NCBI GenBank assembly: GCA_030390025.1
Contig: CM059432.1
Span: forward strand, 12,710,001-12,774,000
Reading direction: 5' to 3'
DNA: 64,000 nucleotides
Source of the DNA: Squalus acanthias
Lineage: Eukaryota
Part shown: positions 1 to 64,000 of the stretch, piece after piece
How positions within the stretch are numbered: position 1 is the first letter of the stretch
Layout: every line of letters starts with the position of its first letter
Notes under the pieces: model-generated
The model's database searches: none
What the model was told of the DNA's origin: nothing
Seen by the model: only the letters and a program-made list of their open reading frames with translations
Made by a program: the position numbers and the translations under genes

Positions 1-452
1 GCTGGCTGATATAATAAAGGAGAAGTCTGGCAGAACAAAGACAGTTGGAAAAAGCATATTATATGATGATTGGGGGAGTAAAATAAGGCAAGTAGGCCAT
101 ACATTGAACAATAGGCCGCCAAGATGTGATTTGCGAAGATGTGGTTAAGCGTACGTAAATTGGATAGCACAATGGCAGATGTGGAAATAGGGCAAATGAG
201 ATAAACAAGATGTGTTTTGTGGAGATGTGATTAAGTGTATGTGACTTGGACAATTAATTGGCCAAGTCCCGAAGATGTGAAGGAAACAAGATGTAAGATT
301 GTATAAAAGCCAACTGCTCGAATGTAAAAATTAGACTCCCGTCTCAGCTCAGACTGAGAGGGCCTCTCCCTGCACGTGCTTGAATAAAGATCGCTTGGAA
401 CCAGTACACGCTCGACTCCATCTGCTTTGGGGCAGAGAGAAATCCCACAACA
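1..452 (+). mobile_element. LTR-like segment of an LTR retroelement/ERV; 5' boundary uncertain or outside the window
   Basis: Seven AGATGT(G) repeats (121-294), TATAAAA at 302-308, AATAAA at 383-388, ends ...CCCACAACA at 452 directly against LINE 3'UTR sequence; purine run at 72-78 could be a PPT. Confidence 0.5.
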
Positions 453-1290
453 CTAATTACCCTTGGGAAGGTAGTGGTCTGTCGAACAAGCTTTGGCGAG
501 TTGCTGCAGTGCATCTTGTAGATGGTACACACTGCAGCCACGGTGTGCTGGTGGTGGAGGGAGTGAATGTTTGAAGTGATGGACGGGGTGCCAATCAAGC
601 GGGCTGCTTTGTCCTGGATAGTGTCGAGCTTCTTGAGTATTGTTGGAGCTGCACTCATCCAGGCAAGTGGAGATTATTCCATCACACTCCTGACTTGTGC
701 CTTTTATAGATGGTGGAAAGGCTTTGGGGAGTCAGGAGGTGAGTCACTCGCTGCAGAATACTCAGCCTCTGACCTGCTCTTGTAGCCACAATATTTATGT
801 GGCTGGTCCAGTTAAGTTTCTGGTCAATGGTGACTGCAGGATGTTGATGTTGGGGGCTTCGACGATGGTTATACCGTTGAATGTCAAAGGGCGGTGGTTA
901 GACGCTCGCTTGTTGGAGATAGTCATTGCCTGGCACTTGTGTGGTGCGAATGTTACTTGCCACTTATCAGCCCAATCCTGAATGTCGTCCAGGTCTTGTT
1001 GCATGCGGGCATAGACTGCTTCATTATCTGAGGAGTTGCAAATGGAACTGAACACTGTGCAGTCATCAGCAAACATCTCCACTTCTGACCTTATGATGGA
1101 GGGAAGGTCTTTGATGAAGCAGCTGAAGATGGTTGGGCCTAGGATACTGCCCTAGGAACTCCTGCAGTGATGTCCTGGGGCTGAGATGATTGGCCTCCAA
1201 CAACCACAACCATCCTCCTTTGTGTTAGGTATGACTCCAGCCAGTGGAAAGTTTTCCCCCTGATTCCCATTGACTTCAATTTTACTTCAA
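453..1290 (-). mobile_element. CR1-group LINE 'family B' (MFADD RT), 3' fragment
   Basis: ORF fragments EMFADDCTVF...WADKWQVTF and KKLDTIQDKAARLIG...IHSLHH; same family recurs at 22311, 37152, 41145, 43761. Confidence 0.9.
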
Positions 1291-1534
1291 TTGTGGGCAT
1301 TTAATAAGCTATAATCATTGCTACCCACAGTTTTGGGTTTATTGTTTATGGTGAGCCAGTTTTTTTCTCACTCTGAATTAGTGCTAAGATACAGATCTAG
1401 TGTTATGAAATGCTTGCCCTTAATGATACAGGGGGGTCCTGATAAATTCCTGGCACTGTCCTTCAGTATTGGTTTGAGAAGGAGTGCAGGCATTTTGGTT
1501 TTTCTTGTCTTTCTTCAGTGACAATAGAGTTCCA

Positions 1535-1710
1535 ATGACAGTTATTGAGTCTCTCAGGATGACAACATGCCTGTTCCCCTGCCATCCCCTGAACCAATGC
1601 CCACCATGGTGCCAGGAAGCCATCTTGGCCAGTCTGCCCAAGATGCTGCAGTCTGCAGCCAAGCCCCCTGAGCCCAAGCTTCTGGAGGTCAGCCAGGTGG
1701 CACGTACTTG
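1535..1710 (+). mobile_element. Remnant of PIF/Harbinger Myb/SANT gene 3' part
   Basis: Resembles 45650-45800 (QSAA..PS..RG..P); lies convergent to the transposase remnant at 2191-3253. Confidence 0.4.
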
Positions 1711-1862
1711 AATGATGATCAGTGGGCTGGAAGTCCTTTATTGGAGGATAGATGGACTGGTTCAAATGATCTAGGAAGGAAACAGGTGGGCATGGTAGGG
1801 GGAAGGAGTCATTTAGGAGAAGCGATGGTAAGCGAATTATTGGCATACAGCTCTGGCTACAG

Positions 1863-2190
1863 GTTTTTTTTATTCATTCATGAGATGTGGGCGTCGCTGG
1901 CAAGGCCAGCATTTATTGCCCATCCCTAATTGCCCTTGGGAAGGTGGTGGTGAGCCGCCTTCTTGAACCGCTGCAGTCCGTGCGGTGAAGGTACTCCCGC
2001 AGTACTGTTAGGTAGGGAGTTCCAGGATTTTGACCCAACGATGATGAAGGAACGGTGATATATTTCCAAGTCAGGGTGGTGTGTGAGTTGGAGGGGAACT
2101 TGCAGGTGGTGGTGTTCCCATGCGTCGGCTGCCCTTGTCGTTCTAGGTGATAGAGGTCGTGGGTTTGGGAGGTGCTGTCGAAGAAGCCTT
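1863..2190 (-). mobile_element. Family-B LINE 3' end with poly(A)
   Basis: T-run followed by the reverse complement of the family-B 3'UTR (GCCAGCATTTATTGCCCATCCCTAATTGCCCTTG). Confidence 0.9.
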
Positions 2191-3253
2191 GATGTTGCAG
2201 ACCTTCTGCTGCTGCATCTTCCAACTCATCAGCTTCCTCCTTCTCATATGGTGGACGTCCCTCATTCATCTGCCGTCAATAGTAGCTCTCCCCGTTGTAG
2301 GGTAAAGTTATGCAGGAGGCAGCACACCAGCACTATCCTCGATACGCTTCCAGAGCTGTACTTTAGGAGACCATCAGACCAGTTCTGGGCAGCGGAATTG
2401 TTGTTTCCGCACCCCTGTGGACTGCTCAATGCTCTGGTTGAGCCGTGTCTGGTGTTGTTTCTGAGCTCCGCTGGTGTCCTTGGGTTTCAGAGCGGGAGTC
2501 ATCAGTCAAGTCTGCAGAGGATATCCCTTGTCTCTTTGCAGTGAGCCTGGGATGCATTGCTCCTGGTCAAAGAGGTGGAAAGCTGGACTGCTGCAGGACA
2601 CAGGCAGCATGAGGGCTGCCTGGGAAGTGGGCACAGACCGGCATGAACTGCCGCTGGTGGTCAGATACCAGCCAGACGTTAAGGGAGTGAAGCCCTTTTA
2701 TAAAAGTGCCAGGCTCATTGGCAGGAGCCCAAATGGCCATGCGTGTGCAGTCAATGGCACCTTGCACTTGTGGGAACCCTGCAATGGCTGCAAGCCCCAT
2801 AGCCCTTTCCCGCTGGCTCCTGGGGTCCATGGGGGAATGCAATGAAATGATTAACTCTGGCAAACGGCGCATCAGTGACCTGCTTTATGCAGGAATGCAC
2901 CACAGCCTGATTGATGTTACATATGTCTCCTGCGCAGCCTGATCCTGATGCATAGAAATTCAGGGCTGTGGTCATCTTACCTGTGGTAGCGGCTGCAGCT
3001 CCTGCTGTAGCATTCTGCAGATCTCTGTGATGGCCTGTCGTGAGAAGTGCAATCTCCTCCTACACTGCTCGTCACTGACATTTAGGTAGCTCACTCTGGC
3101 CCGTAGACCCTAAGAGCACAATAAGGCCCCCATGAGAGCGGCCCTCCTCCTGCTTGGAGTCCTTGCAGGACCATGTGCTGCTCCCCACTGGTTGCTGCTG
3201 CTCCCGTTCTTCCTCTTCTGCAGCCACTTAGCTGTGGCCAATATCGCTCCCAT
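2191..3253 (-). pseudogene. Disabled PIF/Harbinger DDE transposase (HARBI1-like)
   Basis: TTALNFYASGS and IAGFPQVQGAIDCT...KGLHSLNV...FPGSPH motifs in different frames. Confidence 0.85.
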
Positions 3254-3423
3254 TTTCCTGGAGAGCAAGCACCTCACTGTGTCAAGAGAATGGTTGAGAT
3301 GGCTAAAGGATACAATTTCAGCCAGAAAACATTCTCAATAAACCTCCCTCAACTCTCCAGATAGATACCAATGAACTGATTACTTGCAGGTGAGAGCCCC
3401 CTTAAATACCACTGGGAATGTTG

Positions 3424-4052
3424 AATTTTGTTTATTGTGAGGGGAATTAAATACAAAAGTAGGGAGGTTATGCTTCAGTTATACAGGGCATTGGTGAGAC
3501 CACATCTGGAGTACTGTGTACAGTATTGGTCTCCTTATTTAAGGAAGGATGTAAATGCGTTGGGAGCAGTTCAGAGAAGGTTTACTAGACTAATACCTGG
3601 AATGGGCGGGTTGTCTTATGAGGAAAGGTTGGACAGGCTAGGCTTGTATCCGCTGGAGTTTAGAAGAGTAAGAGGTGACTTGATTGAAACATATAAGATC
3701 CTGAGGGGTCTGGACAGGGTGGATGTGGAGAGGATGTTTCCTCTTGTGGGAGAATCTAGAACTAGGGGTCACTGTTTAAAAATAAGGGGTCGCCCATTTA
3801 AGACAGAGATGAGGAGAATTTTTTTCTCAGAGGGTCGTGAGTCTTTGGAACTCTCTTCCTCAGAGGGCAGTGGAAGCAGAGTCTTTGAATATTTTTACGG
3901 CAGAGGTAGATAGATTCTTGAGCAAGGGGGGTGAAAGGTTATCGGGGGTAGGCGTGAATGTGGAGTAATCAGATCAGCCATGATCTTATTGAATGGCAGA
4001 GCAGGCTCAAGGGGCCGAGTGGCCTACTCCTGCTCTTAATTTGGATGTTCAT
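3424..4052 (+). mobile_element. CR1 LINE 3' fragment
   Basis: LYRALVRPHLEYCVQYWSP...RRVRGDLIETYK; CR1 3'UTR hairpin. Confidence 0.95.
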
Positions 4053-4059
4053 AGGTTCG

Positions 4060-4278
4060 ACCTATACTGCGCAGTAGTACTGAGCCGGTCCAGCACTGGG
4101 CCACGCTAAAAGGCATGAAAATGGTGTCGGGGTCATATTGACGCCATAGGAGCCTGTGGTGCTTTAACGAGGCTCCTGCTGGTGGCAGTGGGAGCAGGCT
4201 TGTAAATCCTGCACTTGGATTTTTTTGATCGCACTTTTGTCTCATTCCCACCCGAAAATGGAGAAGGAAATCAGCCCC
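4060..4278. mobile_element. Probable Harbinger terminal region
   Basis: Ends GAAATCAGCCCC, resembling the AAAATCCAGCCC TIR at 12269-12280; lies 5' of the transposase remnant. Confidence 0.45.
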
Positions 4279-4309
4279 GCTGCGTCCAGCATCACGTAGC
4301 TCATAGTCT

Positions 4310-5233
4310 ACAAAGCTAGGTGGCAGTGTCAGTTGTGAAGAGGATGTGAAGAGGCTTCAAGGGGATCTCGACAGGCTCAGTGAGTGGGCGAGAACATGGC
4401 AGATGGATTATAATGTGGATAAATGTGAAGTTATTCACTTGGGTAGAAAAAACAGAAAGGCAGAGTATTTCCTAAATGGTGAAAGATTGGGGAATGCAGA
4501 TGCTCAAAGGGACCTGGGCGTCCTTGTACATGAGTCACTGAAAGTGAATGTGCAGGAGCAGCAAGCCATTAGGAAGGCAAATGGTATGCTGGCCTTCATT
4601 ACAAGAGGATTTGAATAAAGGAGTAAAGAAGTCTTACTCCAATTATATAGGGCCTTGGTGAGACCACACCTGGAGTACTGTGTACAATTTTGGTTTCCTT
4701 ACCTAAGGAAGGATATACTTGCCATAGAGGGAGTGCAACGAAGGTTCACGAGATTGATTCCTGGGATGGCGAGTCTGTCATATGAGAAGAGATTGAGTAA
4801 ACTAGGCCTGTATTCTCTTGAATTCAGAAGAATGAGAGGGGATCTCATTGAAGCATACAAAATTATTACAGGGCTTGATAGGGTGGATGTTGGGAGAATG
4901 TTTCCCTTGGCTGGGGAGTCTAGAACCAGGGGCCACAGCCTCAGGATAAAGGGTAGGCCATTCAGGACTGAGATGAGAAGAAATTTCTTCACACAAGAGG
5001 GTGGTGAATCTTTGGAATTCTCTACTCCAGAGGGTTGTGGAAGCTCAGTCATTGGGTATATTCAAAACAGAAGTCGATAGATTTCTGACTAGTAAGGGCA
5101 TCAAGGGATATGGCGATAAGGCCGGTGAATGGAGTTGAGGCAGAAGATCAGCCATGATCTCATTGAATGGCGGAGCAAGCTCGACGGGCCGAATGGCCTA
5201 CTCCTGCTCCTATTTCTTATGTTCTTATGTTCT
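4310..5233 (+). mobile_element. CR1 LINE 3' fragment
   Basis: RT C-terminal ORFs 4346-4618 and 4655-5080; (TTCTTATG)n tail. Confidence 0.95.
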
Positions 5234-5929
5234 AAGTCCAGGCACAGCACAAATTCTGCCGAAGCTGCTTCCCATGCAGGCTTACTGAAAGCATTTAGCG
5301 GCCTAAGTAACTCCGTTTCAATTTAAAAGGAAGTTGTTCAACACACATCCCCGCTCACCCCTCCTAATCTTCACATCTGCAGAGCAGCGGTACAGTCTGG
5401 CTGGACTGTAATGAAAATCATTCCTCGCTGCTGTGCGGGTGTAAAAAAAAAAGTACAAAAAAACATTTGCTTGTATTTGAAATGTAAAGAGTTATGTTTT
5501 TTGATAGTTCTTAATACCCCTTGTCCTGGCTACAGGCTTTACAGTTTTTGTATGTGAAATATGAAGGTCTGCTTTCAAATCTTTAATCATTCTTGTGAGA
5601 ACAGTCTTACATCATGTGATTTCTGTGAGCTTCAATTGAGTCAGTCATAAATATTCTACATAAATTCCCCCCATCTTGAATAAATCATTCTTATCTCAAA
5701 AAAACGAGCAGCTTTTTTTCTGAAGGCTCATATTTTATTTGCACTCGTATAATCACCTCATGCAAACTACAAAGTAAGAGGACGAACCTTGTCTCTGTGT
5801 GCGTTTGGTCTCGTCAAGGGTCTAGAAACCATGACGACAGACTAGCAAACTGTGAATGATGTGTTTGATGCCTATTTGTGTCAACAGAGCACTTTGTACA
5901 AGAGTTCAAGTGTGCTAAGTGTCCAGTGA

Positions 5930-6172
5930 AATATCAGAGAGAAAGGAATAGAATATGAGTGTGCGAGAGAGATAAACAGAGAGGGGCTGCGCCAGAAGGA
6001 GAGAGAGAGAGAGACAGTGATAGAGAGAGAAAGCAGTGGATCGAGAAAGAGGGACAGAGACGAGTCAGTGATTGAGAAAGAATTAGAGGGAAAATCTGAG
6101 CGAGATAGGGAATATGATTGCGAAAGACAAGGAATGTGAGCAGGGAAACGACAATGACAGAAACACAGCAAT
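5930..6172. repeat. GA-rich low-complexity / (GA)n repeat
   Basis: Degenerate GAGAGA runs. Confidence 0.85.
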
Positions 6173-6281
6173 AGGCTTCAGGATGACAAAGACAGGATGG
6201 TGAAATGGGCAGAAGCATGGCAGATAGAGTTCAGTGCGGAGAAGTGTGAAGTGATGCACTTTGAGAGGACGAATATGGAAA

Positions 6282-7800
6282 GATAGAAATTCGCGGACTT
6301 ACCACTCTCCATTAAGGCCCGTTTCCGGGGAAAAAATGGCAGCCGCCTCACTTCCGCCCGGCTTCGGCGCGGGACTTGGTGGCTGCCATTTTGGTGAGGG
6401 CCATAGTGCTGCCGTTAGCAGCGCTGGCCCTAGAAATGCAAATCAGCAGAGCATGGCGTCTGCAAACTTCGACCTTTTTGCTTACTTTAACACTGGGTCC
6501 AAAGCACACTCAGAAAAGCACGTGTACAGCAGACCTACAGAGACGCTGTCAGCGCTTCTTAAAGGGACACACATATCATTCAGGTAAGCTAGGATTTAAG
6601 CTTTTGGACTGGATTTTTATCTTTTATTGAAGTCGTGGCTTGGTGCAATAGATGTTAAAAGTTTTTAAAGTGTGCAGGGAGTGCTGCTGGATGCTTGCAA
6701 GGCCTCGGATGGTAAAGGAAGGCCTCTGAGGAGACTCTGAGAAGAGTTAGCAGGCCAGGCAGCAGCCATGGAGAGAGAAATAGAGTTCACGCCTCAGGTC
6801 AAGATGCTGCCTGACCTGCTGAGTATTTCCAGCATTTTATGCTTTTATTTCAGATTTCCAGCATCCGCTCACAGAGGGAAGAGAAAGACACAGAAGTGGA
6901 AGACACAGAAGAGGAAAAAGCAGAAGAGGAGGAAGCAGAAGAGGAAGACGCAGAAGAAGAGGAAGCGGAAGGAAGGATGTAATCCAGACAACCCCTTTCT
7001 GACCGGGATATCCGGGATGGAATCATCCGCCTGCGGTATCAGTGACCACAACCCTAATTCCCCTTTCAACATTTGTCTCACACCTTATCTTCCCTCTGTT
7101 ATTGACCATCACAGCGTCCTCTTGGCCAAAATGCTGAAATAAAAGCCACCACAAAGCAAACTTTCAAATCCAACTTTATACATCTATCCATCAATATGAC
7201 ATTAAGAAATCAACTAATCACCCTTGTGCATTCCCTTAGTGAGTGTCTTGTGTGTGCCTTTGCCTATCCTAGTGGTGTCATGCAGTGCTACCCCAGTGGC
7301 TGCAGCATGGCTGGTGGAAGGCTGCTGACTTTCAGTGGGGGACACTGCAGATGGCCTTGCAGGACGACCTCTAGGAGCTGGTGGCTGGGAGTGTCAAATC
7401 AAGTGAAAGTGTTTCTCCTTCTTCTTCTTCTTCTTCACTCTCCCCTACCTCTACTTGGTCAATCACTGGCTGGGCAGGCTGGATTTCTTGGATGTGTGAA
7501 ATGAGAATGCTTAAGGGTAGAGTTGTGGTGAGGGGAGGGCGGGAAAGCAAGGGGTGCATGCAAAAAGGAATATAAACGTATGAGATTACCAACATCTTGT
7601 ATCATTTCAGCCCGGCCACTGGCCAAGGGCCCAGCCATGCCCCTGCCAAGAATGGCCAGCACTATCTCCTCCAAGGGGGTGAGGTGAAGTTAGGAATGGG
7701 AGGTGTGCCTTGTGTTTGGTACAGATTGTTGATAGGTGAGTGATTTGCGGGGGAGGGGGCGGTCGTGCAATGAGCAAAGCAGGAGTGCTGCGTGCGAGAC
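6282..7800. mobile_element. Decayed PIF/Harbinger element: acidic transposase tail (+) convergent with Myb/SANT gene remnant (-)
   Basis: TIR-like TAGAAATT start; Glu-rich tail 6870-6980 then AATAAA; minus-strand LTPLEEIVLAILGRG and APRGRPARPS segments resembling 43480-43570 and 45780-45930. Confidence 0.6.
6768..6868. mobile_element. Penelope-like pseudo-LTR fragment (rearranged)
   Basis: GATGCTGCCTGACCTGCTGAGTATTTCCAGCA...TCAGATTTCCAGCATCCGC shared with 18140-18760 and 43588-44805. Confidence 0.6.
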
Positions 7801-7803
7801 CCT

Positions 7804-8228
7804 GGGTACGGTAGCATAGTGGTTAGGGTAATGGACTAGTAATACAGAGGCCTGGATTAATAATCTGGAGACATGAGTTCAAATGCCCACCATGGCAGCT
7901 GGGGAATTTAAATTCAGTTAATTAAATAAATCTGGAATAGAAAGCTAATATCAGTAATGGTGACCATGAAACTACTGGATTGTTGTAAAAACCCATCTGG
8001 TTCACTAATGTCCTTTAGGGAGGAAATCTGCCGTCCTTACCCGGTCTGGCCTATATGTGACTCCAGACCCACAGCAATGTGGTTGACTCTTAACTGCCCT
8101 CTGAAATGGCCCAGCAAGCCACTCAGTTGTATAAGGTGGCTCAGCACCATTTTCTCAAGGGCAATTAGGGATGAGCAATAAATTCTGGCCTTGCCAGCAA
8201 CGCCCACATCCTGTGAATGAATAAAAAA
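7804..8228 (+). mobile_element. tRNA-derived SINE with family-B LINE 3' tail
   Basis: A box TAGCATAGTGG, B box GAGTTCAAATGCC; last ~90 nt match the family-B LINE 3' end; A-rich tail. Confidence 0.85.
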
Positions 8229-8286
8229 CAAAAATTTGTTTTAGTGCTGAAGCACTTTTACCATTTTTTTAAGTGCGGAAGTCAAT

Positions 8287-10528
8287 TAGAAACATAGAAA
8301 AACAGGAGTAGGCCCTTCGCGCCTGCTCCGCCATTCAATATGATCATGGCTGATCCTCTATCTCAATACCATATTCCCGCTTCTCCCCATACCCCTTGAT
8401 GCCTTTTGTGTCTAGAAATCTATCTATCTCCTTCTTAAATATATTCAGTGACTTGGCCTCCACAGCCTTCTGTGGTAGAGAGTTCCACAGGTTCACCACC
8501 CTCTAAGTGAAGAAATTTCTCCTCATCTCAGTCCTAAATGTCCTATCCCGTATCCTGAGACTGTGACCCCCTCGTTCTAGACCCCCTAGCCAGGGGAAAC
8601 ATCCTCCCTGCATCCAGTCTGTCTAGCCCTGTCAGAATTTTATACGTTTCAATGCGATCCCCTCTCATTCTTCTAAACTCTAGTGAATACAGGCCTAGTC
8701 GACCCAATCTCTCCTCATACGACAGTCCTGCAATCCCAGGAATCAGTCTGGTGAACCTTCGCTGCACTCCCTCTACGGCTAGTGTATCCTCTCTTAGGTA
8801 AGGAGACCAAAACTGCACACAGTACTCCAGGTGTGGTCTCACCAAGGCCCTGTACAATTGTAGTTAGACATCCTTGCTCCTGTACTCAAATCCTCTTGCA
8901 ATGAAGGCCAACATGCCATTTGCCTTCCTAACTGCTTGCTGCACCTGCATGTTTGCTTTCAGTGACTGGTGTACAAGGACACCCAGGTCCCTCTGTACAT
9001 CAACATTTCCCAATCTATCACTATTTAAATAATACTCTGCCTTTCTGTTTTTCCTACCGAAGTGGATAACTTCACATTTATCCACGTTATACTGCATTTG
9101 CCATGTATTTGCCCACTCACTCAACTTGTCTAAATCGCCTTGAAGCCTCTTTGCATCCTCCTCACAACTCACAATCCCACCTAGTTTCATGTCGTCAGCA
9201 AACTCAGAAATATTACATTTGGTTCCCTTATCCAAATCATTGATATATATTCTGAATAGCTGGGGCCCAAGCACTGATCCCTGCGGTACACCACTAGTCA
9301 CCGCCTGCCATCGAAAAAAGACCATTTATTCCTACTCTCTGTTTCCTGTCTGTTAACCAATTTCCAATCCATGCCAGTATATTGCCCCCAATCCCATGTG
9401 CTTTAATTTTGCTCACTGACCTCTTATGTGGGACTTTATCAAAGGCCTTCTGAAAATCCAAATACACCACATCCACTGGTTCTCCCTTATCTATTCTACC
9501 AGTTACATCCTCAAAAAACTCCAGTAGGTTTGTCAAACACAATTTCCCTTTCGTAAGTCCATGTTGACTTTGTCCAAACCCGTTGATATTTTCTAAGTGT
9601 CCTGTAATCACATCCTTTACAATAGACTCTAGCATTTTCCCTGCTACTGATATTAGGCTAACCAGTCTATAGTTCCCTGTTTTCTCTCTCCCTCCTTTTT
9701 TAAATAGTGGGGTTACATTTGCCACCCTCCAATCTGCAGGAACAGTTCCATAATCTATAGAATTTTGGAAGATGACAACCAATGCATCCACTATTTCCAT
9801 GGCTACCTCTTTTAGTACTCTGGGATGCAGATTATCAGGCCCTGGGGATTTATCGGCTTTCAGTCCATTAATTTCTCGAGCACTATTTTTTTTACTAATA
9901 CTAATTTCCTTTATTCCTGCCTTCTCACTAGACCCTTGGTTCCCTAGCATTTCTGGGAAGTTATTTGTGTCCTCTTCCATGAAGACAGAACCAAAGTATT
10001 TGTTTAATTGCTCAGCCATTTCCTTGTTCCCCATTATAAATTCTCCCTTTTCTGACTGTAAGGGACCTACATTTGTCTTCACTAATCTTTTTCTATTTAC
10101 ATGCTTGTAGAAGCTTTAACAGTCCACTTTTATGTTCCTTGCAAGTTTACTGTCATACTTTCATACTCTATTTTTCCCCTCTTAATCAATCTCTTGGTTC
10201 TTTTTTGCTGAACTCTAAACTGCTCCCAATCCTCAGGCTTGCTACTTTTTCTGGCAACTTTAAATGACTCCTCTTTGGATCTAATACTATCCTTAATTTC
10301 TTTTGTTAGCCATGGTTGGGCCGCTTTTCCTTTTGTGTTTCTGCGCCAGATAGGAATGTATATCTGTTGCAATTCATGCATTTGTTCCTTAAATGTTAGC
10401 CATTGCCTATCCACCGTCATGCCTTTTAATAAAGCTCCCCAATCTATCATAGCCAACATACGCCTCATACCTACGTAGTTTCCTTTGTTTAGATTTAGGA
10501 CCCTAGTTTCAGATTGGACTTCTTCACT
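8287..10528 (-). mobile_element. CR1 LINE, 5'-truncated, frameshifted ORF2
   Basis: KSPGPD, YLDFQKAFDKVPH, GVPQGSVLGP, FADD motifs over four ORF pieces; 3' tail at 8287. Confidence 0.95.
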
Positions 10529-11509
10529 TTTGTGGTATATATCAATGATCTAGACTTGAATATAGGGGGTATGATTAAGAAGTTTGCAGATGATACTAAA
10601 ATCGGCTGTGTGGTTGATACTGAAGAAGGAAGCTGTAGACTGCAGGAAGATATCAATAAATTGGTCAGGTGGGCAGAACAGTGGCAAATGGAATTCAATC
10701 CGGAGAAGTGTGAGGTAATGCATTTGGGGAGGGCTAACAAGGAAAGGGAATACACATTAAATGGTAGGACACTGAGTAGTGTAGAGGAACAAAGGGACCT
10801 TGGAGTGCATGTCCACAGATCCCTGATTGTAGCAGGCCAGGTAGATAAGGTGGTTAAGAAGGCATAAGGAATGCTTGCCTTTATTAGCCGTGGCATAGAA
10901 TACAAGAGCAGGGGGGTTATGGTTCAACTGTATAAAACACTAGTTAGGCCTCAGCTAGAGTAGTGCGTGCAGTCCTGGTCACCACATTACAGGAAAGATG
11001 TGATTGCACTAGAGAGGGTACAGAGGACATTTACAAGGATGTTGCCGGGAGTAGAGAATCTTAGCTATGAGGAAAGACTGGATAGGCTGGGTCTGTTTTC
11101 CTTGGAACAGAGGAGGCTGAGGGGAGACCTTATTGAGGTGTATAAAATTATGAGGGGCATACATAAAGTGGATAGAAAGGACCTATTTCCGTTAGCAGAG
11201 GGGTCAAAAACCAGGGGGCACAGGTTTAAAGTAATTGGTGCGAGGTTTAGAGGGGATTTGAGGGGAATTTTCTTCACCCAGAGGGTTGTGGGGGTCTGGA
11301 ACTCACTGCCTGAAAGGGTGGTAGAGGCAGGAACCCTAACCACATTTAAAAAGTACTTGGATGTGCACTTGGGATGCTCTAACCTGCACGGCTACGGACC
11401 AAGAGCTGGGAAGTGGGATTAGGCTGGATAGCTCTTTGTTGGCCGGCGCGGACACAATGGGCCGAAATGGTCTCCTTCCGTGCTGTAACTTTCTATGATT
11501 CTATTCTAT
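10529..11509 (+). mobile_element. CR1 LINE 3' fragment (different subfamily)
   Basis: YINDLD...KFADDTK; (TTCTATGA)n tail. Confidence 0.95.
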
Positions 11510-12280
11510 GGGCTGGATTTTGAATGACCCATGGAGTCGGGTTTGGAGGCGTGTGGGGGGTTAAATTTGCGGGGTTGGGGGTCCCAACCCCATCCCGACT
11601 CCATCCCGCCTCCATGCAATTTTGACAAAATCAGTCGCGGGGTTCCCGACTCCGTCCCGCCTCCAAGAGGCGGGAGAGGCCATTAAAGCCCTTAACAAGC
11701 CCTAAATTGGCTCTGTAATGCCATTTTGAAACGTTTTAGCTAGTTTAACCCTTTTCTGACGTGAAGTATGCCTGGTGTGAAACACTCCAGTGAAACCTGG
11801 CGGGAGCACAAGTGGATAGCTGACTATGAGCTGCAGGTCCACTATTACAACGGAGATGTGATGAAGGTAGTAGTAGTATTAGGTCTGAAAGTCACCTCTG
11901 ATGCTGCTGCATTGAATGTGTTCAGAGACTGCCTGGCCTTTGCTGTGAGAGGACTTGGATGCAAAAAAATTCTCTCTCTCTCTCTCTCTCTCTCTCCCTC
12001 TCCCCCATTTTTGCATCCAGGTCCACTCACATCAAAAGCAAGCCACGCAGGTCCTCTCTCACCAACAGTCTCTGAGACTAGGCAGTCAGCAATGATGACA
12101 TCATCAGAGGCGACTTTCAGACTGAAAACACTAATTAGTTCATGGGTTCCCACATGCTGGAACTCAATTGCCCAATTAAGTGAAAATTGCATCATTCATC
12201 CACATTAATCTGGAGTCGGGGGGGAACCACGAAATGCGGATGACACGACCCCAACCCGACCCCAAGACAAAATCCAGCCC
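11510..12280. mobile_element. Non-autonomous PIF/Harbinger-type element (MITE)
   Basis: Perfect 13-bp TIR GGGCTGGATTTTG/CAAAATCCAGCCC; 3-bp TSD TAT (11507-11509, 12281-12283). Confidence 0.85.
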
Positions 12281-14489
12281 TATGATTTTGAACACCTCTA
12301 TCAAATCTCCTTTCAGCCTTCTCTGCTCTAAGGAGAACAACCCCAGCGTCTCTATTCTATCCACATAGCTGAAGTCCCTCATCCCTGGAATCATTCTTGT
12401 AAATCTTTTCTGCACCCTCTCTAAGACCTTCACATCCTTCCTAAAATGCAGTGCCCAGAATTGGACACAATACTCCAGTTGAGGCCGAATCAGTGTTTTA
12501 TAAAGGTTCATCATAACTTTTTGCTTTTGTACTCTATGCCTCTATTTATGAAGCCCGGGATCCCGTATGCTTTTATAACAGCTTTCTCAACCTGCCCTGC
12601 CACCTTCAACGATTTGTGCACATATACCCCCAGGTCTCTCTGTTCACGCACCCCTTTAGCATTGTACCCTTTAGTTTATATTGCCTCTCCTCATTCTTCC
12701 TACCAAAATGTATCACTTGGCACTTTTCTGCATTAAATTTCATCTGCCACGTGTCCGCCCATTCCACCAGCCTGTCTATGTCCTCTTGAAGTTTATCACT
12801 ATCCTCCTCACTGTTCACTATACTTCCAAGTTTTGTGTCATCTGCAAATTTTGAAATTGTGCCCTGTACACCCAAGTCCAAGTCATTAATATATATCAAG
12901 AAAAGCAGTGGTCCTAGTGGGGAACACCACTGGGGAACACCACAGTATATCTTCCTCCAGTCTGAAAAACAACCGTTCACCACTACTCTCTGTTTCCTGT
13001 CACTTAGCCAATTTCGTATCCATGCTGCCACTGTCCCTTTTATTCCATGGGCTTCAACTTTGTGGAACTTTATCAAACACCCTTTGGATGTTCATATACA
13101 CCACGTCAACCGCATTGCCCTCATAAACCCTCTCTGTTACCTCATCAAAAAACCCGATCAAGTTAGTTAAACACGATTGGCCTTTAACAAATCCGTGTTG
13201 GTTTTCCTTAATTAATCCACACTTGTGCAAATGACTGTTAACATTGTCTCTAAATACCGTTTATAAAAGTTTCCCCAATACCGAGGTTAAACTGAGGCCT
13301 GTAGTTGCTGGGTTTATCCCTACACCCTTTTTTGTACAAGTGTGTAACATTTGCAATTCTTCAGTCCTCTGGCACCACCCCCGTATCCAAGGAGGATTGG
13401 AAGATTATGGTGAGTACCTCCACGATTTCCTCCTTAACCTCCCTCAGCATCCTAGGATTCATCCCATCCAGGCCTGGTGACTTATCACCTTTAAGTACAG
13501 CCAGCCTTTCTAGTACGTCCTTTTTATAAATTTTTATCTCATCCAGTATCTCCACTACCTCCTCTTTCACTATGACTTTGGCAGCATCTTCTTCCTTTGT
13601 GAAGACAGATGCAAAGTACTCATTTAGTACCTCAGCCATACCCTCTGCCTCCATGTGTAGGTCTCCTTTCTGGTCCCTAATCGGCCCCACCCCTCCTCTT
13701 ACTATCCGTTTACTATTTATAGAGGAGCAAATTTGCAGAGAAATTACAGAGAGGTTCAAGAACTACAGAGTAGTAATAATGGGGGACTTCAATTATTCTA
13801 ATATAGACTGGGATAATAATAGTGTAAAGGGCAGAGATGGGGAAGAATTTCTAAAGTGTGTTCAGGAGAACTTTCTTGATTAGTACGTTTCCGGCCCAAT
13901 GAGGGAGGAGGCATTGCTGGATCTGGTTCTGGGGAAATGAGGTGGGTCAAGTGGAGCAAGTGTCAGTAGGGGAACATTTAGGGAACCGTGATCATTGGTG
14001 GCCTATAGAATACACCTAGTAGTGTAATGGCACCTCTATTATTTCTTAACTCTAACCAAATAGATTCTGTCCTTGACCCCTCCAGGACATCCTCTCTCTC
14101 CAGCACTGTAACATTCTCCTTAACCAATACTGCCACACCACCTCCTTTCTTTCCTTCCCTATCTTTCCTGAACACCTTATATCCAGGAATATTTAATACC
14201 CAATCCTGCCCTTTTTGAGCCAGGTCTCCGTTATCGCCACAACATAATTTTCCCATGTGGCTATTTGCGCCTGCAGCTCACCAACCTTATTTACCATGCT
14301 TCATACATTTACACACATGCACTGTAAACTTGTCTTCGACCTTCTTGTATTCTCTCTTAATCTGACCCAACCTAATACCGTACTATTTCTTACTCTTGTG
14401 ATCTCTGTCTCTCCCCATCCTTTGTGCACTTGTTTCTCCTTTCTAATGCTACATCCTGGTGCCCATCCCCCAACAAATTAGTTTAAACC

Positions 14490-15419
14490 CTACCCAACAG
14501 CACTAGCAACCCCCCCTGCGAGGACATTGGTTCCGGCCCTGTTGAGGTGCAACCCATCTGGCCTGTACAGGTCCCACCTCCCCCAGAAGTGGTCCCAATG
14601 TCCCAGGAATCTGAAGCCCTCCCTCCTGCACCAACTCTCCAGCCACACATTCATCTGCTCTATCCTCCTATTTCTATACTCACTAGCTCGTGGCACAGGG
14701 AGTAATCCGGAGATTACTACCTTTGAGGTCCTGCTTTTTAATCTCTTTCCTAGCTCCCTAAAATCTGCCTGCAGGACCTCATCCCTTTTTCTACCTATGT
14801 CGTTGGTACCGATATGGACCACGACCTCTGGCTGTTCACCCTCCCCCCTCAGAATGTTCTGCAGCCACTCAGTGACATCTTTGACCCTGGCACCAGGGAG
14901 GCAACATACCATCCTGGAATCACGTCTGCAGCCGCAGAAATGCCTGTCTGTTCCCCTAACTATTGAATCCCCTACCACTATTGCCTTCCCGAGCTTCCTC
15001 CTCCCCCCGCCCCCTGTGCAGCTGAGCCACCCATGGTGCCGTGGACTTGTCTCTGGCTGTACTCCCCAGAGGAACCATCGCCCTCACCAGTACTGGTTGG
15101 AGAGTGAGATGCACTCAGGGGACTCCTGCACTACCTGCCTGGTCCTCCTTGTCTGTCTAACGGTCACCCATTCTCTCTCTGCCTGCACATTCTTACGCTG
15201 CGGGGTGACCACCTCCTGAAACATGCTATCCACGTAGTTCTCAGCCTCACGGATGCACCACAGTGATGCCAGCTGCTGCTCAAGCACCGAAACCCAGAGC
15301 TCGAGCTCCTCCAGCCAACGACACTTCCTGCACATGTGGTTGTCCAGGACACGGGAAGCATCCTGGATTTCCCACATGGTACAGGATGTGCATTCCGCGG
15401 GACTGAGGTGCCCTGTCAT
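14490..15419 (-). pseudogene. CR1 ORF1 (zinc finger/coiled coil plus SGNH esterase), disrupted
   Basis: CTSCTMW...CRKC followed by heptads; GDSIVRG, VVHIGTNDIG and DGLHLN SGNH blocks; split into two ORFs. Confidence 0.9.
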
Positions 15420-15471
15420 GCCTCTATTTATTCGACTGTTAACTAACTTACAGAAATAAACTTAAGACTAA

Positions 15472-15981
15472 GGGGGAGAAATTTGCTTAGTTAGTGCCTC
15501 CCGTTAGCACCTGGCGGGGGCACTAACTGGGTGCTAATGGAGTAGTGCCGGGGCGAGGCGAATCCAGTGCCGCACGGCAAATCCAGTCGTCCCCTTAGCG
15601 CCACTGCTAGCAGTTAGTGCCTGGGGCTTTAGCGGCAGGCAGATCGTGATGTCAGTGAGCGCGCAACGCTCACTCAGCGCCCGATCTGCCAAATTGATTA
15701 TCGCCCCCTGCCTTAGCGCCTCACCCCGACAATGACAGGAAGAGGAGGCGTGAAGCAGGCGGATGGCGGCTCCAGGGGCGGTATTTAAAGGGATCAGTCG
15801 CAGCTCTCAGGTTAGTGCTGTTTCACTGCTTCCTTGTCAGTTTGCAATTGTGCAAGAGTTTAATTCACTCATTTAAAGGTTGTTTAGTCTCCAGTGAATT
15901 TCAGGTGCAGGGATGCTAACTTTTTCAGGAGCGCCCCGGCGAAGTTAGCACCCCAAACTGGGCACCACCCAATTTTGCCCC
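15472..15981. mobile_element. PIF/Harbinger-type MITE
   Basis: Imperfect TIR GGGGGAGAAATT/AATTTTGCCCC; TAA TSD (15469-15471, 15982-15984); related to 50276-51158. Confidence 0.8.
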
Positions 15982-16571
15982 TAAAGTCTTTATTCACACG
16001 ATTATCTATAGTTATAGTAATTAGTTTATCTAGTTAAGTTAGAGAGAATGAAACGCTAAGACTCACCCACCAATCACTTACCTGCAGTCCTGTGACGTCA
16101 CTCCTTGCTTTTGTCGTTCTTTTGGAATTTGGCGGATTTGTATCTGCTTCCTCCGGTCTGCTGTCCTCGGCCTCCCGCGCTCTTTAACCCCTGCCTCCTC
16201 CGGTGCTGCCGACTCCTTTCAGGTCCGCTGTCCTCGGCCTCGCGCTCTCTTTATCCTCTGCCGACTCCTTTCAAGTCCGCTGCTCCTTGTTTTAGGGCCA
16301 TTAGCAGTGGCTATTACATGTGGTTAGGTCATCAAGGGAGACAGGACCAGAGGCACGGACCGGAAATTGATCCTGCATTGCAACCTTATTTTTTTAAATC
16401 CTAATAATCAGGGTTTCATCTCTTGTGGTTTATGGAAGAACCAGGCAAGAATTCCAGGAATAGGATCAGCTGGAATAAATCAAAGGCTCAAGGAGTTATT
16501 GTCATTTAACCTCAAAAGAATTTTTAATCAGTCTTGTTTTCTAAAGCCACAGGTTGCATCATGTATAGGAA

Positions 16572-17842
16572 CTCAGGAGCATAGGAACAGGAGGAGGCCA
16601 TTTAGCCCCTCGAGCTTGTTTCACCATTTAATGAGATCATGGCTGATCTGTGACTAAACTCCATATACCCGCCTTTGCCCCGTATCCCTTAATAACTTTG
16701 GTTATCAAAAATCTATCAATCTCAGATTTAAAATTAACAATTGATCTGGCATCAACTGCCGTTGGTAGAGGAGAGTTCCAAACTTCTACCACCCTTTGCG
16801 TATAAAAGTGTTTCCTAATTTCACTTCTGAAAGGCCTGGCACTCATTTTTAGACTATGCCCCCAGTCCTAGACTCCCCAACCAGCGGAAATAGTTTTTCT
16901 CTATCAACAACAACATCAACTTGTATTGATATAGTGCCTTTAACGCAGTAAAACATCCCAAGGCACTTCGCAGGAGTATTAAACAAAATTTGACACCGAG
17001 CCACATAAGGAGAAATTCGGGCAGATGACCTAAAGCTTCAGCATAGAAATTTACAGCACAGAAGGAGGCCATTCGGCCCATCTTGTCCGTACCGGCCGAC
17101 AAAGAGCTATCCAGCCTAATCCCACTTTCCAGCACTTGGTCCGTAGCCCTGTAGGTTACGGCACTTCAAGTGCCTATCCAAGTACTTTTTAAATGTGATG
17201 AAGGTCTCTGCCTCTACCACCCTTTCAGGCAGTGAGTTCCAGACCCCCACCACCCTCTGGGTGAAAACATTTCTCCTCAACTCCCCTCTAAACCTCCGAC
17301 CAATTACTTTAAATCTATGCCCCCTGGTTATTGACCCTTCTGCTAAGGGAAATAGGTCCTTCCTATCCACTCTATCTAGGCCCCTCATAATTTTATACAC
17401 CTCAATTAGGTCTCCCCTCAGACTCCTCTGTTCCAAAGAAAACAACCCCAGCCTATCCAATCTTTCCTCATAGCTAAAATTTCCCAGCCCAGGCAACATC
17501 CTCGTAAATCTCCTTTGCATCCCCTCTAGCGCAATCACATCTTTCCTGTAGTGTGGTGACCAGAACTGCACGCAGTACTCTAGCTTGGTCAGAGAGGTAG
17601 GTTTTAAAGAGCGTCTTAAAGGAGGAGAGAGAGGTAGAGAGGCGGAAAGGTTTAGGGAGGGAATTCCAGGGCTTAGGGCCAAGACAGCTGAAGGCACGGC
17701 CACTGATGGTGGTGCGATTAAAATCAGGGATGCTGAAGAGGCCAGAATTAGAGGAGCGCAGAGATCTCCGAGGGTTGTGGGGCTGGAGGAGATTACAGAG
17801 ATAGGGAGACCTACCCTATCAGTTCCCCTTAATATCTTCAAA
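16572..17842 (-). mobile_element. Nested LINEs: CR1 (16572-16904, 17810-17842) < L2 (16905-17038, 17582-17809) < CR1 (17041-17581)
   Basis: Each host sequence resumes across the insert; AGCTT duplicated around the inner CR1 (17034-17038, 17582-17586). Confidence 0.85.
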
Positions 17843-18197
17843 GTAATAAGGTTTTTTTTTTAAATATGTTGCAAATACGAAAATAATATTGAATGTAAAT
17901 AAATTGATATAGGTTATTAAGAAATTAATAAATATTGACACTGAGGCCAATTGTTGCAGCCTTACTGCCACCCCAACTGAGATCAACTAATTCAGCACAG
18001 ATCGACGCCTTTTAAATTGTATCTACAGAAACCAATTGCTTCGATATAATCCTAATTCCACTTCGAGCCCATATATTTTAACACACTGCGACTGAAGCAT
18101 TTCCCAGCTCCCAAAACCAGCTCCTAATCATTTCTAACAAGAGCAGAATACTGCAGACGCTGGAAATCTGAAATATAAACGGAAAATGCTGCAAACA

Positions 18198-18680
18198 CCA
18201 GATTCACCAGACTGATACCTGGGATGGCAGGAATGACGTATGAAGAGAGATCGGGTCGATTGGGCTAGAGTTTAGAAGAATGAGAGGGAATCTCATTGAA
18301 ACTTATAAAATTCTAACAGGACTAGACAGACTAGATGCAGGAAGGATGTTCCCGATGGCAGGGGAGTCCAGAACCAGGGGTCACAGTCTAAGGATAAGGG
18401 GTAAGCCATTTAGGACTGAGATGAGGAGGAATTTCTTCACCCAGAGAGTGGTGAACCTGTGGAATTCTCTACCACAGAAGACAGTTGAGTCCAATTCATT
18501 AAATATATTCAAGAAGGAGTTAGATATATTTCTTAAGGCTAAGGGGATCAAGGGATATGGGGAGAAAGCAGGGACAGGGTACTGAATTTGGCTGATCAGC
18601 CATGATCGCATTGAATGGCGGAGCAGGCTCGAGGGGCCGAATGGCCTACTCCTGCTCCTATCTTCTATGTTTCTATGTTT
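18198..18680 (+). mobile_element. CR1 LINE 3' fragment
   Basis: MRGNLIETYK...NFFTQRVVNLWNSLP; (TTCTATGT)n tail. Confidence 0.95.
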
Positions 18681-18720
18681 CACTCAGCGGGTCAGGCAGC
18701 ATCTGCGGAGAGAGAAACAG

Positions 18721-18757
18721 AGTTAACGTTTCCGGTCGGTGACCTTTCGTCAGAACC
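18721..18757 (-). ncRNA. Degenerate minimal type I hammerhead ribozyme motif
   Basis: Minus strand GUU-CUGACGA-A-AGGUC-ACC-GACCG-GAAA-CG-UU-AAC; mismatch at the base of stem II. Confidence 0.55.
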
Positions 18758-20714
18758 GGCAAAGGTTAGAGATGTAAGGGGTTTTTAAGCAAGTGCAGAG
18801 GCAGGGAAAGACGGAGAGGAAAGAACAAAAGGGAAGGTCTGTGATGGGGTGGAAGGCAGGAGAGATTAAATGACAAAAGGGATGATGGTGCGAGGCAAAA
18901 GGGGGTGGTAATGGGACAAGTTAAGAAACAATGATTTCTTTGTGCTTTCAAAGAACTTAGCAGTGGGCTTTGCTTTGAAGCTGCTCTCTGCCAGGATCAG
19001 GGGATTGTGAAAAACAGGCAACAAAACTGGTTCATTTCAGCTGTTGACTTGTTACAACAGTTAGTTCCTCTTATACTGAGTGAGCTGATGAGTGGGTGGA
19101 GCTCTTCCACAGACACAATCTTTTTACTGAAGGCACATTAATTCATGTCTTCGCTGAAAAGTTAACAGCACATTTTGACTTCTCCGCTGCGAGTGTGCTC
19201 TTTGATCCATGTGTACTTACCTCACATGTTACTTCTGTTTTTTGAACGAAACTTTTAAATAAACATGTCAGTGACTCTCGTTGAACAACTGTTAGCCGTG
19301 TGGTTCATGTCTGACTCCCAAATGTGGTGGTGGAGCAGTGTACTAGGAGCCAAGGAGCTGAAGACAAACACATGGTCCTTCTCAATCTTTGCTGGAGTGT
19401 AACATTTACTTAAGATCAACTGAAGTGGAAGCCAGTTTAAGCTCTTTTTTAAAAAAAATGGAGCTGAATCCTGATAAAGGCTTATCTGGGTTGTCAAGAA
19501 ATGTTATGGTTGGATCAGGACTTGTAAAGACTGCATCAATCACTATGTAAAAAAAAACCAGCCTGCAGTGTTTGTTCCTCAGTTCGTTAATGAGGTGAAA
19601 TTAGTCGCCGTGATAATTGTAACAAACATATCATCACAGTTCATATGAACGTCTCCTGTGAGCTATTTTAAGGCATGTATTATCCCCATTTACTTTAATT
19701 GGGTTACCAAAGAACAATTCCTTATGAATGCAGTTAACTTGCTGCTTACAAACATCACTGAGGCCACTTTCACCCTCTCAGTCTTTCACCAGGCAACTTA
19801 ATCTGAATTAAAATATGAAGTGTTTTACTATTATTAAAGCAGAAACAAATAAATTGTCACTCTCGCAGTATTTGAGCAGGCTACGCATTGAAAGCACATT
19901 GAAAGCAGAATGATCCACTTAAGTGTGCGACTGGATCTACTGAGTAGGAGTGAATTGGGGGAAAAAAAAGATTTGAAAGCGTTAGAATGTAGTGCTCAGA
20001 TCAGAATCGTGCTTGTACAGCGCTTTAGTTGCCGGTGATTAATTAATTCACTTCTCAAAACAGCACTGATCCATCTGACCTCACACAATAATCCACCGCG
20101 CTAAATGTGCAAGTAGGAGGATCAGTGGCCTCCTTCATAACATGCCGAGCATGGCTATTGTAAAATTTCAAAGAGCTTATTGGGCCAGGGGTTTGTGATC
20201 CAGCCAGCTTGCCCTTTGCAAGGGCATAGGTCAAGTTAATTGGATCAATTTACTGTGACATTTAGAGTTGGCTAGGTCTTTTCATTACTGGCAGACATGA
20301 CTGTTGTAGACAGACACATAATTGCTTTGTGGTGCTTTGTTGGTACATCTAATGTTTATGGCTTTTCTGGGCTTCAAAGGGATACCTGTATTTTAAACCT
20401 TTTATCCCACTTTATAGCTTTACACCACATCCAAAAGATTCAAAGGCATGTTTCCTCTAGCAATTCTCAGCCCTCCTAGCTTAATGAAAGCTCATATAAG
20501 TTATCAAAGCGGTTTTTGCTCCAAAGGCTTTAGCTGTGAAAAGATGACAGAACGAGCTCCGTTGCTCCTCCCCAGAAGGTTGTGTAGTGGTTAAGGTAGT
20601 ACAAAACATTCCTGTTTATGGCCACCTTGTTAATAGGAATGTTCATTTAAAGGGACTGTGCTTTATTTTACTTTCATTTTCAATAATCGTTCTGTTTTAA
20701 TAAAAGTATTTGAT

Positions 20715-21153
20715 AAAAGGATAGACTGGAGAGGCTGGGGTTGTTCTCCTTAGAGCAGAGAAGGTTGAGAGGAGATTTGATAGAGGTGCTCAAAATCATG
20801 AGGGGTCTAGACAGAGTAGATAGAAATAAACTGTTCCCATTGGCGGAAGGGTCAAGAGCCAGAGGACACAGATTCAAGGTGATTGGCAGAAGAGCCAAAG
20901 GCAACATGAGGGAAAACTTTTTTACGCAGCGAGTGGTTAGGATCTGGAATGCACTGCCTGAGAGGGTGGTGGAGGCAGATTCAATCATGGCTTTCAAAAG
21001 GGAATTGGATAAGTACCTGAAGAAAAAAGTTTGCAGGGCTACGGGGAAAGGGCAGGGGAGTGGGACTAGCTGAAGTGTTCCTGCAGAGAGCCGGCACGGG
21101 CTCGACGGGCCGAATGGCCTCCTACTGTGCTGTAACCATTCTATGATTCTATG
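20715..21153 (+). mobile_element. CR1 LINE 3' fragment
   Basis: FSLEQRRLRGDLIEV...; (TTCTATGA)n tail. Confidence 0.95.
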
Positions 21154-22879
21154 CCGTAGTGCAACCCCAAGAGTGCCCCAGTGCCACACATGAGCTGCCC
21201 TTCTTCATTTGTGAACCTTCACACTAATGAAGGTACGTTAATCGGTCGTGGGGTGCATCATAGTTGAACCCAATCCCCTCCTCCACTCGATAGCCACACA
21301 GACACATGCTTTCCAGCAAGGCTTGCTGGATAGCAATCAGAAGCAGAATCCCTGGCTGAATTTCCCCTCGTTTCCCCGGGAACATGAAGCTAATTCTAGT
21401 CCTTCTACCACCACCCCCATTATTGACTAACACGGTGCAAATCATGGACCCAACCTGGGGCTAAGTTCGCAGTCCTGCGGTCCGAATGCAGAGTCACACT
21501 CAGAGAGAGCGCGGGTCAGAGAATAGGGGCCCCAGTATTGTAGCCCCAGCTGCGAATTGTGCCCTTTGAGCACGGCTACCAGCTGAGAGAGGGATCAGTG
21601 AATTTACCCTCTGGGACTTGCCTGGTCTGTAAAGCTCAGTGACGCACCATAAGGTGCCCGCAAAGCCAATTGGGAGCAATTTCACGTCTTTGAATTTTTC
21701 TTAAATTATGACATGTTGAGGTAGAAATTGGTATGTGCGACACCCGTATTTTGGGTGTAAAGTGGGCACAAAGCATACCAATTTAGCGATGGGTTGGCCT
21801 GCACCAATCTGCGCAGGTGTTGGTCCCACTGCTAAATTCTTGGGGTCCACTTCTTAGGCGTCCCGGCTGATGCCTGAAACAAGCCCCTTGAATATGTTAA
21901 TTAGGGGCCTAACCACCAGTCTAGGGGCCTAGACTGCTGAAGGACCCCTGTGTAAAATGTGTTCACAGTGAGCGGGTCAGGATTTTTCCGCGGCCCCTGC
22001 GTAGGGTTGGCAGCTCTGGTTGGACGTATTCCTGGAGGTGTCATCACATGACCACCTGCCTCCAACCACCCCACCCCCCCGTCATTGGTCACCCAACGTG
22101 TCCATCCTCACAGCACCCTACCTTCCTCGGCCAATCGGAAAGCGATCAGACTCTTCGTTACCCGATTGGGCAATTTTTGACTGTCAGTCAAGCAGCCTTT
22201 TTTCCCATCTCAAATATTTTTATTACTAATAACCAAAGTGTTCAAAGAAATTTATCTCCCGGGTGTTGCTCACAGCAGTGTCGTAGAGATTTGTCTTTAA
22301 TTCCAGGAGTCTCCAGAACTAGCCACGCCGCTAGCCAAGCTGTTCCAGTACAGCTACAACACTGGCATCTACCCGACAATGTGGAAAACTGCCCAGGTAT
22401 GTCCTGTCCACAAAAAGCAGGACAAATTCGATCCGGCCAATTACCGCTCCGTCAGTCTATATTCAATCATCAGCAAAGTGATGGAAGGTGTTGTCGACAG
22501 TGCTATCAAGCGGCACTTACTCACTAATGGTCAGTTTGGGTTCTGCCAGGACCACTGGGCTCCAGACCTCATTACAGCCTTGGTCCAAACATGGACAAAA
22601 GCGCGGAGTTCCAGAGGTGAGGTGAGAGTGACTGCCTTTGACATCAAGGCAGCATTTGACCAAGTGTGGCATCAAGGGGCCCTAGCAAAATTGAAGTAAA
22701 TGGGAATCAGGAGAAAAACTCTCCACTGGCTAGAGTCATACCTAACACAAAGGAAGATGGTTGTGGTTGTTGGAGGCCAATCATCTCAGCCCCAGGACAT
22801 CGCTGCAGGAGTTCCTCAGGGCAGTGTCCTAGGCCCAACCATCTTCAGCTGCTTCATCATTGACCTTCCCTCCATCATA

Positions 22880-23269
22880 AGGTCAGAAGTGGGGATGTTC
22901 GCTGATGATTGCACAGTGTTCAGTTCCATTTGCAACTCCTCAATTAATGAAGCAGTCTATGCCCACATGCAGCAAGACATGGACGACATTCAGGCTTGGG
23001 CTGATAAGTAGCAAGTAACATTGCTACTCCGCCTGCATTTAGGGTTAGGGTTCACAACAACATGCAAGCCAGGAAGGTCAGAAGTGGGGATGTTCGCTGA
23101 TGATTGCACAGTGTTCAGTTCCATTTGCAACTCCTCAATTAATGAAGCAGTCTATGCCCACATGCAGCAAGACATGGACGACATTCAGGCTTGGGCTGAT
23201 AATTAGCAAGTAACATTGCTACTCCGCCTGCATTTAGGGTTAGGGTTCACAACAACATGCAAGCCAGGA
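22880..23269. repeat. 195-bp direct tandem duplication
   Basis: 22880-23074 and 23075-23269 differ at one visible position (GATAAGTAG/GATAATTAG). Confidence 0.9.
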
Positions 23270-24487
23270 TCCTGACCAACGGTTCCACCACAGACCCAAT
23301 TCATGTACGGACCGGGGTCAAGCAAGGCTGTGTCATCGCACCAACGCTCTTCTCGATCTTCCTTGCGGCAATGCTCCATCTCACCCTCAGTAAGCTCCCC
23401 GCTGGAGCGGAGCTAATTTACAGAACAAACGGGAAACTGTTCAACCTCCGTCGCCTCCAGTCCAGATCCAAGGTCGTCCCATCCTCTGTCGTCAAATTAC
23501 AGTATGCAGACGACGCTTGCGTCTGCGCACACTCAAAGGTCGAACTCCAAACCATCGTTAACACCTTCACCGAAGCGTACGAGAGCATGGGCCTTACACG
23601 AAACATCCGTAAGACAAAGGTCCTCTACCAACCTGCCCCCGCCACACAGTACTGCCCCCCAATTATCAAAATCCATGACAAGGCCTTGGACAATGTGGAC
23701 CACTTTCCATACCTCAGGAGCCTACTGTCAACAAGGGCAGACGTCGATAACGAAGTCCAACACCGCCTTCAGTGTGCCAGTGCAGCCTTCGGTTGCCTGA
23801 GGAAGAGAGTGTTTGAAGACCAGGACCTCAAACCCGACACCAAGCTCATGGTCTACAGAGCAGTAGTAATACCCGCCCTCCTGTATGCCTCAGAGACATG
23901 GACCATGTACAGCAGGCACCTCAAAGCACTGGAGAGGTACCACCAATGCTGCCTCCGCAAGATCCTGCAAATCCATTGGCAGGATAGGCGCACCAACGTC
24001 AGTATTCTCGCTCAGGCCAACATCCCCAGCATCGAAGCTTTGACCACGCTCGATCAGCTCCGATGGACAGGTCACATCGTCCGCATGCCCGATATGAGAC
24101 TCCCAAAACAAGCGCTCTACTCGGAGCTCCGACATGGCAAGAGAGCCCCAGGTGGGCAGAGGAAACGCTTCAAGGACATCCTCAAAGCCTCCTTGAAAAA
24201 GTGCAACATCCCCACCGACACCTGGGAATCCTTGGCCCAAGACCGCACAAAGTGGAGGAAGGCGCCGAATACCTCGAGTCTCTTCGCCGGGAGCAAGCGG
24301 AAGCCAAGTGCAAACAGCGGAAGGAGCGCACGTCAACCTAAGCACCCCACCCACCCGCCCCTTCAACCACCGTCTGCCCCACCTGTGACAGAGACTGTAG
24401 GTCCCGCATTGGACTCAACAGTCACATGAGAACTCATTTTTAATGTGGAAGCAATTCATCTTTGGTTCTGAGGGACTGCCTAAGAAG
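23218..24487 (+). mobile_element. RTE-clade LINE, 5'-truncated
   Basis: GVKQGCVIAPTLF, LQYADD, QLRWTGHIVRM; C2H2 finger CPTC...HMRTH after a frameshift; AAG tail; AACATT TSD (23212-23217, 24488-24493). Confidence 0.92.
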
Positions 24488-25957
24488 AACATTCACGCCG
24501 CACAAGTGCCAGGTAATGACTATCTCCAACAAGAGAGAGTCTAACCACCGCCCCTTGACATTCAACAGTATTACCATCACCGAATCCCCCATGATCAACA
24601 TCCTGGGGGGTCACCATTGACCAAAAACTTAACTGGAACTGCCTCATAAATACTGTGGCTACAAGAGCAGGTCAGAGGCTGGGTATTCTGTTGCAAGTGT
24701 CTCACCTTCTGACTCCCCAAAACCTTTCCACCATCTACAAGGCACAAGTCAGGAGTGTGAGGGAATATTCTCCACTTGCCTGGATGAGTGCAGCTCCAAC
24801 AACACTCAAGAAGCTCAACACCATCCAGGACAAAGCAGCCCGCTTGATTGGCACCCCATTCACCACCTTAAACATTCACTCCCTCCACCACCGGCGTACC
24901 GTGGCTGCAGTGTGTACCATCTACAAGATGCACTGCAGCAACTCTCCAAGGCTTCTTCGACAGCACTTCCCAAACCTGCAATCTCTACCACCTAGAAGGA
25001 CAAGGACAGCAGACGCATCGGAACACCACCACCTCCAAGTTCCCCTCCAAGTCACACACTATCCTGACTTGGAAGTATATCGCCGATCCTTCATCGTCGC
25101 TGGGTCAAAATCCTGGAACTCCCTCCCTAACAGCACTGTGGGAGTACCTTCACCACACGGACTGCAGCGGTTCAACAAGCGGCTCACCACCACTTTCTCG
25201 AGGGCAATTAGGGATGGGTAATAAATTCTGGCCTTGCCAGCAACGCCCACATCCCAGGAACGAATAAAAAAAAAAAAATCCTGGAGGGTTGGCATCTCTA
25301 CCCCTGCAACCGTCAACTAAAGGTAAGTTTGAATAAAATTTTTCCTTCCTGTGTCGTCAAGAGGAGCTGGAGCGCTCCCCCTGAATCCACAGTCCTGGCA
25401 ATCGCTGCCCCCTCCCCTGTTGCCCGCTAAATCCACCCCACCCCCCCCCCAACCTCCCGCTGCTGCCAGCGAGGCAGGTGGCCTGAAATTGTTGTTCCTG
25501 TACAGGCACAATCAGCACCAGCAGCTCACCACAGTTCTTCAGATAAGGCCCGAGGTCTAATTTCTATCGTTTCTAGGACCTATTGCTTCGGGCCAGACTC
25601 ATTTCTACCCCATTGTCATTTTATTTCCTCTGGTGGCATATTGCTTATGGAAGGCAAAGCGCTGGAAGTTATGTTACAGTTTTATAAAGCTCTGGTTAGA
25701 CCCCTTTTAGAGCACTTCATTCAGTTCTGAGCACCGCACCACAGGAAGGGGATATTGGCCATAGATGGGGTGCAGCGCAGATTCACCAGAATTATGCTAA
25801 AAGGGTTAAATATGAGGACAGATTACGTAGACTAGGCTTGTATTTCCTTGAATATAGAAAATTAAGGGGTGATCTAATTCAGATGATTAAAGGATTTGAT
25901 AGGGTAGATAGAGAGAAACTATTTCCTCTGGTGGGGGAGTTCAGAAGAAGGGGGCAT

Positions 25958-26196
25958 TGTGGCGGATCGTCACCTAAAACGGGCATAATCCACTCTTCCG
26001 TCTGTGGACAAATTTCCAGCACCTTCCCTTTAAGGCACCTTACCTTTAAGGCAGGAGGGGGCGGGGCCTCCGGTTTTACCCAGAGAATTCTGGGAGCTTT
26101 TCGGTTCTGCCATTTTGTGCCATGCTGTGATTAAAAAGTCTCTTGTTTAACACAAATGGATTTAGCCTTAATTTGTGTTTCGCGGCAGCCTCAACA
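25958..26196 (+). repeat. Gypsy 5' LTR (239 bp)
   Basis: TGTGGCGG...CCTCAACA; direct repeat of 29481-29703 plus a 16-bp internal duplication. Confidence 0.95.
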
Positions 26197-26197
26197 T

Positions 26198-26211
26198 TGG
26201 TGACCCCGACG
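26198..26211 (+). promoter_or_regulatory. Primer-binding site, tRNA-Trp
   Basis: TGGTGACCCCGACG is complementary to the 3' end of vertebrate tRNA-Trp (...CGUCGGGGUCACCA). Confidence 0.85.
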
Positions 26212-26236
26212 CTCAGAACGTATTCCGAGCACTGCA

Positions 26237-29200
26237 ATGGCGGACACGAACGCAGTTTCCGTGAAACTGCCGGAGTTTTGGGAAAACCAGCCCGAAGCCT
26301 GGTTTCTCCAAGCTGAATCTCGCTTCCGGCTGCAAAATATCACCACAGATGGGACGAAGTACGACTATCTCGTCACATCACTCGGTAGCGCCGCAGTTTC
26401 CAAGGTTTGGACAACGCTGCAGAACCCACCAGAGGAAGGCAAGTACGCACATCTCAGGACAGCGCTCCTTAAAAAATTTACGGCCTCGGCATATCAGCGA
26501 AACTGCCACTTCCTCGACCTTCCAGGCCTCAGTGATGCCTCACCGTCAGACCTCCTCTCCCACATGCTCTCCCTCACCGACGAGAGCCCACCCGGATCCC
26601 TCTTCCGCTCGCTGTTCATCCGCCAGCTCCCTCTCAGCATCCGCCCAGCGATCATGGCATCCGGCCTCACGAACCTGGAAGCCCTGGCCGATGAGGCCGA
26701 CAAGCTGCTGTCCGCTCACTCCAGCCGCGACGTCATTCCGGACCTGGCAGCCAATGCCTGGGCGCGCCCCTCACCAGCCAGCACGCGGCCACAAGGGCCT
26801 GTCACCAGGCCCACGGGGCCTTCACGCCCCACTAACCCGGGCCACTGTTACTACCATGCACGGTTCGGCGCCAGGGCACAATGGTGCACACCTCCCTGCT
26901 CTTTCAAGTCCGCCCCCGTTCCAGCCCCCGCGATGGCCATGGAACAGCTCGGCATCATCCGCCGCTCCAACAGTCCCTGGGCCTCCCCACTCCACATCGC
27001 CCCCAAACCAGGCGGAGGTTGGCGCCCCTGCGGGGATTACCGCCACCTCAACGACGCCACCACCCCTGATCGGTACCCCGTGCCGCACATTCAGGACTTC
27101 TCGGCTAGACTGGCCGGCCGCTCAGTCTTTTCCAAGGTCGACCTGGTGCGCGGCTACCACCAAGTCCCCGTCCACCCCGCGGACGTCCCCAAGACGGCCG
27201 TAATCACCCCCTTCGGCCTGTTCGAGTTCCTGCGGATGCCCTTCGGCCTCAAAAACGCGGCCCAGGCATTCCAACGGCTCATGGACTCGGTCCTTCGGGA
27301 CCTGAAGTTCCTGTTCGTCTACCTGGACGACATCCTGGTAGCCAGTTCCTCCAAGCAGGAACACCTCGAACACCTTCGCATCCTGTTCGGGCGCCTCAGC
27401 GACCACAGGCTCATCCTCAGCCCAGCCAAATGCCAGTTCGGCCTGGACAAGATCGACTTCCTCGGCCACCACATCACCCATGCTGGGGCCATTCCCCTGC
27501 CCACCAAGGTGCAGGCCGTCCAACAATTTCCCCGCCCCACCACCATCAAAGGCCTCCAGGAGTTCCTCGGGATGGTGAATTTCTATAACCGCTTCATCCC
27601 CAAAGCGGCGTCCCTCATGAGGCCCCTGTATGAAGCCCTCCGGGGCAGGAGCGGCAAGATGGCGGTCGAATGGACGGCAGATGCGTCCGCCACCTTCGAT
27701 TCCACCAAGACCGCGCTCGCCAATGCCACCCTGCTCGCGCACCCACGGCCCAATGCCAGGGTAGCGCTCACCATGGACGCCTCCGACCACGCGGTCGGCG
27801 CCATGTATGAGCAGTGGGTCGACGGCGCCTGGCAACCACTTGCCTTCTTCAGCCGCCAACTACGCCCCCCGGAGGTCAAGTACAGCACCCTCGACCGCCA
27901 GCTCCTCGCGCTGTTCCTGGCGGTCCGCCATTTCTGGTTTTTGCTTGAGGGCCACCCCTTCACTGCGTTTGTCGACCACAAGCCCCTGACATTCGCAATG
28001 GCAAAGACAACCGACCCCTGGTCTGCCAGTCGGCAGCGCCAGCTCACGGCAGTGTCCGAGTTCACCACGGACATCCAACACATCTCCGGCCGAGACAATG
28101 TGGTAGCCGACTGCCTCTCCCGCCCCGCCATCCACGCCGCACACCTAGCAGTCGACTACGCTCAACTCGCAGCAGACCAGATCACCGACCCTGATCTGCT
28201 CTCCGCACCCACCAACCTACCAGTGCTACGCCTGGCCGACGTCGCCTGTGGCCCGACCGCTGTCACGGTCAAGTGCGACATATCCCTATGTCAACCTCGG
28301 CCCGTCGTCCCAGCGTCCTGGCGCCGCCGGGTATTCGACATTCTCCACAACCTCTTCCACCCCGGCGCCCGCGCATCCATCAAATTGGTAGCCAACCGCT
28401 TCGTCTGGCGTGGCCTTCGCAAGGATGTGCGTACTTGGGCCAACTCCTGCCTAGCCTGCCAACGGGCCAAGGTACAGCAACACACGAAAGCACCCCTCGA
28501 GGAGTTTACCGTCCCCTCGCGGAGATTCGACCACATCCACGTGGACATCGTCGGGCCCCTGCCGCCATCGCAAGGCCACACGCACTTGCTGACCATCGTT
28601 GACCGCACCACACGCTGGCCTGAGGCAATTCCACTGACCTCTACCACCACCGCTGACATCGCCAGAGCCTTCGTCAGCACCTGGGTCGCACGTTTCGGCG
28701 TCCCCTCCGACATGTCGTCGGACAGAGGTCCGCAATTTACCTCTGAACTCTGGACCGCCGTCGCACGCAATCTCGGGGTGACCATTCACCGCACCACAAT
28801 GTACCACCCCCAAGCCAACGGACTGTGTGAGCGGTTCCACAGATCCTTGAAGGCATCTCTTCAAGCCAGCCTCCAAGACAGCGCCTGGTCCGACCGACTT
28901 CCATGGGTCCTCCTCGGCCTGCGCACCGCGGTTAAAGAAGACCTCCACGCATCGGCAGCAGAGCTCATGTACGGTCAGCCGCTGCGTGTAACCGGCGAGT
29001 TCCTGCCTACCGCCACGACACCCTGGTCAGCCGACCAGCAACGCCACGACTTCGCCTCACCGGCGCTGCAGTTCGCCCCGGTGCCCATTGCCCGACACGG
29101 CGAATCCCCCTCACACGTCCCACTAAGCCTGCACCAGGCACGGTTTGTTTTCGTCCGGCATGGCGCCCACCGCGGACCCCTTCAACCCCCGTACGACGGG

Positions 29201-29314
29201 CCCTACAGGCTGGGGACAAAATTTTCACCCTGCAAGTGGGCGACAGTACCGAAAAAGTGTCGGTTGACCGACTCAAGCCAGCACACTCGGAGCCCGGTGA
29301 GCAGGTCCCTGTAG
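26237..29314 (+). CDS. gag-pol: Gypsy Gag-RT-RNaseH-integrase polyprotein lacking protease (1025 aa)
   Basis: Gag AVSVKLPEFW and CYYH...C...C knuckle; RT YLDD; RH DAS; IN HHCC and D,D,E; GPY/F then a frameshift near 29210. Confidence 0.92.
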   Translation: MADTNAVSVKLPEFWENQPEAWFLQAESRFRLQNITTDGTKYDYLVTSLGSAAVSKVWTTLQNPPEEGKYAHLRTALLKKFTASAYQRNCHFLDLPGLSDASPSDLLSHMLSLTDESPPGSLFRSLFIRQLPLSIRPAIMASGLTNLEALADEADKLLSAHSSRDVIPDLAANAWARPSPASTRPQGPVTRPTGPSRPTNPGHCYYHARFGARAQWCTPPCSFKSAPVPAPAMAMEQLGIIRRSNSPWASPLHIAPKPGGGWRPCGDYRHLNDATTPDRYPVPHIQDFSARLAGRSVFSKVDLVRGYHQVPVHPADVPKTAVITPFGLFEFLRMPFGLKNAAQAFQRLMDSVLRDLKFLFVYLDDILVASSSKQEHLEHLRILFGRLSDHRLILSPAKCQFGLDKIDFLGHHITHAGAIPLPTKVQAVQQFPRPTTIKGLQEFLGMVNFYNRFIPKAASLMRPLYEALRGRSGKMAVEWTADASATFDSTKTALANATLLAHPRPNARVALTMDASDHAVGAMYEQWVDGAWQPLAFFSRQLRPPEVKYSTLDRQLLALFLAVRHFWFLLEGHPFTAFVDHKPLTFAMAKTTDPWSASRQRQLTAVSEFTTDIQHISGRDNVVADCLSRPAIHAAHLAVDYAQLAADQITDPDLLSAPTNLPVLRLADVACGPTAVTVKCDISLCQPRPVVPASWRRRVFDILHNLFHPGARASIKLVANRFVWRGLRKDVRTWANSCLACQRAKVQQHTKAPLEEFTVPSRRFDHIHVDIVGPLPPSQGHTHLLTIVDRTTRWPEAIPLTSTTTADIARAFVSTWVARFGVPSDMSSDRGPQFTSELWTAVARNLGVTIHRTTMYHPQANGLCERFHRSLKASLQASLQDSAWSDRLPWVLLGLRTAVKEDLHASAAELMYGQPLRVTGEFLPTATTPWSADQQRHDFASPALQFAPVPIARHGESPSHVPLSLHQARFVFVRHGAHRGPLQPPYDGPYRLGTKFSPCKWATVPKKCRLTDSSQHTRSPVSRSL

Positions 29315-29469
29315 CTCGTCCACCTCCACGCGGCCGACCTGCCCTCAAGCCGGTTCACCCGGCTGCTCCACGCCCGGCCGTTCCACATCCACCGGCGTCC
29401 TACAAGAGCCGCTCCGGCCGGCCCATCAGACCGCCGCACCGTCTCGTCCATACCTCCTAAGCGGATTCT

Positions 29470-29477
29470 GGGGGGAG
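29470..29477 (+). promoter_or_regulatory. Polypurine tract
   Basis: GGGGGGAG just upstream of the 3' LTR. Confidence 0.8.
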
Positions 29478-29480
29478 CTG

Positions 29481-29703
29481 TGTGGCGGATCGCCACCTAA
29501 AACGGGCATAATCCACTCTTCCGTCTATGGACAAATTTCCAGCACCTTCCCTTTAAGGCAGGAGGGGGCGGGGCCTCAGGTTTTACCCAGAGAAATCTGG
29601 GAGCTTTTTGGTTCTGCCATTTTGTGCCATGCTGTGATTAAAAAGTCTCTTGTTTAACACAAATGGATTCAGCCTTAATTCGTGTTTCGCGGCAGCCTCA
29701 ACA
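29481..29703 (+). repeat. Gypsy 3' LTR (223 bp)
   Basis: Direct repeat of the 5' LTR with 7 substitutions counted by eye. Confidence 0.95.
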
Positions 29704-30678
29704 GCGTAACCTTAAAATCAGAGCTAGGCCGCTGAGGGGTGATGTCAGGAAGCACTTCTTCACACAAAGGGTAGCAGGAAATCTAGAGCTTTCTTCCCTT
29801 AAAAGCTGTTGAGGCTGGAGGGTCAATCGAAAATTTCAAAACTGAGCTCGATAGATTTTGGTTAGGCAAAGGGTATTTAGGGTTACGGAACCAAGGCGGG
29901 AGTTAAGATACAGATCAGCCATGATCTAATTGAATGGCGGAACAGGCTCGGCAAGCTGAATGGCCTACTCCTGTTCCTATGTCTGTGTGTGGAAAATATC
30001 TTTATATGCTATTTTAACACAATTTCTACCCCGTTTATTTAAATAGCTTAATGACGGCATTAAAATAGCGCACAAAGTGCTATGCAAACACATTAAGTGG
30101 TGAATTAAAAGAGGAAATTGAACCCCAAGGTATCTTTATCTCTCCCGAGGGTAATTTTAAAATAAAATGACTTTGATCTATTTGTGTTCAAGCTGGAATC
30201 CCAATATTAGTACCATTAATGCTGATTAAGAATTGTGCTCGTTTAAAGGCAACGTTTGCTCTGTGACTGATCGGTTCCTATCTCCGTACATGGCCAGTGT
30301 GCTTTCGAAGGGAGCATTTTGTGTTTGTTTGAAAGCTTCACTCAGTACGGGGCCAACAAAAATAAAAATGAAACCTCGCCCAGTAATCTCTGTAAACGAG
30401 ACGGCGACATGGCACTGCCCTTGACTGATGGCACGGAGCAGATGGGCTGCATGGGTATTCCTCATGCTCCCATCAGCCTGCTGCCTTGAAATGATTACAG
30501 GCTCTGGGGAACAAGTTTTGGCAACATAAATAATACACGGAGCTAACTGATAAGAAAATATCTTCCACATACCTATCTTCAAGACTCATAAGTGTAATAA
30601 TCTGTGTGAGTGCTTGAATAGAGTTTCCATAATTTCTTGCGACTATCCTGCAATAAACCCAGTTCTACAATACCCGGG

Positions 30679-30864
30679 GGCCTAGAAATTCTTCTCAGGG
30701 GGTGGCGCAGAGCGGGCAGTGTCGGATCAGCCGCCCGTGATACGCAGCGCCCGATAGTCAGCTCCATCGCAGTCAATGCGACTGAGCACCAGGCGCTGCG
30801 TATAACGAGCGGCCGATCCGATACCGCCCGTTTTGCACCGCCCGACGAGACGAATTTCAAGGCC
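30679..30864. mobile_element. Fold-back MITE
   Basis: TIR GGCCTAGAAATTC/GAATTTCAAGGCC with GGG on both flanks; long internal complementary arms. Confidence 0.8.
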
Positions 30865-32491
30865 GGGGAGTCAGACTATCGCCACCTAATGCAAACATGA
30901 TGTTGGAGTTGAATTAACGACCCGGGCATTCAGAGGGCATGTCGCTGCAGTGAAGATCAGTGTAAAAAAAAAACAGGTACTTTTTAATGAAGTCTGTTTA
31001 ATGGGAACGTCTTGAAGAAGGGAACGTTATTGCTGCCACAGGCAGTGATCCTTATTAAAGGGCGTCTACTGTCATTTCTTTTTTTTAAGTGGATCGTGCA
31101 GATGTCGAGCCACCCCGAGGGAGACGGTGGATGCTGTTTCACAAAATGATAATAGCTCTTACTCCCCGGGGAGGGGAAAGGGGAGAGGGTCGGCGGGGGG
31201 GTGGGGGGGGTGAGTGGTGGTGGTGGTGAAGAGATAATGCTCAGTTTGTAAACTGCTTTTGTGTCTTTTCATTACTTTCTCCGAAACCGGAATGGCCGGC
31301 GCTCATCGAGTGGGGTTATTTTCTTGGCACGCAGCAAGTAACTGGGAACCTGAGCAACAGTTGAGTAAAGGATCTGATCAATGAATCAGTGCCACCATTG
31401 TCTGCAGGCAGCAGGTGTGCACACTGCACACAGACACAGCTCTGTTCAACACCTGAACACACCGCTGACACGCTCGATCTGTGCCGGCTTGACAGTCGAC
31501 TCCCGATATCGGATTCAGATTTCTTGAACTTGTACTAATAAACCTTGCAGAAAGCCAGTGGGGGAAAAAGTGCAGAAGACTGCACAATTCAGTCCAAATG
31601 CTGTTGATGTTTTAGTATCCCGGTGTAATTGGTTAACCGTCCAAGTCTCCTGATCCTGGAATAAATAAGTAAAAAAAAAATAGCTGCACGTTATCTTTTC
31701 CCTGCCGTCCCTCTGCCTAGGCCCTTCCATTGCTCCTGAAGTCACTTATTAAATTGGTTGGGAATGATGGCTCTGCCAGAGGTGCAGCCTTCCAGTACTG
31801 CCATGTGTAACAAGTTAATTAAATGAGACGGTCAATATATAAATCTAAATAACCAGGACCAAAGTCAGAGATAAATGGGTGTCAGCCAGCTGTTACTCAG
31901 CCAGACATAAAGTGGAGCTTAAGTTTGCAGACGGTAAATGTTGTTTCATTAATATAATTAGTGCTGCTTCTGACAAAGTTTTATTTTACAAATGGCAAAG
32001 ATCAGATTTTAAATATAAATACGGCACGGATTCTCAGAAGTCCAGATTCAAGATAGAAAATACAAACGAGTTGTTTGGAAAACAGAAAACATTTCAGTAA
32101 CTGATGGGGCCAGTGGCTTAGCAGGACTAAAACATCGTGTGAGAAAAAGTGAAACGCATTCTCCCTCTGAGACATCTGAGCTTCCTTTTAAGGCCACAGA
32201 TCATATTGTATCAGCCGTTTCTTACCCGGTTTTAAGTTCACGTTGGCCAGTTTTTGTGGGGAATAAGGACATTGAATGGGGGTGTTGGTAATCAAGGTTC
32301 AGAAAGCAACGCTGGATTCTGAGCACAGTCCCATGATCAGACATGTGATAGGGAGTCAAGGGCATGGGGAGCGAGCGGTGTTGAGGTCAAGATTGGATCG
32401 CCATGATCTTATTGAATGACGGAGCAGGCTCGAGGGGCCGACTGGCCGACTCCTGCTCCTGTTGCTTATGTTCACACACATATTTCTCTAT

Positions 32492-32712
32492 AAAAGAAAA
32501 ACTTGCATTTATACAGCGCCTTTCATGATGTCAGGACGTCCCAAAGCGCTTTACAGCTAATTAAATACTTTTGAAGTGTAGTCACTGTTGCAATGTAGGA
32601 AGCCCCGCAGCCAAATTGCGCACAGCAAGCTCCCACAAATAGCAATGTGATAATGACCAGATGATCAGTTTATAGGTGTTGGTTGAGGGATTAAATATTG
32701 GCCAGGACACTG
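32492..32712 (-). mobile_element. DeuSINE (SacSINE1/AmnSINE1-like) 3' fragment
   Basis: Minus strand CCCTCAACCAACA...ATTGCTATTTGTGGGAGCTTGCTGTGCGCAA...GACTACACTTCAAAAG; L2-like tail. Confidence 0.8.
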
Positions 32713-33166
32713 GTCTATGATTGTTCATATAGCTTTAGTTATCGAACAGTACCATGTAATGTCTTTGTGTGTGTGTGGGGTAAAACACATCACACATTGG
32801 ATATTCCCCCTCACCACCACCCTGGATATTGCACTGCAGAGGTGAATTGGTCGGAAATGACTTTTTTAAAAATACATAGCAAATTGAAATCACTCAATGT
32901 TTTATCAATAATCGTAAGCACCCTTTCACTTTCGTAATCTTTTGAAATGTTCCAATGATTTTTAAGGTAGTTGCTTAGCAAATAAAATACTGGATGGAAA
33001 TGGGAAAGATTTGAATAGTTGAAAATGATTGTTAATGCTACAGAAGACACAAGTAAGGAGTGTGATACATAGATACATAGATACATAGAAGATAGGAGCA
33101 GGAGTAGGCCATCCGGCCCTTCGAGCCTGCTCCGCCATTTAATGAGATCATGGCTGATCCTCCAAT

Positions 33167-34164
33167 TCAGTATCCCGTTCCCGCCTTCTCTCCGTAACCC
33201 TTAACCCCTTTTGCCTGTAGAAATATATCTAATTCCCTCTTAAATATATTTAATGAGCTGGCGTACACTGCCCTCTGTGGCAATGAGTTCCACAGGTTCA
33301 CCACCCTCTGAGTGAAGAAATTCCCCCTCATTTCTGTCCTAAATGGTTTAGCCCTTATCCTTAAATTATGTCCTCTAGTTCTGTTCTCACCCGCCAAGGG
33401 AAACATTCCTTCTGCATCTAGTCTGTCTAGACCTGTCAGAATTTTATACACTTCTATGAGGTCCCCTCTCAATCTTCTAAACTCCAGTGTGTACATCCCT
33501 AAACTACATAGTCTCTCCTCATAGGTCAATCCCGCCATTCCTGGTATCAGCCTGGTGAATCGCCGCTGCACCCCCTCCATGGCAAGAACATCTTTCCTCA
33601 GATGAGGCGACCAAAACTGTACACAGTACTCGAGGTGTGGTCTCACCAGTGCCCTGTACAGCTGCAGCAAGGTATCCCTGTTCCTGTATTCCAACCCTTT
33701 TGCTATGAAGGCCAGCATACCGTTTGCCTTCTTGACCGCCTGTTGCACCTGCATGCTCGCCTTCAGTGACTGGTGTACAAGAACACCCAGGTCTCTCTGT
33801 ACTTCCCCCTCTCCCAATTTATTGCCATTTAAATAATAATTTGCCCTCCCGTTCCTGCACCCAAGGTGGATAACTTCGCACTTGTCCACATTATAGTGCA
33901 TCTGCCATTTATCCGCCCAATCACCCAGTCTGTCCAAATCGCTCTGGAGCTTCCTGGTCTCCTCCTCTGAGCCCCCCCCCCCACCTCCTAGTTTAGTGTC
34001 GTCTGCAAATTTGGAAATGCTGCATCCGACTCCCTGATCCAGGTCATTAATGTAAATTGTGAACAGCTGGGGACCCAGGACAGATCCCTGTGGTACCCCA
34101 CTTGTTACTGCCTGCCATTCAGAAAATGAGCCGTTTATTCCAACTCTCTGTTTTCTATCTGACA
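33167..34164 (-). CDS. CR1 ORF2 C-terminal half (RT)
   Basis: GVPQGSVLGP, KFADDTK, RPHLEYCVQFW; no stops. Confidence 0.9.
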
Positions 34165-34252
34165 TGATGCGGAGATGCCGGTGTTGGACTGGGGTGGACA
34201 AAATTGAGAGGTCGCACAACACCAGGTTATAGTCCAACAGTTTTATTTGAAA

Positions 34253-34295
34253 TCACAAGCTTTCGGAGCTATCGATTTGCTCCTTCCTCAGGTGA
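34253..34295 (-). ncRNA. Minimal type I hammerhead ribozyme (sense to the PLE)
   Basis: Exact reverse complement of 35125-35167. Confidence 0.75.
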
Positions 34296-34627
34296 AGTAA
34301 ATTAGATACAGAATCGCCAAAGCATATATAGATAGAAAACAAAGCATGTGTACTTTACAATTGCAGACCAATAAATTAAATCATCCTGACTATCTGCCGA
34401 GGTGTGATAAAGTTAATTAAGTCAGCCAGGAAGGTACCACATCAAAGACATAGCAAGATACAACTGAGACAATGAGGTGTAGTCACAGGGGTTCTAACGT
34501 GTCAAAAGCTGCCGTCTGTATGTAAAACGAAAAGCTTTAAAAAATGTTTACTTTTTTACTGGGAAAATTTTTACTTTTTTACTGGGAATCACATCTGTGA
34601 ACAAGCTAACGACGACTCGAGTCCGGA

Positions 34628-35095
34628 TCACGTCATGTATCGTGACATAAACCCAAGATCCCGATTGAGACCGTCTTCATGAGTGCGGAACTTGGCTATC
34701 AGTTTCTGCTCGATGATTTTGCGTTGTCGTGTGTTTCTAAGGTTGCCTTGGAGAACGCTTACCCGCAGATCCGAGGCTGAATGTCCTTGACTGCTGAAGT
34801 GTTCCCCGACTGGGAGGTAACAATCCTGCCTGGCGATTGTTGCGCGGTGCTCGTTCATACGTTGTCTCAGTGTCTGCATGGTCTCGCCGATGTACCATGC
34901 CGCGGTGCATTCTTTCCTGCAACGTATGAGGTAGACAACGTTGGCCGAGTCACATGAGTATGTACCATGTACCTGGTGGGTAGTGTCCTCACGTGTGATG
35001 GTGGTATCTGTGTTGATGATCTGGCATGTCTTGCAGAGTTTGCCATGGCAGGGTTGTGTGGTGTCGTGGTCGCTGTTATCCTGAAAGCTGGGTAA
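34628..35095 (-). CDS. PLE GIY-YIG endonuclease domain (partial ORF, RT missing)
   Basis: Hand-translated, stop-free: QPCHGKLCKTC...CDSANVVYLIRCRKECTAAWYIGETMQTLRQRMNEH...VGEHF...GLNRDLG. Confidence 0.9.
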   Translation of the reverse strand, partial: LPSFQDNSDHDTTQPCHGKLCKTCQIINTDTTITREDTTHQVHGTYSCDSANVVYLIRCRKECTAAWYIGETMQTLRQRMNEHRATIARQDCYLPVGEHFSSQGHSASDLRVSVLQGNLRNTRQRKIIEQKLIAKFRTHEDGLNRDLGFMSRYMT

Positions 35096-35124
35096 TTCTT
35101 TGGCGATTCTGTATCTAATTTACT

Positions 35125-35167
35125 TCACCTGAGGAAGGAGCAAATCGATAGCTCCGAAAGCTTGTGA
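35125..35167 (+). ncRNA. Minimal type I hammerhead ribozyme (inverted copy)
   Basis: UCAC-CUGAGGA-A-GGAGC(9-nt loop)GCUCC-GAAA-GC-UU-GUGA: stem I 4 bp, stem II 5 bp, palindromic stem III AAGCUU. Confidence 0.75.
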
Positions 35168-35216
35168 TTTCAAATAAAACTGTTGGACTATAACCTGGTG
35201 TTGTGCGACCTCTCAA

Positions 35217-37151
35217 TTCTATCTGACAGCCAGTTCTCTATCCACGTCAATACTTTCCCCTTTATCCCATGAGCTTCAATTTTCCATGCTAAACTTTTAT
35301 GTGGGACCTTGTCGAAGGCCTTTTGGAAGTCCAGGTACACCACATCTACTGGCTCTCCCCCATCTATTTTACCAGTTACTCCCTCAAAAAATTCCAATAG
35401 ATTAGTCAAGCACGATTTACCCTTTGTAAATCCATGTTGACTCTGTCCTATCCTGTCCCCATTTGCTAAGTGCTCCGCTATTTCATCCTTAATGATGGAC
35501 TCCAGCATTTTGCCCACAACTGATGTAAGGCTTACAGGTCTGTAATTACCTGCTTTTTCCCTACCCCCCTTTTTGAATAGTGGGGTAACGTTAGCTACCC
35601 TCCAATCCATGGGCACTGTTCCCGAGTCTAATGAATTCTGAAAAATCATACTTAGTGCATCCGCTATCTCTAGGGCCACCTCCTTCAGTACCCTAGGATG
35701 CATGTTATCAGGCCCTGGGGATTTGTCCGCCTTCAATCCCTTTAGCTTCCTTAACACCATATCCTTAGAGATATTGATTTGCGTCAGTTCCTCCTTTGCC
35801 AATGTCCCTATTTTTCCCGATATCCCAGGGAGGTTTTTTGTGTCTTCCTTCGTAAAGACTGACCCAAAGTATGCATTTAGTTGGTCTGCCATTTCCTTAT
35901 TTCCCGTTATATATTCCCCCGTATCTGACTGCAATGGACCAACTTTGGTTTTCACCAGTCTTTTCCTCTTGATATACTTATAGAAGCTTTTGGAGTTCGT
36001 TTTTATATTTTCCGCCAGCTTGCTTTCGTAAGCTATTTTGCCCCTCTTGATTAAGCCCTTTGTCCTCCTTTGCTCTATCTTAAACTGTTCCCAATCTTCC
36101 GCTCTGGCGCTTTTTTTGGCTATTTTATACGCCCTATCTTTGGATTTTATGCTGTCTCTAATTTCCCCTGTTATCCACGGTTGAGTCACCTTTTTAGATT
36201 TCCTTTTATGCCAGATTGGTATAAACAATTTTTGCAATTTTGTCATTCTATCTTTAAATGCTTGCCATTGTTTATCTACCTCCAGTCCTCCCAGGAACGT
36301 TGTCCAATCAGACCTACTCAGTTCCCGTCTAATGGCATCATAATTCCCCTTGTTTAAATTCAGGACCTTAGTCTCTGAGTCAATTTCTTTGCTCTCCATT
36401 TCGAGTGAGAAATCGATCATGTTATGATCGCTCTGACCCAAGGGTCCCCGTACAACAAGATTACTAATTAGTCCCTTCTCATTGCACAGTACCCAGTCCA
36501 ATATAGCCTGTTCCCGAGTTGGTTCCTCGACATATTGATCCAGATAACCATCCCTTAAACACTCAAGGAATTCCTCCTCCTCATTATTTTTACTGATTAG
36601 GCTAGTCCAATCTATATGTAAGTTAAAGTCACCTATGATGACAGCTGTGCTCTTATTGCACGCTTCTCTAATTTCCCTCGTGATGCCCTCCCCAACCTCT
36701 ATTTTACTATTTGGAGGCCTATATACCACTCCTATTAATGTTTTTCGCCCCTCGCTATTTCTTAGCTCCACCCATATAGATTCTGTATTAACTGAGTTAA
36801 TATCCTTCCTTTCAATTGCATTTATCCCCTCTTTTACCAGCAATGCTACCCCTCCTCCCTTTCTTTTTTGTCGATCCTTCCTAAATACTGAATACCCCTG
36901 TATGTTAAGCTCCCAGCCCTGCTCACCCTGCAACCATGTTTCCGTAATCCCAATTAGATCATAATTATTAACCTCTATTTCCACAGCTAATTCATCTACC
37001 TTGTTCCTGATGCTTCTCGCATTAAGGTATAAAACCCTCAGGCTTTTTTTATGCTCACATTTTTTATGAATTAGTTTGGCCCTTTGTTTTTTGTTCCTCA
37101 CCCTTTTACCATTTATTTCTGTCTGCCTTTCACTTTCCTCTATTTCACTAC
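35217..37151 (-). CDS. CR1 ORF2 N-terminal half (APE endonuclease and start of RT)
   Basis: YLNARS, ITETWL, YRPP, GDFN, SDHN, KSPGPD, YLDFQKAFDKVPH; no stops. Confidence 0.9.
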
Positions 37152-37643
37152 ATGGAATACTCTCCGCTTGCCTGGATGAGTGCAGCTCCAACAACACTCA
37201 AGAAGCTTCACACCATCCAGGACAAAGCAGCCCGTTTGATTGGCACCCCATCCACCACCTTAAATATTCACTCCCTCCACCACCGGCGTACCGTGGCTGC
37301 AGTGTGTACCATCTATAAGATGCACTGCAGCAATTCGCCAAGGCTTCTTTGGCAGCACCTCCCAAACCCATGACCTCTTCCACCAAGAAAGACAAGGGCA
37401 CCTCCAAGTTTCCCTCCAAGTCACACACCATCCTGACTTAGAAGCATATTGCCGATCCTTCATCGTCGCTGAGTCAAAATCCAGAAACTCCCTCCCTAAC
37501 AGCACTGTGGGAGTACCTTCAACGCACGGACTGCAGTGGCTCAAGAAGGCGGCTCACCACCACCTTCTCAAGGGCAATTGGGATTGGTCAAGAAATGCTG
37601 GCCTTCCCTGCAACGCCCACATCCCAGGAACGAATAAAAAAAA
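37152..37643 (+). mobile_element. Family-B LINE 3' fragment (its 5' stub is at ~33040-33066)
   Basis: MEYSPLAWMSAAPTTLKKL; CACAAGTAAGGAGTGTGAT left of the CR1 continues as ATGGAATACTCTCC. Confidence 0.9.
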
Positions 37644-37867
37644 ACGTCTCACTACTTAAATTATTTATTTATTCCCCATGTCATAAATTTTTCCCTTCGC
37701 CCCACTTCTTCTACCTCTGGCCCCACTGTTTAAAATTTTAGCCCTGTTGCCTCCCATCCTGCTACTTTAATTATTAATCTTTATCAAACAACATATCCAT
37801 CGATTTATTGTGAGAAATGCCACAGGAGATCTACTAGCAAATTAAATCATTTAGTACTGTGTTTGAA

Positions 37868-38962
37868 TTACATAGGATTACATAAGATATACGGCACAGA
37901 AACAGGCCATTCGGCCCAACCAGTCCATGCTCCACTCGAGCCTCCTCCCGTCTTTCCTTATCTCACTCTGTCAGCATAATCCTCTATTCCCTTCATAGAA
38001 TCATAGAATGGTTACAGCACAGATGGAGACCATTCGGGCCGTCGAGCCCGAGGTTTATCTAGCCTCCCCTAGGAGGTACCACTCCCTGCGGTAGCGAGTT
38101 CCACATTCTCACCACTCTTTGGGTAAAGAAGTTTCTTCTGAATTCCCTATTGGATTTCTTGGTGACTATCTTGCATTGATGGCCTCTAGTTATGCTCTTC
38201 CCCACAAGTGAAACACTCTGTATCTACTCCATCAAAACCTTTCATAATTTTAAAGACCTCTATTAGGTCACCTTTTTTTCAAGCGAAAAGAGACCCAGCC
38301 TGTTCATCCTTTCCTGATATGTATACCCTCACATTTCTGGTATCATCCTTATAAATCTTCTCTGCACACTCTCCAGATCCTCTATATCCTTTTTATAATA
38401 TGTTATGGCAAATCTGAACTATACTATAAGAACATTAAAATGTTTGGAGTGGGGAACGGTCGCTTACATTTAGACCGTGTAAGATTAGTCTATAAGATTT
38501 TCAGATTGGCAAAATTTTCATATAAAAACTTAATACGTAGCTATCACTAGGAACATAGGAACAGGAGTAGGCCATTCAGCCCCTCGAGCCATGGCTGATC
38601 TGCGAGCTAACTCCATATACCCGCCTTTGGCCCATTGGTTAACACAAAGCTATCAATTAACATTTGATCTAGCATCAATTGCCGTTTGCGGAAGGGAGTT
38701 CCAAACTTCTACCACCCTTTGTGTGTAGAAGTGTTTCCTAATTTCACTCCTGAAAAGTCTGGTTTTAATTTTTAGACTATGCCCCCTAGTCCTAGACTCC
38801 CCAACCAGCGGAAATAGTTTCTCTCTATCTACCCTATCTGTTCCCTTAATACCTTGAAAACTTTGATCAGATCACCCCTTAACCTTCTAAATTCTAGGGA
38901 ATACAACCCTAATTTGTGTAATCTCTCCTCGTAACTTAACCCTTGAAGTCCAGGTATCATTT
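37868..38962 (-). mobile_element. Two old CR1 3' fragments (37868-38400, 38548-38962)
   Basis: Reverse-complement CR1 3'UTR and RT C-terminus. Confidence 0.85.
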
Positions 38963-39212
38963 CTTTGGACTATTTTTAGCCAGGCATTAACGTAATTATT
39001 TCAAATAGGTTAATATCTGGCTAAAAATAGTGAGAACTTTGTCGATCGAAAAATATTCTCTGTGGACTACTGTAGGCCTTTTGATTGCATACTTTAAGGA
39101 ACACTCAGTTTCTTTACCTACCTTCCCCTAAAGAAACATCTCTGTAAGCTTCAATATATAAGTATTTATGGATTTCATGTAATAAAAGTTTTTAAAATGG
39201 TTCAGAAAGTTT

Positions 39213-40671
39213 GACCTTGATTTTTACAGGGGTGGCGGGAATGGTGTGCTCGAGCCCGTTAGCGGATGGTGCACCCAAGAGATTGAGGACTTGGAGGCTG
39301 CTGGGCCTCAATTAAATAAAAGAACCCGGACTCCCGCTCGACACCCTGCCAGATTCACTGCTTGGCCGGAGGGCGGGAGCGGGAATTTGGCCGCAGTCAG
39401 TGGGAGGAGGGGATTTGCTTTGCCATCGGGTGCATTCCGGAGCTGGGGAGGCCCAAGGACTCCTTTCAAGGTCAGGGAGGGGGGGAGTACTCCTGCTCCA
39501 CCTGGCCCAAAAGGAGTTCAAACAGAAGGAAATTTCTAAGACTTGCCTTCACCTCTTCTGGCCAGTCAGCGCCACCCATCCATGTCTCTGCTGCCGGGCA
39601 GCTGACAGCGCGGGACTGGCTCAGGCTTGACGATAATATTGGCCCGAAAATTAGACCTAATACGGGAGATTACGCACTGTGTACTCTTGCATATTAGGTC
39701 CCGAAGTGCCGGTTTCCTGCATGCACTGCGCATGCGCGGGAAACCGGCACTTCAGGAATTGCGAAGGGGGCGGTTCCTAAGTGAACCGCGTGCGCACTAC
39801 AGGTTGTGCGCACGCAGCACACTTAGTTTTTTTTTCAGGTTTGAACGCGCAGGTAAGTATTGAAGATTTTACACATAAAGAAAGCAGGCGTAAGACCCCC
39901 TTTTAACAAGGTAAGTAGTTAATTAAGTATTATTTTTAAAAAATTTTCAACAGTTTTATCTTTTTTAGAGACTTTAAAGAAAGGTAAGTTTATTTTTATA
40001 ACTTTTAAAAAGAATTTAAATTTTTTCAAAAATTTAAATTTTTGTTTAAAGTGGTTAATTTATTTAACTATAGTTATTTTATTAATCTGATGGCTTTTTT
40101 TTAAATTTAATTGAGGTTTAGCTGTTCTTTTGGGGGCTTGTTGTATTCATAGTTTTGACAGCTCTTCCTGTCAAAACTATGAATGAAAGATGGTGTGCTG
40201 CCATTGGCTCTAACTGGCCCACGTGATCCCAGAGGTCGCATCGCACTAACTGCGCCTCTGGGACACGCACACACTGCGTGCCGGCACCAGGGAGAGACCC
40301 AGGAACTGAAGTTCGTGTGGGCCAAAACCATAAAGGCAGGCGCGGAGTGCGATATCGCGGGGGATCCTTACCCCCGCGGCAACCATCGAAGTCCAATTTC
40401 TGGGCCAAAATGTCGCGGCGCCAGTGACGTCATCGGGCCGCGACTCTTGCATGTTAAGTAGGCCCCCACCTGCTTTTAGCGGGAGCCTAAGTAGGCCCTC
40501 GACTGTTTTTAGTGGGAGGCTGGTTGATTGCCTGAATCGCAGCTGTTAATATTATGGGTTGGAGAGGAGATTTCCATTTTCAATATTTTAATCCCTTGCC
40601 TGACCCTTCGTGATCGTTGTGGGGACGAATGGAGAGTGGGGGGGGGGGGGGGGGGGTGGTAAATCAAGGCC
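39213..40671. mobile_element. Harbinger-type non-autonomous element, possibly with a nested MITE (39641-40406)
   Basis: GACCTTGATTT/AAATCAAGGCC TIR with TTT on both flanks; inner GGCCCGAAAATT/AATTTCTGGGCC pair. Confidence 0.7.
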
Positions 40672-41144
40672 TTTATTTCAGGCATAACATCAAAAAGTAA
40701 TAAGTGCAATATGAAAAGATCAGAATATTATAACTAAATGAAGACTTAATTCCATAATACTCCAAAAACAATCATTTATTCCAGCTTCACAATCACTGTG
40801 AAATGCAATGATTAAATGTAAATGAACTTTTATGATCAATTCAGTTGAATTTTGTCTTTAAAGAAATTGTAATTTTTCTTAAGGACAAATGTTGCTTAAC
40901 CACATATGATATTTTTAGCTGAACTCTTGAGTGAACCACTGCCGTATGGCACCTTGCCTTTAAACAGGAGATCAAACTGTCATGGACATGATGGGCCAAC
41001 TGGCCTCCTTCTGCGCTGGATTGCCTACAATTCTCGAAAAGTTAACAAACCAATTCTATAATCAAGGTTACAATCTTGGCTTCTTTGCTAAAGAAGGCTA
41101 CATGGAATTGAGTACCCATAAGAGGCAAAAATAAGTTGAGAAGG

Positions 41145-41998
41145 CTTTTTTTTATTCATTCACGGGATGCGGGCGTCGCTGGCGTGGTCAGCATTTATTG
41201 CCCGTCCCTAATTGCCCTTGAGAAGGTGGTGGTGAGCCGCCTTCTTGAACCGCTGCAGTCCGTGTGGTGATGGTACTCCCACAGTGCTGTTCGGGAGGGA
41301 GTTCCGGGATTTTGACCCAGCGACGATGAAGGATCGGCGATATATTTCTAAGTCAGGATGGTGTGTGACTTGGAGGGGAACTTGGTGGTGGTGTTCCCAT
41401 GCGCCTGCTGCCCTTGTCCTTCTAGGTGGTAGAGATCATGGGTTTGGGAGGTGCTGTCGAAGAAGCCTTGGCGAGTTGCTGCAGTGCATTTTGTAGATGG
41501 TACACACTGCAGCCACGGTGCGTCGGTGGTGGAGGGAGTGAATGTTTAAGCTGGTGGATAGGGTGCCAATCAAGTGGGCTGCTTATACCTGGATGGTATC
41601 GAGCTTCTTGAGTGCTTTTGGAGCTGCACTCATCCAGGCAAATGGAAAGTATTCCAACACACTCCTGACTTGTGCCTTGTAGATGGTGGAAAGGCTTTGG
41701 GGAGTCAGAAGGTGAGACACTCACTGCAGAATACCCAGCCTCAGACCTGCTCTTGTAGCCACAGTATTTATGTGGCTGGTCCACTTAAGTTTCTGGTCAA
41801 TGGTGACCCCCAGGATGTTGATGGTGGGGGATTCGATGATGGTAATACCGTTGAATGTTTAGGGGCGGTGGTTAGACTCTCGCTTGTTGGAGATAGTCAT
41901 TGCCTGGCACTTGTGTGACGTGAATGTTACTTGCCAATTATTAGCCCAAGCCTGAATTTCGTCCAGGTCTTGCTGCATGCGGGCACAGACTGCTTCAC
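41145..41998 (-). mobile_element. Family-B LINE 3' fragment
   Basis: T-run plus 3'UTR and RT C-terminus closely matching the other copies. Confidence 0.9.
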
Positions 41999-43587
41999 TG
42001 GCTAATGGAACTAAACAAAATACATATTTCAGTCATAATAGTAGTGTATTGACTCCAATGTCATTCCATCAGCCATTTTCTGTTAAATATGCAATATCTA
42101 AAATATCTTGAAAGCGTTGAGCTTTCTTGAGTAGCAATGCCAATCACCTGCTCTACCCGCATGCTGTTGGGTGTGTATAGAAAGCAAGACTATTGCATTA
42201 ACATTCTGATGTAGCATCATCATGTCGCATGTTTTTAATAGTCCCTTGTCTGTGACAAAAGGTCTGAAAAATAACAATCTACACCAAACTGCATTTAAAT
42301 GCAATCAGTATTTTGTCATTACAATATATTGTTTACTATGACATATTTTCTTAATTGGAAGCTAGAAAATTGGAAACATTAAGACACCTGCTTTCGAATT
42401 TGGTTCTGATTGATAGATACAATCTTTGTAACCAACGATATAAGGTTGTAGGTTAATTCCAGCCTGTCTTGAGTTAGCTGATCTAGCCAGGCAGTGGTAC
42501 GAGATCTAGAAATGCCCTCAGTCCTCTTAGGTGAGCAATGGAGAAAATCACCCAAGGTTCTTGTTCCTGATCGCTTTCCCACTACTTTGGGAATGTATGT
42601 GTGTGAATGTCAAGTGAGGAGAGATTCAGGTTTGGTTGTGAAACCCTGAAGAACAGGCAGGAAGGAAATATGATGTGCGTACTATTGGCCTTTTAAAAAA
42701 TAATTGTCACAGTACATGGATATATACAGTTACAATTATTTATAAGCAGCCCAATAACTGTCTTTAGAAGAGGCAGTGGGGCTCATTTTGGTTTGCCGCA
42801 TATATCGGATGGGCTCTCGGATGTCCTTGACATCCGATGATGTTGGCAGGAGGCCCGAATCGTTTTAATGTCAAGGGCGAGCTGTCAGTGTGGTTTGCTC
42901 AATCTACTGGCACCTTGGCCATTGAGAACGTGGGAAATCAAGTGGGGCTCCTGCGATTTAACAGCTGCTGCCAACTCGTAAAGGTGCACTTTTACACGGC
43001 TCAACACTGGAGAAGAAGGGGATGACTGCAGCCAGGGGCCGCCAGAGTTAGGGATGGTGCCGTGAAGGTTCTGGTCGAGCAAGTTGCCAGTAAGAGGGCC
43101 GTCCTTTTCCTGCCGGGTGCCCGGGCAAATTACGCAGCAGCGGTGAAGAGAGGTGGCCTCTCATGTGAATGTGACCAGAACATGCTGCAAGAAATTCAAT
43201 GACCTGACCAGAGCTGCTACAGTAAGACTTCTATTCACATCTCCTTTACTCTCTGCACATCCTACATCAGCCTCAGCACTAGTAAGCCTTCCCTCCTCCG
43301 CTTCCCATATAAGAGCAGAAGCATACTTCCCTGCTCTTCCTTCTGCCGCCACCTGCACACTCAGCACCTGCCACTGCCCTCACATGCATTTCCCCGGTTT
43401 CCCCAAACCTGATGCTTCTTCCTCTAAATAAGCACACTAACCACAGCTGCCTCACACATCTTCCCAAGCCGGCACACAACAGGCTGCAGATGGCAAGACC
43501 TGGAGAAGGCCCGTCATATATGCAAGCGCTCACGCCAATGAAGGAGGTTACTATCAATATCATCAGCAGGGAGAGATCTCAGTAATA

Positions 43588-44805
43588 ACAACAGAAAGTG
43601 CTGGAAACACACAGCGGGTCAGGCAGCATCGAGGAGAGAGAAACAGAGTCAACGTTTCGGGATGAGCTCTTCGTCAGAACTGGAAAAGGTTAGGGAAGAG
43701 AGATTTTTAAGCAGGGGCACAGGAGGAGGGGAACCTCTCTCTCCTCGATGCTGCCTGACCTTTTTTTATTTGCATATGGGATCTGGGCGTCGCTGGCAAG
43801 GCCAGCATTTATTGCCCATCCCTAATTGCCCTTGAGAAGGTGGTGGTGAGCCACTTTCTTGAACCGCTGCAGTCCGTGTGGTGATGGTACTCCCACAGTG
43901 TTGTTAGGTAAGGAGTTCCAGGATTTTGACCCAGCGACGATGAAGGATCAGCGATATACTTCTAAGTCAGTATGGTGTGTGACTTGGAGGGGAACTTGGA
44001 GGTGCTGGTGTTCCCATGCGCTTGCTGCCCTTGTCCTTCTAGGTGGAAGAGGTCGCGGGTTTGGGAGGTGCTGCCGAAGAGGCCTTGGTGAGTTGCTGCA
44101 GTGCATCTTGTAGATGGTACGCACTGCAGTCACGGTGCGCCGGTGGTGGAGGGAGTGAATGTTTGAGGTGGTGGATGGGGTGCCAATCAAACAGGCTGCT
44201 TTGTCCTGGATGATATCGAGCTTCTTGAGTGTTGTTGGAGCTGCACTCATCCAGGCAAGTGGAGAGTATTCCATCACACTCCTTACTTCTGCCTTGTAGA
44301 TGGTGGAAAGGCTTTGGGGAGTCAGGAAGTGAGACTCTCGCCGCAGAATACCCAGCCTCTGACCTGCTCTTGTAGCCACAGTATTTATGTAGCAGTTCCA
44401 GTTAAGTTTCTGGTCAATGGTGACTCCCAGGATGTTGATGATGGGGGATTCGGCGATGATAATGCCGTTGAATGTCAAGGGGAGGTGGTTAGACTCTCGC
44501 TTGTTGGAGATAGTCATTGCCTGGCACTTCTGTGGCGCGAATGTTACCTGCCACTTATCAGCCAAGCCTGAACACTGTCCAGGTCTTGTTGCATGCGGGC
44601 ATGGACTGCTTCATTATCTGAGGAGTTTGAATGGCGCTGAACACTGGGCAGTCATCAGTGAACATCCCCATTTCTGACCTTATGTTGAAGGGAAGGTCAT
44701 TGATGAAGCAGCTGAAGATGGTCGGGCCTAGGACACTGCCCTGAGTGTTTCCAGCACTTTCTTTTGTTATTTCAGATTTCCAGCATCCGCAGTATTTTGC
44801 TATTG
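43588..44805. mobile_element. Penelope-like inverted pseudo-LTR remnant (43588-43760, 44742-44805) split by a LINE
   Basis: GGTCAGGCAGCATCGAGGAGAGAG vs CTCTCTCCTCGATGCTGCCTGACC inverted; degenerate hammerhead at ~43647-43681 (-). Confidence 0.65.
43761..44741 (-). mobile_element. Family-B LINE 3' fragment
   Basis: QGSVLGPTIFSCFINDLP through to poly(A). Confidence 0.9.
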
Positions 44806-46448
44806 AGGAGATTTCAGTGTTGTGGAAGGATGTATGCAGCAAGGTGTCTGGGTATCTCCCTTTCCTTCTCTCCTTCTACTGAACTCTCTTCCTCACACAC
44901 TCCACATAACATCCTGGTGGTGATTAGCGCTTCCATCCATCTGTTGCTGCTTAATCTTATCTGCTAACCCATGTCCTTCTTTGCTCTTTCCAGGTCCATC
45001 AGATGTCCCAGACCACGCTTCAGCCTGACAAGACGCAACTGCACTCGTTCTGACCCTTACAAGCACCAGCTCAGAAATTGGCTCCCTGCAAACTCTAGAT
45101 TGGGAGTTAGAGTGATCTACCACACAGAAGTGAGCAACAGCTGGTGTGGGTGTAGAAGGACGGCCCAGGAAGCAGATTCCCAGAAGGCAAGCTTGCGCCC
45201 CATCTCTACTGCAGAGGAGGAAGATGAAGACCTCAGCAGCCCAGCCTATAAAAGAAGGATGCTTGCTGTATTGGAATGTCAGGCATAGGGCTTGTGCAGC
45301 ATGTTGCCCAGTGTGGAGGAGCCCACATCCAATTTCTGCAGGGTTCTATCGTGTGGTGTTGACACCCTGAGACATCCATGGATTGTGTGGTTAGCTGAAA
45401 GGATGCTCCAGCTGGCCTCTTCATGCAGGCGTCTCTGGCACAAGCCGTAGCATCTCTGAAGGATGCCCATACTGGTACCGCGCAGTCTCTGGTTTCCAGC
45501 ATCGCCACTGCCTTGGTCAGCCTGGGGAGTCCATGTGGATTGGGGCGTCCAGGCGCCTCATGGACCTTCTGCAATCTGCTCTTCCGCAGATCAGTGGGAG
45601 TGATATGCTGCTGCCCCATGGGAGTGGCAGTAGTGCTATAGGCTTTCATTCAAGGTGACAACCCACACGCTCCCTCACCACCCCCTCAATCAACGCCCGT
45701 TTTAGTGCCAGGAAGCCAGCTGTGCCTGACTGCTGTGGCAACCGGCGAGATGCTACGGTCTGCAGCTGGGCCCTCTTGAGCACGACCTCCTAGAGGTCAC
45801 CCACAATGGCCATCTCCAGCCATCTGAGCCACAGTAGAATTCAACCTTCCATGCTCCAGCCACTGGAGAAGCACCACGTAGCTGCATCAGATGGGCCAAG
45901 AGGGCATATAAGACAGGCAACAGGGAATTTCACCAGGATGATTATTAGTTTCGGAATGTGCTGATCATTTTTGAAAATATAAGGACTAGAGAAATCTGGG
46001 ATCTGTGTTGAATGTCGAGTCTCAGGCCAATGTCTTCGGTCACGCAGTCCAAGTGCGACGCCCATTTTGCGCTGGAAACTGACGCAAGTTGAATTTCTTT
46101 CCCCATTGTGTTCATTCTCAAAAGAGAATTAGGCCTTAGTTGGTGGACATATGTGGTAGCTTAGAGATTATAGCTACTGCGGATTTGAGCATGCAGTTCA
46201 ACAATAAAACTACTCTGCCCTAAACATTTGCGGTCGAAAACTGTGATCCAGAGAAGCTCATTAGCAGAATTTTACTCCAGTGAGCTCCAGACATGGGTTG
46301 AGATAGAGAAATTTCTTATTTATACTTGAGATAGCACAGTAACTACTTTCCCTCAACCATCAATGGCATTTATCAGGCCTTGAGGAACTATTGGCCTAAT
46401 GTTGCCTAACTATTCAAACTCAACAAGGTGCCATTGGACAGGGATGCT

Positions 46449-46892
46449 ATAAGAACATAAGAAATAGGAGCAGGAGTAGGCCATATGGCCCCTCGAGCCT
46501 GCTCCGCCATTCAATAAGATCATGGCTGATCATCGACCTCAACTCCACTTTCCCGCCCGATCTCCATATCCCTTGATTCCCCTAGAGTCCAAAAATCTAT
46601 CTGTCTCAGCCTTGAATATACTCAAAGACTCAGCATCCACAGCCTTCTGGGGCAGAGAATTCCAAAGATTCACAACCCTCTGAGTGAAGAAATTCCTCCT
46701 CATCTCAGTCTTAAATGGCCGACCCCTTATCCTGAGACTATGCCCCCTAGTTCTAGACACTCCAGCCAGGGGAAACAACCTCTCAGCATCTACCCTGTCA
46801 ATTCCCCCTCAGAATCTTGTATGTTTCAATGAGATCACCTCTCATTCTTCTAAACTCCAGAAAGTATAAGCCCATTCTACACAATCTCTCAT
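46449..46892 (-). mobile_element. CR1 3' fragment
   Basis: FPLAGVSRTRGH...NFFTQRVVNLWNSLP; (TTCTTATG) tail. Confidence 0.95.
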
Positions 46893-49409
46893 CTTTGTTA
46901 TATTTAAATAGCTCATATTTACCCGACTAGATGTGTTTATGAGACATAAAATATTGGCCATTGCCCTTCATTGATTATTAGCAGTAGATCCATATCTCTC
47001 TCTCTCGCTCTCTCTCTCTTCAGCTGGCATGATATGAAAATGACTTGCATGATACTTTTTCTCAAAGCAGTACTTCATGTGAACTCTAACAGGAGCATTT
47101 AGTACTTCTCAATCTGGTCCATGTAGTTCTGTGAACAGGGATCCTATCCCAATAGCCTGAAAATTTAGTTGAGTCCGACAATAATCTACATTTGTTCAAT
47201 TCTCATTTCTAATCCTCAACAGCTTCAATCTCAAGATGCTCCTCCTGCATCTGTATTCTAGTTTCCAGAGTTGCAGTGATTGCCTAAGTTGACTATTTTC
47301 TTTCCAAAGCAAATTAAACATAAGTCTCAGCACTTTTCTTTTGCATGGTATAGATCTTACCATCTCATGCTAAATAAGGAAAATGTCAGGACTTAAATAT
47401 CTGTTAAGAGTACATGAGAGTAGAAACCTAATAAGATTGCCAAATGCAAGTCTTCCACAGTAACGACCCAAGGGCTCCTCCAAGCATTTTTAACAAGATA
47501 TACTACCTTCTTATATTCCTCATAAACTTAGTGCTATGGCACATATGTTAGATGTGTCTAGCCTGCTAACATGGGACAGAAATGCTCTAGTTCATGGTAG
47601 CTTAGTCTTGTGCCTTAGCTACTCCTGACCTAATAATTTTTCCTTACCATTTTTCACAAGCATCCATGAGCCTATTTCATCCTTGCTGGTCTCAAATGAA
47701 GAATTAAAAAGGAATATAATGCATCATTTTGGATAATTTTCCTAGTTAGACTGGCCTTTTTGATTCATTTTTTTTGTCAATTTCTAATCATTTGTATGAG
47801 TTATGGATCCTCTATGCAAAGATCCCTTCCTTTTGAACTAGGCTAGAGTGGTTTAACATGGGACTTTTCCTGTGATTCCTTACTTGATGGGTTGTGAATC
47901 CAAGGGATGTAACGAGAGAGGTGAAGCACTTCCACACAGGGAGAGAACAAACCTAGTGGGTGAGTTAACTCAGTTCACCTATTAGCTGATTAACGGCATT
48001 TGCTTCAGCCTGGGAATGAGACACTTGCTGGCCCATTCAATCAGTGGGGGATCAATACATGCCTAAAGAGAGGAACCCCCAAAACAGCAAGCTCTTTAAA
48101 AAGTTCTTGCCTGCTATCATCCACTATTTTTGTTTGGAAAGTTAGTTTTTGAAGTCAATGGAATGGAAAATTGGGCAGGGTGGATAATGGTGCAGCCTAT
48201 CTGCTACTGCCTGTTTTGCGCCCTTGTCGAAATTTTACCCCCATATACTAATATCTGGGAAAGTGCAATCATGTTGTCAAAGATAAATGCCTTCTATGGG
48301 GTCCCAGAGTAGAGGTCAAGCATTTCTGAAAGTATATTTGGAAATAAATCATTGTGCATGTTATTTTCTTCCACGGTTCCTCTTGGGCAGTTTTAATAAA
48401 TCAGAGATTCCCCCTATTGTTGCCTCAGGGTGAGTACTTTATTTTTACTTTCACTGGCAATTATTATCTTGGTCCTTAGCAAAATGGTACTTAACAGGCT
48501 GCAGTCTGGTCTGTCTCATATAAACCATGGATTATTTACAGGAACATGCTCGCGATTGGTCAATGGTTCGTGCTCCTGCATGATGAACTACGCTATAAAG
48601 ATGACCCATGACTTAAAGGAGAAGGAAAGGGTAGGGAGAATGCTTTCAATATAATACAAACTATCTTAAGTATGTGAAAAATCGATTGAAAGTCTACCCT
48701 CTGACATTCAGTGAGGGGAAGGAGGATATAAGCTGTGTCTATAATACTAACACAGTTTAGCAACATTTGTACAATCCATTGCAAGGTCAATGGAGGGGAG
48801 GTTTTTACAGATTAGCTTGTACAGACTAGGAAATTCCCAGTTTGGAGATTTTCCTAATTTGGGTGTTTCTACTTCTTGTAAATCGTAAATGTTCAAATCG
48901 GGGTTCACAAGGGAATTCCAGTGAACCACAAGGCCATCGGATTTCTCTATTTTTCTGCATTTATTGAGTTGCTAACACATTATTTTTGATACTGTGTAAT
49001 AACAAGTCTATGTTGCGACTATTTTCCTTTGAGTACCTGTCAGTGGGATTCAAAAGTTAGGACAGGTGATCCCTGGGAGTGAGACAATATTTTCTTAAAA
49101 GTTGTCCAGCTGGAGTAAAATTAGCAAAATCTTAGTTGCTCAGCAACACAAGAAGGAGACCATCGGGCTTCCATCCAAAACTCAAACCCTGTTTGATATT
49201 ATGACCTCAATCGCCAAGATTTAGCAGTTGCCTGCTGGGCCGCTGGGTGGATTACTTCATGGAACGCCATCTCAGAGTGGGAAAACTGTCAAGACATTAC
49301 GTTTCCCGACGGTTGGCCACAGAAGTCACTGTTTGGCGTGGCTTTTTTTTGGAACAGTTTTCAAAAGAGGGATGAAATTTGACCTGCGTCATTACACTAC
49401 ATTTCACAA

Positions 49410-49930
49410 TAAAGAAAGACTTGCATTTATACCTTTCACGACCACCGGACGTCTCAAAGCGCTCTACCTTAGCCAACTTCACCCCTCATACCTACGTAGT
49501 TTGCTTTGTTTAGATTTAAGACCCTAGTTTCGGATTTAACTAAATCACTTTCAAACTCAATATAAAATTCTATCATATTATGGTCACTCTTCCCTAAAGG
49601 CCCCTTTACTACAAGGTCATTAATTAACCCTTTCTCATTGCACAATAGAAATGTAAGTCTTTCACGACTTCAGGACGTCCCAAAGCGCTTTACAGCCAAT
49701 GAGGTACTTTTTGAAGTGTAGTTACTGTTGTAATGTAGGAAACGCGGTCGTCAATCTGCGCACAGCAAGCTCCCACAAACAGCAATGTGAAAAAGACCAA
49801 ATAATCTGTTCTGGTGATGTTGGTTGAGGGATAAATATCGGCCCAGGACACCGGGGAGAACTCCCCTGCTCTTCTTCGAAATAGTGCCGCAGGATCTTTT
49901 ACGTCCACCTGAGAGAGCAGACGGGGCCTG
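49410..49930 (-). mobile_element. DeuSINE (49655-49930) with an extra SINE tail (49410-49465) flanking a CR1 internal piece (~49480-49650)
   Basis: Minus strand AGGTGGACGTAAAAGATCC...GAAGAAGAGCAGGGGAGTTCTCCCCGGTGTCCTGG; CR1 piece matches 10462-10512. Confidence 0.8.
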
Positions 49931-50275
49931 TATAATAGTGCAGTTACTGTCTATTAACACACGTATTGAATTTTTACCAATTTCTGTTTCATTCAATTTC
50001 CGCTCATTTAAAAACCTTGTAAAATTGTTTTGACACTTAACGAAGTTTACCAACATGTTGATTATGTAACTCGCATTAACATTTCTACAGCAAAGCGTAA
50101 CGTGAAATCAAGATATTTGAATAAAGGTAGCTTTCGTCCATAATATTTGATGAAGTAGTGCAAACAGAGCACAAGTCAGTGCACCATTTATATTGATTGT
50201 AATTTTGATCAATACTTAAGATGTTCCAGTAGTTGCAGCATATTGAACATACAAAACTTGATACAAAAGGATATA

Positions 50276-51158
50276 GGGGAAAAATTCAGTTGGTTGCGCC
50301 TCCCATTAGCGCCTTAAGAGGGCGCTAATGGGGCGCAAAGCAACTAGCGCCCGGGTGCGGCGATGTTTGCGCCGCTCGCGAAATTAACTAGACATTTTGC
50401 AGCGGCGCTAAACACTACCGCCACGATCTCCTGCGCCAGCAGATCGTGACGTCAGTCGAGTGCGCAACGCCCTGGTAGCACCCCGGAGCGCATATTGAGT
50501 GGCGCCCCCTGCCTTACCGCCTGCCGCTAGCAACAACAGGTTGAGTGGAGCGTTTTGCAGTCAGGAAGGGACTGGGGGAGCGCTATTTAAAGGCGACCGC
50601 TTGCTGCCTTTTATTGTTGGTGACATTTTTGAACCACGCATTCTGAGAGAGACTTCTGGAGAGATTCAACACTGTGTGAAGGAGTTTTGGGTACTGAGCA
50701 GCACTTTGCAGGTTCATTTTGATTTGCCCTTCCTTGTATCGATTTAGAAGAGACTGTGGGGGCTGCACTCTGAGCTCTTTTCCTGGGCCCTCTCCATTGT
50801 TCTTTCCAGCAGATTTGATGTACAGGTCTCTCCAGGCCGAGATTCAAGGCTGCAATGAGCAGGATGTGGATGGAAAGCAAGATCAACCCTCCCCTTTAAG
50901 AACTGGCCGGCGCCATTGTGTGTGTGTTCCATTGCTGACTGACCTCACATGAGCTTCGCCAGCGCTCTGAGGTAGCGCCTCGCTCCTCAGCCTTTGCGCC
51001 TTAAGACAGGTGTGAAGTGCCTGATTTAGCGCTCCAATCACCTCCAGGGGCGATAAAAGTCAAGTTTGCAGTCGGAGGCGATAATTAGCGCCAAGCGCTA
51101 ATCTTTGCGCCCGGCCGATAATTGCGCCCCAAATGGGGCGATACTGAATTTCTCCCCC
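50276..51158. mobile_element. PIF/Harbinger-type MITE
   Basis: GGGGAAAAATTCAGT/ACTGAATTTCTCCCCC TIR; ATA on both flanks; homologous to 15472-15981. Confidence 0.8.
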
Positions 51159-51939
51159 ATACTGTTCAAATATACATGGTCAAATAAAAAGCAGATATTC
51201 TGAATAAATAATTTGGTGGGTCAATATATAACTGGTATTGGGTTACAAGACTATAATTCAGTCAAGCGGTTGTCATTATCTAATTGCAAAAGCAATTTCT
51301 TAACATCAGCAGAACCCTGAGTTTGACTTACAGCCTTAAACCCACTACTATGATTTACAATTTACAGTATATTAAATATAATTGAAGGAGAAGGTGACGC
51401 CAGACTTTGTACTGTGCATGGTAATCTAACTCTGCGTGATCACCAAGTAATTTCTTTCCCCCAAAAGTTTGTTAAATAGTTACGATTTCAAAGCTTCTCT
51501 ACAGCACTGTTAGTCCTCCATTTGATCAGTGAAACAGATTATACTCCAGTGATAACAGCTAAAGAGGATTCCTTTGGCACGGGCTGGCTTTCTGCCATTA
51601 ATGTTAGTTTATTCTGTTCGTTTTTAGACCGATTTGGAACTGTCTCTTTTTATTTCCCTGAGAATCCACTGACCTTTTGTTCAACATAAGACAGTGAAAT
51701 GGTAACGAAACCGATAACCAATGTTTCAAATGTCCATTTGTACAAGACGTTGCTGACGAGTGCACAACAACAGGTTGTTGATTGGTCGGCTGGGAAGAAG
51801 TTGCAGATAAGTGGTCCGGATTGGTTGGTTGTTCAATGCACACCAGGATATATTACCTGGTCCTGAAAGAGACAAAGTGCTGACACTGACCTGGGCCAAA
51901 TTTTCATCTACAGCTTTAAATTACTTCTAAAGGTTTCCG

Positions 51940-52650
51940 CATATCCGCAGCGTAACAAAGGCCGCCTATTTCCATCTCCGTAACATCGCCCGTCTCCGCC
52001 CCTGCCTCAGCTCATCCGCTGCTGAAACCCTCATCCATGCCTTTGTTACCTCTAGACTTGACTATTCCAACGCACTCCTGGCTGGCCTCCCACATTCCAC
52101 CCTACGTAAACTTGAGGTCATCCAAAACTCGGCTGCCCATGGCCTAACTCGCACCAAGTCCCGTTCGCCCATCACCCCTGTGCTCGCTGACCTACACTGG
52201 CTCCCGGTTAAGCAGCGCCTCGATTTCAAAATTCTCATCCTTGTTTTCAAATCCCTCCATGGCCTCGCCCCTCCCTATCTCTGTAATCTCCTTCAGCCCC
52301 ACAACCTCCGCCCGCCCCCCCCCCCCCCCACCCCAAGATATCTGCGCTCCTCTAATTCTGCCCTCTTGAGCATCCCTGATTATAATCGCTCAACCATTGG
52401 TGGCCGTGCCTTCTGTTGCCGAGGCCCTAAGCTCTGGAATTCCCTGCCTCAACCTCTCCGCCTCTCAACCTCTCTTCCTCCTTTAAGACGCTCCTTAAAA
52501 CCTACCTCTTTGACCAAGCTTTTGGTCACCTGCCCTAATTTATCCTTATGTGGCTCGGTGTCAAATTTTTTGTCTTGTAACACTCCTGTGAAGCGCCTTG
52601 GGACGTTTTACTACGTTAAAAGCGCTATATAAATACAAGTTGTTGTTGTT
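51940..52650 (+). mobile_element. L2 LINE 3' fragment
   Basis: HLRNIARLRP...SRLDYSNALL...TPVLADLHWLPV; (TTG)n tail. Confidence 0.92.
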
Positions 52651-53546
52651 TCGAACTGGTGCTAATCGCATTTGGATGGCCAAGTGCAATAGTGCTCATT
52701 AAGGGTCATTTTCACCTTCACACTTGGACAGTAAGTCTGTTATAAAAACCACCCGATTTTCATGGCCTTTGAACTCAATGGAAGTGGAGGTCAGGCGGGT
52801 TCTATAACAGGTGGGTGAACAGCTCTGCCAGTTTACTGCCCAAGTGGTTGACTGTGTGAATTACCCCCAATCATCCATTCTTAAGCTACTTTGAATAATT
52901 ATTCACAACTCCAGATGGGTCTAGGGATGATACGAGTGGTGGGAGAGGGAAAAGCTGTGTGTACATTCAATTTAAAGGAATGGGGAGACTTAAAGGGTGG
53001 CGTCACTTTGGGAAGACCAAACATTCTGCAAGGTTTTGGAAAGCCTGAAAAGGCAACACAGCCCGTCAGTAGCCTTTGCCAAGGTTGAAGTGGCCGATCA
53101 AATTGAAGGAAAGAGGGAACTCTGTATGCAAGCATGATTCTGCAGACAAGTGACGGCGTAGCTTAGCTGACCTATTGGCTGCTAAAGTCAGGGTGATGCT
53201 GCAGGAGGTGTTTGTGAGGAGGGTTGCTCTCTTGTGACAGTCCACTTCACCATCCCCACAGGCCAGTGTTGCAGCATGGCCACAAGGAAATAGAGCCAGT
53301 TTCAGCCCATAGTTGATCATTCCTGTTCTTGCATGCGCCAGCCCTGTGCACAGCAGGTATCCTTGCAGCATCTGACTGTCTGCTGAGTGACACCCTGAGA
53401 AACAGGCCCCCATGTCATTCAATGTAGGTGTGCCAGGGCCTGCAGCAATGGTTTTTGGTATCTTACTGGTTGCAGCGATCAAGCTGTGCTTGTTCCTGAT
53501 CACCCTGGCATGCCTTCTTTTATGCAGTGCCGTGTAAAGCATGAAA

Positions 53547-53788
53547 TAGAAACACAAAAACATAGAAAAATAGGAGCAGGAGTCGGCCATTCAGCCCTTC
53601 GAACCTGCTCCGCCATTCAATATGATCATGGCTGATCCTCTATCTCAATACCACATTCCTGCTCTCTCCCCACACCCCTTGATGCCTTTGGTGTCTAGAA
53701 ATCTATCTATCTCCTTCTTAAATATATTCAGTGACTTGGTCTCCACAGCCTTCTGTGGTAGAGAATTCCACAGGTTCACCACCCTCTG
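53547..53788 (-). mobile_element. CR1 3' end
   Basis: Near-identical to 8287-8505. Confidence 0.9.
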
Positions 53789-55359
53789 AAATGTTCTGTT
53801 TGCTGGTGCTTCTGACGAACCTTTGATGGTTAGTCAGGCATTCACATCTTATAGTGATGGCATCAGGGTCTGCTGACACACCCTCCTTTGTGAAGAGGAA
53901 CCTCTACCAGCGCACCATCCGCCAAGTGAGATTAATTCACCTCTCTCTGCATGTGTAGGATATGGTGAGCCCGATGAGGGTTTCCCCCTCCCCCCCCCCC
54001 CCCCCCGCCCCACGTAAGGAAGCTGATCCACCAAATTTTTTTGTTGAAACACACAGTCTTTGAAGGTCAAGGACAATTTCTTGGCCTTCCCTCCCCGCTC
54101 CCCCTTCTCTATGATGGGGCCCAATTTTGCCTTTCTGCAGGCCAGTACGCATCACCTCTCTCAGCTACTGGCCTCCAGTCTTATGCCAGGTCCTTTCTGG
54201 GCCGTGGAAATGGAAACTGCCAGCATAGGGAGCCCCTGCCTCCAGCCTCACCCCCTTGGCGTCACTGGTCTTGTAAAGGACGGGTGGAGGTTCTTCCCTT
54301 TTACGAGGTTGACTGGGAGCTCCCAGAGCCGACAGGAGGGCCCAGTCGGCGTATCCTGTTTCCCGGGTACTCTGGTAGCCTGCCTGCAGAGTTACAGCTG
54401 TGGCTCTCACAAGGAAACACGGGGCTCATGCCTTCAGTAGTTAGAGCGAAACCAAAGAACTTATAAACAACGGCATTCACTTCTTGGCATCCTGCGACCA
54501 GGAAAGTTTGCTGGCAATGTCACGATATACATATGTGTTGCACATGTAATCTATAAGGACATGCTGTATGTTGCGTTCTGCACAAGCTGCCAGAAGGTTA
54601 AGGGTCTCCTATTTCTTACCATTTCAGCTCCATGACTCATGGATGATGAGCAGATAATTGCAAATTCCAAACAATACCTCATTTGCACCTGTATAAATAC
54701 ATTGCAGATTTATGTGGGGCAAATGACAATTTAAAAAAAAACGAAGCAAAAATGCTTGATGGCAAAAAAAAATCAACTGCAGCTGGCAGCTTTGAAATAA
54801 TTTCAATTGCATGGTTCAAAAAATAATACTTTACAGTAATGCTTTAAAGAAATGTAATGAAAGTACAGTACACAAGATCTAAGATGCAACAAAGAGGCAG
54901 AATTGCAGAACTTAACTGTACAGCAGCCAAATGGGCAAACAGTGGTCATCATTGAGAGACATAAATCCACACATGGGGCACAGGAGACTGTGGACAGATG
55001 CTGATGGAGTTGCGTGTCCTGAAGTAATTGTGGTCTGGGAGCGGAGGATGGAGTTAAGACTTCAATTGGCAACGATCTTTGATTGCATTTCAGTTATTCC
55101 AGTGAGCTAGTTTCCCAAATATCCAAATATAGTCCGGTTCAGATATTTTAGATTTGGGCTTCCATAACGAGGCAGATTTTGTCTTTACCTCGAGATCGTT
55201 AAGCATTTCCCACACAGATGGCAGAGAGGAAAATTAGGCGGGAAGGATTATACACCCATAGGTGAGCCCATCCAATATTCCTTCCACTTGATTTAATATT
55301 TTAGTAGACTCGATTCTATACATTTCCAATCGCAGCAGAGAAATAATTTTTAAAAAGCA

Positions 55360-56390
55360 TAAACCTAGAGCTATATAGCCAAAATAAGTCAGAGGAAGTC
55401 ATGTTTAAGGTGTACACAATGCTGTGGTCATACCATACCTTGAGTACTGGTTACTCAAGACACAAACCCTGGAGGCAGTCCAAAGATGAAACACAAGACT
55501 GATCCATGGTGTTAAGGAATTGAACTATGAGGAAACACTAGAGAAACGTGGGCTTGTCAAACTTGAAAGATGGTGACTGAGAGGAAACCACATGGAGGTA
55601 GATAGGTAATAAATGGTATAAGAAAAAATAAATCTGGAGCAGTATTTCAATCTAAAATGAGACTTTGTTACTTCTAGACTTGACTATTCCAATGCTCTCC
55701 TGGCTGGCCTCCCATCTTCCAACCTCCATAAATTTGAGCTCAACCAAAAATCTGCTGCCCATATCCTAACTCGCACCAAGTCCTGTTCACCCATCACCCC
55801 TGTGTTCGCTGACCTAGTCCGGCAATGCCTCAATTTTAAAATTCTCATTCTCGTTTTCAAATCCCTCCATGGCCTCACCCCTCCCTATCTCTGTAACTTC
55901 CTCCAGCTCTACAACCCTCCGAGAACTTTGCACTCCTCTAATTCTGGCCTCTTGTGCATCCCCGATTCTAATCGCTCCACCATTGGCGGCCTGTGCCTTC
56001 AGCTGCCTCGGGCCTAAGCTCTGAAATTCCCTCCCTAAACCTCTCCACCTTTCACCTCTCTCTCCTCCTTTAAGACACTCCTTAAAACCTACCTCATCGT
56101 CTGTCCTAATATCTCCTTATGTGACTTCATGTCAAATTTTGTTTGATAACGCTCCTGTGAAGCATCTTGGGACATTTTACTATATTAAAGGCGCTATATA
56201 AATGCAAGTTGTTGTAGTTGAGACAGTAGGATAAGGAGGATACAGATCCAAAACTAGCAAAAGGCAAAATTAGGACTCATAGTCAAGAGGTTCTTCTTTA
56301 CACAAAAACTGATTAAGACATGGAATGGACTTCTAGGTATGGCAGTGGGGGCGGGGGGGCAAGAAAACCGAAATCATTTAAGAAGCAGTT
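55360..56390 (+). mobile_element. Old CR1 fragment interrupted by L2 (55665-56220)
   Basis: Degenerate CR1 RT C-terminus on both sides of an L2 3' end matching 52040-52650. Confidence 0.75.
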
Positions 56391-57629
56391 GCCAAGATGG
56401 GGAGTCTGTAAGCTCTTTCTGAAAGGTATGCCAAAGATGTGTCTTTTCATAGAGACTGTCCCTTTTAAAATGTAACCTTAGGCTTTGGATTCAAATTTCA
56501 AATGATTCGCAGTCAAATCCAATGCAAAATTTACCCACAATCTTAAGTTAACTGTAAATCTAAATGTATCCATATATGCTCATCCCTGCTCTTGAAGTTT
56601 TTAATATTGGTTCCACAATGCCCTGGTTTTACGCTGGATATGTTGCTGAAGAATATTTACCTTGAAGGCTTTTAAAATTGCATTGCTACCCTCTGAGTCA
56701 CAGCTGACTTGAAGGGGACTTCAAGGGGGGCGGGGGGGGGGGAGAATTTATATTAACAAATGTGCAATTTTGACTTAGAGATCTGCAACCGAGCTATTTA
56801 AAGGCAAATTTCAGTTCTGGCCTGGCCAAATTTAGATTGGCTTCATTCTTTGGTCCAGTTCCAAACTCATTGCTAATCAGCAGTTTTCCATTTGTCTTTT
56901 TGCAAAAGTGCTGTATTTCTTTTGAGCATGATTTCTTTTGTAAAAATCAATGATTTATCACCACAGCTCACATAAATACTCATTCTGTGTAAAGCCTGGT
57001 AGAAGCTGTTTGTATTATGAAAATCACCATTGCAGTATAGGAAGAACCTCCCCGAAGTCACAAATGGACCTAATAAACAGGGCTTACTAATGTTCAGTAC
57101 CTTGTCAACTGTAAAATATGTCCATTTTGCTTTTGTAAAATATGTCCATCCTGGCATAATTCTTAACATTAGCAATAGTAACATTCGCAGATATTTTACT
57201 CATCAGGTTAAACTTTAATAGGCAAGCAACACATTGGTTCAGCCAAAGGTTCCACGGAGCATTAGATGAACTATACAAAGGCACATTTTAATTGGATTAG
57301 TCATGCTGCTGATTGCGAGCATCACGTGTTGACAGGCGCGAATTAAGTCCCTCTGCACCACGCAGGATTTGCGAAGACCCCCTAGATCCAACAGGTTTCC
57401 AGCAGCTGTCGCAATGCCCACTGAATGTTACCACAGTATGTCATAACACCAGCTTCACCAACCAGCTGCCCAGATCAGCAACAACTGAGCACGAAACAGG
57501 GCTGTCATTCGAGTGCTTGAGTTCACTGAGTGCGAGTGACTATACGTCTGAAAAGCCACCAAACCATATCAACACTCTGGTGGTTTTATAGGACAGAAGA
57601 CTCCTGGTGTCAATCATTGGTCCGGGTTA

Positions 57630-57975
57630 TAACAACAACTTGTATTTATATAGCGCCATTAACACAGTAAAACGTCCCAAGGTGCCTCACAGGAGCGTTA
57701 TATGACTCAATTTGACACCGAGCCACATAAGGAGATATTAGGGCAAATGACCAAAAGCTTGGTCAAAGAAGTAGGTTTTAAGGAGCGTCTTAAAGGAGGA
57801 AAGAGAGGTAGAGAGGCGGAGAGGTTTAGGGGTGGAATTCCAGAGCTTAGGGCCTTGGCAGCTGAAGGCACAGCCACCAATTGTGGAGCGATTAAAATCA
57901 GGGATACTCAAGAGGCCAGAATTAGAGGAGTGCAGATATCTCAGATGGTTGTGGGGCTGGAGGAGATTACAGAGA
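57630..57975 (-). mobile_element. L2 3' end
   Basis: Reverse complement of the L2 tail (AACAACAACTTGTATTTATATAGCGCC). Confidence 0.9.
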
Positions 57976-60900
57976 GAGCTCAGCTTAGCCTGGTTGGTGA
58001 TAGGAGGGCTACAACTGGACTCAATATCCGTGGGTTAGGGATTGGGAAAATCATCCAGGGTTCCCACCACTGACTGCTCTCCAGTGACCCTTGCTGGAAA
58101 TGCGCATATATGGATGTTGAGCTGGGGTCAGCTGTGATGACTGCCACAGTCAAACAGTCCGCCAATACTCACCATCAAGGTGGACAGATGAATAATGGTT
58201 ACTTGGGTGAGGTACCATAAAGTGAATGGTGCTTGAGGAAATGTACCCCAGCAAGGAGTTGATGCCCATCAGGAGAGGTGAAGGGGTAATTGGTGACGGG
58301 AAAAAATGGGGCAATTTGTCTGAGACAGCCTTGCATATATGACAGCATCGGCCCAGAAATTCGGGCGTGCCCATTTTTGGGTGCACAGAGGGGGCAAGGT
58401 ACATTCCCTGTGTCTGAATGGTGAGGCCCGAGGCTCCTTACACACGTTACAAGGTCTCCATTGGGTGTTTGGCAGGTTTTAAGGAGCGGTGTGACAGTGG
58501 CGGGTTCTCTGTTCATTTGGCAGTTAAAGTAGCATCACGGTCCTCTCTAAGTGATAGAACACCCCGATTTGCATATACTTATGAGTCAGGCAGACACCTG
58601 TGCGTGACACTGCGTTGAAATAGCTGTGGGGCGAGAAATGAGCGGTAAGTGTATCAGTTGGATTTTAACTCCCGTTCTGCCCAGTTTGTGCTGGGTGGAG
58701 TGAGTTAAAAGTCCCCCTATTGGCAGGGGATTGATCATAAATCCGCGTCAACTCAAGGGACTAGTCACAGACAGGACAGGAACTGATCCCAGTCGGGACA
58801 CTATTCACCGATCGAAGTCACAGATTTTTAGAAACAGATGGCAATTACAAACAGAGGGCAGGTTGCAAACCGAGAACTGATCATGACAGAAGTGACAAGA
58901 TACGACATTGGTCACAGAGAGGGGTCATATATTGGGCGACCTGGGGGGTATAAGTCAATGGAAAAGGGAAGAGCGGAGTGAAAAATGGGCTGCCGATTAG
59001 CTATCGCCCGTTTTGCGCTACCACCCCAGACACATTTATGCCCCATGTTCCAGACAGATGGCCTCTGGTAACAAGAGTCGTGTTGATGGTAGATGTAAGC
59101 ATTGTTGGCTGAATCCAAATATGATCTTTGAATTTTGAGTTTTTTTGCATTGCAATCATTCTTCTGCTGTAGTTTCATAAGTTAGAATATGTGTGGTCAA
59201 AAACCGTGGTTGGCCAACCTATCTTCCAGAATGATTCGAACGATCTACATTTAGAGACTTCTGAAATGGTCCAGATTCACCCAATTTAGATTTGATTTCA
59301 ATCCAAACAAAACTTTGATACTCGACCTACTACGTTGAAAGTTGAAAGCACCGTTGCTGCCCCATCTCCTGTACTCTAACTCATTCTCAGAATCTCAAAG
59401 GCTGAGGAAAGTCTTAGCTCCCTCAGTCTGCTCTCCCTCCTTTAACCTACAAGCTTTTAAAAGGCAGTATTGGCACCATTAGATCTTCCCTCACTTCATC
59501 TCATTTTCAACGCTGTGATGTCCCACACTATCCATAATCTAGATTTCTCAATTTCTAAAAAAATAAAGAACGGTACCGCTGATACAGTCTGCAGCTTACA
59601 TGCATTATAAATGTTGCCTTTAGGCTAATAGTTGACACTTAAGGCCTTCAAACGGCAGCAATGATGGCTTGTAATAACTTACTTCAAATAAAACCATCGT
59701 ACTCAATACCATGAGGAGTATAAATGTAATCTTTTTTTTTTATTGGTATGTTTAGCACTATATCAAAACAAGAATTTGTCTGTTATTTTATTGTTGTTCA
59801 AGTGTCTCGCCATATGGAGAAGCCTGCAAGCTAACATCTGGCAATGATAACCTTTGTTTGGTAAGTAGTCTGCATCCATCCAGATGAAAAATGAATTTTT
59901 AAGGATGTTCCGAGTTTCTGGCAGCCAGAAGGACACCCTGGGCTTCAAGTGAAATTGTCTGTCATTTGATCTTGCCATACAACCAGCTGAGATGAGTTAT
60001 GTTTCGCTGCTAGGAACCTAGAAAAAAAAATTGTTGAAGCTGTGCACTCACTTGCTGAATTGAAAACAAATGCCACAGCTTCTCTGCTGGGCTCTTTGAA
60101 ATCAAATTCTTTCCAGCTCTTCCCGAGGATCTCTCCCGGGAGACAGAATTGCTTTCCTGTGTCTGCCACTTTATTTGCTGTGGCAGGCTAATTTCTTTAA
60201 CTTTCTTCTTTCCCCCCACCCCCACCTCCCCTTTTCCTCACCCCAATCTCTGCGCAGGCTCCCATTCTTCTCGGCCACATCATAGACCCAGCCCCATGTG
60301 TTGAGTATCTCCTCTCATTGTGCCATCAACTTTAGGAGAATCTGTACTAATGTACTTGCTTATTGAAGCATTTTTTTTCTCAAAATAAATGATGTGTATA
60401 TGGAAGCTGCAACACGGTCTTGTATAGTCAACGGTGCTGATATAAATCTTTGGCACTGCACTGCGACAGCCCACCTGTAAACCCTGCAGCAGTTTTATTA
60501 GGTAATTTCAATACCATGTTTTATTGACTGCAATTTTTAAACTAAAGCAGAGAGGGGAAATTGGCCAGAGCAAATTTTCTCATTTTTGCCTTTGTTCCAA
60601 GGGTATATTCATACAAGAAACTGCAATTTTTTTGGGGGGGGGTGGGGGAGAGGAAGCACGATTCATTCCCATAAAATCTTTCAAGCATAATAATGATTTG
60701 GCATGGTCCGCAATCGAATCCATACAGCAATGTGTCCACGATTATTCGAAGCATAGCATGTAATCAGAGCTGCTGTTCTGGATTGCTTTATGTACCTTAT
60801 GTTATGCTGGCACTGATAGTTTTGCATGGTGTACTGAGCTGTTTAACAATCGTACAATTATGCGAGCCTTATAGCATTGCAACTATTGGATCGTGTGAGA

Positions 60901-61744
60901 TACAATGGCTTGGCCCTAAAAACATGATCAGCTGAACTCCAAAGAGCATTAATGAAGGCGCACAGGACAGCATTTGCAACACGAGACAAATCCTTCGCCG
61001 TGTGTCATTAGCTCCTGCCCCTTTGGATTGAGACAGGTGGGCAGATGTTTTTGGAGCTCTGATTCTTGCTCTTCTGCTGTCGCGCTTGATTCTCTGCAAA
61101 TGGGCTGCTATCCTTGCTTGGTTGTACAACCTGGTAAAACTGGATTTACTTTTCGGGCTGCCTAAGACGAGACTGAAAGCAGGAAACATAAGGATGTGGC
61201 CAACTTGCTGACCTATTGTCCCAGTAACATGGTAACCTTTCCACCCCTCCACCCGTGCTTTCACTGTCATAGCTATCATCTGAGCCATGAGATTAGATCA
61301 CTACCTTGAAATAACTCTGGGGCATGTCTTACTTTTTTAATTAACGATATGGTCAACTTTATGAAGTGATTTTATTCTGTGTTGTGCCAACAGCAGCTGT
61401 CATTGAGCACATCAGTTGCCATTGCACTCACTGACATTAATGCAGGATGATGTTCATGCTTGAATGTCTAACAATGTCCCATTGCAAGCTTATCAACAAG
61501 CAATTTTGAGTTGATTCCACTGAAAATATATACCGTATTGTACAATTTTAACAGGTACCAAAAGCAGAGTGCTAAATACCTAACTTTTAGCAGTTCTGAC
61601 AAAGTACAATCTAACAGTAAAATCTTCATAAATAAAATATTAGTTGCAACAACATAATGCACTTTCTTTATAGATAGACAACTCCGAATATTGTACAACA
61701 TTATGGGACACGTTTTGCAGTATGTAAAATGGTTCCTATTTACC

Positions 61745-62955
61745 TGAAAGTTAAAACCTTGGGGTAGAGGAACAAAGGGATCTCGGAGTACAAATACACA
61801 AATCACTAAAAGTTACCACACAGGTTAGCAAGGTCATAAACAAAAGCAAACCAAGCACTAGGGTTTATTTCTAGAGGGATAGAATTGAAAAGTAGGGAAG
61901 TTATGCTAAACCTGTATCGAACCTTGGTTAGACCACACTTAGAGTACTGTGCGCAGTTCTGGTTGCCATATTATAAAAAGGATATAGAGGCACTGGAGAG
62001 GGTGCAGAGAAGATTTTTACAAGGATGATACCAGAAATGCGAGGGTATACATATCAGGAAAGGATGAACAGGCTGGGTCTATTTTCTCTTGAAAAAAGAA
62101 GGCTGAGGGGTGACCTAATAGAGGTCTTTAAAATTATGAAAGGTTTTGATAGAGTGGATACGGAGAGAATGTTTCCACTTGTGGGGAAGAGCATAACTAG
62201 AGGCCATCAATATAAGATAGTCACCAAGAAATCCAATAGGGAATTCAGAAGAAACTTCTTTACCCAAAGGCTCCTATTTCTTATGTGCTAAGTTATGTAG
62301 TGGTGAGAATGTGGAACTCGCTACCACAGGGAGTGGTTGAAGCGAAAAGTATAGAAGCAGTTAAGGGGAGGTTGGACAAGCATATGAGGGAGAAGGGAAT
62401 AGAGGGTTATGCTGATAGATTTAGATGAGGAAAGACGGGAGGAGGCTCGTGTGGAGCATAAACGCCTGCATGGACTGGTTGGGCCAAATGGCCTGTTTCT
62501 GGGCCGTATATTCTATGTAATCCTATGTAATCTTTTTGAAATGTTACAGTCAAACCTTCGTAAAATATTAAATAATGCTTGCATTTATATAGAATTACAT
62601 AGAATTTACAGCACAGAAACAGGCCATTGGCTCAACTGGTGTTTATGCTCCACATGAGCCTCTTCTAACCCAATTCATCTAACCTATCAGTATATCCTTC
62701 TATTCCTTGCTTCCTCATGTACTTATCCAGCTTCCCCTTAAAGCATCTATGCTGTTCACCTCAACCACTCCCTGTGGTAGCGAGTTCCACATTCCAACCA
62801 CTCTCTGGGCAAAGAGGTTTCTCCTGAATTCCCTATTGGATTTATTAGTGACTATCTTATATTTATGGCCCCTAGTTTTGATCTCCCCCCCACAAGTGGA
62901 AACATCTTCTCTACATCTACCTTATCGAACCCCTTCATAATTTTAAAAGAGCCAT
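61745..62955. mobile_element. Two CR1 3' fragments, tail to tail (61745-62530 +, 62588-62955 -)
   Basis: LYRTLVRPHLEYCAQFW...RLRGDLIEVFK; 3'UTR hairpins. Confidence 0.9.
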
Positions 62956-63942
62956 CTCTCAGGTCACCTCAGTTTTCACCGCAACCTGTTCACTCTTTAG
63001 CACTTTTATCAAATCAAAATGTGTCAAAGTGTTTCGCACAATGTACTTCCAATGGAATTCAGTGACAGTTGTTACGTAGCTAAAAACTGAACTTGAAATC
63101 AAAAGCCTTCTAACACTACTATGGTATTTTTTGTACGGCTTGTGTTCCCGACACAGAGCCTTACTTAATGGGAGTATGGGTCGGAGAATCAAATGACTAA
63201 ACAATCAGGAGCACTGTGAATTGGGTGAGCTGCGATTGCAAAATGATTCTCCAATCTGTGGTCTCCATTGGGAACGGATCCTCACTTTGCAAAATTCATC
63301 CTTATATTTTTCACTTTTTTGCCATTTCACTGCAGGGCTGTTCTAATGGGAGGCACAACATTGACTTGTAAGCGGAAGTCAATCTGTTACCGTTACTGAG
63401 ATTCCTTTTGAACTTAAAAGATTGGTTCCTCTTAAAAGGAATACATCTGTTATGTTGAGAGAAACAGAAATGTTTGAAATGCACAGCCTTTCAATCAGCA
63501 ACTGACGGAAAAATTGTGGCTCTTGTTTGGGGTGTGATCGCTCAACAGGACTTGCCAAATACCCTGCTCGTGGAAAACCGCTAAGGACTTACGAAAGCAA
63601 ACAATGCTGAATCACCTGTCAGGAGAATCTGCCAATAAAAAAAACGTAAAGTGATCAAATCAATGGAAATGCATTTGAATAGAAAAATTCCCATTTCTCT
63701 TTCCATTAGTGGGAGGGATAATTACAGCATGACCAGTTTAGAAAGGCAGTTCCCATTATAAATGCAGACATAGGGATCTATCATGGCAAAGTTGACACAG
63801 GAAGTGTAAGATATTTAATATATTACTAGTCTATGTCCCCCGTGGTGTTGCACACAGCAATTTGGAGAATATGGTCTCTCTTACCTATCTCTGCTGTCTT
63901 CATGTTGCTGTTCCTCTGTCACTCTTCTGCTTCTGTCTCTCT

Positions 63943-64000
63943 CTTCCGTAACATCGCCTGTCTCTGCCCTTGCCTCAGCTCATCTGCTGCTGAAAACCTC
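63943..64000 (+). mobile_element. L2 fragment running off the window
   Basis: Matches 51975-52035. Confidence 0.8.

Follow-up and report, generated by a model that had tools for sequence, protein, structure and literature searches.

The window, a 64-kb stretch of DNA, contains two predicted hammerhead ribozymes carried in opposite orientations by the arms of a perfect inverted repeat. Is this arrangement an RNA device, or does it follow from the way in which a mobile element was inserted? The most probable answer (about 80%) is that the locus is a dead-on-arrival, 5′-truncated copy of a Penelope-like retrotransposon (PLE) of the Neptune type, a family abundant in sharks. This reading is founded on the anatomy of the copy, its target duplication, the family terminus, the 5′ truncation point and the conservation of the minimal hammerhead, which are all demonstrated. 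The inverted ribozyme pair is an insertion by-product that is routine for PLEs; it shows no regulatory design and is no novel RNA device. The arrangement is already in print, with respect to both the layout (Arkhipova 2013, Craig 2021) and the ribozymes (Cervera 2014). As one among very many truncated copies, the locus alone is of little weight. The Neptune-type clade is without biochemistry, and the present locus is a clean specimen for how PLEs form inverted ends.

Anatomy of the element

The two arms (34202–34322 and 35098–35218), detected by repeat search, are exact inverted repeats of 121 bp, as had been described, and extend to 129 bp at 98% identity. The left arm, on the minus strand, is the element's own 3′ pseudo-LTR (pLTR). 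The right arm, on the plus strand, is an inverted copy that lacks the tail and the TATA-like box, in one of the two orientations, direct or inverted, that pLTRs take in PLEs that encode an endonuclease (EN+). The tail, a PLE hallmark of 30–40 bp on one side, is found at the left end only (34163–34201, minus strand; 37–39 nt according to repeat search and contig ends), and its last three bases (34165–34163) are the first ATG that follows the putative promoter. Upstream of the left arm on the minus strand, the 3′ UTR (34323–34627) includes a 23-bp tandem duplication (34541–34586) with one mismatch.

A stop-free frame spans positions 34628–35119 of the minus strand, of which 34628–35097 truly belong to the element. 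It encodes the C-terminal fragment of an ORF, consisting of a cysteine linker and a GIY-YIG endonuclease (EN), without its own start codon. The Pfam GIY-YIG match has an E-value of 1.4e-4 and a score of 22.5 bits, slightly under the cut-off of 22.6. The three cysteines of the linker C-x4-C-x2-C (C16, C21, C24) are invariant in the eight aligned proteins, as are the endonuclease residues Y55, YIG 68–70, R77, E129 and the CCHH set (C59, C63, H83, H99). The stop-free GIY-YIG frame with a Cys-rich linker that had been reported is thus present. No reverse transcriptase (RT) is found in the window copy, from which tblastn recovers the EN portion only. The 5′ truncation and the inversion coincide at the junction 35097/35098, where longer family members proceed in frame; among the contig ends listed, loose ends at 35097 occur in three contigs of run X8 and two of run X11.

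The nearest proteins, obtained by a protein search that gave 34 matches among 158 candidates, are shark ORFs combining RT and EN, with 84 and 82% identity. In P0001, with 84% EN identity to the window copy, a telomerase-like RT lies upstream of EN in a single ORF. Vertebrate PLEs are described as Neptune or Poseidon. The linker C-x(2-5)-C-x2-C between RT and EN is a defining trait of Neptune that is also found in Nematis (PMC8557442). It is present here, and the probable placement in Neptune is based on this motif rather than on an RT tree. The copy also combines the absence of poly(A) with a short target-site duplication, as PLEs do. The identification as a PLE, and the view that an inverted 5′ pLTR is typical of truncated copies, are judged right. 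The 64-kb window contains no further copy of the family. A motif scan for the pLTR found no locus in metagenome contigs and none in viral contigs, and none of the 68 candidates from a protein scan of viral contigs was confirmed. The one-sided tail, the host element and an extra A in the hammerhead had not been mentioned in the original prediction.

Target site and family copies

The element is inserted in a CR1-type LINE (33064–37151, minus strand), which is 5′-truncated, lacks ORF1 and ends at its 3′ side with an 8-bp microsatellite. Both halves of its ORF2 are open (643 and 332 codons); this host LINE is young and without promoter. The target-site duplication consists of 12-bp direct repeats on the plus strand at 34153–34164 and 35217–35228. 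The last two bases of the left copy are common to the element terminus and the first two of the right copy to the arm, so that 12 bases are duplicated, 8 of them unambiguously. Contigs of runs X11 and X8 contain the empty site with a single copy of the repeat, in keeping with the 10–12 bp duplication that had been proposed.

All runs were compared as contigs, a comparison that is blind to RNA ends and that does not draw on two metatranscriptome runs with shares of 0.10–0.11. Among the ends listed, beyond which there are 1,253 loose ends and 3 joints, the element exits at 34163 into unrelated AT-rich flanks in 95 contigs of X1, 91 of X3 and 20 of X11, and the agreement between these flanks is 0.36–0.44. 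Tail-less ends near 34205–34206 are found in at least two other joints. Depth past the inversion junction is 25.5 in X1 and zero in X3, X11 and X8. The zero depths were considered as a sign of insertion polymorphism and dismissed, since X3 was read to 55% and absence cannot be shown from contigs. Contig depth peaks 4- to 30-fold over 34190–34269. An expression or cleavage product was rejected as the source of this peak: contig depths are summed, DNA runs are likewise peaked and the stretch is common to subfamilies.

It is highly improbable that the inverted repeat is an assembly artefact, in which a repeat was folded back on itself. The arms are perfectly identical and, among the contigs listed, none spans the whole stretch, as such an artefact would have it; against this stand the 12-bp duplication with its matching empty site, the unequal reach of the arms and the X1 depth past the inversion junction.

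The absence of differences over the 121 bp of the arms bounds their divergence to 2.4%. With the shark mutation rate of 7e-10 per site per generation (PMC10587355), this bound allows an age of up to about 1.7e7 generations. The insertion had been called very young, which holds for its low divergence but not for its age, since more than ten million generations are allowed.

The hammerhead ribozymes

By descriptor analysis, each arm carries a minimal type I hammerhead: one at 35125–35167, sense on the plus strand, with a predicted cut after 35163, and one at 34253–34295, sense on the minus strand, with a predicted cut between 34257 and 34256. In the right arm, stem I is formed by 35125–35128 and 35164–35167, and stem II by 35137–35141 and 35151–35155. 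The core (35129–35135) is followed by one extra A at 35136. The second strand of stem II is followed by GAA (35156–35158), a 4-nt palindrome (35159–35162) and the H17 residue, U35163. All features of the PLE type are therefore found, namely CUGANGA, the extra base, the G10.1-C11.1 pair, GAAA, UH, stems I and II, and a palindrome replacing stem III. The CUGAGGA/GAAA core with both stems and a palindrome had been recognized in each arm, the extra A excepted. The assignment as dimer-type minimal hammerheads with a cut after 35163 appears right on the evidence of the sequence. A covariance-model search, which had been suggested as a check, gave no support: none of the three Rfam matches at E ≤ 5 was a hammerhead, as would be expected of a ribozyme that lacks stem III.

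The relative L001 (57% protein identity) retains the core, the extra A, the palindrome and H17. Its stem I carries a compensatory change from U-A to A-U, and its stem II differs. In a sister subfamily (34 contigs of X1, 22 of X3), the hammerhead differs solely at N7 and in loop II. Among the 40 variant rows listed of 60, there is no substitution between 34210 and 34334, and loop II has indels. The core is not invariant across the family, as C3 is replaced by U in 15 X1 contigs and U4 is changed in one X8 contig. By the descriptor used, 15 of 16 metagenome loci (31–51% identity) have no hammerhead and one does. The fold z-scores of the ribozyme alone (−1.1 and −0.8) are not significant. The AATAAA that had been reported downstream is present at 35173–35178, but it is missing from L001. 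It was rejected as a poly(A) signal for this reason, and because cleavage 10–30 nt beyond it would delete both termini.

Probable position of the ribozyme in the mRNA

The assignment of promoter and start codon comes from the comparison of two sequences, the window copy and L001. A TATA-like box (34324–34330, minus strand), missing from the right arm, lies 39 nt upstream of core residue C3 when counted from its first T, and the spacing is equal in L001 (947 vs 986). Downstream of the ribozyme, a 21-nt motif (34219–34239, minus strand), 20 of 21 residues of which are identical in L001, is a candidate protein-binding or RT-start element. Folding of both sequences predicts a stem between this motif and 34182–34190 (minus strand), with z-scores of −0.8 for the window and −2.5 for L001. 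As the latter strand belongs to the tail, the stem cannot form in the tail-less arm.

Since L001 keeps the ribozyme, the TATA-like box at 39 nt and 20 of the 21 nt of the motif, the hammerhead probably heads the mRNA. In intact tandem elements, it would follow the TATA-like box and precede the first ATG, and would cleave solely as a back-to-back dimer, probably assisted by protein. The conserved order of TATA, hammerhead, stem-loop and ATG points to the 5′ end of the mRNA as the place of the ribozyme's real job.

Predicted fate of RNA from the present copy

The original prediction, in which trans-dimer cleavage competes with dsRNA formation, can be taken to mean that the inverted ribozymes form a switch regulating the locus. 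In the folding model, all 121 arm pairs do form in read-through RNA of either strand, with a duplex energy of −227.6 kcal/mol, and the family occurs in runs guessed to be RNA. There is, however, no energetic contest, as the double hammerhead scores −21.7 kcal/mol, two monomers −24.2 and an inactive dimer formed through the loop II palindrome −33.3, in a model that ignores core contacts. The antisense arm is transcribed first whichever the direction, the host CR1 has neither ORF1 nor 5′ end, no locus-specific transcript is seen in the run contigs, and the inverted layout is the default of PLE copies. A switch is thus very unlikely.

The capture of a single sense ribozyme in dsRNA holds for a read-through transcript but not for one started at the TATA-like box. 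As a start in the left arm would give one ribozyme and no antisense arm, competition with dsRNA would be limited to read-through RNA. In the by-product reading, the ribozyme of the present copy would have no role: it would be buried in the 121-bp duplex of read-through RNA and, in RNA started at the left-arm promoter, would have no partner in cis.

Proposed mechanism of insertion

The insertion was rather likely produced by two-ended priming on an uncleaved RNA. The element endonuclease would nick both strands of the CR1 copy 12 bp apart, and each nicked 3′ end would pair with two bases of the template RNA and prime reverse transcription. On the top strand, copying would start at the tail end and proceed over about 930 nt; on the bottom strand, it would start at the tail-less site, 37–39 nt further in, and proceed over 121 nt. 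Joining of the two cDNA ends would complete the insertion. A single event would thereby account for the inverted arms, the one-sided tail and the duplication, and the template would be uncleaved RNA because both cDNAs traverse the predicted ribozyme cut. This sequence of steps is read off one finished insertion, without intermediate, and the in vitro data that it resembles concern a Poseidon-clade element: both target strands undergo cleavage and extension, the tail is delimited by two RT start sites, the dominant template is unprocessed RNA and the ribozyme is protein-assisted (PMC11167929). The two-base overlaps at either end could be due to chance, and the left junction is bridged by none of the contigs listed. 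A narrow search by title and start of abstract found no PLE insertion under "twin priming", which does not show that the idea is unpublished.

Alternatively, the nascent cDNA might have primed itself or switched template to give the inverted arm, without a second target strand, as proposed for Adineta vaga elements on the basis of palindromes at inverted junctions (PMC3846280). Such a fold-back is less probable. Both arms have minority alleles in common, such as the G at 34210, a position occupied by A in about 70% of the X1 depth, indicating one template or one subfamily for both; these alleles are nevertheless compatible with both models. The junction here is not palindromic, as ORF position 35097 is joined to a pLTR position beside the TATA-like box, and on its outer side the inverted arm stops at the recurrent tail-less site.

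One unexplained oddity remains. A 15-mer of the 3′ UTR (34330–34344, minus strand), on the promoter side of the element, resembles the target site, with 14 of 15 bases matching 34146–34160. The target might have been picked for this likeness, through endonuclease preference or pairing of RNA or cDNA with DNA, which we regard as doubtful. Among the 3,006 15-mers of the host LINE, the sole one scoring 14 is the insertion site, and in the rest of the window such 15-mers number 4 of 62,922, the insertion site counted. The matching 15-mer also sits 7 nt away from where the inverted arm ends, and a PLE protein can nick the pLTR of its own element (PMC11167929). Conversely, this is a single case found post hoc among 21 inverted pairs, the flanks of other copies agree by just 0.36–0.44, the G present at 34337 in about 73% of the X1 depth leaves 13 of 15 bases matching, and the inversion junction does not retain the matched bases.

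It is similarly speculative that the family selects some targets because they resemble its promoter-side 3′ UTR, and that it inserts by priming both target strands at two start sites on the RNA, positioned by the conserved stem-loop. If true, a single rule would cover tandem self-insertion, the inverted arms and their length, and the restriction of the tail to one side. Should two-ended priming and targeting of self-like sites hold family-wide, thousands of shark copies would provide a statistical test of PLE insertion.

Comparison with known systems

Animal non-LTR retrozymes (10.64898/2026.07.22.740005) likewise have a type I hammerhead derived from PLE pLTRs. They are non-coding direct tandems with one hammerhead per unit, unlike the present copy, which is inverted, encodes an endonuclease and is single in the window; this layout is not that of a retrozyme.

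According to PMC4209133, metazoan PLE hammerheads have an extra base at 9/10.1 and a palindromic 15.2-16.2, their monomers do not cleave, and opposite-strand pairs a few hundred bases apart were previously noted. Among the examples read there, none is from a shark. The present ribozyme resembles the minimal forms described there in its type I topology, 4-bp stem I, extra base at 9/10.1, G10.1-C11.1 pair, palindromic 15.2-16.2 and absence of loop III. In comparison with them, it is a predicted ribozyme with a 5-bp stem II, a 9-nt loop containing its own palindrome, and U as H17.

The Poseidon element PAc of Anolis carolinensis (PMC11167929) shares the tail between two termini, AT-rich targets and an uncleaved RNA template. 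It belongs to another clade, and its ORF begins in stem II, whereas the first ATG is here at the tail end. Neptune-clade PLEs share the Cys linker ahead of a CCHH-containing GIY-YIG domain, a vertebrate host and the pLTR hammerhead; the present copy differs by its lack of RT and by a target in CR1 coding sequence instead of a microsatellite.

An inverted pLTR, a 31-bp tail on one side, a 9–10-bp target-site duplication and a TATA box in the pLTR are in print for EN+ PLEs of Adineta vaga (PMC3846280), and these features are also given as general PLE traits (PMC8557442). Compared with Pen2/Pen2a of Adineta vaga (PMC3846280; scheme in the legend of Fig. 2 of PMC8557442), the present copy differs by its shark host, Neptune/Nematis-type Cys linker and non-palindromic inversion junction. 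It shares with them a 5′-truncated body, an adjoining inverted pLTR that does not reach the length of its direct counterpart, a tail of 30–40 bp at one end, a target-site duplication of about 10 bp, a TATA-like box in the pLTR and a non-LTR element as target.

Structure and age of the insertion

The insertion at 34153-35228, target duplication included, is a Penelope-like element (PLE) that is truncated at its 5' end and has its body on the minus strand. Its two arms (34202-34322 and 35098-35218) mirror each other without a single difference for 121 bp, as originally predicted. The left arm (minus strand) is the element's own 3' pseudo-LTR (pLTR) and the right arm (plus strand) an inverted copy. 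Both point outward, each outer end overlaps the target-site duplication (TSD) by 2 bases, and the left arm alone is extended, by a tail of 37-39 nt. The 12-bp direct repeat that bounds the insert (34153-34164 and 35217-35228) is real. The minus-strand frame 34628-35119 is indeed free of stops and matches the Pfam GIY-YIG endonuclease with an E value of 1.4e-4, 0.1 bit below the curated cut-off. The original prediction was accurate in what it described, but left out the extra A of the ribozyme, the one-sided extension and the host LINE. In the 3' UTR, a 23-bp tandem duplication with one mismatch (34541-34586) coincides with a fall in contig depth, and most copies may be without it.

The element went into a CR1-type LINE, within its RT region. 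This LINE occupies 33064-37151 of the minus strand, and its halves, with endonuclease and RT domains, are open for 643 and 332 codons. It has neither ORF1 nor a 5' end of its own, as it starts immediately upstream of ORF2, where a 3' piece from another LINE abuts it head to head. Contigs from sequencing runs X11 and X8 cross the insertion point with a single repeat copy, so that the flanking duplication is a true TSD. The X11 contig differs from 33950-34164 by one letter and one 3-base gap; the host CR1 copy, too, has diverged little. The ATG that ends the element (34165-34163, A at -3) shares its reading frame with the 332-codon 3' half of the host ORF2 (34165-33167, minus strand). Transcription from the putative left-arm promoter could yield an RNA that begins with the ribozyme and encodes a truncated RT; the chance of being in frame is one in three.

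The absence of differences between the arms (0/121) bounds divergence at 2.4%, or 1.2% per arm. At 7e-10 mutations per site per generation, a rate with a wide interval from a different shark species (PMC10587355), this allows up to ~1.7e7 generations. The claim of a "very young" copy holds for divergence, but does not extend to age in years or to present activity. An open host ORF and four intact CpG per arm suggest, as a rough estimate, a true divergence below ~1%.

Two other repeats were observed in the window. An open frame of 1,036 codons (26204-29314, plus strand) in which motifs resembling gag, RT, RNase H and integrase are seen on visual inspection is bounded by an 89% direct repeat (25950-26196 and 29473-29703), and looks like a Gypsy-type LTR retrotransposon. 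A direct tandem duplication of 196 bp with 99.5% identity (22879-23269), bordering an RTE-like RT frame (23203-24429), is either a recent event or an assembly slip.

Family and termini

When longer proteins were sought, 34 of 158 candidates matched, the best being shark proteins. The top match, P0001 from Heptranchias perlo (84%, 54 member sequences), contains an RT and is followed by Scyliorhinus and Mustelus proteins at 82-73%. The predicted Cys-rich linker is borne out as C-x4-C-x2-C, invariant together with the CCHH residues in 8/8 aligned sequences. Such a linker is described as a Neptune or Nematis trait (PMC8557442), and Neptune, not Nematis, as the vertebrate clade (10.64898/2026.07.22.740005). 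The linker points to a family of one of these two types, the vertebrate host favouring Neptune. Pieces of the endonuclease (68-84% identity) also occur in shark gene models named cytochrome P450, NOXP20-like, septin 5a, XRCC5, PPP1R12A-like and IQCK (P0008, P0012, P0015, P0017, P0024 and P0029), which are exonised copies or annotation errors.

At least half of the element's words are contained in 18 of the 24 runs listed, under five organism codes. Contigs matched on 33950-35125, a stretch that takes in 215 bases of CR1, number 25,328 (X1), 15,534, 3,271 and 2,544 in four runs; likeness reaches 99% or more for 9,267 of the X1 contigs. The family is thus large and rich in close copies, contig counts not being equal to copy number.

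Contigs leave the element at 34163 (95 in X1, 91 in X3, 20 in X11) into unrelated, AT-rich sequence (agreement 0.36-0.44). The end of the tail is hence a family-wide terminus, to which the final 2 bases of the left TSD also belong. Of the other joints listed, two lead into the element at 34205 and 34206, close to the right arm's tail-less end, and a third at 34221. Among the loose ends listed, beyond which there are 1,253 more, three X8 and two X11 contigs extend in frame past 35097, as P0001 predicts, which fixes the 5' truncation point at 35097. A contig present in both X1 and X3 joins CR1-like sequence at 34160 to a tail-less pLTR end at 34205. It may mark another insertion into this CR1 site, no more than 4 bases away.

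Hammerhead ribozymes and putative promoter

Each arm contains a minimal type I hammerhead, with the stems, core and palindrome in place as predicted: stem I of 4 bp, the core CUGAGGA, one extra A, stem II of 5 bp, then GAA, a 4-nt palindrome and H17, which is U at 35163. Among hammerhead cleavage triplets, NUU is generally the weakest. In the covariance-model check that had been proposed, Rfam detected no hammerhead in either arm. None of the 40 variants listed, out of 60, falls between 34210 and 34334, and indels of the ribozyme region among family contigs are located in loop II. In a sister subfamily, seen in 34 X1 and 22 X3 contigs, the changes are confined to N7 and loop II. The core is not strictly kept, with U at C3 in 15 X1 contigs and U4 changed in one X8 contig.

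The same ribozyme is found in L001, a related metagenome locus of 57% identity, 284 nt past its endonuclease; the palindrome and H17 are identical, N7 and stem II differ, and one U-A pair of stem I is changed to A-U. The AATAAA noted behind the ribozyme is not kept there. By our descriptor, the hammerhead is absent from the other 15 of 16 metagenome loci. Two related short repeats on the minus strand (~43600-43715 and 18680-18790) carry hammerhead-like cores (CUGACGA, GAAA, palindromic AACGUU) and are probably what is left of pLTRs from a second family of PLEs.

The first T of a TATA-like box lies 39 nt ahead of C3 in both the element and L001, and the first ATG past the box is the tail's final three bases. 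We infer from this arrangement that in intact tandems the mRNA would start just ahead of stem I, in which case the hammerhead would head the 5' UTR; a TATA box with an initiator is described for rotifer pLTRs (PMC3846280). A 21-nt motif downstream of the ribozyme has 20/21 bases in common with L001, and a stem joining it to the tail region is predicted in both (z -2.5 in L001, -0.8 in the window copy).

In read-through RNA of either strand, all 121 arm pairs would form (predicted duplex -227.6 kcal/mol), and the dsRNA stem originally proposed holds for such RNA. It does not hold for a transcript from the left-arm box, which would carry one ribozyme without the antisense arm; the right arm, which starts 2 bases past the box, is without it. 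RNA specific to this locus was not seen. The folding model, which is blind to core contacts, gives -21.7 for the double hammerhead vs -24.2 for two monomers and -33.3 for an inactive loop II dimer. Loop II (35142-35150) has its own 6-nt palindrome, from which this more stable dimer is predicted; the sister subfamily has a 3-nt loop there.

Insertion mechanism

The preferred reading, with a probability of roughly 0.6, is two-ended priming, in which both nicked target strands primed cDNA in one event. One strand would prime at the tail end, with ~930 nt copied, and the other at the tail-less site, with 121 nt copied, before the inner cDNA ends are joined. As both cDNAs cross the predicted ribozyme cut, the template RNA would have been uncleaved. 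For a Poseidon element, both target strands are reported to be cut and extended, the tail is bounded by two internal start sites, the main template is unprocessed RNA, and the ribozyme requires protein (PMC11167929). The inverted arm could instead stem from self-priming, proposed from palindromic junctions (PMC3846280), but such a junction is missing from the window copy.

The target (34146-34160) agrees at 14/15 bases with a stretch of the element itself (34330-34344), 7 nt from the end of the inverted arm. No other 15-mer of the 3,006 in the host LINE matches this well; for the remaining window the count, with this one included, is four in 62,922 (~1e-3 if the site had been named beforehand). 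Target choice by such likeness is nevertheless an improbable lead: it was noticed after the fact, it is weakened by the majority allele at 34337, and a fixed motif is absent from the flanks of other copies.

Comparison with known systems

The layout and ribozyme type of this copy are already in print. Pen2 of Adineta shares the shorter inverted pLTR, the one-sided tail and a TSD of ~10 bp (PMC3846280), and inverted pLTR, one-sided tail and short TSD are listed as traits of PLEs in general (PMC8557442). The dimer model of hammerhead cleavage is given in a review (PMC6765202), and the minimal hammerheads of PMC4209133, which include opposite-strand pairs, share the extra base and the palindrome.
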